Shown here: one piece after another, positions 1 through 64,000 of the stretch
Layout: every line of letters starts with the position of its first letter
Numbering within the stretch: position 1 is the stretch's first letter
The notes under the pieces: model-generated
The model's database searches: none
Seen by the model: only the letters and a program-made list of their open reading frames with translations
What the model was told of the DNA's origin: nothing
Made by a program: the position numbers and the translations under genes
Assembly: GCA_963776275.1 (NCBI GenBank)
Contig: CAVZMI010000015.1
Coordinates: 110,984-174,983, forward strand
Length of the DNA stretch: 64,000 bases
Reading direction: 5' to 3'
DNA from: Ignavibacteriota bacterium
GTDB lineage: Bacteria > Bacteroidota > Ignavibacteria > UBA10030 > CAVZMI01

Positions 1-130
1 CTCCGAGGCCGAAAAGATCCCATTCCTTCCAGTATGCCGAATCGATTTCGTGCGTAAAAAGGACTGTCATATTCAGTAAATACAAAAGACAGTTCAACGA
101 CTTCATAGTCATGGAGTGCTTCATGAACAT
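1..130 (-). CDS. partial membrane protein, DUF6713-like (runs off the window start)
   Basis: Own translation MFMKHSMTMKSLNCLLYLLNMTVLFTHEIDSAYWKEWDLFGLG; ATG overlaps the stop of the upstream gene (TAATG); HEIDSAYWKEW motif. Confidence 0.55.
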   Translation of the reverse strand, partial: MFMKHSMTMKSLNCLLYLLNMTVLFTHEIDSAYWKEWDLFGLG

Positions 131-747
131 TATTTTCCTGGGATATTGAATACGGGGAAGTGACGAACTAATATTCTTTCAACATCATCAAGCCATTCGA
201 TACGTTGATCGGGTGTGCTTGTGACTATGACACCATATGTTGTCCTATGAAAATTCCTTACGCCGCATAAGTTAAAAATACAATTTTTCCAGATGGTTTC
301 CAAAGGATCGCCAAAAACTTCCCGCTCTCTTTCCGGCCGGGTATTCGATGTGTTGAAGACGACGGCTGTTTCGGCTTTAAGAAGACCGAGCGGTGTGCCC
401 TCGCCGCTATCGCCATTGATAAACTGATATGTAACAGCAGGACGAAAGACACGATCGATCCACCCTTTCAATATTGCAGGCGGTTGCCCCCACCAATTCG
501 GATGAACAATAACAATTCCATGCGAATGTACAATTTCATCGCAGTGCAATTTAATGGTTTCCGGGATGACGGCAGTCGTCTGAAATTCTTCGAATGGAAG
601 AATAGGATCGAAATGCTCTGCATAGAGATCGTGATAAAACACAGAATAGCCAAGATGCCTTAATACTTCAGCACTCCGGCGGGCAATTGCATGATTGAAA
701 CTCTGTGTGTTGGGGTGTGCAACGATAACGGAAATATTTTTATTCAC
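130..747 (-). CDS. NAD(P)H-dependent oxidoreductase, flavodoxin-like fold (KefF/MdaB/NQO family)
   Basis: AHPNTQSFNHAI and HPNWWGQPPAILKGWIDRVF motifs. Confidence 0.9.
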   Translation of the reverse strand: MNKNISVIVAHPNTQSFNHAIARRSAEVLRHLGYSVFYHDLYAEHFDPILPFEEFQTTAVIPETIKLHCDEIVHSHGIVIVHPNWWGQPPAILKGWIDRVFRPAVTYQFINGDSGEGTPLGLLKAETAVVFNTSNTRPEREREVFGDPLETIWKNCIFNLCGVRNFHRTTYGVIVTSTPDQRIEWLDDVERILVRHFPVFNIPGK

Positions 748-781
748 GGGGATTGGTATCCTTTTTTACATCCGAAATTTT

Positions 782-1345
782 TTATGAAGGAGATTTTCGA
801 TTGTTGTCGTCGGGGATCAGAACACTGCATCCAACACGTGTTGGATGATCCCGAACAAGTGTTTTAGATTCTAACCTGCGGATTATACAGAGAATAAGTA
901 AGTCTCCACCCGCACCCATGGTAAAAATCAAGCCAAAAAATAATAACCAGCCGGATCCCGTAATCACCGATACGATTGATGGAATAAATCCCTCCAGCAG
1001 ATACGGCATCACGCACCCAATTCTGTACGAGCGGGCATCCATAGACTCGGTACAATGTGCGAATGGTGAAAGAGATTTCCAGTGCATGCCAAAATGAATC
1101 GTTTGAAGAGGTTTACCGGCAAAAAAAGACCACGATAATCCGTGAACGAGTTCGTGGAATGCACTCCCGAGTACGACAAATAGCAAAAGTAGAAAAAGGA
1201 ATGCCGTGTTTTTCATGAAGGCGATAATTTCAGTATAACCCCAGAAATGATGATAGAGGGCTAAAAAAAACATCGCAAGCGGCAGAGGAATAAGGATACC
1301 GAGTATTGTCGCTTTTGTGAAAGAGATAGAAATGTCTTTTTCCAT
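782..1345 (-). CDS. DUF3267 family membrane protein (putative zincin)
   Basis: TM helices, HELVHG (HExxH), GAGGD and DHPTRVG motifs. Confidence 0.8.
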   Translation of the reverse strand: MEKDISISFTKATILGILIPLPLAMFFLALYHHFWGYTEIIAFMKNTAFLFLLLLFVVLGSAFHELVHGLSWSFFAGKPLQTIHFGMHWKSLSPFAHCTESMDARSYRIGCVMPYLLEGFIPSIVSVITGSGWLLFFGLIFTMGAGGDLLILCIIRRLESKTLVRDHPTRVGCSVLIPDDNNRKSPS

Positions 1346-1441
1346 TTTATCAAAGCGTTAATTTTTAAGGTGAATACGCTGCAACCGTTTCCGGTACAAC
1401 TGCCGGAATTGTGACAGAAATGTTCTCCCAAGGCCAAGGTT

Positions 1442-1870
1442 CTACCGCTTTATTTCCATTCCGGGAGCATCATCCGGTCGTCTCACAAAACCCAGTTTTT
1501 CATAAAACGTCGTTTTCTCTTTTGCACAGAATAGTTGAATATCCCGGATATTCTTCGAGCGGCAATGTTCAATAAGTCGGTTCATGATAGCGCTACCAAT
1601 TCCCTTGTATTGATATTCAGGAAGAACGATGACATCGATGATAAGAGCATGGAAAACGCCGTCGGAAAGAATTCGTCCGAACCCGACAAGGGAATCTTTA
1701 TGATAGGCTGAAATCATGTACCAGCTCCGTCCGAGAGCTTCGTGCAGCTGATTCTCATCCAGGCGATATTCTTTATTCCATCCTGCGGATTCGAAGAGTC
1801 TATAGAAAGCTTCCCGTGAGGGAAGAGTAACTTGATATTCATAGGAATCCATCGGCATGCTTCCTTTCAC
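1442..1870 (-). CDS. GNAT family N-acetyltransferase
   Basis: VLPEYQYKGIGSAIM acetyl-CoA motif A; FYEKLGF. Confidence 0.9.
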   Translation of the reverse strand: MKGSMPMDSYEYQVTLPSREAFYRLFESAGWNKEYRLDENQLHEALGRSWYMISAYHKDSLVGFGRILSDGVFHALIIDVIVLPEYQYKGIGSAIMNRLIEHCRSKNIRDIQLFCAKEKTTFYEKLGFVRRPDDAPGMEIKR

Positions 1871-2093
1871 TACTCTATACTAATTTAACAGATAACTTTT
1901 CTTAAGCAATATTACAGGATTTTTTGGATGTCAGCCAATATAGGCAGGTACTTGTGCGAAGTGTTAATAGGAGAATTTTTTAGATATGCGATGAAAATGA
2001 GGAATGGTTGTTCAAGAGAGGCAAGTTCTCTCATATCCGAAGACAGAATAGCATATAAAAAAAATCCATTCGAATTTCTCCTTTCTCACCGTA

Positions 2094-2336
2094 TTACTGA
2101 AGGTTCGGTACTTCAGGATGAGCGAGTGAATGTTTTTTCAATTCATCTTCAATGGCCAATGCGACTAGTCGAAGAAGTGATGTCGAACCGGTATCTTGAG
2201 AAACAGTATCAAGCCGTTCATCTTCTCGATAGTAATCGTCAACCGACCTGACCACCTCCCGTATCAAACGCGCGGCCTCATGAAGTTTTATCTTTTCGGT
2301 CTCGGTAAGCGAAAATTCAATTTTTGGACGTACCAT
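2094..2336 (-). CDS. hypothetical protein
   Basis: 80-aa ORF with GGAGG Shine-Dalgarno upstream; same strand as its neighbours. Confidence 0.55.
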   Translation of the reverse strand: MVRPKIEFSLTETEKIKLHEAARLIREVVRSVDDYYREDERLDTVSQDTGSTSLLRLVALAIEDELKKHSLAHPEVPNLQ

Positions 2337-2547
2337 AAATTCAATCCTCCGATAAATTCCTTTATTGATAAGTACCCCCCATTACTTATACCGCAGCCAC
2401 TACGGATTTTGTGACAGATATTTCGTTTTGGCCTTATTTTTCAGGGTAAAAACGATGGAGAATCCAAGAATATATGAGTTCTGGATAAGTCTAGGGAGTA
2501 CTTTTAATTTCAGATGCTAGCATGCTGTTCTCGAGTGAGATGCACGG

Positions 2548-3243
2548 TTAATCTTTGGGGGCTTTCTCAAATATTGAGATGATTTTCTTTAAAACTTCGG
2601 TATAGTCGAATGTAACTCCAACACCGACTCCCGGCGTAGTGATATGGTACGGTCCATAGGTCTGGTTTCGTTGCAGCATCATTAATTGATTGAGTGTGGT
2701 CGGATCGATTTTTCCATAGCGGGACATTTGTGCGTTGAAATTTTCTTTTGCCCACGCGAGCAAAGAGTCTTTCCGTGTTTTCGGTCGGGTTTTTTTCATT
2801 TCTTCACGCAACGCAAACTGTTTGAAACCGGGATAAAGAATAATAAGAGAATCAATTGCACCTTGTGAAACCTTTCCGTTGCCTGACGCGACAGTTGAGG
2901 TTGTATCGTTGGAACCGACACCGGCGATGACCGGAGATTCAGATGTGTCGCTGACTTTATCGGGGACAGGAACCGGAAATCCACCGACTGGTCTTCTTGG
3001 TTGGTAAACTCCCCCATTGTGAACTTTTATGGGTGATGTGGTTGTCGATAGTGAACTGAAAAGTATGGATGGTGCGTGTGGATTCGAAGAGATGACAACT
3101 GTAATTTCCGGTTGATGAACTTCAAGATAGCTTCCGGGATTCAGTATAATTACTATAACAATTAAGAGTGCGAATACAATCAATGCTGTAACAAGGGCGT
3201 ACTTTTCCTCCTGCGTAACCTTATATGATCGTATGCTCTTCAT
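2548..3243 (-). CDS. hypothetical membrane-anchored protein (TonB-like Pro-rich linker, no TonB C-domain recognised)
   Basis: N-terminal TM helix, GFPVPVPD Pro-rich segment. Confidence 0.6.
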   Translation of the reverse strand: MKSIRSYKVTQEEKYALVTALIVFALLIVIVIILNPGSYLEVHQPEITVVISSNPHAPSILFSSLSTTTSPIKVHNGGVYQPRRPVGGFPVPVPDKVSDTSESPVIAGVGSNDTTSTVASGNGKVSQGAIDSLIILYPGFKQFALREEMKKTRPKTRKDSLLAWAKENFNAQMSRYGKIDPTTLNQLMMLQRNQTYGPYHITTPGVGVGVTFDYTEVLKKIISIFEKAPKD

Positions 3244-3477
3244 ACTTCCATTGTATTGGTATTCCTACTTAGACAGTCGGATCGAAAAAAAGTTACGCCA
3301 GGGGAGGCGAATTTTTTTAAAAAATCCCCCTCGATAATCTTTTAAGGAGAACAATCTCCGGGTGGAAGGTACCCCTGTATTGTCATTCCAACGGAGGGTG
3401 ATCACTTCTCAGCAGGTAACAATAGAAGCCCCCGACGAGTGATTGTTATTCACCATACCGTAAATCTACGAAGGATA

Positions 3478-4395
3478 TCAATCTATTTTTTCCAGATCGT
3501 ACGGCGTACGCTGATAGATGTAGTAGTTCAGCCAATTTGAGAAAAGCAAATTGGCATGACTTCGCCACCGAACAATTGGCATTTTTGTAGGATCATTATT
3601 GGGAAAATAATTTTCAGGCACTTCAATTTTCAATCCTTTTTTAACATCTCTATCATATTCCTCCTTCAGGGTAAGGGGATCATATTCGGAATGTCCTGTA
3701 ACGAAGACCTGCCGTCCATCGGTCTTTGCGAGAATATAAAGACCGGCTTGTTCCGATTCCGAGATAATTTCTAAATCGGGAACGGTAGCAACATCCGATT
3801 TTCTGATTTCGGTATATCGTGAATGAGGAGCAAGAAAAACATCGTCGAATCCGCGGACAATCGACGCTGTTTTATTATTGACAGTATGGGGGAAAACGCC
3901 AAACATTTTTTTTGGCAGCGGATATTTGGGAATACCATAATGATAATACAATCCTGCCTGTACACCCCAACAGATATATAGAGTGGATGTCACATGATGT
4001 ATTGTCCATTCCATAATATCTTTCAACTCTTCCCAGTAATCCACCTCCTCGAATTCCATCTGTTCGACAGGCGCTCCGGTGATGATCATGCCGTCATATT
4101 TACTTTGATTCACCTGGTCAAAAGTTTTATAGAATTTCTCAAGGTGATCTATCGGTGTATTGCTTCCGGTATAAGATTTTGTCCGGAGAAGGCCGATTTC
4201 GACCTGAAGCGGAGAATTCGACAGATTACGCAGTATATGTTTCTCGGTTGTGATTTTTAGCGGCATCAGGTTGAGTATAAGTATCCGTAATGCGCGGATA
4301 TCCTGATGAAGGGCATGTGATTCGCTCATCACGAACACATTTTCATTCCGCAATGTTTCTATTGCCGGCAATTCATCGGGAAGGATGAGTGGCAT
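3478..4395 (-). CDS. metA: homoserine O-acyltransferase MetA (probably acetyl-specific)
   Basis: [25 protein letters not shown], catalytic [26 protein letters not shown]. Confidence 0.95.
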
Positions 4396-4470
4396 AACGA
4401 CTCCTTACTTTATTGATATTCATCAATTGTTTTTAATAAGATACGACATTTAAGGCCACTTTTTCAAGCG

Positions 4471-5706
4471 CTATTCATTGATCCGTTTGATGGTTACGAT
4501 GGTTTTATCGTCGGCAAAGGGGGCCTGCGCCGAATAGACCTGAATATCCTCGAGAATTCTCTGGGTAATTTCTTTTGCAGAAAGATGTTTATACGCAAGT
4601 AATTTTTCGCTCAGGCGCTCTTCACCAAACATCTCTTTATTAGCATTCATTGCTTCCGTGATGCCGTCGGTATATAGGAGCATAATATCGTTCACATGAA
4701 GGTTGATATTCTCGGTCGAAAAACTCTGGTCGGGTGCAAGACCAAGAACCGGGCCGGTGTTTTCAAGCTGCGTGATCGTATCGGTCCGGGCTGAATAATG
4801 CAACGGACTATTATGGCCTGCGTTGCAGAAGAGGCAGAGACCTTTCTTGTTATCGAATAATTCGGCATAAAAAAGGGTCACAAACCGCTCATCAGGGAAT
4901 GTGCGATGAATGAGGTTGTTGATTTTTTTGATTATGGTGTTAATCTTTGTTTCGAAACTTGCACCCATTTTCAATGCACCGGAAATATACAATGCCTGGA
5001 TTGCCGCTGAGAGTCCTTTACTAGCGGCATCACCGACCACAACCCCGAGGCGATCGTTCGACGCGCCAATATCCAGATAATCGAAGAAGTCTCCACCGAC
5101 GATACGTTCCGGAAGTGAGACGCCGAAAAGCTGATAAGGCCCGAAATCATGTTCATGTGCGGGCAGAATGCTGCGCTGGATTTCCCGGGCCTGATCGATG
5201 TCGCGCTCGAGCCACCGTTTCTGCTCGGCGATATTTCTGTTGCGCATTGCCGATGTCACGGCGCTGCTGATGATATTCATCGTATCTATCAGCTCCTGAT
5301 TCAGTGAGGGGGAATTCAATGCAAGAATATATTGATAGAGGCGCTGTTCGCCTATTTTAATGCGCTCGCCGACTCCGGTTGCAGAATAACGCTGGATGCC
5401 CTTCCTGCGTAAATAGGCATTTGTTTCGTTTGCGAGGATGGATCGGTGTTTCCCGACCTCATAAAAAATCGGATTTTCGGATACACGAAGAGAATATCGA
5501 TCCTCGATCTGCGCCATATCGCCGAGCTGTTTCAACAGAATATATGATTTTTTCGATGGACTCAGACTCCATAGCCGTCCGCCGGTAATATTTACTGTCT
5601 CATGTGTGATAATTTCCCTCAGAACATGCAAAAGGAGTTCTTCGTTCGTCTGGAAATTCTCGGGTGTAAGTCGTTCAATTGTACGGAAGAGTTTTCGTTG
5701 ATTCAT
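4471..5706 (-). CDS. PP2C/SpoIIE (RsbU-like) serine phosphatase with N-terminal GAF-like region
   Basis: AREIQRSILP, VGGDFFD, GDAASKG, NAGH, LYTDGITEA, DDKT. Confidence 0.9.
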   Translation of the reverse strand: MNQRKLFRTIERLTPENFQTNEELLLHVLREIITHETVNITGGRLWSLSPSKKSYILLKQLGDMAQIEDRYSLRVSENPIFYEVGKHRSILANETNAYLRRKGIQRYSATGVGERIKIGEQRLYQYILALNSPSLNQELIDTMNIISSAVTSAMRNRNIAEQKRWLERDIDQAREIQRSILPAHEHDFGPYQLFGVSLPERIVGGDFFDYLDIGASNDRLGVVVGDAASKGLSAAIQALYISGALKMGASFETKINTIIKKINNLIHRTFPDERFVTLFYAELFDNKKGLCLFCNAGHNSPLHYSARTDTITQLENTGPVLGLAPDQSFSTENINLHVNDIMLLYTDGITEAMNANKEMFGEERLSEKLLAYKHLSAKEITQRILEDIQVYSAQAPFADDKTIVTIKRINE

Positions 5707-5883
5707 GAAGGAATAATGATATGTGAAGAACAGACAATTCTTTTATAAGATATTAAAAAGTCTCATCGAATTCAAATCGTTTTTTGATTTGATCTGTTGA
5801 AATCCCATTTATAATTATAACATAAGTAAATGCAGTTTCGTTGACGGTTTTATTATTAATAAATAGGGAGGAACTTAAAAGAA

Positions 5884-6102
5884 TTATTTTGATTCTTTTA
5901 CAAGGCAGTGATCATTCTTGCGGTTAAATTTTTTTAGGAATTTACAATACACAGCCTGCTCGCGTCGGCATGCCCCCACTGCAGAAGCAGGAGAAAACGT
6001 TGCATAACGGCATAAAAAATCGCAGAACAATGGAAACGACGGACGTGATGGTGCCGATTGTAGGTTGGATTTTTTCTTCGTTTTGGTTCTGCTCTTTGCC
6101 AT
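5884..6102 (-). CDS. small basic Cys-containing hypothetical protein
   Basis: Last ORF of the minus-strand operon, 16 nt after the permease stop; five Cys. Confidence 0.55.
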   Translation of the reverse strand: MAKSRTKTKKKSNLQSAPSRPSFPLFCDFLCRYATFSPASAVGACRREQAVYCKFLKKFNRKNDHCLVKESK

Positions 6103-6118
6103 ACATATGGTTTAAGTA

Positions 6119-7111
6119 CTATTTTCGCAGCAGCCAGATAAAAAAAGGTGCGCCGAGAACTGCCGTAATTGCACCCACCGGTATTTCTGCCGGTGCCAGT
6201 ATGGTGCGGGCAATCAAATCTGCAAGGAGGAGAAATATCGCACCGGTTAGAAATGATGTCGGGAAAACAATCCGGTGATCGGGCCCAAAGAGGATACGAC
6301 AGATGTGTGGAATGACCAGACCCACGAAGCCGATGACACCGCTGACAGAAACAACGATCCCGATCATCATGGATGCAAGAATATATGAGATCACTTTCAG
6401 TCTTGGAACATTCACGCCAAGTTGTGTTGCACTGTCTTCACCACTCGCAATCAAATTGAACTGGCGGCCGAACGACCAGAACACCATCGATCCGATAAGA
6501 ACGACGGGAATAACAATAAAGAGTGATGCCGTATTGGCATTGCTTAAATTTCCCAGAAGCCATAAATAACTGGTACGCAGCTCCTGGTTGTACAATGAAA
6601 TAAGGAGAAGGATTATGGCATTGAAAAACGTGCCGATCATGACGCCGGCAAGTAATAGAATGTTAGTATCAAGTTGCCCCCGCCGGCGTCCGATGGTATA
6701 CACAAGAACCATCACGCTTAACGAGCCAATAAATGAAGCACCCGGAACAAGCGTAGCCGTTCCGGCGACCAATGCAATCAGTGTCCCGACCGTCCCACCG
6801 CTTGATATGCCAAGGATATAAGGCTCTGCGAGCGGATTACGAAACAAAGCCTGAAACACACAACCTGTGACGGATAGAGCGGCACCGACCATCATTGCAA
6901 GTATTACACGAGGAAACCGCAATTGCCAGAGGATCACAAGCTCGCTCGACGGGATGGCGTCGGTTTTTCCCAGAAGTGTGTCTGTAACATGCGAGAAAGG
7001 AATCGTCACACTTCCGATAGCGAGTGAAACGACACCCGTAATGAAAAGGATCGCAGCAAGACTGCCGGTACTAATTGCCGTACGCCTGAATGTGAGAAAG
7101 GGAGGTTTCAT
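6119..7111 (-). CDS. iron/cobalamin chelate ABC transporter permease (FecCD/BtuC family)
   Basis: LRFPRVIL, FRNPLAEPYILGISSG, GVIGFVGLVIPH, EIPVGAITAVLGAPFF. Confidence 0.92.
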   Translation of the reverse strand: MKPPFLTFRRTAISTGSLAAILFITGVVSLAIGSVTIPFSHVTDTLLGKTDAIPSSELVILWQLRFPRVILAMMVGAALSVTGCVFQALFRNPLAEPYILGISSGGTVGTLIALVAGTATLVPGASFIGSLSVMVLVYTIGRRRGQLDTNILLLAGVMIGTFFNAIILLLISLYNQELRTSYLWLLGNLSNANTASLFIVIPVVLIGSMVFWSFGRQFNLIASGEDSATQLGVNVPRLKVISYILASMMIGIVVSVSGVIGFVGLVIPHICRILFGPDHRIVFPTSFLTGAIFLLLADLIARTILAPAEIPVGAITAVLGAPFFIWLLRK

Positions 7112-8109
7112 CTGTTTGCAATTTCAATAAATTGCCAGAGTGTTTCAATCAGGCTGTCGATACCCTCGTGTGAGACTGCAGAAATCTGATAAACAGGAAT
7201 TTTTGTCTCAAATTTTATTTTATCCAATTTCTTTCGTGCATTGTCATCGAGCGTATCGATCTTTGTCAGTGCAACGAGGCGCGGTTTATTTAGAAGCGAA
7301 GGATTATACGATTCTAATTCGTTCATCAGGATTTCAAAATCGTTTTTCGGCTTCTTGCTGAAGCATTCGATTAGAAAAACGAGCACTTTAGTTCTTTCAA
7401 TATGGCGCAAAAACTGCATTCCCAGGCCTTTTCCCAGATGTGCACCCTCGATCAACCCGGGAATGTCAGCAACCGTGAAGCTTTTAAATTCCTTATATCG
7501 GACTATACCGAGGTTCGGGACAAGTGTCGTGAAGGGATAATCCGCGATTTTTGGTTTTGCTGCCGAGATACTGGCTATCAATGTAGATTTCCCGGCATTC
7601 GGGAAGCCGATAAGGCCGACATCTGCGAGAAGCTTCAATTCTAATTGGATTGTTATTTCTTCACCCGGTTCACCCGGTTGTGCAATGCGCGGTGTTTGAT
7701 TGGTAGGAGTAGCAAATTCTGCATTTCCTTTTCCACCCCGTCCGCCGCGAACGACAATAGCGGTATTCCCGTGCTGTAGCAAATCGGCAATGATTTCATC
7801 AGTAACAATATTGCGCACGATTGTTCCGCACGGAACCTCGAGAACGATGTCATTTCCATTCTTTCCGGTTTTGTTCGCGCTCTGACCGGGGACACCATTA
7901 CCCGCTTTGTATTGTCGGTTATATCTGAAATCGAGAAGTGTGTTGAGGTGCTTTGTTGCCCGCACGATGACGTCGCCCCCTTTGCCTCCGGTTCCTCCGT
8001 CAGTTAGTCCTTTCGGGACGTATTTTTCACGGCGAAAGCTCACCATTCCTTTTCCACCGTGACCGGCGTGAACCGTGATTGTTGCAAGATCGATAAATTG
8101 CATCGTCAA
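7108..8109 (-). CDS. obgE: GTPase ObgE/CgtA
   Basis: Gly-rich Obg fold (SFRREKYVPKG), GFPNAGKST, YPFTTLVPNLG, DIPG, TKID. Confidence 0.97.
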   Translation of the reverse strand: MTMQFIDLATITVHAGHGGKGMVSFRREKYVPKGLTDGGTGGKGGDVIVRATKHLNTLLDFRYNRQYKAGNGVPGQSANKTGKNGNDIVLEVPCGTIVRNIVTDEIIADLLQHGNTAIVVRGGRGGKGNAEFATPTNQTPRIAQPGEPGEEITIQLELKLLADVGLIGFPNAGKSTLIASISAAKPKIADYPFTTLVPNLGIVRYKEFKSFTVADIPGLIEGAHLGKGLGMQFLRHIERTKVLVFLIECFSKKPKNDFEILMNELESYNPSLLNKPRLVALTKIDTLDDNARKKLDKIKFETKIPVYQISAVSHEGIDSLIETLWQFIEIANR

Positions 8110-9407
8110 TTTGTCCTTGATTCGGGGTAGCGGGTATAGATGAGATCTGCAAATCGCATGGCATCTTTTGAATCGGGGTCGATATCATTCGTAATAAATA
8201 TCTCGTCCAGAAATGCCGCGGCTTCTTTCCAGGTATGTATTTTATTCAGTTTAAGGATAGCAGCAGAGTATTCAACTTCGTTCCGCTTGAATATCTTTTT
8301 AATAATTCTCTTTTGTTCTGAAGGATCGATTGATTTTCTCAGATCGAGGAGTTTCGGCTCTTTTTTTTCAATCACCCCCTCCTCATCGAATGCTTTAACG
8401 GATTTTCGGCGTTGAGACTCAGGGCCAGTAGGTGTCGGTTTTTGGATCTTTTTTTCTACGACGGGTTTTTTAATCTCCGACGGTGGTTGTGCCAGCGCTT
8501 CCGGTGTTATTGCTTCGGCAGGTGGTTCTTCGCTCATTTCAATCATTTCGGTTTCGTGTGAAGGCTGTTGTTCTTCTTCGGCGACACCTGAAGAGGGTTT
8601 TTCCATCTCAACCGAAGCGTCTTCATTTCCGCTTCGTATTTTTTCAATGATTGTTGCAAGTTGCCAGACGGAGATTTCCTTTACTCCATGAAGCATCTTC
8701 TCTTTTTCAAGCCGTGCGCGTATGGTATCCAGGCGCTTGTCATCGAAGAAAATGATAAGAGCATCGACAGTTACTTCATCTTTATGGTCGGTCTTTCCGA
8801 AATTGAGAAAGTCAAAGATCGGCGTTGTCAGCCGGGCAAGCTCGATACTATTGTGAGTCTGAACAACACGATCGTCGATTTTCTGGATAAGAAGACGAAA
8901 CTCGTCGACACGGATTGACACAATACCTTTTTCGGTAAAGTATTGCTCCAGGATTTCATTAAAGTACAGGTATTCTGAACAGTATGTAAGCTTAAAAAGA
9001 ATTTCATGAATGCTTTCCGTACTTTTTTGATTGAAAAGAAAATTAATCAATGTCCACTCGGGACGGAGCAAATAATTGAAGTAGAAATGGATTGACTTAT
9101 CCAACGTTGCTAAGAAATCGTCACGGTCAAAAACAAACCGACTCACAAGCAACATATCGATCTGTTGTTGCAGGCTTTGAATTTCTGGTAAATTATAGTT
9201 GAACCGTTTCGAGGCAGATGAAGCCGTACGTTCTTCCTTAAGCCATTGCCGGACTTCGGATTTAAAGTATGTTTTGATTGTTGGCGGTATTGCGCTTCGC
9301 TGGACCTGCAAGAGTGAGATTGTTTCCGCATCAAGAATCGTCGCAGCGATGAGAGCCTGGTTGATTGCCGTCATCTCCTCTTCAAACATGGGGCGCTGTT
9401 CGTTCAT
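8106..9407 (-). CDS. conserved hypothetical protein
   Basis: 433-aa ORF overlapping both neighbours; acidic linker plus C-terminal helical domain. Confidence 0.75.
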   Translation of the reverse strand: MNEQRPMFEEEMTAINQALIAATILDAETISLLQVQRSAIPPTIKTYFKSEVRQWLKEERTASSASKRFNYNLPEIQSLQQQIDMLLVSRFVFDRDDFLATLDKSIHFYFNYLLRPEWTLINFLFNQKSTESIHEILFKLTYCSEYLYFNEILEQYFTEKGIVSIRVDEFRLLIQKIDDRVVQTHNSIELARLTTPIFDFLNFGKTDHKDEVTVDALIIFFDDKRLDTIRARLEKEKMLHGVKEISVWQLATIIEKIRSGNEDASVEMEKPSSGVAEEEQQPSHETEMIEMSEEPPAEAITPEALAQPPSEIKKPVVEKKIQKPTPTGPESQRRKSVKAFDEEGVIEKKEPKLLDLRKSIDPSEQKRIIKKIFKRNEVEYSAAILKLNKIHTWKEAAAFLDEIFITNDIDPDSKDAMRFADLIYTRYPESRTN

Positions 9408-12400
9408 TTTTTCCCCTCTTGTTGAACAAGGTTTTTCACGCGACGGATTTCTTTTTCGGCAGCGGCTTTGAATGTTGCATCGAGGCCGGGCCGATCGATG
9501 ATTTGTTGGTACATACCGATTGCCTGTTTGTACTTACTCATTTTTTCATAGGATTGACCCGACATGTAAAATGCATTCGCGGTCCAATCGATTTTCGTTT
9601 TCTTCGTAACCAGGTATGGAACTTTTAAAAACTCGAGAATTGCTTCCTGATATTGGGTTTGATAAAAATAGCACTCGCCGAGATAATAACGGATCTCGGC
9701 CTCAAGATCGCTGTCCGCTTCGTCGAGCAGATGTTGGAATTGAATAATAGCCTGATCATAGTAACCGAGTTTTTCGTAAAGAATACCTATATCCACACGT
9801 TTGTCGGTAATACTTTCGTCGTTGGGATATAGTGAAATAAATTTTCGTGTCAATTGCAATGCTGCATCGTACACACCGACCTCTTTATATGCTACAATGA
9901 TGTTATTCAATGCAAGCGGAAGAATCTCGGCATCCGTACTACTATCGACGACAACACGGTAATAACCGATGGCTTTTTCATATTGTTCTTTTCGGAAAAA
10001 AATATTGCCGAGAGCAAGCCGGGTTCGTGAAAGGATCGGTGCCGTCGGATATCGCTCCATAACATCCTGTAGAATCTTCACGGCTTCATCGGTACGATTC
10101 TGTGTCTCGGTGATGCATCCGTTCCAGTACAGAGCTGCAGGGGCCGATGCCGTCTCGTCATAATCGTCAAGGATTTCATCGAACGCCTTTTTTGCCTTCT
10201 GATATTCCTGTTTCCTATAATAATGGGTACCACGCTCGAGGGTAAATTCAGCAATGAGTTCATATTCATTTTTATAGTTTTTCTTGAATTGTTCGGTTCT
10301 GCGCTCGGCGTCTGTAATGGCATTGGATCGGAATTGGGCAATGATAATGCGTGATTCGCAATATTTTTTTTCTTCATCGGAAGTACTTTGTTGTTCAATT
10401 GTGGAATATTGAATAATAGCATCGGCATAGTTACCGCTCTGAAATAAAAGATCGGCCATTTGACGGCGAGTTCCAGCGGCGGCATTCAATTCACTGGCAC
10501 GTTTGAAGAAAGATGTGGCCAGCTCAATATTTCCTTCGCTTCGGGCATAATTACCCAGTGCAGTGAGGGCGTCAACGGCGGGTGCACCGGTGTTATCTAG
10601 CGTAAGATATTCCCGGTATAATTCTTTTGCATGCATGGCATCATTGAGCTTTGCGTAGAGTGATCCAAGCGCGATGATGATATCAGGCCGTGGAGTCTCT
10701 GACGTGAACGCATTTTCTTTTTGTTTATTGAGGAGGGCGTTATACAAAGTAATTGCATCATTGTAGCGTGCAGCGCGGGCTGCAGCTTCCGCCTTGAGAA
10801 GTTCTGCCTGCTGTGCATACAATGTATATGAAAACTGACTGAGAATCCGGTCACATAATGAAATCGCATCTGCTGTTTTTCCTTCATCGAGGGAATGTTG
10901 CGCCCTCCGGATCAACGCGTCTGCAGTGTGTCGATGGTTGGAGTACAATTCGGAGTATTGTGCATACAGGACTGCAGCAGAATCCTTTCTCCCGCTCAAT
11001 TCTAGTGCATGGGCTGACAGATAAAGAGCCTCCTGATCGGTTGTACCGAAGGGCTGCAGAAGATGCAAGGCACTGTCGTAATTCTGTGCTGTAATCGCCC
11101 GTTCAGCGATTTGAATAGCATAAAAAGCCCGCTTCTCTGGAGAAGAAAGTCTTGCGATGAGTTCGTCTACGCCGGTCAGTAAACCCTCGCGCATCAAACC
11201 GCGTTCAAGGGTTACTTCGGGGGCCAATGATGAAGATGGATATCGCTGCAGAAACTCGTCGTACGCCTTCAACGCATCGTCAGAGACGTGCTCATCGATG
11301 GCCGAGAGCAGGCGAAGCGATCGCGCGCGAGCCACAGAGGCCGTTTGCTGCTGTGTTGTGTCAGAGAGTCCCTGCGCGATTGCATTCGTGTATTGTGCGG
11401 CTGCCGAACGATAGTCTTTCAGATCATTGAAATATATTTCGGCAAGCTTGTATGAAAGATCGGCGCGCGATTGTTGTGCAATTATGTCGGCCATTATTCG
11501 TGCGAGTTTGTCAAGGCCGCCGTCGCGATTCTTAAGTACATACGTCTGTAGTGAATCGATGCGATGCTCGATTGTTTCCGTAAAATCGGTTGCCGGATAT
11601 TGCTGCAGAATATCTTGATATGCTGCAATGGCTTTCTCGGTAGTCGAGGTCGATTCGGTACAGCGTGCAATACCAAAGAATGCTTCGTCGGCATATTCGG
11701 AATTGCTATATATGACTGTAATATCGTGGTATAGTTCCAGTGCCAGAGGAGGATCGTTGAGATTCTTTTCTGCGATTTCGGCCGTAGTTAGCAGCATTCG
11801 CGGTGTACCACCATCATCAGGGTAGGCAGAAATAAAGTGTCGTGCAAAAGTAATGGCTTCACGATAATGCTTTTGCATTGATGCGTTCTGTGTACAATGG
11901 ACAAGGGCGAGCCGCGTTTCAGGCGATGCGGGGAAGCGTTGTACAATCTGTTTGAAATATCCCTGCGATTTCTGAAGATCGTTATTCTGTTCCGATGCTT
12001 TGCCGGCAGAGAACAACACTTGTGGAAGAAGCGGACTTACTGGAAATCTCCGGATAAAGGTGTCATATGAACTTAAGGCCGTTCGTATATCGTGCAGCTG
12101 GTATGCAGTGGTTCCGTATTGAAGAAGTGCATTTTGCTGTAATGTCGTATCAACGTTTGTCGTATCATTAGCCGCTTTTTTCAGCAGGTCGTTTGCAGCC
12201 GTAAGATTTCCCTGTTGACGGTACAATGTCCCGAGGGCCAGTGCAGCAGCCGGTGCAATTGAACTTTTCCCATACAATGACAATGCTTCGCGAAGATTTT
12301 TTTCCGCTTCTTCAATTTTTCCGATTGTGGCGTTGAGGTTTCCAAGTGAAACAAGAGCTTCGGCTTTAAGTCCCGGAATTGATCCATCAAGAACGCGGCG

Positions 12401-12997
12401 AAACTCTGCCCGCGCCTGCTCGGTATTACCTTCTTTTGCGAACAGCGAACCGAGACGAAGACGTGCTATTAGCACCGATTGATTTGTAGTGTATTCCTGA
12501 ATAAGTGCGCGGAGGACTTTCTTCGCATTTTCCATATCGGATGCGCGCTGGAAGAAATCACTCGCTCGGAGAAGCGCATCCGGCGCAAGTTTGCTTGTCG
12601 GATAAAAAACTTTCAGACGTTCAAACGCTGAAGCCGCTTCCGCAGCGTTGCCAAGCGCCGCATAAGATTCGCCCACCTGCCACCATGCATCCGCAGCTTT
12701 CGGATGCTGGGGATAGCTGATGGCAAAATTCTGGAATTGTGTGCGTGCCTCTTCGTATCTTTTTAACTTCAGCAATGCGGCGCCAATATAATACCGTGCT
12801 TCGATTCCCTGTTCGGTGTTCGGATATGCTGTAACGAAATTTCTGAATTGATCCACCGCAAGGTCAAAGAGCTGATCATTAAAAAGGTTCAATGCAAGTT
12901 TAAAATCGGCATTTTCCTTGGTATCCTGAGCCGGTGAGAGCGAGGATAATGAACAGACAATGCAGCTAAAAAGGAGAAATTTGTGGATGCGAATCAT
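9404..12997 (-). CDS. secreted tetratricopeptide-repeat protein (YbgF/BamD-like repeats)
   Basis: Signal peptide; many repeats ending in YP/FP turns (e.g. FQNFAISYPQHPKAADAWW). Confidence 0.88.
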   Translation of the reverse strand: MIRIHKFLLFSCIVCSLSSLSPAQDTKENADFKLALNLFNDQLFDLAVDQFRNFVTAYPNTEQGIEARYYIGAALLKLKRYEEARTQFQNFAISYPQHPKAADAWWQVGESYAALGNAAEAASAFERLKVFYPTSKLAPDALLRASDFFQRASDMENAKKVLRALIQEYTTNQSVLIARLRLGSLFAKEGNTEQARAEFRRVLDGSIPGLKAEALVSLGNLNATIGKIEEAEKNLREALSLYGKSSIAPAAALALGTLYRQQGNLTAANDLLKKAANDTTNVDTTLQQNALLQYGTTAYQLHDIRTALSSYDTFIRRFPVSPLLPQVLFSAGKASEQNNDLQKSQGYFKQIVQRFPASPETRLALVHCTQNASMQKHYREAITFARHFISAYPDDGGTPRMLLTTAEIAEKNLNDPPLALELYHDITVIYSNSEYADEAFFGIARCTESTSTTEKAIAAYQDILQQYPATDFTETIEHRIDSLQTYVLKNRDGGLDKLARIMADIIAQQSRADLSYKLAEIYFNDLKDYRSAAAQYTNAIAQGLSDTTQQQTASVARARSLRLLSAIDEHVSDDALKAYDEFLQRYPSSSLAPEVTLERGLMREGLLTGVDELIARLSSPEKRAFYAIQIAERAITAQNYDSALHLLQPFGTTDQEALYLSAHALELSGRKDSAAVLYAQYSELYSNHRHTADALIRRAQHSLDEGKTADAISLCDRILSQFSYTLYAQQAELLKAEAAARAARYNDAITLYNALLNKQKENAFTSETPRPDIIIALGSLYAKLNDAMHAKELYREYLTLDNTGAPAVDALTALGNYARSEGNIELATSFFKRASELNAAAGTRRQMADLLFQSGNYADAIIQYSTIEQQSTSDEEKKYCESRIIIAQFRSNAITDAERRTEQFKKNYKNEYELIAEFTLERGTHYYRKQEYQKAKKAFDEILDDYDETASAPAALYWNGCITETQNRTDEAVKILQDVMERYPTAPILSRTRLALGNIFFRKEQYEKAIGYYRVVVDSSTDAEILPLALNNIIVAYKEVGVYDAALQLTRKFISLYPNDESITDKRVDIGILYEKLGYYDQAIIQFQHLLDEADSDLEAEIRYYLGECYFYQTQYQEAILEFLKVPYLVTKKTKIDWTANAFYMSGQSYEKMSKYKQAIGMYQQIIDRPGLDATFKAAAEKEIRRVKNLVQQEGKK

Positions 12998-13268
12998 GAT
13001 CAGAGCACTGTGAAATTATTTTGATAAATGTACTATTTAATGAACTGCCAATCAAGAGCAGTGGCTCTCACAATAAAATTAGGGTTGGTAGTACGGACTG
13101 CAACTCACGGACAGGCAGCTTGAATCTGGAGGCGGAAATCTGTATTTTTCCCAAAGAACGCTCCACTGCCGGGTTACTCACAAAATCGATTTGCCATCTT
13201 ACACCTAGGCCTTTCAAGTGGGTTCCCTGAGGCATCTCGGAATATCAAAACTCCTCAAGGAGACGGCT

Positions 13269-14360
13269 ATGCGAAATATCATCCTTCTTTCCTTTTCTCT
13301 AATTCTCAGTGTCACATCGATGGTCGTTCCCCAAACAAGCGGCAAAGTTGAATTAATCATAACAACACCTATGGGAGAAACTCAGACTATCGATCAAACA
13401 CAGATGATCGTTGCTACTTTCAATCAGCCAATGGTTCCGCTAAGAGAAGTTCCGGTTAATGAAGACAGCGGTTCACTTCTGATTCGACCGACTGTATCCG
13501 GTAAATACAGGTGGCAGGGAACAAGAACATTGAGTTTTATTCCTGCCGACCGCTTGCCATATTCAACGGAATACACTGTGAAGATTCCTGCCGGGACAAA
13601 ATCAATCTCGGCTAAGGTCATGGATCGTGATTTTATCTGGAAATTCGAGACACCGAGGCCGAGAGTGATTTCCCATTCTCCTTCAAACCAACAAAAGAAT
13701 GTTGAATTGGATCATGCAATTCTCATTCGGTTCAACCAGCCTGTCGACCCGCAAACCGTCAGCAAATGGATTTCAATTGAAGAACATATCGGTAATAACA
13801 TCGCCTATATTCCATTCACAGCGAGTCAGGCCGATGATAAGAAAGAAGTAATAGAGAATACTATCCTTTTAAAATCCACAAATGGATGGCAGAAGGAGGG
13901 CGTGTACGTCGTCCGGTGCAAAGCAGGTATCGTGGGAACAGAGGGCCTTCTTCCCATGACATCGGATTATTCATTCACATTTAAGACATTTAGGGAATTT
14001 AAATTTGAAGGTATTAGAAATGTAGATGGTTTTTATCCAACACAGGCACTTCGTTTACATTTTTCGAATCCGGTACCACGCAAAGAAGTACTCTCTCATT
14101 TCTTATGTATTCCACCGGTTCATATCGAACAGGAAGAGTCAGATGAATATTATCCGACTAACGAAATACATATTTCCCTTCAGCTAGAACCGGAAAAGAA
14201 CTATATCGGTGTTCTCACGCCGGGAATAAAAGATCGCTTCGGGAATATTCTCAAGGATACGGTGAAATTTTCGTTTCGCACCGGATCCTTTTTACCGTCG
14301 GTAAAAATGACGACGGTCCAGGGGTCCTTGAAGCATATGAAGCTCATCGATATCCAGTGA
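13269..14360 (+). CDS. alpha-2-macroglobulin family protein, N-terminal part (Ig-like domains); frameshifted into the next ORF
   Basis: Signal peptide, TFNQPMVPL, IRFNQPVDP Ig-like motifs; frame switch near 14320-14360. Confidence 0.8.
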   Translation: MRNIILLSFSLILSVTSMVVPQTSGKVELIITTPMGETQTIDQTQMIVATFNQPMVPLREVPVNEDSGSLLIRPTVSGKYRWQGTRTLSFIPADRLPYSTEYTVKIPAGTKSISAKVMDRDFIWKFETPRPRVISHSPSNQQKNVELDHAILIRFNQPVDPQTVSKWISIEEHIGNNIAYIPFTASQADDKKEVIENTILLKSTNGWQKEGVYVVRCKAGIVGTEGLLPMTSDYSFTFKTFREFKFEGIRNVDGFYPTQALRLHFSNPVPRKEVLSHFLCIPPVHIEQEESDEYYPTNEIHISLQLEPEKNYIGVLTPGIKDRFGNILKDTVKFSFRTGSFLPSVKMTTVQGSLKHMKLIDIQ

Positions 14361-17300
14361 CATTCACCAATGTCGATTCAGTCATGCTATCGCTTGGAAG
14401 GATTGATCCGGAAAAAATTATTCCTGTGATGCGAAGGCTCGACTACTCGGCAGCGCAAGAACTTATCTGGCATGAAGCAATTCTTGATTGGGGCGATGCG
14501 CGAAGTGAAGATACATCGAATTTCACCATAACATCACTCTGGTATCCCTCGATTCCACGAAATAAACCGACGGAATGTGATATTAATCTTGATAAGGTGC
14601 TGGGGAAATCGAAGTTAGGCATCGTGCTTGTCCAGGTCGACAATCTCTTCCGTGATCCCAACAAACGCCGATATCTCAAAGCATTGATTCAGGTGACGAA
14701 TCTGGGTGTAACCGCAAAATTTTCGCCCGAGAATAATCTTATATGGGTGACACAACTGAAAGATGCGGAACCTGTAGAAGGTGCAAAAGTCGAAATACGG
14801 AATGATAGTAATGTTGTCATCTGGAAAGGAGAGACAGATAGTCATGGATGTGCAAAGAGTCCGGGATGGGGGAAACTCGGATTCGAAGGCAAGAGAATTT
14901 CCGATGAAGAAGAGGAATATTGGTACGATTCCGGCCAGCCCCGGCAGTGGGTTATCGTAAAATACAAAGGTGATGTTGCGGTAACAAATTCTGAATGGAA
15001 CGAAGGGTTGCAGCCGTGGACGTTCGGAGTTCCTATCGAATGGCGCCCGCAATTTGAACCTATTGAAGGAGAGATCTTTTCCGATCGCGGATTATACAGG
15101 GCGGGTGAACAGGTCGATATCAAAGGAATTCTCCGTGTCCGCCGTGACGATGAGCTGCGCATTCCCAAATTGATGCCGCTTCGTCTGACGATTCGTAATT
15201 CACGCAATGAAGAAATATTTAAAACGACACCGGTGCTGTCAGAATTCGGATCATTTGCGACAAGTCTGATGTTAAAGCCCTCGGCTCCGCTCGGTTATTA
15301 TTCGATGCGGTTAGAGGTTCAGATGAAATCGAAGGGTAAGGAACGATGGGTGTCGGTCGCTTCGGACGATTTCCGTGTGGAGGCATTCCGTCCCGCGGAA
15401 TTTCAGGTTATTGCACAGACAGCAAAGAAATTCTGCATTATCGGTGATACAGTTTCCGGGATTTTCTCGGCGAAATATCTTTTTGGGGCTCCATTACAAA
15501 ACGCACCGGTTACGTGGCGCGCATCGGTCTCTCCCTCCTACTGGCAGCCGGAAGGATTTGAAGATTATTTCTTTGGAACAACCGGATGGTTATCAAAATA
15601 TCGAAGATCGCAATATCAAGTACTCTCGACAAAAGATACTGTACTCGATAAATTCGGTAATCTTGGTGTCAGTACCGATCTTAACGTTGGAGAAATTCGC
15701 GGGACGGCCATGTTAACATTTGAAGCCGAAGTCCAATCGCCATCGCGACAGGCAATTGCCGGCAGAGCATCGGTTGTTGTTCATGGGGGTGAATATTACA
15801 TAGGAATAGCCCCCGCATCGACATTTGTTAAAAGCGACACAATCTTTTCATATAAAATTATCACAGTAACCCCGGAAGGAAAACCGGTGTCAGGACAAAC
15901 TCTTAACGGTAAGATATTCAAAAGAATCTGGCGATCAGTGCGAAAAGCAGAGACGGGGGGACGATACTACTGGCAATCGGAAACTGAAGATATCCCCGTT
16001 GATAGTCTAATACTCGAGAGCGATGGGAAAGCCGTTGTGCAGACATATACACCGAAGGAGCCCGGTTTTTACTATATCCATTTTCAGGGGAAGGATCAAC
16101 GGGGAAATACAATCACAAGTGAAGCCTATTTCTATGTCAGTGGTTCGTCATATGTTCCGTGGGAGCGCAGCAATGACGATCGGATTGAATTGATTACGAA
16201 TAAGAAAAATTATAAGACGGGTGAGACAGCAAGTATAATAGTAAAATCGCCATATGAGAAGGCAATTGCATTGGTTTCACTCGAGCGGAATGGGATTCTA
16301 CGTCACTTCGTAACGACGCTTGTCGGGAGTGCTCCCCAAATCGATCTGCCGATTTCCCGTGATTGTCTGCCGAATGTTTTTGTTTCTGTAATTTTATTAC
16401 AGGGACGGGTTGCGCGTCCTGCAGAATCGCGTGAAGCGGATGTCGGTCGTCCATCGTTCAAGATTGGATACACGACGCTCTTGGTCAGCCCGCTGGAAAA
16501 AAAGCTTGCCGTTAATGTTGTATCGACAAAAACGGAGTATCGGCCCGGTGATAGCGTGGAAGTGCAAATTTCAACAAAAGATTTTTCGGGACGGGGAATG
16601 TCTGCGGAAGTGACACTGAGTGTCGCCGACCTTGGCGTCTTGAACCTGATCAACTATCGGCTGCCGGATATCTTCCAGAGATTCTATCGTACTCAATCCC
16701 TTGCAGTTGTCACAACAGAGACGCGCCTGAATCTTGTCAAACAACGAAACTACGGGGAAAAAGGAGAAGATGAAGGCGGCGGCGGGGGTGATGAGAATGC
16801 TCAGGGTTACGACGCCGAAGGTATCAGAAAACTCTTCAAACCTTCCGCATATTGGAATCCATCCATTCTGACGGACCGGAAAGGAAATGCAATCGTGCGG
16901 TTTAAACTCCCGGATAACCTGACATCGTTTGAAATCATGGCTGTCGCACATACAAAAGAATCGGATTTCGGTTACGGAGAGAACAGTTTCCGGGTCAGCA
17001 AACCACTTCTCATGCATCCTGCACTTCCACGGTTTGCCCGTGTGGGTGATTCATTCGAAGGAGGCGTTCTCCTGCTGAATTATACAGATAAGGATAGACA
17101 GGTTAAATTGATGACGAATGTGAAAGGACTTTTATTTAACGGTCCTGATTCCATGGCGTTTACACTTAAAGCGGGGGAAGGAAAAGAAATACGCCATGCA
17201 TTTCGAGCGGAAAAAATCGGAACCGCCGTCCTGACCTTCAAAGTATTATCAGAAACCGATCGTGACGGACTTCAGTGGAAGATACCGATACAAGTCCCAC

Positions 17301-18925
17301 GGCTAAAAGAGACAGTTGCACTTTATGAATCATCGAAAGATCCGTCAGTAGAAGAGCAGACCGTCGTTCCCAGGAACATCTATAAAGAACTCGGTGAAAT
17401 TAATGTCACCCTCTCCTCGACGGCTATGGTGGGACTGGAGAAAGGAATTAAATATTTATTTGAATACCCCTATGGGTGTCTCGAACAGCGCTTATCGCAT
17501 GCACTCCCTATTATTATGGCAAAAGATATAGTCGAATCATTTAATTTTGAAGAGTTGAAAGATAAAAATTACCGTGCGGCCGCAGAGAAAGTCCTTGACG
17601 AGATACCGGCATTTCAGCGCGAGAATGGTGGTTTTTCGTATTGGAAAAATACTTATGATGTGTCGCCGTATCTGTCTGCTTTCGCGATGTATTCACTTGC
17701 GCAGGCACAGCGAAATGGGTATACGGTAGAAAAAAGGGTAATGGATAAAGGATTTCAATATTTAAGGAAAGTCCTTGAAGATGAACAAGATATCTTCTGG
17801 TATGATAAAACGGTCTCCTTCTGTACGGATGCGCTCATTCTCTATACATATGCGCTGGCCGGAAAACCCGATTACGGGTATATGGAAAATCTGTATACTC
17901 AACGATCACATATGCCGCTTTTTGCACGGGCATATTTGCTTAAAGCCTTGAGCGCTGCAAAAGGAAATGAGATGATGATTTCCAATCTAACTCGGGAACT
18001 GTTAAACATGGCAAAGGTTTCATCGACATCTGCTCATTTCGAAGAAGGTGAATCGAATTACTGGGCATGGATTTTCCATTCGAATGTACGAACCACGGCT
18101 CTAGTCATGCAGGCAATAGTCGAAACACACCTCGAAAATCCGATCATCCCAAAAGTTGTGCGCTGGTTGATCGATCAACAGAAAATGTGTCGCTGGCGTA
18201 CAACGCAGGAAAATCTGTATGTTGTCGATGCTCTTGCAACATATTTCAGAAAATATGAAAGTGAAGAACCCGACTTCAAAGCAGAAGCGCTCCTTGAAGG
18301 AGGGAAATTGGTGGAATCGATTTTTAAAGGACGAAGTCTGAAAACTGCCTCAGGTTCGATAGCTCTCGCGGAACTTATCCCCGGGGTGACATATAAATGG
18401 GAATTCAAGAAAGAGGGTACCGGACGGATGTACCGGAATTTGACGATGAATTATTATCCACAAGGAGAAACGACGGCGAAGGAAGAAGGACTCTCGGTGA
18501 TGAAAATTATTGTCGATCCGCAGAAACCGAATACTCCTCTGGGAACATTAACAGCAGGAAGCGTAGCAAAAATATCGCTCACGATCGCGACGACACAAGA
18601 TCGGAATTTCGTTGTGGTGGATGACCCGATTCCGGCCGGATTTGAGATTATCGATCGGTCATTCGAGACGACAGCGTCGAGTATCCTTCCGTCCGAAATG
18701 AAACCTGAAGAACAATGGCGATGGAATCCGTTTAAACATCGGGAGTTTTACGACGATCGTGCGCTCTTTTTTGCCGATTATCTCCCCGCGGGAATTCATA
18801 CAGTGAGCTATCTGGTACGCGCGACACGCTACGGGTCGTTCCAGCTTCCGTCGACTCGCGCAGAAGGAATGTACGAACCGGAGGTCTTCGGTCAGACTAG
18901 TTCTAAAATCTTTAAAGTCGAGTAA
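14357..18925 (+). CDS. alpha-2-macroglobulin family protein, main part
   Basis: SDRGLYRAGE (MG2), FKLPDNLT, thioester YPYGCLEQ, DPIPAGFE, AEGMYEPE. Confidence 0.93.
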   Translation: MTFTNVDSVMLSLGRIDPEKIIPVMRRLDYSAAQELIWHEAILDWGDARSEDTSNFTITSLWYPSIPRNKPTECDINLDKVLGKSKLGIVLVQVDNLFRDPNKRRYLKALIQVTNLGVTAKFSPENNLIWVTQLKDAEPVEGAKVEIRNDSNVVIWKGETDSHGCAKSPGWGKLGFEGKRISDEEEEYWYDSGQPRQWVIVKYKGDVAVTNSEWNEGLQPWTFGVPIEWRPQFEPIEGEIFSDRGLYRAGEQVDIKGILRVRRDDELRIPKLMPLRLTIRNSRNEEIFKTTPVLSEFGSFATSLMLKPSAPLGYYSMRLEVQMKSKGKERWVSVASDDFRVEAFRPAEFQVIAQTAKKFCIIGDTVSGIFSAKYLFGAPLQNAPVTWRASVSPSYWQPEGFEDYFFGTTGWLSKYRRSQYQVLSTKDTVLDKFGNLGVSTDLNVGEIRGTAMLTFEAEVQSPSRQAIAGRASVVVHGGEYYIGIAPASTFVKSDTIFSYKIITVTPEGKPVSGQTLNGKIFKRIWRSVRKAETGGRYYWQSETEDIPVDSLILESDGKAVVQTYTPKEPGFYYIHFQGKDQRGNTITSEAYFYVSGSSYVPWERSNDDRIELITNKKNYKTGETASIIVKSPYEKAIALVSLERNGILRHFVTTLVGSAPQIDLPISRDCLPNVFVSVILLQGRVARPAESREADVGRPSFKIGYTTLLVSPLEKKLAVNVVSTKTEYRPGDSVEVQISTKDFSGRGMSAEVTLSVADLGVLNLINYRLPDIFQRFYRTQSLAVVTTETRLNLVKQRNYGEKGEDEGGGGGDENAQGYDAEGIRKLFKPSAYWNPSILTDRKGNAIVRFKLPDNLTSFEIMAVAHTKESDFGYGENSFRVSKPLLMHPALPRFARVGDSFEGGVLLLNYTDKDRQVKLMTNVKGLLFNGPDSMAFTLKAGEGKEIRHAFRAEKIGTAVLTFKVLSETDRDGLQWKIPIQVPRLKETVALYESSKDPSVEEQTVVPRNIYKELGEINVTLSSTAMVGLEKGIKYLFEYPYGCLEQRLSHALPIIMAKDIVESFNFEELKDKNYRAAAEKVLDEIPAFQRENGGFSYWKNTYDVSPYLSAFAMYSLAQAQRNGYTVEKRVMDKGFQYLRKVLEDEQDIFWYDKTVSFCTDALILYTYALAGKPDYGYMENLYTQRSHMPLFARAYLLKALSAAKGNEMMISNLTRELLNMAKVSSTSAHFEEGESNYWAWIFHSNVRTTALVMQAIVETHLENPIIPKVVRWLIDQQKMCRWRTTQENLYVVDALATYFRKYESEEPDFKAEALLEGGKLVESIFKGRSLKTASGSIALAELIPGVTYKWEFKKEGTGRMYRNLTMNYYPQGETTAKEEGLSVMKIIVDPQKPNTPLGTLTAGSVAKISLTIATTQDRNFVVVDDPIPAGFEIIDRSFETTASSILPSEMKPEEQWRWNPFKHREFYDDRALFFADYLPAGIHTVSYLVRATRYGSFQLPSTRAEGMYEPEVFGQTSSKIFKVE

Positions 18926-18946
18926 TATTATTTTATCGATAAAAAC

Positions 18947-21355
18947 GTGACAATCATCATTCCATATCGATTTCAATTAATTCGATCCAGGAAATTCCGA
19001 TGGGTGATCTGTTCCATCGTCGTATTGCTGGTTGCCGGACTCATTTCGATTTTTATCCCGCTTTCCCGGGATGGATTTAGTCCGATCACGATCCGATCAA
19101 TGTGTGTTGTAGACCGAAACGGCTATATGCTTCGCGAATTTCTCAATGATCAACAGGGCCGCGGAGAGTGGATCCCATATGAAAAAATTTCTCCCTGGCT
19201 GATAAAGGCGACAATAGCCATAGAAGACAAGCGCTTCAGATATCACCCGGGTGTCGATCCGTTAGCACTGGCACGTGCTGTCTTGCAGAACGTACAGGCG
19301 GGCGCATTTCGGTCAGGCGCGTCAACGATCACGCAACAGGTTATCCGTAATGTGTACCATCATCCTCGGACAATTCCGGCGAAGATCCTCAAGGCATGGT
19401 ATGCACTCCGCCTTGAACGGATGATGACAAAAAATGAAATTCTTGGACAGTATCTGAACAGGGCGCCCTACGGGAATCAACTTTTTGGTGTCGAGGCAGC
19501 ATCCAGGACTTATTTCAACAAACCCGCGGGCGATCTCTCACTGGCCGAAGCAGCATTTCTTGCAGCGCTCCCGAATGCACCTTCATCGTTGAATCCATAT
19601 AATAAATTTGACGCAACCATAAAACGTCAGCACATTATTTTACAAAGGATGCTCGATCAAAAAGAGATCACCCAGGATGAATATGAACGGGCAGTCGAAC
19701 AGCCAGTGAAAATTCTTCCGGCTGATGTAGCATTTCGGGCTCCACATGCAGTTGAAATGATATCCAAATATTACTCGCAATTTCCTGATGTAGTGAAGAT
19801 TCAGTCGACTATCGATGCACCGCTCCAGCAGGAGATACAATTTCTCGTCAGAAGCGATCTCGATCGTCTTAAAAAGAAAAATGTCTCCAATGCTGCAGTT
19901 GTCGTAATCGAAAATGCGTCAAGCGCTATCAGGGTTCTTCTTGGCTCGGTGAATTTTTTTGACTCAAAGGCCCAGGGACAGATCAATGGTGCTCTGGCGT
20001 TACGTCAGCCGGGTTCGGCGCTGAAGCCGTTTACATATGTCACTGCGTTCCAGATGGGATATACACCCGCGACACTACTTGCTGATATTCCTACGAATAT
20101 TCCTGATGAGCGGGGAGACTATGTCCCGGAGAATTATGATAAAAAATTTCATGGGCCTGTACGTGCGCGAACAGCTCTTGCGTGCTCGTACAATGTACCT
20201 GCTGTGCGTGTACTTCGTTCTATAGGTAAAGAAACGCTGATACAAACACTCCAATCCATCGGATTTACTTCGCTTACGCAAAATGCTGAGTATTACGGAC
20301 TCGGGTTGACTCTGGGCAACGCCGAAGTCTCGCTGCTTGAATTAACCAATGCATACCGCGTACTGGCCAATCGTGGAGAATGGAGACCGTTGCAACTTGT
20401 CCACTCGATAAAGAGTGCAGAAGACGTTACTATTGAACTTCCCGTAATGGATATCGAACGAGGCACACCCCGCAGGGTTTTCGATGAGCGTGCTGTATAC
20501 CTCCTTACAGACATATTGGAGGATCCGAATGCGCGGCGGCCGGCGTTTGGAAGTGCACTGCGTCTTCCTTTTCCATGTGCCGTTAAAACAGGAACTACGA
20601 AAGATTATAAAGATAATTGGACCATCGGATATACGACCGAATATACCGTCGGGGTGTGGGTTGGAAATTTTGATGGAACGCCGATGCGTGGTGTGTCGGG
20701 CGTAAGCGGAGCCGGACAGGTATTTATCGACGTAATGACATTTCTGTATTCGAGATTGCCCGATCTCTCGCCTCCCGATTTCACAATTCCAAAAGGAATT
20801 GCCCGGCAACGAATTTGCTCGCGCTCCGGAATGCTCCCCACCGAGAATTGCCGGAAGACAATGCTCGAGTGTTTTTATGTCTCCGGTATTCCGCGGGAAC
20901 ATTGTACGATTCATCGACGATTCACGGTGATGAACGAACAGTGTGAAAAAGTATCGAGGATCTTCGAAGTATATCCACCAGAATTCAGCGAGTGGGCGGA
21001 AGCCGAACGGCTTCCACAACCTCCACCGCATGCACTACCGGTTTTTCCGACTGATGAAAAGGCCGGTTCATCCGCTTCTCATCTCATACGATTATCGATA
21101 GTTGCACCGGGAAACGGAGAGATTTTTAAAATCGATCCGGTTTTAAGACCCGAATATCAATCGATAAAAATTGTGGGAGTCGTACCTGAAGGAACTTCTG
21201 ATGTCCGAATAAGGTTCGATGATGTAGGAGAATTTCCCTATACGGATGGGGGAGTCTGGTGGAATTTGCAGCGAGGGATTCATAAGTTTTGCCTCAGAGG
21301 GCATGCTCAAAATAAGGAGGTTGTATCAAGATCGGTCACTATAATGGTAGAATAA
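18947..21355 (+). CDS. pbpC: penicillin-binding protein 1C
   Basis: EDKRF, GASTITQQ transglycosylase; SALK (SxxK), SYN, KTG transpeptidase; directly follows A2M. Confidence 0.93.
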   Translation: MTIIIPYRFQLIRSRKFRWVICSIVVLLVAGLISIFIPLSRDGFSPITIRSMCVVDRNGYMLREFLNDQQGRGEWIPYEKISPWLIKATIAIEDKRFRYHPGVDPLALARAVLQNVQAGAFRSGASTITQQVIRNVYHHPRTIPAKILKAWYALRLERMMTKNEILGQYLNRAPYGNQLFGVEAASRTYFNKPAGDLSLAEAAFLAALPNAPSSLNPYNKFDATIKRQHIILQRMLDQKEITQDEYERAVEQPVKILPADVAFRAPHAVEMISKYYSQFPDVVKIQSTIDAPLQQEIQFLVRSDLDRLKKKNVSNAAVVVIENASSAIRVLLGSVNFFDSKAQGQINGALALRQPGSALKPFTYVTAFQMGYTPATLLADIPTNIPDERGDYVPENYDKKFHGPVRARTALACSYNVPAVRVLRSIGKETLIQTLQSIGFTSLTQNAEYYGLGLTLGNAEVSLLELTNAYRVLANRGEWRPLQLVHSIKSAEDVTIELPVMDIERGTPRRVFDERAVYLLTDILEDPNARRPAFGSALRLPFPCAVKTGTTKDYKDNWTIGYTTEYTVGVWVGNFDGTPMRGVSGVSGAGQVFIDVMTFLYSRLPDLSPPDFTIPKGIARQRICSRSGMLPTENCRKTMLECFYVSGIPREHCTIHRRFTVMNEQCEKVSRIFEVYPPEFSEWAEAERLPQPPPHALPVFPTDEKAGSSASHLIRLSIVAPGNGEIFKIDPVLRPEYQSIKIVGVVPEGTSDVRIRFDDVGEFPYTDGGVWWNLQRGIHKFCLRGHAQNKEVVSRSVTIMVE

Positions 21356-21396
21356 GTGGTTATCATTCTTGATTGTTGCATGAAGGAGTGTATTCT

Positions 21397-21930
21397 ATGA
21401 TTAAAACCGCACTTCCATATATTGCTCTTCTAGGATTTTCCGGTTGTGGAATATTCGGAAGTACAACCTATCCGCCGCTCGATGTAGTTTCCCATGTCGA
21501 TCTGACCAAATATGCAGGGAAATGGTACGAGATCGCGTCACTGCCAGTGTCTCAGCAAAAAGGGTGCTCATGCACAACGGCTGAATACATACCGATCGAT
21601 AGTGAAGTCGTCAGAGTAATCAATACGTGTAAAAAAGGTTCTGAGGGTGAGATCGCCCGCGCCGAAGGAAAAGCATTTGTCGTCCCGGGAAGCAACAATG
21701 CGAAGCTCCGGGTGCAGTTCTTCTGGCCATTCCGCGGCGATTACTGGATACTCGACCTCGACAAGGATTATACCTATGCTGTTGTGGGACTTCCAAGCAG
21801 AAAGTATTGCTGGATTCTCTCGCGAACTCCACAGATGGAAAAGGAATTACTCGATAAGCTTATCGAAAATCTTCGGTTAGAAGGATTTGATGTCGATAAA
21901 ATGCAAAGGACGGTACATAATTGCGATTGA
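21397..21930 (+). CDS. blc: outer membrane lipoprotein lipocalin Blc
   Basis: Lipobox FSGC, GKWYEIA, FFWPFRGDYWI, WILSRTP. Confidence 0.9.
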   Translation: MIKTALPYIALLGFSGCGIFGSTTYPPLDVVSHVDLTKYAGKWYEIASLPVSQQKGCSCTTAEYIPIDSEVVRVINTCKKGSEGEIARAEGKAFVVPGSNNAKLRVQFFWPFRGDYWILDLDKDYTYAVVGLPSRKYCWILSRTPQMEKELLDKLIENLRLEGFDVDKMQRTVHNCD

Positions 21931-22080
21931 AAATCTCGGATCATTTTCTTAAAAACCCTAATAAATAAATCTTTTTTGAGAGAACTTTCTCGTATTACTC
22001 ATCGTTACATATTAAAACGATTATTATTTTCGAGCTCATTCAACTTTTAAAACGATATAATAGTAATATACTATCGTATA

Positions 22081-22506
22081 ATGCGAAAATCTCTCTTCCA
22101 TAAGATTCCGCTCATCGGATTGGCACTGACCGTCCTTTTTGCCAGTGCTGGATTCATGACAATCATTGAGTCCCGTTGTGCGATGATGGGGGACTCGAAT
22201 ACAGAATCATGCCCGATGATGTCTTGCTGCGAAACTCCTGCATCTAAGATGGATAATGGACTTTCATATACATCGCCTTTGAAATGTCATGCTCTTACAC
22301 TTGCCGGCTTAACTTCGACGCTTCTTTCCACTCCGGCACAAGAACAAAATGCGACAAAAATCTTTTTTACACTCCATGATTATGTTTCGTTGATTACTCC
22401 TTCCGAAATCGACAATTCGAAATCAGCAATTATTAGTACTTCTATTCATACTCCCAGACCACCTTCGGTGGAGAGGTATGTCCTTACATCAGCATTTCTC
22501 ATTTAA
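22081..22506 (+). CDS. Cys/Met-containing exported protein, HYC_CC_PP-like, upstream of the metal efflux operon
   Basis: N-terminal hydrophobic segment, CAMM, CPMMSCC, C-terminal PRPP...FLI. Confidence 0.6.
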   Translation: MRKSLFHKIPLIGLALTVLFASAGFMTIIESRCAMMGDSNTESCPMMSCCETPASKMDNGLSYTSPLKCHALTLAGLTSTLLSTPAQEQNATKIFFTLHDYVSLITPSEIDNSKSAIISTSIHTPRPPSVERYVLTSAFLI

Positions 22507-22661
22507 AGAAAACTCCACTTCAACAGCTTTCATTCAATATTCTTGGTATATTCACCGTGTATATTGTGTTTACTCTGTAATTGCCGTATTTATGTTTTTT
22601 GAAAGGAAAATCTAAAAACAGGATTTCAAAATCATATTTTACAACACTATTGAAAGAAGAT

Positions 22662-23954
22662 ATGAAAAATAGGTTTACTATCGTCCTTATCATTGTCACG
22701 AGTGTTTCTTGTATGCGATATTCCATTTCTTCACCGCAGGATAAGAATCAACTCCGGCTCGACGAACTCGTTACGGAAGCAGTCCGGAATAATCCGCAAC
22801 TTCAGGCAGCACGGTATCAGACCGCTGCGTATCGTAAAAGAGCCGACCAGGTAACCGCGTTGGATGCACCACAGTTGGGAATAGAATTTTTTCAGTTGCC
22901 TGTCGGTTCGTTTCCGAATCCATTCAGAAATAATATGGAAACCGATTATTCTATCCAGCAAATGATCCCCTTTCCGGGGAAACTCTCCGCAATGGGACAG
23001 GCTGCCGAAAATAATGCCGGCATGGCCGAGCAATCAGCAAGGGCGCTTGAACGCAAGATCATCAAAGATCTAAAAACTGCTTATTACGAATTGTATCTCG
23101 TCCAACGGAAGATTCAATTTAATAATGAGAATCAAGAGCTCATGCGGCGGTTTCTTGATATTGCGCGGAGCCAGTACGAAGTTGGAATGGGAAAACAGCC
23201 CGATATCCTTCGTGCACAGACCGAACTTTCTACTCTCATTAATGATGGGATAACCCTGCAGAAAGAAAAAACAGTCGTAGAAGCGATGATCAATACGCTG
23301 TTGAATCGACCTGTCGCGTCTCCACTCGGAGAAGTACCGGAGATCGAAGCAAATATTCCTCAATGGACTCTCGATCAACTCCGGCCGCTGGTCATCGAGA
23401 ATCGTTCTGAACTCAAGGAAATGGATTTGAACATCGCGATGAACAGGGCGGAGTTGTCGGTATCGAAACGAGAGTATTTGCCCGATCTCATGGTGCGCAC
23501 GATGTACAAGGATATGGCAATGACGCGAGACGACTTCTGGTCGGTAATGATTGGAATCAGTATACCACTGTCACCATGGTCCGGCGGGAAATATACCGCC
23601 AGGGTCGAAGAGAATGAGTTGAATGTAAATAAAGCAGAAGCGGAATACCAGAATATGAGGAATATGGTTTTTTTCGAAGTGCAGGATGCGCTTGTGAAGG
23701 TCCAGACTAACCGGAATCAGGTAGAACTTTATAAAAAGACGATAATTCCACAAGCGGAACAGACGCTTCAATCGACCATCGCAGCGTACCAAACAGGGAA
23801 GACAGAATTTCTCATGCTCATCGACGCGTACCGGATGCTGCTCATGGTAAAAAACGATCATGCGATGGCGGTGATGAATTATATGGCGAGTCAGGCAGAA
23901 TTGGAGCAAGCGGTCGGTTTAGACGTGAAAGAAATTACAGAGAAAATACAATAA
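22662..23954 (+). CDS. TolC family outer membrane efflux protein (CusC/CzcC-like)
   Basis: AVRNNPQLQAAR, QMIPFPGKL, AYQTGKTEFLMLIDA; Met-rich; precedes the MFP and RND genes. Confidence 0.9.
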   Translation: MKNRFTIVLIIVTSVSCMRYSISSPQDKNQLRLDELVTEAVRNNPQLQAARYQTAAYRKRADQVTALDAPQLGIEFFQLPVGSFPNPFRNNMETDYSIQQMIPFPGKLSAMGQAAENNAGMAEQSARALERKIIKDLKTAYYELYLVQRKIQFNNENQELMRRFLDIARSQYEVGMGKQPDILRAQTELSTLINDGITLQKEKTVVEAMINTLLNRPVASPLGEVPEIEANIPQWTLDQLRPLVIENRSELKEMDLNIAMNRAELSVSKREYLPDLMVRTMYKDMAMTRDDFWSVMIGISIPLSPWSGGKYTARVEENELNVNKAEAEYQNMRNMVFFEVQDALVKVQTNRNQVELYKKTIIPQAEQTLQSTIAAYQTGKTEFLMLIDAYRMLLMVKNDHAMAVMNYMASQAELEQAVGLDVKEITEKIQ

Positions 23955-23968
23955 TTGAGGAATGTCAT

Positions 23969-25408
23969 ATGCGAACAACTATTATCACGGCTATTCTGTG
24001 TCTCATCATCGGCGTTGGTGGCGGGTGGCTCTTGTTTCGTTCATCAGGTACAAAGACCGGTACAAAAGAACGAAAGATATTGTACTATCGGGATCCGATG
24101 AATCCTGCAAACACATCTCCCATGCCGAAGAAGGCATCCGATGGGATGGACTTCGTACCGGTCTATGAGGAGCAAGGGACTTCATCCGCCGAGAAAAAAA
24201 TAGCCTATTATAAAGACCCGATGCATCCCTGGTATACATCCGATAAACCCGGAAAAGCTCCCGATTGTGGGATGGATCTCGTTCCTGTCTATGAAGGCGA
24301 GGGTATCGCAGAGGGTATTAAGATTGATCCGTCAGTTGTACAGAATATCGGAGTAAAAACCGAACTGGTGGTAAGAAAGAAATTATCAAGGGTAATCAGA
24401 ACTGTCGGGAAAGTCGATTTCGATGAAACGAAAATATTTTCGGTGAATACAAAAGTCATGGGATGGGTCGAACGCCTCTTTGTCGATTACACCGGTAAGC
24501 CTGTTCGAAAGGGCGAACCATTGCTCTCGATATACAGTCCGGATCTGGTCACAACACAGGAAGAGTATCTGCAGGCGATCCGTTATCGCCGTACACTCGC
24601 CGAGAGCAGTTCTGAGGAAGCGAGAAAAGGTGCAGAAAGCCTTGTGGAAAGTGCTCGGCGGCGGCTTCTTAATTGGGACATTCCTGAGAAAGAGGTTAAA
24701 GCTCTCGAAGAACGAGGAACTCCGACGAAAACGATGACAATATACGCTCCTGCCGATGGATTTGTGATGGAAAAAATGGTTCAGAAAGGGCAGAATGTCA
24801 TGTCCGGAATGGAACTCTATAAAATTGCAAATCTCTCGAAAGTATGGGTCCTTGCCGAAATTTATCAATACGAACTTGCATGGGTAAAGGTCGGGCAACA
24901 TGCCGATATCGATCTTTCGTATTTACCGGGAAAGAGTTTCAAGGGAATTATCACGTATGTCTATCCGATGGTTAATATGGAAACTAAAACTGCGAAAGTA
25001 AGGATAGAACTTCAAAACACATCGCACTATGAGTTTAAACCTGAGATGTTTGTGACAGTGAAAATCGCTTCGCCGCTGTCGATCGAATCGATCGCAGTAC
25101 CTGAACAATCGATTATCCGATCGGGTGAAAGAAATATTGTCGTCGTGGCTCTCGGCGGTGGTTACTTCGATCCGCGCGAAGTAAAGCTTGGTGCCAGTGC
25201 CGACGGTTTTGTGCAGATTCTCGATGGTCTCCATGAAGGCGAGACGATCGTGACCTCTTCCCAATTTCTCATCGATTCCGAGAGTAACCTGAAAGCGGCA
25301 ATCAGCCAGATGTCCGGTCACGCCGGCTTATCGAAACCGATTGATCAATCGACTCCATCGAATCATACAGAACATCGGGATACGATGGATACAACTGAAA
25401 TAAAATGA
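23969..25408 (+). CDS. cusB: efflux RND periplasmic adaptor, CusB-like, with two heavy-metal-binding repeats
   Basis: YYRDPMNP and YYKDPMHP...GMDLVPVY; GWVERL, FKPEMF, QFLIDSESNL. Confidence 0.88.
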   Translation: MRTTIITAILCLIIGVGGGWLLFRSSGTKTGTKERKILYYRDPMNPANTSPMPKKASDGMDFVPVYEEQGTSSAEKKIAYYKDPMHPWYTSDKPGKAPDCGMDLVPVYEGEGIAEGIKIDPSVVQNIGVKTELVVRKKLSRVIRTVGKVDFDETKIFSVNTKVMGWVERLFVDYTGKPVRKGEPLLSIYSPDLVTTQEEYLQAIRYRRTLAESSSEEARKGAESLVESARRRLLNWDIPEKEVKALEERGTPTKTMTIYAPADGFVMEKMVQKGQNVMSGMELYKIANLSKVWVLAEIYQYELAWVKVGQHADIDLSYLPGKSFKGIITYVYPMVNMETKTAKVRIELQNTSHYEFKPEMFVTVKIASPLSIESIAVPEQSIIRSGERNIVVVALGGGYFDPREVKLGASADGFVQILDGLHEGETIVTSSQFLIDSESNLKAAISQMSGHAGLSKPIDQSTPSNHTEHRDTMDTTEIK

Positions 25409-25455
25409 CCATAGATCCGTAAAATGATACTGCTTGATCGATACGGAGAACAATC

Positions 25456-28395
25456 ATGCTGAAAAAAATTATCGAAGTGTCGGTTCACAATAAATTTATC
25501 GTGATTCTTGCCGTACTGTTTTTAATCGGGTGGGGTATATATTCGATGCTCAATATTCCGATCGATGCGATACCCGATCTGAGCAACGTCCAGGTAATAA
25601 TTTACACCGAGTATCAGGGGCAATCTCCTCGTACCGTCGAGGATCAGATTACATATCCTCTCACAACTGCAATGGTATCGGTTCCGGGATCAAAAGTTGT
25701 TCGAGGCTATTCGTTTTTCGGATATTCGCTGGTATACGTCATTTTCGAAGATGGGACGGATATTTACTGGGCTCGAAGTCGTGTTCTCGAGTATCTGAAT
25801 TATGCCCGGAAACGATTGCCTGAAAAAATCATTCCGACACTTGGACCGGATGCAACCGGAGTCGGATGGGTTTACATGTACACCTTGACATCGGATAAGC
25901 GTTCGCTCCAGGAATTACGGTCGTATCAGGATTGGTACATGAAATACCAATTGACTGCGGTCAAAGGAGTCGCCGAAGTGGCAAGCATCGGCGGTTTTGT
26001 GAAGCAGTATCAGGTGACGGTCGATCCGGCGAAGCTCCTTGCATATAATATCCCGCTCGGGATGGTCGAGATGGCTATAAAAAATTCAAATAACGATGTC
26101 GGCGGAGAAGTGATCGAGATGGGTGAGACGGAGTTCATGGTCCGCGGTCTCGGGTATATCAAAACCATCGATGATGTGAAAAATATTCCGGTGATGACAG
26201 ACCGAAAAAGCGGAACACCGGTATTCATCAAAGATATTGGTGATGTGACACTCGGACCTGAGATGCGACGCGGCGTGGCGGAATCAAATGGAGAAGGAGA
26301 GGTGGTCGGCGGGATTATTGTCATGCGCTATGGACAAAATGCCCTCGAAGTAATTAGGAACGTCAAAAAACAGATCGAAGTACTCAAACAGGGTCTCCCG
26401 GCCGACGTGAAAATTACGCCTGTTTATGATCGGTCCGGTCTGATCGAGCGCGCGATCGATACCCTCAAAGGAAAATTACTGGAAGAAATTATAATTGTTG
26501 CTCTTGTATGCATCATCTTCTTACTCCATGCACGGAGTTCGTTTGTGGCTATATTCACGCTGCCGACGGCAATCCTGATGGCGTTCATCGTCATGAAAAT
26601 GCAGGGGATCAATGCCAACATCATGTCGCTCAGCGGTATAGCAATTGCAATCGGCGCAATGGTCGATGCTGCAATTATTATGGTCGAAAATACGCATAAG
26701 CATATAGAACATGAAATGCTTAAGCCGCCCGTGGAGCGTCGGGATCACTGGCAGATTATTCTCGATGCATCAAAAGAAGTCGGACCGGCGCTTTTCTATT
26801 CGCTTCTCGTCATTACAGTATCGTTCATCCCTGTCTTCACACTCGAAGCTCAGGAGGGGCGGTTGTTCCGTCCCCTGGCGTTTACAAAAACATATTCGAT
26901 GGGAGCGGCAGCGATACTCTCGATCACCATTGTCCCCATCCTCATGGGATACTGGATCAGGGGAAAGATACTCCCGGAGGATCGAAATCCCATCAATCGT
27001 TTTCTTATCCGGGTGTACACACCGGTTGTGGATTTTGTATTGAAACATTCCAAATGGATAATTGTAGCTGCTCTTCTTTTATTGGGCATCACGATTATTC
27101 CATTCAACAAAATAGGATCGGAGTTCATGCCGCCGTTGTATGAAGGTGATTTACTCTATATGCCCACGACTCTTCCGGGAATGTCGATAACTAAGGCCAA
27201 GGAAGTCCTGCAACAGACCGATAAGATCATCCGGCAGTTTCCGGAAGTTCATCATGTTTTCGGTAAGGCAGGACGAGCGGAAACAGCGACAGATCCGGCC
27301 GGCCTCGATATGTTTGAAACCACCATTATGCTCAAACCGGAGGGCGAATGGCGGCCGGGAATGACTGTGGAGAAACTCGTCGATGAAATGGATAAGGCCA
27401 TCCAGTTTCCAGGGATTACCAATGCATGGACGATGCCTATTAAAACTCGCGTTGATATGCTCAGCACCGGCATTAAAACCCCCGTAGGAATCAAAATATC
27501 CGGACCTGATTTGATGGTGCTGGAAGATATCGGCCGGGAAGTGGAAGCGGTTATGCGCACGGTTCCCGGTACGCTCAGTGCATTTGCTGAGCGGGCAGTC
27601 GGTGGGAATTATCTCGATTTCGACATTAACCGCCAGGAAGCCGCCCGGTATGGTCTGACGATCGGTGATGTCCAATCCGTTATCGAAACAGCAATGGGCG
27701 GAATGAGTATAACGAATACCGTTGAAGGATTGGAACGCTATACGGTAAATCTGCGCTATAGTCGTGAACTGCGGGATAACATCGAGGCTTTGAAGCGTGT
27801 CCTTGTGCCGACTCCATCAGGTCAACAGATCCCGGTCGGACAACTTGCAGCAATAACAACCCGAAAAGGGCCGATGGTTGTCAGGAGCGAAGGTACCCGT
27901 CCCAACGCATGGGTGTTTGTGGATATTAAAAATATCGATATCGGAACGTATGTCCAGAATGCACAACGCATTGTGGCGGAGAAAGTAAAAATACCCCCCG
28001 GATATAATCTTATCTGGAGCGGAGAGTATGAATATATGCAGAGGGCACAGGAAAGGTTGATGTACGTCATTCCGATGACGCTGTTCATCATTTTCATCAT
28101 CATCTATCTAAATACCCGTTCTGTGACAAAAGTAGCGATCGTTTTTCTTGCGGTGCCATTTTCGCTTATCGGCGCGTTCTGGTTTCTCTATATTCTCGGT
28201 TATAACCTGAGTATTGCCGTCTGGGTCGGCATTATTGCACTTGCAGGACTCGATGCAGAGACGGGAGTTGTTATGCTTCTGTATCTGGACCACGCCTATG
28301 ATGATTGGAAAAAGAAGGGCTTGATGAGAGGGTTGCAGGCAGCCTCAAAGATGCCATTCATCACGGTGCCGTTCAGAGAGTACGACCAAAAATAA
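25456..28395 (+). CDS. cusA: CusA/CzcA heavy-metal efflux RND transporter (C-terminus continues in another frame)
   Basis: DAIPDLSNVQV, LGPDATGVGW, AIGAMVDAAIIMVEN, WTMPIKTRVDMLSTG. Confidence 0.95.
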   Translation: MLKKIIEVSVHNKFIVILAVLFLIGWGIYSMLNIPIDAIPDLSNVQVIIYTEYQGQSPRTVEDQITYPLTTAMVSVPGSKVVRGYSFFGYSLVYVIFEDGTDIYWARSRVLEYLNYARKRLPEKIIPTLGPDATGVGWVYMYTLTSDKRSLQELRSYQDWYMKYQLTAVKGVAEVASIGGFVKQYQVTVDPAKLLAYNIPLGMVEMAIKNSNNDVGGEVIEMGETEFMVRGLGYIKTIDDVKNIPVMTDRKSGTPVFIKDIGDVTLGPEMRRGVAESNGEGEVVGGIIVMRYGQNALEVIRNVKKQIEVLKQGLPADVKITPVYDRSGLIERAIDTLKGKLLEEIIIVALVCIIFLLHARSSFVAIFTLPTAILMAFIVMKMQGINANIMSLSGIAIAIGAMVDAAIIMVENTHKHIEHEMLKPPVERRDHWQIILDASKEVGPALFYSLLVITVSFIPVFTLEAQEGRLFRPLAFTKTYSMGAAAILSITIVPILMGYWIRGKILPEDRNPINRFLIRVYTPVVDFVLKHSKWIIVAALLLLGITIIPFNKIGSEFMPPLYEGDLLYMPTTLPGMSITKAKEVLQQTDKIIRQFPEVHHVFGKAGRAETATDPAGLDMFETTIMLKPEGEWRPGMTVEKLVDEMDKAIQFPGITNAWTMPIKTRVDMLSTGIKTPVGIKISGPDLMVLEDIGREVEAVMRTVPGTLSAFAERAVGGNYLDFDINRQEAARYGLTIGDVQSVIETAMGGMSITNTVEGLERYTVNLRYSRELRDNIEALKRVLVPTPSGQQIPVGQLAAITTRKGPMVVRSEGTRPNAWVFVDIKNIDIGTYVQNAQRIVAEKVKIPPGYNLIWSGEYEYMQRAQERLMYVIPMTLFIIFIIIYLNTRSVTKVAIVFLAVPFSLIGAFWFLYILGYNLSIAVWVGIIALAGLDAETGVVMLLYLDHAYDDWKKKGLMRGLQAASKMPFITVPFREYDQK

Positions 28396-28610
28396 TGACA
28401 GCCTCGGTGATTATCGCCGGTCTCCTTCCGATCATGTGGAGCCATGGAACCGGAGCCGATGTGATGAAACGTATCGCGGCGCCGATGGTCGGTGGAGTAG
28501 TAACATCGGTATTGCTCGAACTTGCAGTGTATCCGGTAGTTTACTATATATGGAAAAGTCGCGGCTTGAAGAAAAAATTAGAATTACAGCCAGACGCCAT
28601 TAATGTATAA
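28305..28610 (+). CDS. cusA: CusA C-terminal fragment (frameshift near 28335)
   Basis: RVRPKIMT, GTGADVMKRIAAPMVGG. Confidence 0.85.
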   Translation: MEKEGLDERVAGSLKDAIHHGAVQRVRPKIMTASVIIAGLLPIMWSHGTGADVMKRIAAPMVGGVVTSVLLELAVYPVVYYIWKSRGLKKKLELQPDAINV

Positions 28611-28715
28611 TGCTGATGATTGTGAAAACGCGTGATTTCTATTTCTTTTTTTTCTACCTTACTATGTTTTAAAATTAAGTAACCAATTTATCGGTTAATG
28701 TAGAGAGGATAAGTT

Positions 28716-29111
28716 ATGAAGAAATCAGTTCGCTTTTGGGGAATTCTTTTGAGTGCAGCACTTGTTGCAGGTTCGTGGGCATACGCTCAACAGACCAAAC
28801 AGAATACTCAAGATGCGAATATATCGAAAAAAGAAATTATAAAAGAAAAACCATGTGCAAAAGATAGTTGTTGTAATATATGTCTCCAAAAAGATAAATC
28901 GAGAGAATGTGGTAAGTCAGAATGTTGTAAGTGGAATTGCCGGAAGCCAGATTATTGTAAAGCAGATTGCTGCTCGATGAAATCCGATTCGACAAAACAA
29001 TGCTGCAATACAATGATGCATGATTCAAAAAAACATGGAATGGGGTGCTGTGAGAAATTGAAAAAAGGCGGTTGTGAAAAAATGATGAAGATAAAAGGTG
29101 AGCAGAATTGA
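28716..29111 (+). CDS. secreted cysteine-rich protein (metallothionein-like)
   Basis: AYA signal peptide, GAGGA SD; 16 Cys including five CC pairs. Confidence 0.75.
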   Translation: MKKSVRFWGILLSAALVAGSWAYAQQTKQNTQDANISKKEIIKEKPCAKDSCCNICLQKDKSRECGKSECCKWNCRKPDYCKADCCSMKSDSTKQCCNTMMHDSKKHGMGCCEKLKKGGCEKMMKIKGEQN

Positions 29112-29167
29112 GACTAAAGAAAAACATCGAATATAATGAAATTACCTGAACCCAAGGAAGCTGACAA

Positions 29168-30913
29168 ATGATCCTCGGCAGTATTCTTATTATTGTTGCA
29201 CTCTGTGCGGCAATTTTCTCTGGCTTGCAATATTTATGGATTGAATTATTTGTATCTGATGTAATGAAAAATCCACGCGGGCGTTTATATGTCCGCGTCG
29301 GTTTTACCATTTTAATTGTTATTACATCACACATTATCGCTTATGCCCTGATCACTCATCAATTTATTGGTGCACTCTGTGCAACAATATTCTTTGGTTT
29401 GCTATTATATTTTTTAATTAAATTATTTGCATTGGCAGATGCAATAAAAAATCCGCGCGGGCATTTATATGCACGCGTTAGTTTTACCATTTCAACTTTT
29501 GCTGTTGGCACTGCGTCGGTCATTCTCATCTATGCCCTGGTCACGCATCAATTCCAGGTTTCGTATGTCTCGCAATATAGTTCGCTCAACCTGCCGCTGG
29601 GATATCTCATTTCGGCGTTCTGGGCGGGTCAGCAGGGTACATTCCTTCTCTGGATTTTATTGATATCGGTCATGGGGCAGGTGTTTATCAGAACAGCCAG
29701 GCAATTTGAAAATTATGGAATGCTGTTCATTAATATTATTCAGGCCTTGCTCCTTGCGATATTGGTGAAAAGAAGTCCGTTCGAATTACTGCAGCATGTT
29801 CCTCCTGACGGTGCAGGTTTAAACCCGCTTCTTCAAAGCCCATGGATGGTGGTTCATCCGCCGATTCTCTTTATCGGATACGCCGCCATGGCGTTTCCTT
29901 TTGCAATAGCACTCGCGGCACTCTCACGGCGTGAATATGGGTCGTGGATCTATAAAGCACTTCCGTGGGCGCTCTTTACGGCGGTGATGCTCGGTGCCGG
30001 TATTGTCATAGGCGGATTCTGGGCATACGAAGTGCTCGGCTGGGGCGGATACTGGGGATGGGATCCGGTGGAAAACTCTTCGCTTATTCCACTGCTCACG
30101 GTTCTTGCACTGGTGCACGGTCTGCTGATTCAAAAAAACAAAGGAGCACTTCAACGGACAAATTTTTTTCTCGCCATACTCTCGTTCATCCTCGTTGTGT
30201 ATGCAACTTTCTTAACACGGAGCGGTATCCTTGCCGATTTTTCCGTTCATTCGTTTCAGGACCTCGGTATAAATACATTTCTCATTCTCTTTGCCGTTGT
30301 CACCACGTTATTTGGTGCCGGGATGCTCGGTCTCCGGTTCGGTGAAATACCCGCTGCACGGATCGATAGTAGTTCACTCAATCGCCAGAACGCACTTTTT
30401 TTCAGCATGTGTGTTCTTTGTGCATCGGCTCTTGTCACCTGGGTGGGAACATCACTCCCGATCATCACAAAATTGTTTGGAAAAATATCGCAGGTTGATA
30501 TAGCATTTTACAATAAAGTAAACCTGCCGATCGGGATTCTCATGGCGCTGTTGCTCGGGATTACCCCATGGTTGATGTGGAAAGAGGATGGATATTTCAA
30601 TGCACTTCGCAGATCGATAGTTCCTTTTATTCTCGGAATCCTTACGGCGATATTTTCCTTGATCGCAGGAATTACGGAAGTGGAGTTTCTTCTCTTTGCA
30701 TTTGCGAGTGGATTTGCATTCTGGACGAACCTCCATTTTGCGGGTCCGAAATTGGAAAAACGGATGGCTCACAATCGGTGCACCCCTTTCGCATATTGGC
30801 GTATCGTTGATGCTTATTGGCATCATTGTCTCGGGTCAACTTACAAAGACGAAACAGATAGTTCTTACACGAGACGTACCAGGACAAATCTTCGGGTATA
30901 CTTTTGTATATAA
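29168..30913 (+). CDS. ccmF: cytochrome c biogenesis heme lyase CcmF/NrfE, N-terminal part
   Basis: FWAGQQGTFLLW, GLNPLLQ, HPP, WAYEVLGWGGYWGWDPVEN, TRSG, SVHSF; frameshift near 30735. Confidence 0.92.
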   Translation: MILGSILIIVALCAAIFSGLQYLWIELFVSDVMKNPRGRLYVRVGFTILIVITSHIIAYALITHQFIGALCATIFFGLLLYFLIKLFALADAIKNPRGHLYARVSFTISTFAVGTASVILIYALVTHQFQVSYVSQYSSLNLPLGYLISAFWAGQQGTFLLWILLISVMGQVFIRTARQFENYGMLFINIIQALLLAILVKRSPFELLQHVPPDGAGLNPLLQSPWMVVHPPILFIGYAAMAFPFAIALAALSRREYGSWIYKALPWALFTAVMLGAGIVIGGFWAYEVLGWGGYWGWDPVENSSLIPLLTVLALVHGLLIQKNKGALQRTNFFLAILSFILVVYATFLTRSGILADFSVHSFQDLGINTFLILFAVVTTLFGAGMLGLRFGEIPAARIDSSSLNRQNALFFSMCVLCASALVTWVGTSLPIITKLFGKISQVDIAFYNKVNLPIGILMALLLGITPWLMWKEDGYFNALRRSIVPFILGILTAIFSLIAGITEVEFLLFAFASGFAFWTNLHFAGPKLEKRMAHNRCTPFAYWRIVDAYWHHCLGSTYKDETDSSYTRRTRTNLRVYFCI

Positions 30914-31544
30914 CGGTATGACAGCCGGAGAAGACGGGAAAGACCGACTCAATATGAAATTTTCCACACCCGGTGGTTCGGAATATTCTGCTGTCCCGAA
31001 GTTATATTTTAATACAACATCGAACGGACTCATGCGCGAGCCCGAGATCCAGACCTTTCCACTTCAGGACATATATATTTCTCCGCTTGAGAAACCGGAA
31101 CAGGAACGGAACGACCTTGTGTTGGGAAAGGATGAGACTGTCGATTTTAATAAATATCGGATACACTTTGTCGATTTCGAACTTGGAAATCATGGAAGTA
31201 GAGACAGCATCCGTGTAGCCGCAAGAATTGAAGTCACGGCAGAAGGAATTACAACTACGCTCTCGCCTGCTATGATCATTGCTAAGGGTAAACGAAAAGC
31301 CGATGCGCTTTCCCTTCCTACGCTTTCATCAAAAGCAGGTGGAGGTGCATTCATAAGTCTTGAAGGTGTCGATGTCACGGCAAAATCGGTTCATCTGACG
31401 ATTGCAGATGATAACTCCGATCAGGTGGTAGTTGAAGTAAGTATGAAACCGTTCATGAACGTACTCTGGCTGGGGGCGATTGTGATGGTCGTTGGCGTTG
31501 GAGTCGCAATTGTAAAACGTCTCCAATGTGATCCGTTAATGTGA
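30696..31544 (+). CDS. ccmF: CcmF C-terminal part (frameshift fragment)
   Basis: LSHIGVSLMLIGI, REPEI, DIYISP, KPFMNVLWLG. Confidence 0.85.
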   Translation: MHLRVDLHSGRTSILRVRNWKNGWLTIGAPLSHIGVSLMLIGIIVSGQLTKTKQIVLTRDVPGQIFGYTFVYNGMTAGEDGKDRLNMKFSTPGGSEYSAVPKLYFNTTSNGLMREPEIQTFPLQDIYISPLEKPEQERNDLVLGKDETVDFNKYRIHFVDFELGNHGSRDSIRVAARIEVTAEGITTTLSPAMIIAKGKRKADALSLPTLSSKAGGGAFISLEGVDVTAKSVHLTIADDNSDQVVVEVSMKPFMNVLWLGAIVMVVGVGVAIVKRLQCDPLM

Positions 31545-31681
31545 TTGGGAGTAATGAGGAGAAGGAGAAATTCTGTAACAATCAGAAGTGAAAACGAGTC
31601 GTTATCTGAAAAAGAGAATAGCAACGTTCTCTTCCGAAAATGGCCATAGGGTAAATTTTCAATAAAAAGGAAACAGTAATT

Positions 31682-34600
31682 ATGGAGTGCACTGGAATAC
31701 AATATCGGTCTTGGCGAAACATTCTTTACCATTATCTATGGCTGTTTGTGGTGATTATTACAATCAATTCCCTTTGTCTATTTTCACAGCAGGTTGATCC
31801 GGGGTGGAATGTGATTCGCTCAACTCCATCGGAGTTGATTATCGAGTATCGTCCGGTATATCTCCCGTCGAAAGAGGTGCATATTGGTCAGCAAACTTTT
31901 ACAACGATAGATTTTCTCGGATCCATTTCTTTTTCTTATCAGCATGAGGGATATCCCGATATTCGTTTCGCCAGCAGTTGCATCGGTGTTCCATCACGCA
32001 CGATTCATACGACAATTATTGCGGCAACATATGATGAGGTTCCCGGAATAAGTCTTCCTCCGATTCAAGTAATGGACGGCCGGATAAATGAAGCTGCAAC
32101 CGAGAATAACCGGCAAAAAAATCCTGCATTCAATCAGGCGGCATATTCTTCGATGATATACTTGCCCGATACACTCGCACGTGTTATAGAAATCCGTGAA
32201 GTACAGCAAATGCTTGTGGCAAATATTGAAATCTTTCCTGTTCAATTCAATGCAGCGGCGCACAGTGTACGGAAATACAACCGAATTGTAATACAAATTC
32301 AATTTGGGATTCCAGCAGTCTATACTGTCCCAGCTGCATCCCCATCTCCGATTCTCTCGGTGATGTTGAATAAAGAGACGGCACGCAGTTGGAGAACCCG
32401 GCTGCCGGTCCTGAAAAAAGTACCGACCCCGAGTGTTCTCGCCAGTGGCGAGTGGTACAGGATTGAAGTAAAAAACACTGGTCTTTATAAACTCGATTAT
32501 ACGATGTTAAAAATTGCCGGTATAAATGTCGATCAAATCGACCCACGGACAATAAAAATTTATAATAACGGTGGAAGAGAACTCCCCGAACCTCTCTCGG
32601 TATCCCGCCCAAGTGATCTTGTTGAAAACTCAATCCTGGTGAACGGTGAAGAAGACGGAAAATTCGATCCGACGGATGTCATTCTATTCTATGGAAGATC
32701 GCCCCGCGGGTGGACGTACGATCAACTTAAAAAAACATTTCGTCATTATATCAACGATTATGCGGAATCAAATTATTACTGGTTGACATATAACGGGGTT
32801 CCCGGTAAACGGATGTCGGTCGTACCCGAAACGGAATCGCAAAATCCATATCGACCGTCGGGTATTGTCGGTAAAATCTTCTATGAAGAAGAAATGAACA
32901 AGATAATTCTCGGCGGTGCAGATGGATCCGGCCGCGCGTGGTATGGACCCAAATTGACCTCTCAGTTAAATTCACTTTCACGGCGAGAGACGCTCTCTGA
33001 TGCCATTCCGGGAAATCCTGTCAGAATCAGAGTCAAAGCTGTGGGTCGTGCTGATCAGAGAACGACCATGCTTGTGTCGCAAGATAACAATGCTCTGGGC
33101 TCAATCGCCTTCTCTGCGGCGTCAAGTAGTGAGGAAGCGGATGAACCGGGACAAGTCGAATTTATTGGAAAAGTTCCTACAGGTACCGCTCAAACGATGA
33201 TCCAATTCCAGTACGGGTGCCAAAGCGTTGCTGCAGAGGCTTATCTTGACTGGTATGATATCCTTTATTGGCGGGAGTCGCGTGCAATCAACGATGAATT
33301 ACCGTTTGATGCACCTGATACGAATGCAGTCGTTCTATACCACCTCGATGGATTTTCTTCGACAGATGTGAAGATTTTTGATGTTTCGGATTATGCTAAT
33401 GTGAAAATCATGCAAATGCATGCGGCGGCATTGACGGGGTATGAGCTACAGGTTCGGGCATCCTCCGGAAGCATATCGTCATATTTTGCCGTCGTATCGT
33501 CCGCATATAAAACACCCCTGGGCATTCAAAAAATGGCAAATTCGAACCTGCATGAGATCGATCCAAGTGCCGATTTGCTCATTATTACCCATAAAGATTT
33601 TTGGGATGCGGCATCACGTCTGGCAACTTATCGAAATGCGGCTGGACGAAATTCCATGAAAACCGCAGTTGTCGACGTGGCAGATATATATAATGAATTT
33701 TCCTCAGGTCAATTGGATCCGGTGGCGATCCGCGATTACATCCGACTTGCATACACTTCTTGGAAACATCCGCCAAAGTATGTTCTCCTCTTTGGAGATG
33801 GGACATATGATTTTAAAAATATTCTTGGCCGTGGACTGGAATGGATCCCGCCATATGAAACCGAAGAATCGCTTAATTACATTGACAGTTACACCTATGA
33901 TGATTTCTATGTTATGCTTGATCTATACAGCAAGCTTCCAACAATTGCTATCGGACGGATTACATGCCGCTCACTCGATGAGGCCAATATATGGGTAGAT
34001 AAAATTATCAACTATGAAACAAGTACGGATTTTGAAGAATGGAGAGACCTCCTGGTGTTTTGTGCCGATGACGGACTGAAATCGGAATCGCAAATAAACA
34101 GCGAGCCATATCATACAGAGGATACAGAGGCACTGAGCAATCTCTCTGCGTTAAAACGGTTTGATCAAAAAAAGATATATCTCGTTGAATATCCAACTGT
34201 GTTAAGTTCAAGCGGGCGCACAAAACCAGATGCAGCAGAAGCATTAATTAATCAGTGGAATCGCGGGGCATTGATGATCAGCTGGATGGGACACGGCAAT
34301 CCAGAATATTGGGCTCATGAACATGTTTTTGACCGGACAAAAACAATACCGCGATTAAACAACGGCAGTCGACTCCCTCTTGTTACTGCAGCGACATGCG
34401 ATTTTGGACACTACGACGCACTCGAGCAAAGTAGTGCTGAAGATCTGGCAAGCAGGAAAGAAGGAGGATCGATAGTCACAATTGCGACCTCACGTCCTGT
34501 CTTTGGTTCATTCAATGCAATGTTCATGATTTCATTGTATAAGGAATTACTCGGCCGGACCGATTCGATAGGACAAATTAGCCGTCTCGGCGACGCATGG

Positions 34601-35755
34601 ATCCGGGCAAAACAAAATCCTTCAGATCTCACAAACAACCAGAAATTTCTCATCATCGGAGATCCATCGATTCTTCCACTGGCACCACGAGCATTAATAG
34701 TAATCGATAGTATTAACGCCATAGGCGCAGGTGAAACCGGCACGATTCTTATTCCAGCCCTGAAAAAGACAACAGTCCAGGGTCACCTTCGCCCGCCTCT
34801 TGACGTTCCGGGCACACAACCGATGCAAGTTTCATTTGTTGTCAGAGATGGAAATAAGCATGTATCTCTTGTTGATGAATTGGACGGCCATTTTGATTTT
34901 AACAAATCCGGTGAAATACTTTTCCGAGGAATTGTTACGGTCCCGAATGGAAAATATACCGGCACATTTATCCCTCCTAAGGATATCTCGTACTCGGATA
35001 ATAACGGACGCATCACCCTCTATGCCAATGATGGTACTCAGGATGCAGTAGGGTATTCAAATTCTATCTTGATAGGAGCTGTAGACAGCACGACAGTTAC
35101 TGATACACAGGGACCACAAATTTCGCTCTTCCTCCAGTCACGGAATTTCCAATCGGGCGATGTTGTCAATGAAAATCCCACACTCTATATCGATCTCTTT
35201 GATGAAAACGGTATCAACCTTTCAACGGCAAGTATAGGTCACGGACTCGATATGTGGCTTGATGAAGCGTCGAAAAGTGTTCCTTTATCAGAATATTATC
35301 GCAGCGCACCCGATTCATATCAAAAAGGGACAATTGAATACCCGCTTCAATCACTCTCATCAGGCGATCATACGCTGAAGGTGCGAGCTTGGGATGTGTT
35401 TAATAATTCAACAACAGCTGAAACAAAATTCCGGGTTGTATCGAGTGACGTATTCGTTGTAACCGATGTCATGAATTATCCAAATCCATTCTCGTCACAA
35501 ACAACATTTACATTCAATCAAAATCAGATCGAAGGCGTCGATGTCGAAGTAAAAATTTATACAGTTGCCGGCAGATTAATCCGAACATTGAAAGAACCGG
35601 GAATATCCGAGAGTTTTGTACGAATCCCATGGGATGGAACTGATGGAGATGGATCGCCGCTTGCCAATGGTGTCTATCTGTACAAGGTAATTGTGAAAAC
35701 TGTAAGCGGTGATAAAACGCAGGAAGTCCTTGGCAAACTGGCAGTCCTGAAATAG
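31682..35755 (+). CDS. porU: type IX secretion system sortase PorU (peptidase C25)
   Basis: LASGEWYRIEV, IYNEFSSG, LLFGDGTYD, catalytic GHG and ATCDF, VRAWDVFNN, NYPNPF C-terminal domain. Confidence 0.93.
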   Translation: MECTGIQYRSWRNILYHYLWLFVVIITINSLCLFSQQVDPGWNVIRSTPSELIIEYRPVYLPSKEVHIGQQTFTTIDFLGSISFSYQHEGYPDIRFASSCIGVPSRTIHTTIIAATYDEVPGISLPPIQVMDGRINEAATENNRQKNPAFNQAAYSSMIYLPDTLARVIEIREVQQMLVANIEIFPVQFNAAAHSVRKYNRIVIQIQFGIPAVYTVPAASPSPILSVMLNKETARSWRTRLPVLKKVPTPSVLASGEWYRIEVKNTGLYKLDYTMLKIAGINVDQIDPRTIKIYNNGGRELPEPLSVSRPSDLVENSILVNGEEDGKFDPTDVILFYGRSPRGWTYDQLKKTFRHYINDYAESNYYWLTYNGVPGKRMSVVPETESQNPYRPSGIVGKIFYEEEMNKIILGGADGSGRAWYGPKLTSQLNSLSRRETLSDAIPGNPVRIRVKAVGRADQRTTMLVSQDNNALGSIAFSAASSSEEADEPGQVEFIGKVPTGTAQTMIQFQYGCQSVAAEAYLDWYDILYWRESRAINDELPFDAPDTNAVVLYHLDGFSSTDVKIFDVSDYANVKIMQMHAAALTGYELQVRASSGSISSYFAVVSSAYKTPLGIQKMANSNLHEIDPSADLLIITHKDFWDAASRLATYRNAAGRNSMKTAVVDVADIYNEFSSGQLDPVAIRDYIRLAYTSWKHPPKYVLLFGDGTYDFKNILGRGLEWIPPYETEESLNYIDSYTYDDFYVMLDLYSKLPTIAIGRITCRSLDEANIWVDKIINYETSTDFEEWRDLLVFCADDGLKSESQINSEPYHTEDTEALSNLSALKRFDQKKIYLVEYPTVLSSSGRTKPDAAEALINQWNRGALMISWMGHGNPEYWAHEHVFDRTKTIPRLNNGSRLPLVTAATCDFGHYDALEQSSAEDLASRKEGGSIVTIATSRPVFGSFNAMFMISLYKELLGRTDSIGQISRLGDAWIRAKQNPSDLTNNQKFLIIGDPSILPLAPRALIVIDSINAIGAGETGTILIPALKKTTVQGHLRPPLDVPGTQPMQVSFVVRDGNKHVSLVDELDGHFDFNKSGEILFRGIVTVPNGKYTGTFIPPKDISYSDNNGRITLYANDGTQDAVGYSNSILIGAVDSTTVTDTQGPQISLFLQSRNFQSGDVVNENPTLYIDLFDENGINLSTASIGHGLDMWLDEASKSVPLSEYYRSAPDSYQKGTIEYPLQSLSSGDHTLKVRAWDVFNNSTTAETKFRVVSSDVFVVTDVMNYPNPFSSQTTFTFNQNQIEGVDVEVKIYTVAGRLIRTLKEPGISESFVRIPWDGTDGDGSPLANGVYLYKVIVKTVSGDKTQEVLGKLAVLK

Positions 35756-35898
35756 AAACGTTGTCTGCACCGTCGCCATATCCATTTCAGCGGAATTATA
35801 GAAGTAGGATTAGTCCGCTATGCGCATCGGTATCGCGAGTCGGGTGTAAATATACCCTCCGCCTTTCTGGAAGAAGAATGGGTAAGAATCAATCCGGA

Positions 35899-36396
35899 TC
35901 AACGAATATTGTTTATGCGGTTCTTCGCACTATCGTGATTACTTTTCATGATGTTCGGAATGAGCGTGAAACGCCGGTTTTCATCCGATAGTTTGTTCTC
36001 TAGACCGATGTACTTTAGGTAATAGGCCTGGTTCATCTCCCTCATAGTGTTTGTTTGGGTCTTCGGGTCATTGGTCTTCGTTTGTACAGCCTTATTCAGA
36101 TCTGCCTGCCATCGATTGGCGAGATCATAAAGTCGTTGGCTGGAGTTTTTCAGCCACAGGGTAAAACGATTCGCCTCGGTTTGTTCGGAGGCGGGAAGAT
36201 TCGCAGGAAGAGGTTGATTTGCAAGTTCTTGCAGAGCCTTTGCCGTCTGCCGTAATATCTCGATTCGCTGCCTAGCAAATTTGGGTGTCTCCATTTGTTT
36301 GTCCTGTCCGAACGTCGTGCCGTCTATGACAGGTATAATAGCCAGTGAAGAGATTAAAATAAGGTTACATAGGAACGAAGTAGTTTTGGATTTCAT
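35899..36396 (-). CDS. secreted helical hypothetical protein
   Basis: Signal peptide, GAGG SD, coiled-coil-like composition. Confidence 0.75.
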   Translation of the reverse strand: MKSKTTSFLCNLILISSLAIIPVIDGTTFGQDKQMETPKFARQRIEILRQTAKALQELANQPLPANLPASEQTEANRFTLWLKNSSQRLYDLANRWQADLNKAVQTKTNDPKTQTNTMREMNQAYYLKYIGLENKLSDENRRFTLIPNIMKSNHDSAKNRINNIR

Positions 36397-36423
36397 TTTT
36401 TCCTCTCTGTCTATTACACCATC

Positions 36424-36451
36424 GTGGGGACGTTGTCAACAGCGTCCCCAC
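36424..36451. repeat. REP-like hairpin
   Basis: gtggggacgttgtcaacagcgtccccac; related to the 54109-54138 palindrome. Confidence 0.6.
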
Positions 36452-36456
36452 ATTTA

Positions 36457-36648
36457 TGTACCGGTGGCCCGATTCGAAGCGATCTCAGTAAATTGTTCGA
36501 GAAAGTCTTCACGATTTCTATAGGTGACTTCAGCCGTAAAAGTGCAAGGTTTAAACGAAAATCATAATCGCAACAGAATCATAACTGCGACAATATCTTC
36601 CGCTCGTGAGAGTTATGGGATTGAGTTGCAGTTACGATTCTAATTGCA
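36457..36648. repeat. about 190-bp imperfect direct repeat, copy A (starts with a tRNA-Met 3'-end-like motif)
   Basis: Colinear with 37605-37795 by eye. Confidence 0.75.
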
Positions 36649-36672
36649 CAGGATTCTTTCATCCGAATGTCA

Positions 36673-37272
36673 TTACTGGACTGCATATCCTGCAGGAACT
36701 TTGAATTTTTCTTCTGATACTTTTACATTTTCCTCTACTTTAACAGCTTTTTGTAATGTTTCAACACTTGTTGTCTTAACATGTAAATACATCAGAATCT
36801 TATTCCAACCTCCATATACAGTGACGGTTCCTTTTCCATCATCCGAGCCGAATGACTCACAATTCTTTCCAGCAATAGACATTGCAGGCATTTTTTTTAT
36901 CTTACCCGACTGACGGTCTTTTTCAGTTCCGAAATCCGTCCATTCTATGCGTAATTCAGTACCCCTATATGCATCGCCCCGCTTGTAAGCGATTTTTTTT
37001 GTAGGGCTCACTGAATATAAACTTTTTCCGTTGCTAAAGTAGGTTTCTTCCAATTTATTATCTTTAGAAAACGTTTCTCTGCATTCCTTCATACCGTAAT
37101 CGTCGAAATACACAATTGTATTCTTTTTAATTTCCATTGTACCCACTTTCATAGTCATATCATATTTTACGATACCGGACTTGATATCGTATTTTTTGAT
37201 CTGACTCCTGAGCGGAGATGCAAGCATTAAAAATGTTGCACAGAATAGTAAAAATATTGTATAGGTTTTCAT
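36673..37272 (-). CDS. secreted hypothetical protein (DUF4412-like)
   Basis: Signal peptide, YFDDYGMKE, IAGKNC, FKVPAGY C-terminus; GGAGG SD. Confidence 0.75.
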   Translation of the reverse strand: MKTYTIFLLFCATFLMLASPLRSQIKKYDIKSGIVKYDMTMKVGTMEIKKNTIVYFDDYGMKECRETFSKDNKLEETYFSNGKSLYSVSPTKKIAYKRGDAYRGTELRIEWTDFGTEKDRQSGKIKKMPAMSIAGKNCESFGSDDGKGTVTVYGGWNKILMYLHVKTTSVETLQKAVKVEENVKVSEEKFKVPAGYAVQ

Positions 37273-37604
37273 TCGACCTCCTGACAGAAAAATAGACGAT
37301 TATTGACGATAAAACTAATGAATCTCGGCACGAATGGCAAGCTTTTTTAGCTTCCCATGTTGAATATTCGTTTGGTCTGGAAAACTCTGAGAATATACAT
37401 ATAAATATAGAGCCCCTCATCATCCACAGACAAGGGCCTTTTTTATTTCGTCGTAATGTATCAGTATTCTTCAGGCGAAAGAATAATGAAAAAGCCGAAC
37501 TAAAACGAATCCGGCTTTCTTCTGCGCACAAACAATACGCTGTTTTAAATCAACAGCGCTCCTTTAAACATTCACAATTCTGAACTCTGAATTCACTATT
37601 TACA

Positions 37605-37795
37605 TGTACCGGGGGAGCGTCTTAAAACGCTTTCAGCAAATTGTCCGAGAGAGTATTCACAATTCCGGTAGCCGACTTTAGCCGGAAGTCTCGAAAAATA
37701 AAGCAATAATCGTAACAGTAACAGGATCGTAACTGCGACAACGACTTGCGCTCGTGAGAGCTGTGGATCTGAGTGGCAGTTACGGTTTTCCATTG
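37605..37795. repeat. about 190-bp imperfect direct repeat, copy B
   Basis: Colinear with 36457-36648; begins tgtaccgggggag. Confidence 0.75.
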
Positions 37796-37868
37796 TTCCC
37801 CACTTTAATCCATATCATCCTTTTTACAGACTTAAAATAGACCACTTTGGGGGGAAGGTCAGATACCC

Positions 37869-38009
37869 TCACAGAATTCCGAATATTTTTAAAACTATCA
37901 CGAGAACACCTAAAGCCATCACACAGAGAAGAAATATCAGTATAAATTTTTTTCCAGGACTTAATTCATCGGTCATTTGTTGTTGCTTTGAAGAATCATT
38001 ATGTGTCAT
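37869..38009 (-). CDS. small single-TM membrane protein
   Basis: GGAGGT SD before ATG at 38009; MTHNDSS...FILIFLLCVMALGVLVIVLKIFGIL. Confidence 0.6.
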   Translation of the reverse strand: MTHNDSSKQQQMTDELSPGKKFILIFLLCVMALGVLVIVLKIFGIL

Positions 38010-38128
38010 GATAACCTCCCATTTGGTGGAACACGTTAAAATACAAATGACATCGACATTCATCTACCGTAGATGAAATCGACGTATTGCATTCCTGACT
38101 ACTGAATAATACTGTTATAGGAAGAATA

Positions 38129-38479
38129 TCATGATACAGGCGGGTCTCTGGAAAGGTATCGGAGATAGATAGCCTGCGTAAATTGATTAACCTCAGGCTG
38201 AATGGGAAGTAATACAGAGATTGAGTGAATCACCAATCCATCGACAGCAATGATCGCTGCGGAATGGACTGTGGTCTCCTGAAGGAGATGCTTCTGTGGG
38301 ATTTGGAAACGATGTTCTTTCGGAATTGGATATTTTGAATCGTGAGTGGGCGAACCATAGGTATACGCACTGTCGATAACTATTGTCGTTTCTGATTTCA
38401 CGGATTGACCGGCATATATGGTCGTCGGAAATCCGGCAATGACAAAAATAAATATACTATGGAGTAATACAGATTTCAT
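38129..38479 (-). CDS. exported hypothetical protein ending in RDPP
   Basis: Signal peptide; C-terminal YLSRDPPVS. Confidence 0.6.
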   Translation of the reverse strand: MKSVLLHSIFIFVIAGFPTTIYAGQSVKSETTIVIDSAYTYGSPTHDSKYPIPKEHRFQIPQKHLLQETTVHSAAIIAVDGLVIHSISVLLPIQPEVNQFTQAIYLRYLSRDPPVS

Positions 38480-38707
38480 TGCGAGAAGATAAGGAATTCC
38501 TGTTCTACAAACAATACATTTTTCAAATGGCTTTCTTGCTTAGATCTCTCTAAATCGATTATGTCAATGAATTTAGAGTGAAGAATGGAAGGTTGAAAAG
38601 GAAAAAGAAAAAAAGGTGAGAATTTAGATATGATAATTAAAGGGCGGTTTTACTTTAGCCAGCCACCGAAACATTCACAATTCACTACTCACAATTCACT
38701 ATTGACT

Positions 38708-38852
38708 TGTACCGGGGGAGGGATTCTCCGCCGCAATGGACCGAGCTCTGGAGGCGGATCAGCCTCACCGATTTATAATGCGTGGCTGAGAATACATACC
38801 ATCCCTTCGGGATGGTAGTACTGCTCGCTCCGCTTGCTGCCCACGACCTACG
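38708..38852 (-). pseudogene. tRNA-Met 3'-half duplicate (att-like) with two palindromic insertions
   Basis: tgtaccgggggagggattc|63 nt|gaa|47 nt|cccacgacctacg matches 44154-44188. Confidence 0.8.
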
Positions 38853-39357
38853 TATTTCAATACTAAGCACAAGACGATGCGGGAAAAATCTAATGCTAAA
38901 TCACAGCCGAGTTTTTATTCACAAGTCAATCTTCACAATTCACTATTTGTTTGTACCGGGGGAGCGCCATGTAACGTCGGGAAGAATTCTCACTCCCTCT
39001 TTTTTGCTCGAAACACCCACTTTTTGTTGGGAAGAGTCATCTTTTCGGATTAATGACAAATCATTCCTACCTGTTCGTCTTCTAGAACTGCCAAGCGGAT
39101 ACATTCACGGGAATCTGCCTTGTATCTTGTCTTTAAACTTGTTACAGCAATACAACAAAGGTTCAGAAAAATCAATGCTTATAAACCTGTAAATGAAACA
39201 ATTAACCAATTAAAACTAAAATCTAAGCCCGGGTTACGGCGGGTCGCTTAATTATTTTTTAAAAAACTATTGACATTAACTCATTTTTATACTAATTATG
39301 GTTAATAAAATTAACTTGTTTATATTTGTATCAATATTTATTTTTAAACATAAAACA

Positions 39358-39979
39358 ATGGACAAAACAATGGACAAAACAACTTTAACACCTGAAGAAA
39401 GTCTCTTGTTAATAACAAAGACAATAGAAGAGACTAAAAAAAGATTTGAAGAAAATGGCTTCATTATTATTATTTTGGGGCATACTTATCTTTTATTGTA
39501 TCACTAAGTCAGTTTGTACTCACAAAACTGGGAATAAACAAGATCGTTTATATAGAAAATTATACAATTCGTAACTGGACTGTTATTTTATACCCGTTGT
39601 TTGGTGGGATAATACATTTAATATATGTTAAAAAAACATAAAAAAAATTACCCAAAACCATCATAGGAAAGATCATTGGAGCAATGGGTTGGTGATGGTT
39701 CTGAATTTTATGATATTAGGTTTTTTCTTTGGGGACACACTTGGTGGACGCCTTATCCCTATATTTTTAATTTTACTTGCCTTCTGGTGCATAATCAATG
39801 GAGTTTCAATTAGTTTTAAACCGCTTATAATTGGAGGTATTCTGTTAAATTTGATTGGATTTGCTGCTTTTCATATCAACTGGCAATACCAGCCGTTAAT
39901 GCTTACAGCAGGATCATTAGTAGCTTTAATAATTCCGGGTATATTACTCAACAAAAACAAAAAACAGGAAAATGTTTAA
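39358..39979 (+). CDS. membrane protein (split by indels)
   Basis: LTPEESLLLITKTIEETK start and LIIPGILLNK end; typical partner of the downstream winged-helix gene. Confidence 0.7.
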
Positions 39980-40261
39980 AGATTTAGACCCATATTACAC
40001 TCGCAGCTTCGTTTGTCAATAGTCTCTATTTTAATGACAGTTGATGAAGCCAATTTTAGTTTTATAAAAGAAACTACTAAGGCTGCAGCCGGCAATATAA
40101 GTATCCAAATAAAAAAATTACAGGAGGCGGGATATGTTAAAGTAAAAAAAACTTTCAAAAATAATTATCCAAATACTACTATATCAATAACAAGTAAAGG
40201 AATAGAAGCATTTGAGGACTATGTAAATAATCTTAAAAAATATATAAATCCCCAAAAATAA
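39972..40261 (+). CDS. winged-helix transcriptional regulator (HTH_34/ArsR-like); one-base deletion near the start
   Basis: MFKDLDP(L)LHSQLRLSIVS...GNISIQIKKLQEAGYV...TSKGIEAF. Confidence 0.85.
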
Positions 40262-40310
40262 TTTTTTTACCAAAATGGTTAATATTATTAACTACTTAAA
40301 AGGATTAATT

Positions 40311-41309
40311 ATGAAAACTACAATATTTATCTTAATGATTTCCATCCTGATGGAATTAAGTTGTGCTCAAAATAACTCGCAAAAGGTTGATGGGCAGATT
40401 CTGAAAAATACATTTAGTAAAGACGACATCCAGGCATTAAACTTCTATCGTCAATATAGTTCGTTTACCGATCCGGGAGAATATAAATATTTGTATAAAA
40501 ATCTGCCTGATTCATTACCGGAGCTTTGCAGTTTAATAAGATCCCAGTTTATTCATCCCTATGAGGAATTGCCAAAATATCGTGAACAAATTCCCAAAGA
40601 GAGATGGGATGAAACATTAAAGTATCCAACAGTTAAATCGATTTTGAAGGGTCTTTTATCCTATGACTCCAGGGGTTTAGTGAAAGATCGGAAACCTGAA
40701 AACCGATTAGTACTTGCTTGCCGGGAAAATGCAATTTTACTGGCGTCAATATTAAAATATCGTGGCATTCCGGCCAGGGTTCGTGGTGGTTATGCTACTT
40801 ATTTAATTCCTGACTTTCATACGAATCACGCAATTTGTGAAGTATGGAATGAAAATGACAAGCGTTGGATGCTTGTTGACCCTAGCACAGGTATGATTGA
40901 TTTCAGCAGAGATAAATTTGACTTTAGTAACGATGCATGGTTAAAAATGCAAAAGAAGGAAATAGATCCAAACTTATTTGGGATGCCTGGCCAACATCCG
41001 GGAGTTCTTTCGATAATTGCGATAGTTTGTACTGATCTGGCATTCATATTGGGTACTGAATATACTATTTATCAATATGCACCAATATTGGATTATGCCT
41101 TTCAAAACAATAATCAACTAACTTCAAAACATATAGAAACCCTAAACAGAATAAGTGAATTAATGAAATCGCTTGATGCCGATAACCTTTCGAAATTACA
41201 AGATATTTATAACAATACACCTGAAATTCAAATTACAAAGACATTTGAATCTGATACAAAAAAATCAGAAAATTCGAAAATAACGCGAAGGCTAAAAATA
41301 CTTCAATAA
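40311..41309 (+). CDS. transglutaminase-like lipoprotein, N-terminal part of a probable fusion
   Basis: Lipobox LSC; ACRENAILL, GIPARVRGG, HAICEVW, WMLVD (Cys-His-Asp). Confidence 0.8.
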   Translation: MKTTIFILMISILMELSCAQNNSQKVDGQILKNTFSKDDIQALNFYRQYSSFTDPGEYKYLYKNLPDSLPELCSLIRSQFIHPYEELPKYREQIPKERWDETLKYPTVKSILKGLLSYDSRGLVKDRKPENRLVLACRENAILLASILKYRGIPARVRGGYATYLIPDFHTNHAICEVWNENDKRWMLVDPSTGMIDFSRDKFDFSNDAWLKMQKKEIDPNLFGMPGQHPGVLSIIAIVCTDLAFILGTEYTIYQYAPILDYAFQNNNQLTSKHIETLNRISELMKSLDADNLSKLQDIYNNTPEIQITKTFESDTKKSENSKITRRLKILQ

Positions 41310-41353
41310 ATAAACCAGATATTGAATTTGTAGATATACCAGGAGGTACATTT

Positions 41354-42004
41354 ATGATGGGAAGCCCTGTTACCGAGCAGGGAAGAAAAGATGACGAGAT
41401 ACAACATCAAGTTACACTGAGCGCTTTTAAAATGAGTAAATATCCTATCACCTTTGAGCAATACGATTTATTTTGTGACGCGACAGGAAGAACTAAACCC
41501 TGGGGACGTGAACAGGGAAATATTCCGGTTTCACGGGTTACCTGGTATGATGCGGCTGCATTTGCCGAGTGGATGGGTTGCAGGCTGCCAACTGAAGCAG
41601 AATGGGAATATGCAGCTCGTGCAAATACAACCACTCCTTTTTACACTGGTGATTGCCTGACATCTGATCAAGCAAATTTTAATGGGGAAGAACCTTATAC
41701 AAATTGTGCTAAAAGTGAAAACAGAAATAAACCATTGCCAGTGGGTAGTTTTCCACCCAATGCCTTTGGATTATATGATATGCATGGTAATATATTGCAA
41801 TGGTGCAATGATTGGTATGGTGAATACAACGTAAATGAAAAAATAAATCCGAAAGGACCTGAAAAGGGAGCCAATAAAATAATTCGCGGTGGCGGCTGGC
41901 ATAACGCGGCATGGGAATGTCGGTCAGCCTATCGAGGAGGAGTAGGTCTTTATCCAGGAACCAGAGGTACGGGTATTGGTTTTAGGATAGTGAAAGATAA
42001 ATAA
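41354..42004 (+). CDS. formylglycine-generating-enzyme (SUMF1/FGE-sulfatase) domain protein
   Basis: FMMGSP, RLPTEAEWEYAAR, NAFGLYDMHGN, RGGGW, GFRIV. Confidence 0.9.
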   Translation: MMGSPVTEQGRKDDEIQHQVTLSAFKMSKYPITFEQYDLFCDATGRTKPWGREQGNIPVSRVTWYDAAAFAEWMGCRLPTEAEWEYAARANTTTPFYTGDCLTSDQANFNGEEPYTNCAKSENRNKPLPVGSFPPNAFGLYDMHGNILQWCNDWYGEYNVNEKINPKGPEKGANKIIRGGGWHNAAWECRSAYRGGVGLYPGTRGTGIGFRIVKDK

Positions 42005-42022
42005 TAATCAAAAAGAAACTAT

Positions 42023-42868
42023 ATGATTGATGTTTCAAACCTAAGAAAAACATTCGATACCATTGAGGCGTTGAAAGGTATTTCATTCAACATTCAACAA
42101 GGTGAATGTTATGGACTTTTGGGTCCCAATGGTGCAGGTAAAACAACTACGATCTCCATCATGAGTACAATAGTAGAACCAAATGAAGGAGAAGTGAGAA
42201 TTGCCGGATATGATTTGAAGAAGAATCCGTTGGAATGCAAGAAAAACATTGGCGTTGTTACACAGGAAATAGCACTTTATAATGAGCTCTCGGCATATGA
42301 TAACTTACTATTTTGGGGAGGCTTATATAATGTTCCGAAACCGGAATTAACTAAGCGTATTGATGAAACAGTAAACCTGCTCGGACTGACCGACAGGAAG
42401 AATGATAAGGTAAAAACCTATTCCGGTGGAATGAAACGCAGAATTAATATCGCTTCTGCATTGCTTCACAGGCCTAAAGTTCTGTTTATGGATGAACCTA
42501 CTGTGGGTATTGACCCTCAGAGCCGGAATTTGATTTTTGAAGTGGTGGAAAAGCTGCATAAAGAGGGAATGACAATTGTTTATACCACTCATTATATGGA
42601 AGAGGCTGAGCGTTTGTGCGATCGTATCGGAATTATTGACAATGGAGAAATCATTGCGCAGGGAACATTGGATGAATTAAGGACATCAGGTTCGATGAAA
42701 GAAACCGTTGTAATCTCTTATACAAATCTTACAGATGAACGTTACAATACAATAGAAAAAGAATGGAATGATCTCCAACGTTTTGAAGACACGATACATT
42801 TTTATTCCATGAATATTCAGGGTGATTTATCAAAAATAATATTGAAGTGCAATGACGTTTGGTCTTGA
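42023..42868 (+). CDS. ABC-2 type exporter ATP-binding protein (C-terminus frameshifted to about 42950)
   Basis: GPNGAGKTT, YSGGMKRR, MDEPTVGIDP, TTHYMEEA. Confidence 0.93.
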   Translation: MIDVSNLRKTFDTIEALKGISFNIQQGECYGLLGPNGAGKTTTISIMSTIVEPNEGEVRIAGYDLKKNPLECKKNIGVVTQEIALYNELSAYDNLLFWGGLYNVPKPELTKRIDETVNLLGLTDRKNDKVKTYSGGMKRRINIASALLHRPKVLFMDEPTVGIDPQSRNLIFEVVEKLHKEGMTIVYTTHYMEEAERLCDRIGIIDNGEIIAQGTLDELRTSGSMKETVVISYTNLTDERYNTIEKEWNDLQRFEDTIHFYSMNIQGDLSKIILKCNDVWS

Positions 42869-42946
42869 TATCCGGCATATTGATATCAAAAAGATTAACC
42901 TTGAAACCATATTTTTAAGTTTAACCGGAAAAAAACTAAGAGACAA

Positions 42947-43744
42947 ATGATAAAACTAGTTAAGAAAGATCTGAAATTATTCTTCAGTAATAGGCAAGAC
43001 ATGATGCTTACTTTTGTATTGCCCATAATATTTATTACCCTGTTTGCTTTTGTTTTCGGGAAAATGAACAATTCTGAAGAAAATCATTTAGTGAGTCTTG
43101 TTCACTCGGTGGCAGGTACATCAGTAATGATGCTATTATTTTCAGTAGCTGGAATAGGTGGAAGTTTTTTGGATGAAAAGCAGGAAGGTATGTTGAAGAA
43201 GTTACTTTGCTCACCCATACCTCCTAACTATATCCTTTTTGGGAAATTGGTATTTGCTAATATCATTTCCATTATTCAGCTGTCAATCATGTTTATTTAC
43301 GCCTGGCTGTTTTTTGGCTTAGACATTATGCACCATCTCCCTTCTCTTATACTTATAATTTTAACAATGGCATTTGCTTGTTCCGGTTTTGGTATAGTTC
43401 TTGCCTCATTTGCTAAAACACGCCAACAAGTTCAGGGATTTTCATCAATAATTGTACTTATTATGAGTGGTATTGGAGGTAGTATGATCCCTATATTTGT
43501 AATGCCTGAAATTATGCAAAAGATAGCTGTTTTTACAGTTAATTATTGGGCGATACAGGGGATTTATGACATCTTCTGGAAGCTTGTTCCGATTAACAGA
43601 TATTACATTCTTATCAAGAGTTTTTGTTTTAATTGGCATTGGAACTTTATTGAATTTCATAGCTCTTCAGATGTACAAGAGAAATATTTTAAAGATTGTT
43701 TAAATGGGCAAAAAAGTGCTGGCTATAACATCGTGTATAAGTAA
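42947..43744 (+). CDS. ABC-2 type exporter permease (C-terminal frameshift)
   Basis: TM helices, EKQEGMLKKLL, GGSMIPIFVMP. Confidence 0.88.
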   Translation: MIKLVKKDLKLFFSNRQDMMLTFVLPIIFITLFAFVFGKMNNSEENHLVSLVHSVAGTSVMMLLFSVAGIGGSFLDEKQEGMLKKLLCSPIPPNYILFGKLVFANIISIIQLSIMFIYAWLFFGLDIMHHLPSLILIILTMAFACSGFGIVLASFAKTRQQVQGFSSIIVLIMSGIGGSMIPIFVMPEIMQKIAVFTVNYWAIQGIYDIFWKLVPINRYYILIKSFCFNWHWNFIEFHSSSDVQEKYFKDCLNGQKSAGYNIVYK

Positions 43745-43854
43745 TGGCGGGGTTTATAGCGTATTTAACGTCTCGTTTAGCAGCGTAGGTCTGTAACGTG
43801 TGATACGGACGCAGCTCTGAAGTCCCTTACTGTTCCTACCGTCGACCGTTAGTC
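43723..43854 (+). repeat. attC-like imperfect inverted repeat
   Basis: ctataac ... gttagtc termini with imperfect internal complementarity, right after the last island gene. Confidence 0.5.
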
Positions 43855-44155
43855 GCAATTTCACGCCAAGCAATTGGTACTTTACAAACATTATAACTAT
43901 GGAAGAAAATTTTTTCATTAGAGATAGTTCACATATCGGATACTGTTCATTTAACCAAAATACAAAATCCCCCAAAACATCTGGAGGAATTTTCACTCAA
44001 TTCTTCAATCTTCAATCTTCCCGCCTACGCTAAAGCTTCGGCGGGTGAACCGGGCATTATCAATCTTCATTCTTTCCGTCCAAAAAACATGGCGGATTTC
44101 GTTCAGCCCGCCTATGGCGGGCTTCACTCAACAATCTTAAATCTTCAATCATTTG

Positions 44156-44229
44156 TACCGGGGGAGGGATTCGAACCCACGACCTACGGATTATGATTCC
44201 GACGCTCTAACCAGCTGAGCTACCCCGGC
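44156..44229 (-). tRNA. tRNA-Met (CAT), probably elongator; CCA not encoded
   Basis: GCCGGGGTAGCTCAGCTGGTTAGAGCGTCGGAATCATAATCCGTAGGTCGTGGGTTCGAATCCCTCCCCCGGTA cloverleaf. Confidence 0.93.
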
Positions 44230-44420
44230 ATTGAATTGCGATGATGAAAAATGGCGTCATTCAACGACGCCATTCATATGACCGGAAAAAAGATAAGGAA
44301 AATATACTCGAAAAGCAATGGAGAAATGCCGTTCGAAAACAACTCCGGCTCTCGTGCATCCTCAAGGACAGAGGCAATTCAGAGGAGATGGTCAAAGGCT
44401 GTCTTTGCTCTCAATAAATG

Positions 44421-44704
44421 TTCCGGGGGAGGGATTCTCCGCCACGACTGATGATACGAGAAGGCGGATGCCTGCCCGCCGCTCCGCTCTTGCAGGCGGG
44501 CGCCTCTGGCGCAGAACACTGGGCTGCCTTCTGCAGCCCAGTACTGCTCGTCCCTCAAGGGACTTGCTGCCCACGACCGGAGTTTATCCCGCCGTTATTT
44601 GGCGGGAGATTATGATTCCGACCTGTCCCGATTGCTCTTGATCGGGACGCTCTAACCAGCTGCCTGCCCGCCGTGCTTCATCTTTTGGCGGGAGCTACCC
44701 CGGC
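44421..44704 (-). pseudogene. second tRNA-Met(CAT) copy interrupted by five palindromic insertions
   Basis: Six colinear blocks covering 70 of 74 nt of the 44156-44229 tRNA with one substitution. Confidence 0.85.
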
Positions 44705-44893
44705 GCCTACTTTTCAATATAAAAAATAAATCCTTCGGTTGCAATCTATCTATAGTCTGCCATCTCCACGTTGCCAAATACTCTATAGATAATACTGACA
44801 CACTATATGTCAAATAGAAAAATTGGTTCCTGGGCATTATAGGGTATCCGAAAACCGACATTATTAATTGATTCTAAATGCATATTTTCATTC

Positions 44894-44966
44894 CTTTCTA
44901 AGAAAGGAATATGTCGAATTCTATCTCTTAATTTCAATCCTGTTTTGGTATGCTAGGCTTTGAAAC
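44894..44966 (+). repeat. conserved leader-like repeat, copy 1
   Basis: Near-identical to 53095-53171. Confidence 0.7.
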
Positions 44967-45154
44967 TATGTACAGCATTTTACAAAGCATGACATCTTCG
45001 TCGGGGTTTCTGTGGAACACATAATTGCTGTTTTAAGCCGAAGCCTTTTGCGATGTCCTGTCACGCTTCGGCACTCAGTCATCCTGACCAGCGCAATCTT
45101 CGGACTTTCTGGAACTCTCTATTTACAGGAAATTCCTAAGAAAGGAAGGAGAAT

Positions 45155-45805
45155 TTGATGATTTATAAAAGGAAAAAAAAGGAATCTCGAGCCGCTTCTA
45201 TACTTGGATATCCTGCTTCTTCACAGAATCTACTACCGATCGAACTGCCGAGGCCCACACTTGATCGTGGTAAATCAGTATTAAAAGCATTACAGCAAAG
45301 AAAAACTATCCGTGAAATAAGTGATAAAAAACTTACTTTGCAAGTACTTTCAAATCTCCTCTGGGCAGCATGCGGAGTAAATCGTAAAAAAGGTCCGTTT
45401 GGAATTCCTGGAAGAACTGCTGCTTCAGCAAGTAACTCACAGGAAATTGATCTTTATGTTGCCATTCAGGAAGGAATTTATTTATATGATGCATTTCATC
45501 ACAGGCTGGTTCCAGTTGTTGCGGGTGACCTGCGTACCCTGGCAATTGGTCATGGCCAGGCGAATTTTGTAGCTAAGGCTCCGGTTCATCTCATTTACAT
45601 TGTGGATGTCAATAAACTTTCCAATACATCCGGTTATCAGGAACCTGGATTGCAAGATCCTGAAATTCAAAAATCATATTATTATGTTGATACAGGTCTC
45701 ATTGCAGGCAACGTATATTTGTTTGCTGCTTCTCAAGGTCTGGCGTCATGGTTCCATAATTGCAATAAATCCGGTCTTACAGCAAAATTAAAATTGCGTG
45801 CCTGA
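45155..45805 (+). CDS. nitroreductase family protein (SagB-like); C-terminus frameshifted to about 45855
   Basis: ALQQRKTIRE, LSNLLWAA, RTAASASNSQEI, DTGLIAGNVYLFAAS. Confidence 0.88.
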   Translation: MMIYKRKKKESRAASILGYPASSQNLLPIELPRPTLDRGKSVLKALQQRKTIREISDKKLTLQVLSNLLWAACGVNRKKGPFGIPGRTAASASNSQEIDLYVAIQEGIYLYDAFHHRLVPVVAGDLRTLAIGHGQANFVAKAPVHLIYIVDVNKLSNTSGYQEPGLQDPEIQKSYYYVDTGLIAGNVYLFAASQGLASWFHNCNKSGLTAKLKLRA

Positions 45806-45947
45806 CCAGCGGGTACTCTTTGGCCAGACAGTTGGATATCCTGTTAGGAAATAATAAAATTAGCTCTTTCCGGAATATTGGGAAAATCTACCAGTCAAAT
45901 ATAGATCTCGATTCACGGAAATAAAAAAATAATGCAGGAGATTTCAA

Positions 45948-46703
45948 ATGGAGATTTCAGGAAATACCGTATTAATTACGGGTGGGGCGACGGGTATAGG
46001 TTATGCAATGGCCGAATCTTTCTTGGAAGCGAAGAATGAAGTCATTATTTGTGGTCGTAGGAAAGAAAAACTTCTTGAAGCCCAAAAAAAACATCCGAAT
46101 TTCCATATTAAAGTATGTAATGTAGCCGAAGAAGCGGATCGAAGAACACTGGTGGAATGGATAACTACCAGCTTCAGCAATTTGAACATTCTGGTGAACA
46201 ATGCCGGTGTGCAAAGGGATATTGATTTCACGAAAGGTATTGCCGAGTTTCTGGCCGGAGAAAATGAAATCAAAATCAATTTGGAAGCCCCGATAGTTCT
46301 ATCCGGACTGTTTATTCCATATTTGACCGGAAAGAAAGGAGCTGCCATCATCAATGTTTCATCCGGATTGGGTTTTGTGCCTGCTGCCCGAATGCCGGTA
46401 TATAGTGCGACCAAAGCCGGGATGCACGCTTTTTCAATGGCGCTAAGACAGCAACTTTTAAAACTTGGGATCAAAGTTTTTGAGGTGGTTCCGCCGGCGG
46501 TTGATACGGAATTAAACCCGGAAGGAAGAGCTAAAAGAGGAAATTTTAAAGTGGATCTAAAGCCTGAGGAATTTGTGGCCTCGGTAATGAAAGGTATCAA
46601 AAATGACGTATTCGAAATAGGTTATGGGATGACGGAAGGAACTATCAAAGCGTCCAGAGCAGAGTTGGACAAAAGCTTTCAACAGATGAATAGTCGGTGG
46701 TAA
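45948..46703 (+). CDS. short-chain dehydrogenase/reductase (DltE-like)
   Basis: TGGATGIG, NNAG, YSATK, PPAVDT. Confidence 0.93.
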   Translation: MEISGNTVLITGGATGIGYAMAESFLEAKNEVIICGRRKEKLLEAQKKHPNFHIKVCNVAEEADRRTLVEWITTSFSNLNILVNNAGVQRDIDFTKGIAEFLAGENEIKINLEAPIVLSGLFIPYLTGKKGAAIINVSSGLGFVPAARMPVYSATKAGMHAFSMALRQQLLKLGIKVFEVVPPAVDTELNPEGRAKRGNFKVDLKPEEFVASVMKGIKNDVFEIGYGMTEGTIKASRAELDKSFQQMNSRW

Positions 46704-46740
46704 ATCTGTGTAGAAAATTTTTAAGCAACCAACAAAAACA

Positions 46741-46816
46741 ATCCCGACTGGTCGGGACACAGAGTGGTCACTTCGACCACTCGACTGAGCTCGCGGCAAG
46801 CAAGCTCAGTGCAGGC
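46741..46816. repeat. cluster of nested REP-like palindromes
   Basis: tcccgactggtcggga; gagtggtc...gaccactc; ctgagct...agctcag. Confidence 0.6.
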
Positions 46817-46940
46817 TTTTTGTCAATTGTGCGTCGTTTCTTGCCCATTGATGCCTCCTTTGATCCATAATATACTTTTTACTAAATTCAAAATGGATCA
46901 CTTTTTGGGGGACAGGTTACATCATGAAAGGATAATCTCA

Positions 46941-49479
46941 TTGAAAAAGTTAATATTGGTATTACTATTTTTACATCCATTGAAATTATGTGCCGTTCTT
47001 CCAGTTGATAATGCTGAGACTGGTACTAATACAAATACTCTGGGAGGTGCATGGATAACATTCAATGATGAATTCTCTTCGACAGTTTTTACTCCGAATG
47101 TATCCCCGGGTTATACAGGAACGTACTGCAGATTATTTGAATGGATGTTTAATGCAGGTAGTTCTGAGACCTTTTGCCGGAGCTTCAACAGGCCTGAATT
47201 CCAACTGGACTGGAGTTGATTTAAGCCAATATTTCGGTGTGAGGTTTTATGCAAGGGGAAACGGCAGATACGACATTAGTCTTGCCACAAACCAGACTCG
47301 TGCTGATAATAACCACTATGTTAAAGCAATTAATTTAACTTCTGAGTGGAAGTTATATGAACTTCCATTTTCGCAATTTGCTCAAACATGGGGGCCACCA
47401 AAACCTTGGGATTCTTCAACCGTTTTTGCAGTCGGATTTAACGCAGTTGCTTCCTATGGTATGAGCGGACAAATATGGATAGACGATATTGAATTTTATC
47501 TTGCATCGGAAGCTCATCAAATTACTGACCCAAATGTTATTATTCTAGAACCAAAGGTGAACCAGTTAGGATACTTGCCTGGTGAAAAAAAATATTTTTG
47601 TATCGTATCGGATATTGCTTCAGTCGGGGATACATTTCATATCCTCAATTCTTCTAATGATACTGTCTTAACCGGGACAATATCCGGTACACCAATTAAC
47701 GATACTGCCTCAACAGGGGAAAATGTTTGGAAGGTTGATTTTTCCAGTCTTAATATTTCTGAAAATTATATTATAAAAATGAACAATAGAGAAAGTTATC
47801 AATTTCAAATAGGAGATAGCGTCTATAATAATCTCTTTAAGGATGCCTTGAGGTGTTTCTACCTTATTCGATGCGGGTTGGCTGAAAACGATCCTGTAAC
47901 GGGAATTAATAGACCCGCATGTCATTTAAATGATGCAAAGATTAGAGCAGGTTCAGGCAGTATAGATGCTACTGGTGGATGGCACAACGCTTGTGATAAA
48001 GGAAAATTTGTCAACGAAACAGCAATCAGTATCGCCTATATGCTGTGGCTTTATGAATTAAGAGGAAACGTTTTAAAAGATCTTAATATCGATATTCCTG
48101 AATCCAGTAATGGAATTTCAGATCTCTTGAATGAGGCAAGATGGGGATTAACCTGGCTGCTTAAAATGCAGAAACCAGACGGGACAGTTTATCATAAAGT
48201 TGATAGCGAGCCTTATCTTTATTATTGTCCCGATCAGGCGCCGGATATGGATCCTTATGATAGTTACCGATTTGCTGAGTTCCAGAAAAGTGACGAACCA
48301 CAAACACCTTCTACAATTGATGCTGCTGATTTTACAGGAGTAATGTCTCAAGCTGCAAGAGTATTCAAAGATATAGATAGCTCTTTTGCAGCAGTATGTC
48401 TTAATGCTGCCCAAAAATCATGGACATGGGTTAGTAGTAATACAAATATTGGACAGAGCGATCCTTATTATGTCGACCCGGTACCATGGCAGGAATATTT
48501 ATGGGCTAAAGGTGAAATGGCAAGAACTTTAAACAGCGGTGTTTTACGTTCGGAATTTAGTGCTGATATAGATACAGTATCGCTTACATCCGGAGGGTGG
48601 GGAGAGCCGCAGCTTTTTGGTTATCTGGCGCTTTATCATGACAGCAATACAGATGCTGCACTTAAAGATAAAATAAGATCCAAATTTGTTTCTTTGTGTA
48701 ATTCAATTGTAACGATATCGGAGAACAGCGGTTATGGCGTAGCTCTCCAGTCGTGGGAGTATTGGTGGGAATCGAACGAGAATATTATGAATAAAGGTAA
48801 CTTACTCCTATTCGGTTACAATATGACAGGTAATAGTGTCTACAAGGATGCAGCTCTCAGGCAATTAAACTATATACTCGGTCTAAACAGCTTGAATAAA
48901 TCTTTTGTTATGTGCCATGGAAGCAATCCGATGATGCATCCGTTTCATTGGATTTATAATGTTTATGGAAAATCTATACCGGGATGGACTGCAGGGGGTG
49001 CGAACAGTTATGGAGGCGATGTCTTTCTGTCTGAACTTATACTTGCTGGGACTCCAAAAGCAAAATGTTATGCAGACAAATCGGAATGTGGACTGGGATC
49101 GTGGGCAAGTAATGAAGGTGAAACATGCGAAAATGCTGCTTTGGTTTTCCTTTCAGGATACTTTTACAAAGGCAGCGGCAATCCGAATGATGTACGAACA
49201 GGTTTAAATATTCCATTGGAGTATTCCCTATCTCAGAATTTTCCAAACCCTTTCAATCCAAGCACTACAATTAGTTTTTCCCTACCACACTCCGTCCATG
49301 TGGAGTTAAAGATTCTTAATATTTTAGGACAAGTTGTCGCTACACTGGTTGACCAGAATTATTCTCCAGGTTACTATAGTTTTAAATGGAATGCTGACAA
49401 CCTTGCGAGCGGCATTTACATATATCGCCTTCATGCGGGCGAGTTTGTAAATTCAAAAAAACTTATACTACTGAGATAG
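46941..49479 (+). CDS. glycoside hydrolase family 9 with N-terminal CBM11/CIA30-like domain and T9SS C-terminal domain (frameshift near 47170)
   Basis: TTG start with AAAGGA SD and signal peptide; VNQLGYLP, GGWHNACD, YILGLN, NE catalytic motif, QNFPNPFNP. Confidence 0.88.
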
Positions 49480-49585
49480 AGACGGCAACTGAAACTAACA
49501 GGTGTGGTTACGTCTGTATGTCTTTTGACCAATTCATACCACTTAGGTTTTAATTTAATAGAGACTTATAAAGAGTCCCACCATG

Positions 49586-49612
49586 CGGCAGCTCTAGTTA
49601 GGGCTGCCGTTT
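49586..49612 (+). terminator. possible intrinsic terminator after GH9
   Basis: cggcagctct-agtt-agggctgccg hairpin followed by ttt. Confidence 0.35.
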
Positions 49613-49870
49613 GATTATTGGTTGCTGATTTCGTACAATTCCCTTGTACCTTCAGGAACATCCGACGACCAGCGTTGTATTGAGTTATGGATAGAGATTT
49701 AACTTCTTCAATTCAGATATTCTGACGGTATATTAATCAAAATGATCAGTGCGGCAGTTTGGTTCGGGTCCATTAGGTTGTGCCATAGGAAAATATTATA
49801 TGTGGAATGATTTTGATAATGGATTTGATGATATTATTATAATAGATAATTTAAATTGGTAGTAAAAATT

Positions 49871-51175
49871 ATGTATAAATATTGGATAATATTTTTTTTA
49901 ATATCTCCACATTTTATTTTTGCCCAGGACGTCGTGATTAACGAAATCATGGCTTCAAATCAGACAACAATTTATGATGAAGATGGGGATACCCCTGATT
50001 GGATTGAGTTATATAACAAAGGCATAGAACAAATCAGTCTGTCCGGATTCAGTCTCAGTGACGACACACTGAATATTCAAAAATGGGAATTTGACAGCAC
50101 AACCATAGATCCCGGGGAACACCTGATTGTATGTGCTTCCGGTAAAAACAGAAGAACAACCTCCTTGCACACAAACTTTAAAATTAGCGCATCGGGTGAG
50201 AGAATACTATTGAGCGATGCAAGTGGCACTATTATCGATCATGTTGTTGTACCTGCATCAACGACGGATATTTCTTATGGCAGGATAAGTGACGGCTCTC
50301 TGCCGTGGATATTCCAATATGCTTCGCCGGGTTCGGGTAATACAGGTAATGAGTTTGTAGGTTATGCAGACCCAGTATCCGTTTCTTTGCCTGGTGGATT
50401 TTATTCATCGGCAATTTCCGTCGAACTTTCCGCGGGCGACAGCAGGATTTTCTATACTCTGGATGCCAGAGATCCGGATACTACCTCAATGGAATATTCA
50501 ACGCCAATAAACATTCAAAATACGACCGTCCTTAAAGCGTTTAGTATAAAAGCAGGCCATTTGCCGGCACCGACTATTTATCATACATATTTTATAAATG
50601 AAGAGACAGATCTTCCCGTCGTTTCTTTAACATCAGATCCATATAACCTTTTTGATTACAATTACGGCATTTATGCGGATGGTCCTGGATGGACACCGGG
50701 TGAACCAAATCATGGCGCTAACTTTTGGATGGATTGGGAACGTCCGGCTCATATTGAGTTCTTTGAAGATGATAAGAGTCCGGGTTTTTCAGAAAACTGC
50801 GGTATCTCTATCTATGGTGCCTACACAAGATGTTACGCTCAGAAAGCTTTTGCGGTAAAATTTAAAGAAATGTATGGTATCTCCAAGATCGAATACCCGC
50901 TATTTCCGGATTTTAGAGTAACAACGTTTAAATCATTTCTTTTAAGAAACTCAGGTAATGACTTTAAATACACGCATATTCGTGATGCGATGATGCAAAC
51001 TCTTATAAAAGATCTGGATATCGATTATCTAGAATATCGCCCGGCTACTACTTTTATTAACGGCCAGTACTGGGGGATCTACAATATCCGTGAAAAAATT
51101 AGTGAAGATTATATTGCGTATCGGCATGGTGTGCACCGAACAACATCGATATGCTGGAAGGTAACATGGATGTGA
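49871..51175 (+). CDS. CotH kinase family protein with lamin-tail domain, N-terminal part
   Basis: VVINEIMASN, DWIELYN, WERPAHIEFF, LRNSGND, NGQYWGIYNIREK. Confidence 0.88.
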   Translation: MYKYWIIFFLISPHFIFAQDVVINEIMASNQTTIYDEDGDTPDWIELYNKGIEQISLSGFSLSDDTLNIQKWEFDSTTIDPGEHLIVCASGKNRRTTSLHTNFKISASGERILLSDASGTIIDHVVVPASTTDISYGRISDGSLPWIFQYASPGSGNTGNEFVGYADPVSVSLPGGFYSSAISVELSAGDSRIFYTLDARDPDTTSMEYSTPINIQNTTVLKAFSIKAGHLPAPTIYHTYFINEETDLPVVSLTSDPYNLFDYNYGIYADGPGWTPGEPNHGANFWMDWERPAHIEFFEDDKSPGFSENCGISIYGAYTRCYAQKAFAVKFKEMYGISKIEYPLFPDFRVTTFKSFLLRNSGNDFKYTHIRDAMMQTLIKDLDIDYLEYRPATTFINGQYWGIYNIREKISEDYIAYRHGVHRTTSICWKVTWM

Positions 51176-52824
51176 TTCATGGGGATTCCCTGCACTACCA
51201 ACAATTAATAGATTATATCAGCACACAAAATATGGCCACGGATGAGGCATACAACTTTATTAACAGTATGATCGATTTGGATGAATGCCTTTTATATTTT
51301 GCGGCTGAAGTATATTATAATAGTCAGGATTGGCCCGCCAATAATATTAAATACTGGCGGGAGCGAAGTGAAAAGGGAAAATGGCGCTGGATTCTGTTTG
51401 ATGTAGATTTTGGTTTTAATCTTTATGAATCCAATGGTCAGGCTGAGAACCACCTTGTGTATCTTTTATCGGGTGAGGAAACGCGACCCGGTTCAAATCC
51501 GCCCTGGTCAACATTGCTGCCACGTAAATTAGTGGAAAATCCCACCATAAAAAATCAGTTTATAAACCTAATTGCAGATTTACTCAATACAAAATTTAAG
51601 AGCACCCGGATTGTCAGCATTATCAATGAAATGGCCGGTCATATTGCCGGCGAAATTGGCCGGCACCGGCAACGCTGGCAAATAGACACGGCATTTGCAA
51701 ATTATCATTTGAATACACGAATGATGTCATTTGCTCAGGAGCGTCCGGGGTACTTGCGCAGTTTTGTTCGTGATTACTTTAAGTGCGGTAATGATGGTAG
51801 TATTACGATCAATTCCACAGGTGGGGGCAAGGTCAAACTAAATTCTCTCTATTTTGAACCAACCGATTTGCCGTGGTCGGGAATCTATTTCCGAAACAAT
51901 GCAATTCATCTTAAAGCTATTCCTAAGCCCGGGTACAAATTTGATGGTTGGAGCGGAACTATAACATCTAAAGATGTATCTTTGACCCTGTCTGTAACCA
52001 GTACAACAAATTTATATGCTTCTTTTTCAATTGATAGTTCTGTTGCAAAAGAGATAGTGATAAATGAAATTAATTATAACTCATCTGATTCGTTTGCAAC
52101 AGGTGATTGGATTGAATTGTATAACAGAAGTAATCATACCATTGACATCAGTGATTGGGTTTTTACAGACAGTAAAGCGGGCCATAAATTTACTTTTCCT
52201 GCGGGAACAGTTTTAGAACCGGATCATTATCTAGTTTTGGTAGAAGATGACAGCGCTTTTACATCCCTTTTCCCTACTGTCTTAAATTATATTGGTGAAA
52301 TGGGTTTTGCATTGGATGGTGCAGGGGAATTTGTAAAATTAGTAGATAAAGAGGATCAATTAATTGATTCACTAACTTATGATGATCAGGTACCCTGGCC
52401 TATAGAAGCTGATGGTTTGGGAGCAACTTTAGAATTAGTAGATCCTGCAAGTGATAATGCTAAAGCCGGGAGTTGGCAGGCTTCAACAGGGCATGGATCG
52501 CCAGGAAAGTTAAATACTGTTCTAACATCTATAGAAAAAATTAAAAATGAAAAAATCCCTGAAAAGTTCTTATTATTTCAGAATTATCCGAATCCATTTA
52601 ATCCAACAACAATAATAGAATACTCGATTCCTCATGAAGAACTAGTCGATTTGTGTCTATATGACTGTCTCGGCAGAAGAATTCGAGTTCTGGAAAGAGG
52701 AGTTCAGCAAGCTGGTCACCATTCAGTGGTCTTACAAGCAGATGGTTTGTCTGCCGGTATATACTTTTACCGTTTTAATGCTGGGACCTACTCATCGACC
52801 AAGAAACTGATTTTGATGAAATGA
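51151..52824 (+). CDS. CotH kinase family protein, C-terminal part with lamin-tail domain and T9SS C-terminal domain (frameshift fragment)
   Basis: DWPANNIKYWR, WRWILFDVDFGF, VINEINYN, QNYPNPFNP. Confidence 0.88.
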   Translation: MLEGNMDVIHGDSLHYQQLIDYISTQNMATDEAYNFINSMIDLDECLLYFAAEVYYNSQDWPANNIKYWRERSEKGKWRWILFDVDFGFNLYESNGQAENHLVYLLSGEETRPGSNPPWSTLLPRKLVENPTIKNQFINLIADLLNTKFKSTRIVSIINEMAGHIAGEIGRHRQRWQIDTAFANYHLNTRMMSFAQERPGYLRSFVRDYFKCGNDGSITINSTGGGKVKLNSLYFEPTDLPWSGIYFRNNAIHLKAIPKPGYKFDGWSGTITSKDVSLTLSVTSTTNLYASFSIDSSVAKEIVINEINYNSSDSFATGDWIELYNRSNHTIDISDWVFTDSKAGHKFTFPAGTVLEPDHYLVLVEDDSAFTSLFPTVLNYIGEMGFALDGAGEFVKLVDKEDQLIDSLTYDDQVPWPIEADGLGATLELVDPASDNAKAGSWQASTGHGSPGKLNTVLTSIEKIKNEKIPEKFLLFQNYPNPFNPTTIIEYSIPHEELVDLCLYDCLGRRIRVLERGVQQAGHHSVVLQADGLSAGIYFYRFNAGTYSSTKKLILMK

Positions 52825-53094
52825 CAGTAGCAGTTTGCCTGACCCGCGGTTCAAGCCCCAATTAATCCCACTGGACCCCACATAAAACATGGGACGTGAA
52901 GAGCACGGTACGTGGGACCGTAAATCTCACTGTAGAACGTGAGACGGGAAAAAACGGAACATGGAATCATCCCGATTGTCATCGGGACAAGCATCGGGGC
53001 AGGCAAGCTGACGGAATTAGCTGAGATATTTTTTACGTGGCATGAATAGGTGTTATCGTAATTTGAGGTTGATTCAGTAGGCTTTTTTCCATCA

Positions 53095-53171
53095 CTTTCT
53101 ACGAAAGGAATAAACCAAATACAATCTATCTCTTATTTTCAATCCTGTTTTGGGATGCTAGGCTCTGAAAC
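53095..53171 (+). repeat. conserved leader-like repeat, copy 2 (5' region of the RRM gene)
   Basis: Near-identical to 44894-44966. Confidence 0.7.
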
Positions 53172-53340
53172 GATACAGTCTTCTGTAGGAAGTGATTAAA
53201 ATATTTAGTATCCTGTGTATAGAGCGATACTCCACAGGATTCGTAAAACATTTAAAATAACACCTCTAGAGAAAATCACTTGTATCGGTCACGCATCAAA
53301 CAACAGTACACAATAACAAAGTACTCAAAGGAGAAACACC

Positions 53341-53649
53341 ATGAAAATGTATGTCGGTAATCTGTCACACGATATTTCGGAAGATGAATTGCGAAAGGAA
53401 TTTGCAGCGTTCGGGGCAGTTGATTCCGTTACCCTCATAAAAGACAAATTTTCCGGAACGGCGAAGGGGTTCGGATTTGTAGAGATGCCGGTACGCTCGG
53501 AAGCAGAAGCAGCTGTTGCCGGATTGAATGATAAAGAAGTAAATGGGCGAAAAATGGTGGTGAACGAAGCCCGCCCGACGGCCGACCGAAAGTCGAACGA
53601 CCGTAGACGCGGCGGCTATGGCGGCGGTGGAAACCGTTCTCGGTATTAA
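53341..53649 (+). CDS. RNA-binding protein (RRM) with Gly-rich tail
   Basis: RNP2 MYVGNL, RNP1 KGFGFVEM, VNEARP. Confidence 0.95.
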   Translation: MKMYVGNLSHDISEDELRKEFAAFGAVDSVTLIKDKFSGTAKGFGFVEMPVRSEAEAAVAGLNDKEVNGRKMVVNEARPTADRKSNDRRRGGYGGGGNRSRY

Positions 53650-54007
53650 GCACTCTGTATTTTTAAGGAGGGATTCTCCGCCGGAGATAATGTCAAATGG
53701 CAGTGCTATAAATTGGTTACCCCTACGGGGTGTCCTAAAATGGCAATTTGTTTTTTGGGATTGTTTTTGTATTTAGATCTCCGGCTATATATCTCCATTG
53801 CCATTTGGTACAAACAGAGGTGGATGCCTGGAAAATAAAAAATTGGCATAAGAAATTTAGGGAAGAAATTCAACGGTAAATCACCGCCGCTCTTTCATTC
53901 ACCACTCCCTACGGGCCGTAGGCACAATTCATAAACAGTGAACGGTTTTCCTTTAACCAGACACCGAAACACTCACAATTCACTACTCGCAATTCACTAT
54001 TTACATG

Positions 54008-54091
54008 TGCCGCGGGAGAGACTCGAACTCTCATGCCCTTTCGAGCACTGGATCCTAAGTCCAGCCTGTATACCAATTTCAGCACCGCGGC
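54008..54091 (-). tRNA. tRNA-Leu (TAG); CCA not encoded
   Basis: GCCGCGGTGCTGAAATTGGTATACAGGCTGGACTTAGGATCCAGTGCTCGAAAGGGCATGAGAGTTCGAGTCTCTCCCGCGGCA, long variable arm. Confidence 0.93.
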
Positions 54092-54108
54092 GTTCAGCGC
54101 GGTTGATG

Positions 54109-54138
54109 GGTTGGGACGTTGCATGCAACGTCCCAACC
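54109..54138. repeat. perfect 30-bp palindrome, REP-like
   Basis: ggttgggacgttgca|tgcaacgtcccaacc. Confidence 0.8.
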
Positions 54139-54293
54139 GAATTTGATGTCGGCGAAAAAGATACCAAATTTCACAACGAAATACAAATCCCGCCTATTGT
54201 ACCGCTTACGCCTGTCACGTATGTCATCGACGAAGAGAAAAATTTTCAGATGGATTATGGAAGAATAGTCACCGGACGGATCCAATCGTAGGC

Positions 54294-54322
54294 TTGCAAT
54301 TCGTGCGGCTGTTTGGTACATT
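54294..54322 (+). promoter_or_regulatory. putative sigma70 promoter for the GT9-waaA-larC operon
   Basis: TTGCAA-N17-TACATT ending 9 nt before the ATG (would give a nearly leaderless mRNA). Confidence 0.4.
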
Positions 54323-54331
54323 AGAGCCGCA

Positions 54332-55333
54332 ATGCACAGCCTACTCAATAAAACACTAATACTTCGATTAAGTTCCATAGGTGATATTGTCCTTGCATCG
54401 CCTCTCATACGAGTGTTGAGAAAGCGGTTTCCGGAAGCACGTATCGATTTTGTCGTCAAATCGGAGTTTGCAGAGCTCGTGCGTTACAATCCGTACATCA
54501 CGTCGGTAATTGAGTTTTCAAACTCGGCAGGATTTGCTGGTCTTGTTTCTCTCAAACGGAAATTGCGAAGTGTCGGGTATGATTCGGTGATCGATATTCA
54601 TAACAATTTTCGGAGCATGTATCTCCGCTCTTTTATTGGTGCCGATATATGTGCCGTTGTTGATAAACGTTTGTGGCAACGATTTATTCTCGTTCGCTTT
54701 AAATTGAACAGGTATAACGGATTTGTGTCGGTCGCAGATCGGTATATCGAACCGTTAAAATCATTCGGCGTTGAAAATGATGGAGAAGGACTTGAGATTT
54801 TCATTCCTCCATCAGTATTAACCCGAGTCGGAGAATTATGGAAAACATATCGTGTGGCACCAAATTCCCGGGTTATTGCGATAGCGCATTCGGCAAAACA
54901 TTTAACAAAAATGTGGCCCGCTGAGCAATATGCAAAGCTCGGGATTAAGGTATGCCGCAATGGAGGTGTTGTCGTTCTGTTCGGAAGTCAGACCGATGCC
55001 GCGCGAAGCAGATTTATTATAGAACAAATGTATGCTCAGGGCGTTCCGTCATCGCATGTTGTAAATTGTACGGGTCAGCTCGGTCTTCTTGAAACTGCAG
55101 CATTCATGGACTATTGCTCGGTGGTTGTTGCAAACGATTCCGGACTTATGCATCTTGCAAGTGCCCGGAATCGTCCGGTGGTCGGGATCTTTGGTCCGAC
55201 CGTAAAGGAATTCGGTTTTTTCCCGATAGGTGGCAAAAATCGGGTAATTGAACGGGCCGGACTCGAATGCCGACCCTGCTCACATCTCGGGGGACCACGA
55301 ATGCCCAAAAAGACATTTTCGATGTATGAATGA
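54332..55333 (+). CDS. glycosyltransferase family 9 (LPS heptosyltransferase WaaF-like); C-terminus frameshifted
   Basis: LRLSSIGDIVL, KMWP, NDSGLMHLA, FGPT, CRPC. Confidence 0.92.
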   Translation: MHSLLNKTLILRLSSIGDIVLASPLIRVLRKRFPEARIDFVVKSEFAELVRYNPYITSVIEFSNSAGFAGLVSLKRKLRSVGYDSVIDIHNNFRSMYLRSFIGADICAVVDKRLWQRFILVRFKLNRYNGFVSVADRYIEPLKSFGVENDGEGLEIFIPPSVLTRVGELWKTYRVAPNSRVIAIAHSAKHLTKMWPAEQYAKLGIKVCRNGGVVVLFGSQTDAARSRFIIEQMYAQGVPSSHVVNCTGQLGLLETAAFMDYCSVVVANDSGLMHLASARNRPVVGIFGPTVKEFGFFPIGGKNRVIERAGLECRPCSHLGGPRMPKKTFSMYE

Positions 55334-55381
55334 TATTAGCGTCGATCAGGTGTATCAATCGGTTCAAAACTTGCTCTCATC

Positions 55382-56038
55382 ATGACGAAAATCAGTCTCT
55401 ATAGAATTCTTTATAATAGTCTTATAGTTCCGCTGCTGTGGATTCTTCTGTATATTACAGGATTGTTTAATTCAAAAGTCCGTAAAGGAATCTCAGAACG
55501 CCGGAATCTATTTACGAATGTGGAAGAAGCTCTATCAAGACTCCCCGTCGGCCAGCCGCGATTCTGGTTCCATTCCTCATCGCTCGGTGAATTTGAACAG
55601 GCGAAACCAATCATTGCGGAATTAAAACAAATCAATCCCACGGCACAAATTATCGTTACGTTTTTTTCCCCGTCGGGATATGAGCCCTCGAGGAAATACA
55701 AGCTTGCCGATATTATTACCTATATTCCGTTTGACTCTTTATGGAACGCGCGGAGATTTGTCAAGATAGTCCATCCTACAGCTGCAATCATGGTGCGATA
55801 TGATGTATGGCCGAATCATATATGGGAGCTTGCATGTGCGGGCATTCCAATTTTTCTGGCTAATGCGACAATGCGTCCGGCATCTAAACGCTTCCTTCCG
55901 GTAGTGCGGGGTTTTCATACGGTCGATATATGGAATGTTCCAATCAATTCTTACTGTGACGGAAACCGATGCCGAGATGTTCGGTCGGTTTGGTTTGCAC
56001 AATGTAGATGTGCAAGCCATTGGCGATACCCGTTTTGA
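55382..56038 (+). CDS. waaA: Kdo transferase WaaA, N-terminal part
   Basis: WFHSSSLGEFEQ, TFFSPSGYE, YIPFD. Confidence 0.88.
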   Translation: MTKISLYRILYNSLIVPLLWILLYITGLFNSKVRKGISERRNLFTNVEEALSRLPVGQPRFWFHSSSLGEFEQAKPIIAELKQINPTAQIIVTFFSPSGYEPSRKYKLADIITYIPFDSLWNARRFVKIVHPTAAIMVRYDVWPNHIWELACAGIPIFLANATMRPASKRFLPVVRGFHTVDIWNVPINSYCDGNRCRDVRSVWFAQCRCASHWRYPF

Positions 56039-56684
56039 CCAGGTGTTGATCAGACGAAAAGAGGCAGAATCGAAACATCTTATTCCGCCCTCGATAATTA
56101 TGAGAAAAAAGATTTTTATTGTTGGGAGCAGCTGGGAGAGCGACGAAGATATACTTTTACCTGTATTCAACAAACTGCAGCATGAAGAACCGGCGCTCCT
56201 GATGATCCTTGTACCGCATGAACCGACAATAGAAAACATCGAGCGAATTGAATCTATGTTAAACGGAAAAACTACTCATATCAGATTTTCCAGCTTGATC
56301 GATTATAACAAACAACGTGTTATTATTGTTGATAGTATTGGGGTTCTGGTTGCACTGTACAAATACGCCCACTTTGCATATGTCGGCGGCGGGTTCAAAT
56401 CGGGAGTCCATAATGTTCTTGAACCTGCGGTCTATGGAATCCCGGTAATTTATGGGCCACGTCATCAAAATTCTCAGGAAGCGGTGACGTTGTTGAAAGA
56501 AAAAGCAGGTTTTGTGGCCGAGGATGAAAAAAAGATGTACCGAACGCTCAGAAGATTTCTTGATGATGAAAAAATACGGGTCGCAGCCGGTAAACATGCC
56601 GCAACATTTGTAAATCGCAACGCCGGAGCGACGCAACGGTTCCTTGCCTCTTTGAATGAATATTTACAAGGGAGTTCACGGTGA
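55935..56684 (+). CDS. waaA: Kdo transferase WaaA, C-terminal part (frameshift fragment)
   Basis: GDTRFD, VPHEP, AYVGGGF, HNVLEPA, NAGAT. Confidence 0.88.
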   Translation: MFQSILTVTETDAEMFGRFGLHNVDVQAIGDTRFDQVLIRRKEAESKHLIPPSIIMRKKIFIVGSSWESDEDILLPVFNKLQHEEPALLMILVPHEPTIENIERIESMLNGKTTHIRFSSLIDYNKQRVIIVDSIGVLVALYKYAHFAYVGGGFKSGVHNVLEPAVYGIPVIYGPRHQNSQEAVTLLKEKAGFVAEDEKKMYRTLRRFLDDEKIRVAAGKHAATFVNRNAGATQRFLASLNEYLQGSSR

Positions 56685-57880
56685 AAATAGCATATTTCGA
56701 TACGATTGCAGGAATCAGCGGCGACATGGTGCTGGGCGCATTCCTGAATGCAGGACTCCCGATTGAAGTGTTGAATTCAGAGATAGCTAAACTTGGCATT
56801 CCAGGTATCTGGATTGAAAAACAAATGCTTCAACGAAGCATGATCACAGCCATAAAAGTCAATATTGTCGAACCACCTCAACATCATGATGAACAAAAAC
56901 GTCACTCCCGTCATGAAAGAAGCTTCGAAGAAATTCGCCGCTTGATTGAATCAAGCGGGTTGAATGACCGGGTAAAAGGAAAAGCGATGGAGATTTTCCA
57001 TACACTTGCCGCGGCAGAAGCGCATATTCACGATACATCAGTCGAGAAAATTCATTTTCATGAAGTGGGTGCGATTGATTCTATTGTAGATATCATCGGA
57101 GCAGCGGTATGTATGGAGTATTTCGGCATCGAAGCAGTATACTCATCACCCGTCCGGCTTGGAAGTGGCGGGACTGTCTCAACACGACATGGTGAAATGC
57201 CTGTTCCGGTTCCTGCAGCAGTGGAGATTCTCAAGGGATATCCCACCATCCTGACCGATATACCTTATGAGCTGACAACTCCGACAGGTGCGGCTATCAT
57301 CAAAACGCTTTCCCGAGGAGTGCTTAACAATGAAACCTTTATTTCACTGGCGGTCGGGTACGGTGCGGGATCGAGGGAGATTCCTCAGGTACCCAATCTC
57401 CTGCGGGTTGTCATCGGCGAGATGAAATCATCATACGATGAAGATGAAATTGCAATTGTTGAGACGAATATCGACGACATGAATCCGGAAATCTATCCCT
57501 ATCTGATCGAACAACTGCTCTCATGCGGTGCGCACGATGCATATCTTGTACCCATCATTATGAAGAAAGGGCGGCCCGGAATATTGCTATCGGTGATGGT
57601 GCATACTGCAAAGCTCGATGAAATTATTCGTGTCATCTATAATGAGACAAGTACGATCGGATTGCGGATTCAACGAATCAAACGGATCAAGCTGCAACGG
57701 CAGCAGAAAGAAATGAACACTTCATTGGGAAAAGTCATAGTTAAAGTAATCACTCACGATGCAAAAGAACAATTGATCCCGGAATTCGAAGAATGTAAAC
57801 GACTTGCAATTGAACATAAAATACCGTTGATCGAAGTATATAAAATAATCGAACGGGAAATATCGCCGCCAGAAGTGTGA
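56681..57880 (+). CDS. larC: nickel pincer cofactor biosynthesis protein LarC
   Basis: GISGDMVLGA, His-rich loop, HFHEVGAIDSIVDI, ELTTPTGAA, ETNIDDM, MKKGRPG, PEFEEC. Confidence 0.93.
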   Translation: MKIAYFDTIAGISGDMVLGAFLNAGLPIEVLNSEIAKLGIPGIWIEKQMLQRSMITAIKVNIVEPPQHHDEQKRHSRHERSFEEIRRLIESSGLNDRVKGKAMEIFHTLAAAEAHIHDTSVEKIHFHEVGAIDSIVDIIGAAVCMEYFGIEAVYSSPVRLGSGGTVSTRHGEMPVPVPAAVEILKGYPTILTDIPYELTTPTGAAIIKTLSRGVLNNETFISLAVGYGAGSREIPQVPNLLRVVIGEMKSSYDEDEIAIVETNIDDMNPEIYPYLIEQLLSCGAHDAYLVPIIMKKGRPGILLSVMVHTAKLDEIIRVIYNETSTIGLRIQRIKRIKLQRQQKEMNTSLGKVIVKVITHDAKEQLIPEFEECKRLAIEHKIPLIEVYKIIEREISPPEV

Positions 57881-57914
57881 TTGTTAAGTATTGAAAATGT
57901 AATAATGATCGGGA

Positions 57915-58100
57915 AAATACGGCGGAGAATCTCCGCTGTTTGTTTTCTGAACCGATCTCCTTTATTAGCTTCGGGAATCGCAAATCCGCCTTTGTCCCGA
58001 TTACTTGCCCTGAGCTTGTCGAAGGGAATCGGGACTTCCGCCTAAGCTCCACTTCGGCGGATGAATCGGCGGCCTACGGCCCGATAGGGACAGGTCAGAA
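57915..58100. repeat. cluster of nested REP-like palindromes between larC and priA
   Basis: gcggagaatctccgc; gtcccgatt[...ccctgagcttgtcgaaggg]aatcgggac; tccgcc...ggcgga. Confidence 0.65.
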
Positions 58101-58112
58101 ATCGGCAAATAC

Positions 58113-60299
58113 ATGGTTAACAAACTTGTACAAATAGCTCTTCCGGTCCCTGTCGACAAACTTTTCACGTACCTGGTTCCGGATGAGCTTGAACCTTCAA
58201 TAAGTATAGGTTCCCGGGTGCTTGTTCCTTTCGGAGCGAAGTACATGAGCGGGATTGTCGTAGGATTTACTGCTGAACGCCCGCAGCAGGCGCTCAAACC
58301 TGTTCATGATATTCTGGATGCAGTTCCGATTTTTTCCGAAGAACTGCTAAATCTCTGCCGGTGGATCGGTAAATACTATATCGTCCCGCTTGGTGAAGTG
58401 CTCCGAACCGCTACACCGCAAGGATTATCGCTTGAGAGTAAGCGCAAAGTTACTCTTCTTGCAGAAATCGATGATGAGCAGCTCCGCTCGATGCAATCCG
58501 CATCGCGCCGCAAAGCGGAGATTCTCCGTGTTCTCCGTCGTTCTCCGAACCAGACCGCTTATCAATTGAAAAAAAAGGTCGGGGCAAAGAATATTCATGC
58601 CATACTAACCGATCTTGCGTCGCAAGGACTGGTAAAGGTTGAGGAAGAAATACCAGGTCAGGTCGTCCGTCCGAAACGGCAGCGTTTCGTTGTGATCGAT
58701 CCTGAAGCAAGAAGTGGATTGCAGATACAAATTGCACAGCTATCACACAGGTCACCGAAACAGGCAGCCCTTCTCTCGACTATTCTCAACCTTGGCACAA
58801 TTACAACTGAACCATTAAGCGTGAAAGAGTTGCTACTGCAATCACATGCCCCGTTTTCCTCCTTGAAGGGACTAATGAAATTTGGTGGATTGAGTATTGT
58901 CGAACGCGAGGTAATTCGTAGCGTGGAATATTTGCCGGAAGAACAAACAGCATCAATCGTTCTTAACTCATATCAACAGCAATGTCTCGAACAGATTTCC
59001 GGTGCAATCCGGGCCGGAACATATAGAGCTTTTCTTCTTCATGGTGTTACCGGGAGTGGTAAAACGCAGGTCTATATCGAAACGATTCGTGAAACTCTCG
59101 CTCAGGGAAAGACTTCAATCGTTCTCGTACCGGAAATCTCGCTCACTCCGCAGACAGTCCGGAGATTTAAAACGCATTTCGGCGACGATGTGACCGTTAT
59201 GCATAGCCGGATGTCTGTCGGTGAGCGGTACGATTCATGGCGGCTTCTGCATGCAGGAAAATGCCGGATTGTGATCGGACCGCGATCCGCTATTTTCGCT
59301 CCGATGAAAAACATCGGGCTCATCGTTGTAGATGAAGAGCATGAATCATCTTATAAACAATATGATTCAGCGCCGCGCTACAATGCACGCGATGTCGCAG
59401 CCGTGCGTGCACTGCAATCAAAAGCTGTTGTTGTGTTCGGTTCGGCAACGCCCTCTGCCGAATCTTATGCAAATGCACTCGGTGGAAAATATACGCTCCT
59501 TGAGCTGCCCGAGCGGGTCGACAACGCAAAACTCCCTTCGGTTACAATTATCGATATGGTGGAGGAACGGAAACGCGCCCATCTCGAGTGGCTCGATGAA
59601 TTGAAACGGGAAAAAACAAAACAGAAGGAAAAGAAATGGATCGAACGTAAATTCATATTCGGTTCGGTTTCACGGCCGCTGCAGCAGGCAATCGAAGAAC
59701 GTCTCCGGCGTAAGGAAGGAATCATTCTCCTGCAGAATCGTCGCGGGTATTCACCCTTTGTTGAATGTCTCGAATGCAAACATGTCGAGAAGTGCAATCA
59801 CTGCGCCGTAACTCTCACCTATCATAGTACGAAGAAACATATGCGCTGCCATTATTGCGGTCATGTGCGTTCTGTACCGCACGAATGTCCCGTATGCGGG
59901 AGCAAAGATATTTTACTCCAAGGTGTCGGGACGCAGCGTGTCGAGGAAGAACTTGCAGCATTGTTCCCCTCGGCGAAGATTCTGCGGATGGATCTCGATA
60001 CGACATCAAGAAAAGGCTCTCATGTCCGGCTCCTTCAGAAATTCGGCAGCGGGGAAGCCGATATTTTGCTCGGTACGCAGATGGTGGCCAAGGGGCTCGA
60101 TTTTCCCCGCGTCACACTGGTCGGTGTGATTTCAGCCGATACACAGATGCTGCTTCCCGATTTCCGCTCATCGGAACGGACATTTCAACTGTTGACTCAG
60201 GTTGCCGGCAGGGCGGGACGAAGCATACTATCAGGCGAAGTTACTGATTCAAACATACCAATCCGACCATTTCTGTCTTGCCCATGTCGTGGATCATGA
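58113..60299 (+). CDS. priA: primosomal protein N' (replication restart helicase), main part
   Basis: GVTGSGKT, VPEISLTPQ, DEEH, SATP, NRRG, CxxC zinc motifs, GTQMVAKGLDF, QVAGRAGR. Confidence 0.96.
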   Translation: MVNKLVQIALPVPVDKLFTYLVPDELEPSISIGSRVLVPFGAKYMSGIVVGFTAERPQQALKPVHDILDAVPIFSEELLNLCRWIGKYYIVPLGEVLRTATPQGLSLESKRKVTLLAEIDDEQLRSMQSASRRKAEILRVLRRSPNQTAYQLKKKVGAKNIHAILTDLASQGLVKVEEEIPGQVVRPKRQRFVVIDPEARSGLQIQIAQLSHRSPKQAALLSTILNLGTITTEPLSVKELLLQSHAPFSSLKGLMKFGGLSIVEREVIRSVEYLPEEQTASIVLNSYQQQCLEQISGAIRAGTYRAFLLHGVTGSGKTQVYIETIRETLAQGKTSIVLVPEISLTPQTVRRFKTHFGDDVTVMHSRMSVGERYDSWRLLHAGKCRIVIGPRSAIFAPMKNIGLIVVDEEHESSYKQYDSAPRYNARDVAAVRALQSKAVVVFGSATPSAESYANALGGKYTLLELPERVDNAKLPSVTIIDMVEERKRAHLEWLDELKREKTKQKEKKWIERKFIFGSVSRPLQQAIEERLRRKEGIILLQNRRGYSPFVECLECKHVEKCNHCAVTLTYHSTKKHMRCHYCGHVRSVPHECPVCGSKDILLQGVGTQRVEEELAALFPSAKILRMDLDTTSRKGSHVRLLQKFGSGEADILLGTQMVAKGLDFPRVTLVGVISADTQMLLPDFRSSERTFQLLTQVAGRAGRSILSGEVTDSNIPIRPFLSCPCRGS

Positions 60300-60669
60300 T
60301 TTCAAAGCTTTCTATAAAGAAGAACTGTATCACCGTCAGGAACTTCACTACCCGCCATTTTCACGTATCATCCTGATCGAGTTTAAAGGTGAGGATGAAA
60401 CCGAAGTAGAGAAGCACGCACGAACGTTTCTCGGAATTTTCCGTCAGACGGACGGCCGGTGTGAAATTCTAGGTCCGGCCCCGGCAGCAATAGCCAAGAT
60501 CAAGAATAATTATCGCTGGCATATCATGATTAAAGATTTAAAACGAAGCGATCCTTCAGGCGGTTCATTGCAGTCATTGCTCATGGGTGTCACTCAAAGA
60601 TACAACGAGCTCTTGTCATCCAGAAAAGTTCAGATGACCATCGATGTCGATCCGCAGGGAATGATGTAG
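60202..60669 (+). CDS. priA: PriA C-terminal fragment (frameshift near 60240)
   Basis: IQTY, YPPF, GPAPA, IDVDP. Confidence 0.88.
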   Translation: MPAGRDEAYYQAKLLIQTYQSDHFCLAHVVDHDFKAFYKEELYHRQELHYPPFSRIILIEFKGEDETEVEKHARTFLGIFRQTDGRCEILGPAPAAIAKIKNNYRWHIMIKDLKRSDPSGGSLQSLLMGVTQRYNELLSSRKVQMTIDVDPQGMM

Positions 60670-60792
60670 GAGAGAAAAGGAAAAAGTAAAAAGGAAAAAT
60701 TAAAAAAGGAAAAAGTGAGAGTTGAAAAGGAGTGGGGAGGTTGAAAGTTAGGAAGTTTAAAGTTGAAAGTTACTAAATGCAAATTCAGTAGC

Positions 60793-60906
60793 GTGCAGAT
60801 AAGATATGCTGAAAAGCTCTCCAGAGAAATAGGAGCATTCATCTCCTATCTCAAGAGGGCGCCTATCAAAGGTAAGAAATTCTCAAAACTGAAACCTCTA
60901 ACTTAA
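60793..60906 (+). pseudogene. remnant of a four-helix-bundle (23S rRNA IVP-like) gene between inverted short-repeat tracts
   Basis: YAEKLSREIGAFISYLKRAPIKGKKF resembles the family C-terminus; flanked by aggttgaa-type and ttcaacct-type repeats. Confidence 0.55.
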
Positions 60907-60980
60907 AAACCTTAAACATCCCAACCTTAAACTCTTCAACCTTCAACCTTAAACTTCCCAACTTTAAACTCTCTAGCCTT

Positions 60981-62389
60981 TCACTCTCTCCTATCCAGCA
61001 GCGATCGCACCGCCTGTGCGAGCGATGCAATCTGAAACGGCTTCTGCAGGAATTCGACACGTGAGAGAGTAAGAACCGACTGTACATAAATTTCTCGTGA
61101 GTAACCGCTGGAAATTAAAATTCGAATCTCGGGGTTAATAGCACGAAGCATCGGAATAACGTCGATTCCCCCCAACCCCGGCATATTCATATCCAGAATC
61201 ACCAGCTGTATTGTCGATGAGTGCTCGCGGAAAAGCTTGAGCCCCGAAACCCCGTCTTTTTCTGCAAGTACGGTGTAGCCGCGGGTTTCAAGGACTTCAC
61301 GCGACAGATTGCTGATATCTTCTTCATCGTCGATCACAAGGATTGTCTCTGTCCCGCGGGAAGCATCGACTGTCGGGAGATGTTCTTTGTGTGCACGATT
61401 TGTCCCCACCGGCAAAAAAACCCGGAAAGTCGATCCTTTACCCGGTTCGCTCTGCACGGTTATAAAGCCGCCGTGGTTGCGGACAATGCCGTAAACAACC
61501 GCCAATCCCAATCCTGTCCCGCCGCTCTCCTTTTTTGTTGTGAAATAGGGTTCAAAGATCTTTTTCTGAATTTCCGGTACCATCCCTGTTCCGGTATCGT
61601 TGACGCTTATTGACACGTAAGTTCCGGCTTTTGCATCAAACGTGTTACTGATGTCGCGCTGGCTGAGAGCGACCTGGCGGGATTCGATTGTGAGGACACC
61701 GCCGCCGGGCATAGCATCACGCGCATTCACGCAAATATTCAATAAAACCTGATGGATTTGTGTCTCGTCTCCTTCGATCGACGATATCGATGATTCGAGT
61801 GCCGTCCGGATCTGAATACTTTTATCGATAGTTCGTCCGAGCAGACGAATAACGTCGTGCACGGTCTTGTTTGGATCGACGGCTGTAATTTTATATTTTC
61901 CACCGCGCGCAAAAGCAAGTAGCTGCTGTGTAAGTTCTCCGGCTCGTTCGGCCGAACGCTCGATCGTTGCGGCATGTTGAGTCAGTTTTTTATCAATATG
62001 CTGCAAGGAATTTTTCAGGAGTGTGGCATATCCGAGTATTGCTGCTATAATATTGTTGAAATCATGGGCAATTCCACCGGCCAGATTCCCGATGCTTTCC
62101 ATTTTCTGACTCTCGATCAGCCGGTTCATGAGCTGTTCCTGATGTGTGACGTCGCGCTGGACACCCCATATGCTAAAGAGTTTGCCGCCGACGATTTCGG
62201 TGGTATAAGAGTTCTCAAAATGGTGGACGACACCAAATCGGTCTTTCTCAATTGTAGGGATGTTGCTGACAACAAATCCGTTTTCAATTAATGTCTGTGT
62301 CCGGCGGATGTGCGCTTCGCGGTCGGCAACAACATCGGGACTTTCTGATTCATAAATTTTACCGGAGTGTCGAATCCATACATGCGGGC
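60981..62389 (-). CDS. hybrid sensor histidine kinase/response regulator (PAS-HisKA-HATPase-REC), 5'-truncated
   Basis: LAGGIAHDFNN, NARDAM, DTGTGM, GTGLGL, IDDEE, LDMNMP, KPF. Confidence 0.92.
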
Positions 62390-62469
62390 GAGTACGGTGT
62401 TTGCTTCGACAAATTTTCCTTTTTCTAGAATCCATTCCGTGTTTGTTGTGTATCAACACTTAGATGGCG

Positions 62470-62565
62470 GTGAGGAAATGTGGGTTCGTCCAACCACAAT
62501 GTTTCTTGAAGGAGATAGAAGTCGATGGTAAAAAAATTCCAAGATTTAAATATATAAAAGAATGA
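62470..62565 (+). CDS. DUF1653 family C-terminal fragment
   Basis: MWVRPTTMFLE..IEVDGKKIPRFKYIKE (one indel). Confidence 0.6.
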   Translation: MRKCGFVQPQCFLKEIEVDGKKIPRFKYIKE

Positions 62566-62978
62566 AAATTGCGATTATTTCCGATACCCACGATAATATG
62601 GCTAACATCAGGAAAGTTATTGGTTGGCTAAATAAAGAAAAAATCAGCCTGGTTTTCCATTGTGGAGACATCACAAGACCGGAAACATTAAACGAAGCCA
62701 GAAAACTTTTTAAAGGGGAAATAAAAGCCGTCAGAGGAAATGGGGATATTGCTTTAGAAAACTTGCCGGAAACAGAAGAATTAGAAATTAACAACAAAAT
62801 TATTGCCTTTACTCATTTTAAAGAACCTGCCATAGAATTATGCAAGAGTGGGAAGTATAATTTAGTTTTTTACGGCCACACCCACAAGCCTTGGATGGAA
62901 GAAATAAACGGCTGCCGCCTGGCAAACCCCGGGCGAAACAGCCGGCCAATTTTACAAACCAACCTTTGCCGTTTATGA
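62562..62978 (+). CDS. YfcE/MJ0936 family metallophosphoesterase (C-terminus frameshifted)
   Basis: ISDTHDN, HCGD, RGNGD, FTH, GHTH, NPG. Confidence 0.9.
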   Translation: MKIAIISDTHDNMANIRKVIGWLNKEKISLVFHCGDITRPETLNEARKLFKGEIKAVRGNGDIALENLPETEELEINNKIIAFTHFKEPAIELCKSGKYNLVFYGHTHKPWMEEINGCRLANPGRNSRPILQTNLCRL

Positions 62979-63075
62979 TATTGAGAAGGATAAATTAGAA
63001 CTAAAAATCATAGAACGTCTGGGTATTGATTAATTGGCCAGAATGGTTATAATAAAAAGTACTTTTTAATTTCTC

Positions 63076-63447
63076 ATGAAACAGAAAAATTTAATTTTTA
63101 TCGGTATTGTGCTTCTGGCTTTTTTGGCCGGGACTTTTGTTTTCCCCGACTATTTTAACAAAGGGGTAGATTTTTTGAATAAAGAAGCGGGTTTTGGCTT
63201 CCTCATTTTTGGACAAAACCTTTCAGGTTGGGCCTTGATTTGCAGGGAGGGGTAAGTTTAATTTACGAGGCTGATTTAAGCAATATCGGCGATAAGAGCA
63301 AATCAGAGGTGATGGCGGGTTTGAGAGACGTTATAGAAAGAAGGGTTAATCTTTTCGGCGTTACTGAGCCGTTAATACAGGTGGCAGGGGGAAAACAGAT
63401 TGATTGTTGAGTTGGGCTGGAAGTAACCAGATGTTGACGAGGCTATT
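63076..63447 (+). CDS. secD: protein translocase subunit SecD, N-terminal fragment (indels, truncated)
   Basis: LGLDLQGG, IERRVNLFGVTEPLIQ. Confidence 0.85.
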
Positions 63448-63450
63448 AAA

Positions 63451-64000
63451 TCAGTGGCACTCGGTGCATCCCCTGGCCGCGGGCTTCATCGCGGCGTGGC
63501 CGGGCCGCTGCAGCCCCCGGCCAGCGGGGTGGCGCACACCATCGGCGGAGGCGTCGAGGGCGACGTCGGGGGGACACCGCGTGGTCGTCGGGCTCGCCGG
63601 CCTTCGTGCGGGCGCGCGCGCCCGGAGGGGCAGATGGAGAGGGCCTTCCGTGGGACGACTCTCTCTCACGGTCGGTGAGGGTCGCGGTGGACGGCGTGGT
63701 GGTGGCGCGCGCCACCTTCGGCGACCCCGTGCGCGTGGACGCCGCCGCCGCGCTCGCGGCCCCTGCGGGCGCGCGGCTGGCGGCTCGGAGCTGCTCTCGG
63801 GCGACGAGCCCCGCGTGGTGCGCGCCGTCGGGGCGACGCTCGGCCTCCCCGCCGACGCCTGCCGGGGCGGGGCCGGCCCCGAGGACAAGCTGCGCTTCAT
63901 CGAGGCGGCGGCGCTCGAGGGGCCGGTCGTCATGGTCGGGGGACGGGGTCAACGATGCCGCCGCCATCTCGCGCGCCACCGTGGGCGTCGGGATGCACGG
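63451..64000 (+). CDS. heavy-metal P1B-type ATPase, internal fragment (very high GC, indels)
   Basis: Own translation: SVHPLAAGF, SGDEPRVV, PEDKLRFI, VMVGDGVNDAAAISRATVGVGM. Confidence 0.8.

Follow-up and report, generated by a model that had tools for sequence, protein, structure and literature searches.

A tRNA-Met gene copy divided by five hairpin inserts in an Ignavibacteriota bacterium

The split tRNA-Met copy and its neighbourhood

The DNA analysed here (the window) is a stretch of 64,000 nucleotides on contig C15 of an Ignavibacteriota bacterium whose genome, G000, is a 38-contig assembly with 96.4% completeness and 5.3% contamination. Two tRNA genes were found in the window by ARAGORN and Rfam, one of which is a tRNA-CAT on the minus strand (44155/44156..44229; Rfam RF00005, 66 bits). 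This intact gene is among the three CAT tRNAs of the genome and is probably the elongator tRNA-Met. It is separated by a spacer of 191 nt (44230..44420, minus strand; 92.1% identity with the congener G001), in which no ORF family and no promoter-like site was detected, from the sequence that is the subject of this work, positions 44421-44704 of the minus strand. When this sequence was compared with the intact gene by a gap-tolerant alignment we obtained six collinear blocks of 12, 14, 15, 9, 3 and 17 bases, confirming the proposal of the first-pass annotation that a second, cut-up copy lies beside the intact tRNA-Met. The copy keeps 70 tRNA bases in order, 69 of them identical to the intact gene, the sole substitution being a T to A change at acceptor position 72, and it is devoid of the four bases CGTA at the 3' end of the anticodon stem and in the variable loop. 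Neither ARAGORN nor Rfam (even at E<=1) recognises this split copy, and a search of 44230-44800 with Rfam at E<=1 returned only sub-threshold chance matches (anti-hemB, Histone3 and a Brucella sRNA).

All the parts of the copy lie on the minus strand, the tRNA pieces being defined by the alignment to the intact gene. In the tRNA sense, piece 1 (44693..44704) contains the acceptor 5' strand down to position 12 and is followed by insert A, of 30 nt, in the D-stem at 12/13 (44663..44692; defined by the alignment and by exact copies on contig C4). Piece 2 (44649..44662), with the D-loop and the 3' strand of the D-stem, is separated by insert B, of 26 nt, between the D arm and the anticodon stem (44623..44648; alignment and fold), from piece 3 (44608..44622), which is the anticodon arm with its CAT intact. 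Insert C, of 29 nt, stands in place of CGTA (44579..44607; alignment and fold), and after it come piece 4 (44570..44578), comprising the 3' part of the variable loop and the 5' strand of the T-stem, and insert D, of 53 nt, at the junction of T-stem and T-loop, 53/54 (44517..44569; alignment, with five family members folded). Piece 5 is just the TTC of the T-loop (44514..44516); insert E, of 76 nt, follows it at 56/57 (44438..44513; alignment and repeat analysis), and piece 6 (44421..44437) closes the copy with the 3' half of the T-loop, the T-stem and the acceptor 3' strand carrying A72. The five insert coordinates are exactly those placed in the first-pass annotation, and the inverted repeats named there are all present. 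Because insert and exon begin with identical letters, the limits of A can be shifted by 1 nt and those of B by 3 nt.

All five inserts are built from hairpins. Insert A reads CCCGCC-AAAAGATGAAGCAC-GGCGGG-CAGG in the tRNA sense, B is the hairpin GTCCCGAT-8 nt-ATCGGGAC, C is the hairpin TCCCGCC-7 nt-GGCGGGA with the tail TAAACTCC, and D is a two-hairpin module with the invariant core CGAGCAGTACT. Insert E, in the tRNA sense, has three modules, namely TGCGCC-AGA-GGCGC, an A-like CCCGCC-14 nt-GGCGGGCAGG and TCCGCC..GGCGGA; the nesting of an A-like unit inside E, already suspected from the letters alone, is real and includes the 13-nt shared word TGCCTGCCCGCCG (family D6). The end of E (GTCGTGG..GGA/GAATCC) resembles a T-arm (family D4), and this likeness leads to a second, weaker alignment. 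When folded as single strands and compared with shuffled sequences, B (z -6.5), C (z -3.5) and D (z -5.8) stood out, B and C each forming a single hairpin, and A, which also forms one hairpin (z -1.8), and E (z -0.9) were not outstanding alone.

Further remnants of the same gene are found 5.4 kb off. A chain search revealed a second, partial split copy of this tRNA-Met at 38709..38853 on the minus strand, with the order CGTAGGTCGTGGG, a D-type insert, TTC, the modules E1 and E2, and GAATCCCTCCCCCGGTAC; it has the wild-type T72 and its inserts match those of the split copy of G001. A third fragment, on the minus strand at 38946..38957, was recognised by sequence match and holds only the 3' end, CTCCCCCGGTAC. 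The 3' fragments at 38709-38957 could be att borders, and no integrase lies between them and the gene. For the split copy itself an att remnant of an integrase island was discarded, since it is a full-length copy located 191 nt from the gene and the contig has no tyrosine recombinase (none of the seven matches in the genome is on it).

A promoter-like site, TTGCAA-17-TATATT, is found by consensus match just upstream of the split copy (44716..44744, minus strand). It is the only such site predicted and lies within a block that is 97.7% identical to G001, and no run of T follows any of the sense-strand hairpins. With this sole site upstream and none in the spacer, the split copy is probably transcribed as a leader of the working gene. 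The contigs of the RNA run X6 cover only the conserved intact tRNA (44150-44232) and are uninformative about expression of the split copy.

Hairpin families in tRNA-gene copies of G000 and other genomes

The split copy is one case of a lineage-wide pattern. A chain search around all 46 tRNA genes of G000 gave 33 chains, two of which were removed as paralogous Thr cross-matches, so that 31 partial or split copies adjoin 16 of the 46 genes. Insert sites and modules are common to these copies, with hairpin families recurring at 12/13, 25/26, 53/54 and 56/57, and the insert positions recur across tRNA species and across genomes. At 11 of 12 loci with partial copies (as counted from the chain search) the 5' pieces lie upstream and the 3' pieces downstream, which is the layout expected from tandem duplication with a single breakpoint in the gene and implies that breakpoints within tRNA genes are frequent. 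A long GTCCCGA..TCGGGA hairpin, inserted in an older copy of tRNA-Thr, even encloses two intact genes for this tRNA in its loop. The same modules are also present in truncated fragments that cannot fold as tRNA. The tRNA-Asp gene of G000 is cut by the end of contig C25, and this explains its apparent absence.

Besides the split copy there are two exact 30/30 copies of insert A in G000, both on contig C4 (10-39 and 1120-1149), making three in total, and one further copy with 28/30 identity on C23. The identity between C4 and the tRNA copy stops exactly at the boundaries of the insert, the flanks being unrelated, so that its movement requires a homology-independent mechanism. The repeats of C4 that bear A appear cassette-like; an integron origin was considered for A, for which C4 lacks a tyrosine recombinase and shows no evident pairing of the arms. 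Using the pattern CCGCCNNAAGRTGAAGCAYGGCGG, we found A in 49 of 277 genomes of the order, with 1-7 copies each (the reversed control gave 0), and in 64 stretches of a species-level genome collection, whose titles correspond to Ignavibacteria, Ignavibacteriales, Ignavibacteriota, generic Bacteroidota and a few Chitinophagales or Chlorobiaceae MAGs. The same pattern gave no stretch in the viral contigs scanned.

Among 76 instances of A, 14 are exactly at tRNA position 12/13 and in a constant orientation, in copies of Met, Ile2-like, Asp, Val, Gly and Trp tRNAs, and the other 62 have unrelated, non-tRNA flanks. Twelve of the loci with A at 12/13 were examined; ten hold an intact gene for the same tRNA (two have none) and in all ten the A-bearing copy is upstream of the intact gene on the same strand. 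A loop-independent pattern detected 17 CCGCC hairpins at 12/13 in 14 of the 277 genomes, again with a control of 0. The 76 left flanks did not reveal a single target motif of 4-5 nt, and no target duplication was seen when filled and empty sites were compared; in the tRNA contexts the tRNA's own GTAG lies 2 nt before A. The ORFs within 2 kb of A at the 64 loci contain no recurrent gene family (the largest cluster of ORFs spans 7 loci and looks unrelated). The exact copies and the recurrence at 12/13 indicate that A is mobile at present, in low copy number, and that it strongly prefers a single spot of the D-stem.

The first-pass annotation had proposed a search of the genome for each insert; further copies exist for A but not for B to E, for which there is no second full-length copy in G000, the best partial matches being of 13-17 nt. 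Their stems and modules, in turn, do recur. In five tandem tRNA-Gly(gcc) copies the B stem GTCCCGAT/ATCGGGAC occupies the same junction and encloses another loop, and tRNA-Thr(cgt) copies have B-related GTCCCG..CGGGAC/T hairpins instead of the anticodon arm. D-type modules have been seen at 53/54 only, in Met (two in G000 and one in G001), Lys and Ile2-like copies, and the five members that we aligned and folded have similar folds, with stems that vary between loci yet stay paired. In Thr, Pro, Ser and fMet copies the T-loop TTC is likewise followed by the last module of E, TCCGCC..GGCGGA, which is placed directly 5' of RAATCC. Within G000, the E1 module of G001 (31 nt) is found again in Pro copies, Ser copies and the partial Met copy at 38709-38853; by its end-motif, all five E1-like matches are in the T-loop context GGTTC/../RAATCC, with one further, unrelated match. 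The commonest 7-bp hairpin stems of G000 are TCCCGAT (16) and TCCCGAC (13) among 4249 hairpins, and hairpins overall are in modest excess (contig C23 has 587 of them, and two Markov shuffles gave 486 and 439); the signal is thus in specific stems and not in totals.

With respect to the enzymes that could move these modules, G000 has 15 GIY-YIG matches, eight of them no more than 400 nt from a tRNA gene or from fragments of one. They are stand-alone proteins of 72-110 aa of the UPF0213 type (one 72-aa ORF resembles the UPF0213 domain), and on contig C10 four tandem units combine a GIY-YIG gene with a tRNA-fMet copy in which TCCGCCgaaGGCGGA replaces bases 13-18. There is no GIY-YIG match on contig C15, and a GIY-YIG homing cassette was therefore rejected for this locus, the arrangement being present at eight other places of G000. 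The genome also contains nine Y1_Tnp matches; three of these loci were inspected and other palindromes were found in their flanks, for example ATTGCCACGAAC.. at C28. At this last place an A-like arm, CCTGCCCGCC, abuts the palindrome repeat 230 nt upstream of the Y1 gene, which we mention as a lead only. RAYT/HUH or GIY-YIG genes associated with the same palindromes had been suggested beforehand; both types of gene do exist in G000, but the three Y1 loci inspected are flanked by different ones. Y1/HUH transposases and small GIY-YIG nucleases are candidates for the mobilisation of the modules.

Filled and empty sites in relatives

We searched 41 related genomes and found the homologous locus in the one congener, G001, where the intact gene, the spacer and the split copy are all present again, the inserts being in part different. 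In G001 site A is empty, gctctaaccagctg and agctaccccggc being contiguous, B is identical (26/26), C has an extra 34-nt hairpin element nested in its loop, both hairpins of D are replaced by other stems and the first modules of E differ (E1 comes first). The G1:A72 acceptor mismatch is present in both genomes, and C3:A70 additionally in G001. An allele of the G001 form, with site A empty, was detected in a 1580-nt contig of an independent peat metagenome run, and the A-filled junction in a 197-nt contig with 0 differences from another run, possibly the source sample of the window itself. A metagenome scan with the junction between piece 3 and B gave 100 stretches, 96 of which were chance matches in unrelated GC-rich DNA and four real relatives (L108, L129, L135 and L174). 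L174 is G001-like; in L129 and L135 homologues of B and C are present and site A is empty, and in L108 site A is occupied by another hairpin, the 3.5-kb contig having no intact tRNA-Met. The shares of metagenome runs were small (<=0.15) and no habitat was assigned. G002, a 100% complete genome of the same family and another genus, has the intact gene and lacks the split copy.

Filled and empty sites, which the first-pass annotation had proposed to look for, therefore exist both for A and for the element nested in C. These alleles show the inserts to be DNA insertions with a fast turnover, and A, whose site is empty in G001, L129 and the peat metagenome contig and which has exact copies elsewhere, is the youngest of the five. 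An assembly or binning artefact is barely credible; although the 38 contigs, the 5.3% contamination and a tRNA-Asp gene at a contig end could raise the suspicion, the same architecture was assembled independently in G001, L174, L129/L135 and L108 and is also present in contigs of two public runs.

The tempo of these changes can be estimated from the neighbourhood. Between G000 and G001 the neighbouring nitroreductase gene has 92.2% identity at third codon positions (n=217), giving a neutral divergence of ∼8%, and the upstream intergenic region has 93.2% identity; over this distance the two split alleles have come to differ by six or more events of insertion, replacement or deletion. In the tRNA-derived pieces and B taken together there is one difference in 96 positions with respect to G001, when ∼7.6 would be expected at 8% divergence (Poisson estimate, p ∼0.004). 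Moreover, piece 1 tracks the intact gene of its own species, with GCCGGGG in G000 and G001 and GGCGGGG in L129. The conservation of the pieces and B and the tracking by piece 1 count against pure neutrality and could each be due to structure-dependent mobility, conversion or selection; together with the paired stems, they would also be given by selection on a structured RNA or DNA or by frequent conversion.

Origin of the inserts and comparison with known systems

The explanation that we favour, with moderate confidence, is that the split copy is a decaying duplicate of tRNA-CAT, no longer functional as a tRNA, that has been colonised at the DNA level by position-specific mobile palindromes. 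Of the two options considered in the first-pass annotation, the one preferred there, invoking tiny, active, position-targeted palindromes acting on DNA, is thus supported by the filled and empty alleles, by the exact copies of A, by its recurrence at 12/13 in other tRNA species and genomes and by the existence of both GIY-YIG and Y1 genes in G000. According to this, the 284 bases would be a redundant copy of the adjoining tRNA-CAT gene, situated between the conserved promoter-like element and the working gene, and short palindromic modules, belonging to families specific to an Ignavibacteria-type lineage, would repeatedly enter spare copies of tRNA genes. Each family would have its own address, these being 12/13 in the D stem for the A type, 25/26 for B (GTCCCG..CGGGAC), ∼41-45, 53/54 for D, and 56/57 for E (TCCGCC..GGCGGA). 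As an insertion in a single working gene would be lethal, only those in spare copies would survive, and spare copies would be abundant because tRNA genes are here hot spots of partial tandem duplication; such hot spots often adjoin small stand-alone GIY-YIG nuclease genes. The modules may recognise the sequence or the single-strand structure of the arms of the tRNA gene, and would insert without target duplication, as IS200/IS605- or REP-type elements do.

An account without transposition would have cuts in tRNA genes (for instance by GIY-YIG nucleases) repaired from tRNA-derived sequences, the modules being spread by gene conversion. The conserved D-arm and T-arm flanks would guide the repair, in a kind of homing without an intron, and new perfect stems would arise by fold-back (template-switch) repair, the hairpin shielding the copy from being cut again. 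This would fit the restriction of E1 to T-loop contexts (5/5) and of D-type modules to 53/54, the fact that B to E are unique sequences rather than copies, the stems that vary while remaining perfectly paired, the tandem-duplication layout of 11 of 12 loci with its frequent breakpoints in tRNA genes, and the GIY-YIG genes placed between tRNA genes and fragments. It would also have a precedent in the phage GIY-YIG nuclease SegB, which is reported to drive segmental amplification at a tRNA locus (PMC13096335). Nevertheless we regard it as unlikely, as 62 of the 76 instances of A have non-tRNA flanks, A shares its 30 nt without any flank between C4 and the tRNA copy, and neither the locus nor contig C15 has a GIY-YIG gene. 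Still less probable, in our opinion, is that the split copy has been selected as a structured RNA, either a long 5' leader or a tRNA-shaped scaffold displaying hairpins, that would serve processing, stability or protein binding. The position of the only promoter-like site upstream of the split copy, in a 97.7% identical block and with none in the spacer, the lack of T runs after the sense-strand hairpins, the conservation of the pieces and B above neutral sites, the pairing kept in stems that differ between loci and an RNA fold well beyond that of shuffled sequences (z -6.1 and -4.5) all would agree with such a role. However, the palindromes alone account for the fold energies, the copy is absent from the complete genome of G002, close relatives differ in it (A present or absent, D and E swapped), its acceptor stem is decaying in both species, more so in G001, and the same modules are found in truncated fragments unable to fold as tRNA.

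The other option of the first-pass annotation, that the inserts are removed from the RNA as in a multi-intron tRNA, giving a second tRNA-Met, is highly improbable. The insert positions resemble those of the non-canonical introns of some archaeal tRNAs, the acceptor strands and the anticodon arm are intact and G000 has a gene for the RtcB ligase, but this ligase is common in bacteria (6 of 10 bacterial control genomes) and no tRNA_int_endo match was found in G000, at 96.4% completeness, in a search whose control was positive in four archaea. Furthermore, an intact gene is available 191 nt away, the congener has a second acceptor mismatch and the same inserts are present in fragments that lack half of the tRNA. 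The alignment confirms both features that the annotation had already read as signs against splicing, the mismatch at 1:72 and the absence of four anticodon-stem and variable-loop bases. A group I intron was also rejected, the inserts being of 26-76 nt when the ribozyme core, found as a rule in the anticodon loop, requires at least 200 nt, and with no match to an Rfam intron family at gathering score or at E<=1. With the multi-intron and split tRNA genes of archaea the split copy has in common several non-canonical interruptions by short structured inserts; it differs in belonging to a bacterium (tmRNA is present) with no splicing endonuclease match, in having an intact copy adjoining and in having lost bases and pairing.

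Returning to mobile palindromes, the modules share several features with REP/REPIN elements and their Y1 transposases (RAYT, TnpA-REP), being short GC-rich palindromes of 20-40 nt with a conserved stem base and variable loops, with no visible target duplication and in a genome that has Y1_Tnp genes. The criterion for REPs includes an unpaired GTAG or CGTC tag at one end, and REPs with the CGTC tag are reported in Chlorobi and Bacteroidetes (PMC3733652); B, which reads CGTC+CCGAT.., recalls the latter. However, the GTC of B is paired, so that the tag is part of the stem, and A has neither a GTAG nor a CGTC tag. In addition, the modules are within tRNA-gene copies at fixed positions and not after genes, the three Y1 genes inspected are not flanked by these elements in inverted orientation as in a REPtron, and A has 1-7 copies per genome versus tens to hundreds; with A at this level and no second full-length copy of B to E, the modules are unlike classic high-copy REPs. 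The palindrome-associated elements of the IS200/IS605 type ('peel and paste') are similar in the absence of target duplication, the fixed orientation to the target strand and the hairpin ends, and a preference for foldable DNA, such as tRNA arms and the repeats of cassette arrays, would fit their single-strand targets, but the modules consist of one hairpin without distinct left and right ends, and no defined target of 4-5 nt could be read from the 76 left flanks of A.

In their behaviour, the closest analogues of the modules are the GC clusters and hairpin elements of organelles. The GC clusters of yeast mitochondria and the repetitive hairpin-forming elements reported in sponges (PMC2800124) are likewise tiny GC-rich hairpins that nest, turn over fast and invade structural RNA genes and intergenic DNA; the host in our case is a free-living bacterium and the insertions are position-specific in tRNA-gene copies. 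For the duplications, the nearest analogue is the free-standing GIY-YIG homing endonuclease SegB at the tRNA locus of phage T4 (PMC13096335, PMC2988022), with which G000 has in common GIY-YIG genes lying between tRNA genes and segments amplified in tandem, although the proteins of G000 are of 72-110 aa and UPF0213-type, chromosomal instead of phage-borne, and missing from this locus. The literature searched, supplements aside, did not reveal any case of hairpins occupying fixed positions in copies of bacterial tRNA genes, and the only palindromes mentioned in the Melioribacter genome paper are those of CRISPR.

More tentatively, an undescribed mobile system directed at tRNA genes may exist in Ignavibacteria-type bacteria, with an address for each family and travelling with cassettes of fresh tRNA genes, with or without GIY-YIG. 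The modules would read the folded single-stranded arms of the gene, the cassettes would land in or beside the old gene, and the split tRNA-Met would have served as a landing pad, with five addresses recorded in it at once; the intact tRNA-Thr genes found in a hairpin loop within an older copy lend support to this extended view. Small palindromic repeats are widespread in bacteria, and how they choose their sites and move without a dedicated transposase is a wider question. In this case the adjoining uninterrupted gene defines the target to the base, and the filled and empty alleles, together with fixed addresses in a universally conserved sequence and structure, make target recognition directly testable. 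As for annotation, genomes of this kind hide dozens of tRNA-derived fragments that are missed by tRNA finders and that break assemblies.

tRNA-Met copies in the window and in a relative

In the window, the intact tRNA-Met (44155-44229, minus strand) is immediately followed downstream by a block (44003-44152) in which an AT-rich direct repeat of 17 nt (CTTCAATCTTCAATCTT) occurs four times, interspersed with two CCCGCC..GGCGGG hairpins, and the 3' side of this gene is the exact breakpoint of the homology between the window and the congener G001. Farther downstream, 5.4 kb from the intact gene, the segment 38709-38957 (minus strand) holds a second, partial split copy of this tRNA-Met together with a third fragment, corresponding to the 3' end. 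The D and E inserts of this second split copy, which lie at tRNA positions 53/54 and 56/57, agree with the congener allele and not with the nearby copy. In a relative represented by a metagenome contig (L108), the slot that holds the intact tRNA-Met in other genomes is occupied solely by an interrupted copy (200-520), and no intact tRNA was found on this 3.5-kb contig.

Insert-related repeats across the genome

An exact copy of insert A, the 30-nt palindrome at tRNA position 12/13, is present inside two of the repeats in C4:1-4000 of the genome holding the window, where short ORFs form a run, each followed by a repeat (..TAACCAGCRGCTCAAGCTGACCGRATGAG plus a CCCGCC hairpin). This run looks like an integron-type cassette array, and no integrase gene was found on contig C4. 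There are also tandem arrays (C8:3460-3560, C20:91420-91520 and C33:5540-5600) of GC-rich 33-55-nt units, which start with CCTGCCCGCC, the arm also present in insert A. In addition, a composite repeat, CGACTCG-TCCCGAC-nnn-GTCGGGA-CTCGCTCAGCGA-AGCAGTACTTTAGTAC-AGGACAAG, is dispersed over about 12 places (e.g. C11:56980-57070 and C38:34260-34340); the base of its second hairpin is common to the D-type module, the two-hairpin family found at position 53/54.

Other duplicated, truncated and nested tRNA genes

The sole tRNA-Asp match in this genome (C25:1-59) is incomplete, being cut by the contig end, and further tRNA fragments at contig ends (C12:151-171 and C25:31-52) suggest that such repeats disrupt the assembly. 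On C10:40440-42070, an intact initiator-like tRNA is followed by four tandem 349-nt units, each consisting of a small GIY-YIG (nuclease-domain) ORF and an almost full tRNA copy with TCCGCCgaaGGCGGA in place of bases 13-18. Finally, at C23:438190-438420 and C5:58860-59680 (L189), a long GTCCCGA..TCGGGA hairpin interrupts an older tRNA copy and carries in its loop the intact gene for that tRNA, tRNA-Thr(tgt) and tRNA-Thr(cgt), each gene lying within the copy that preceded it.
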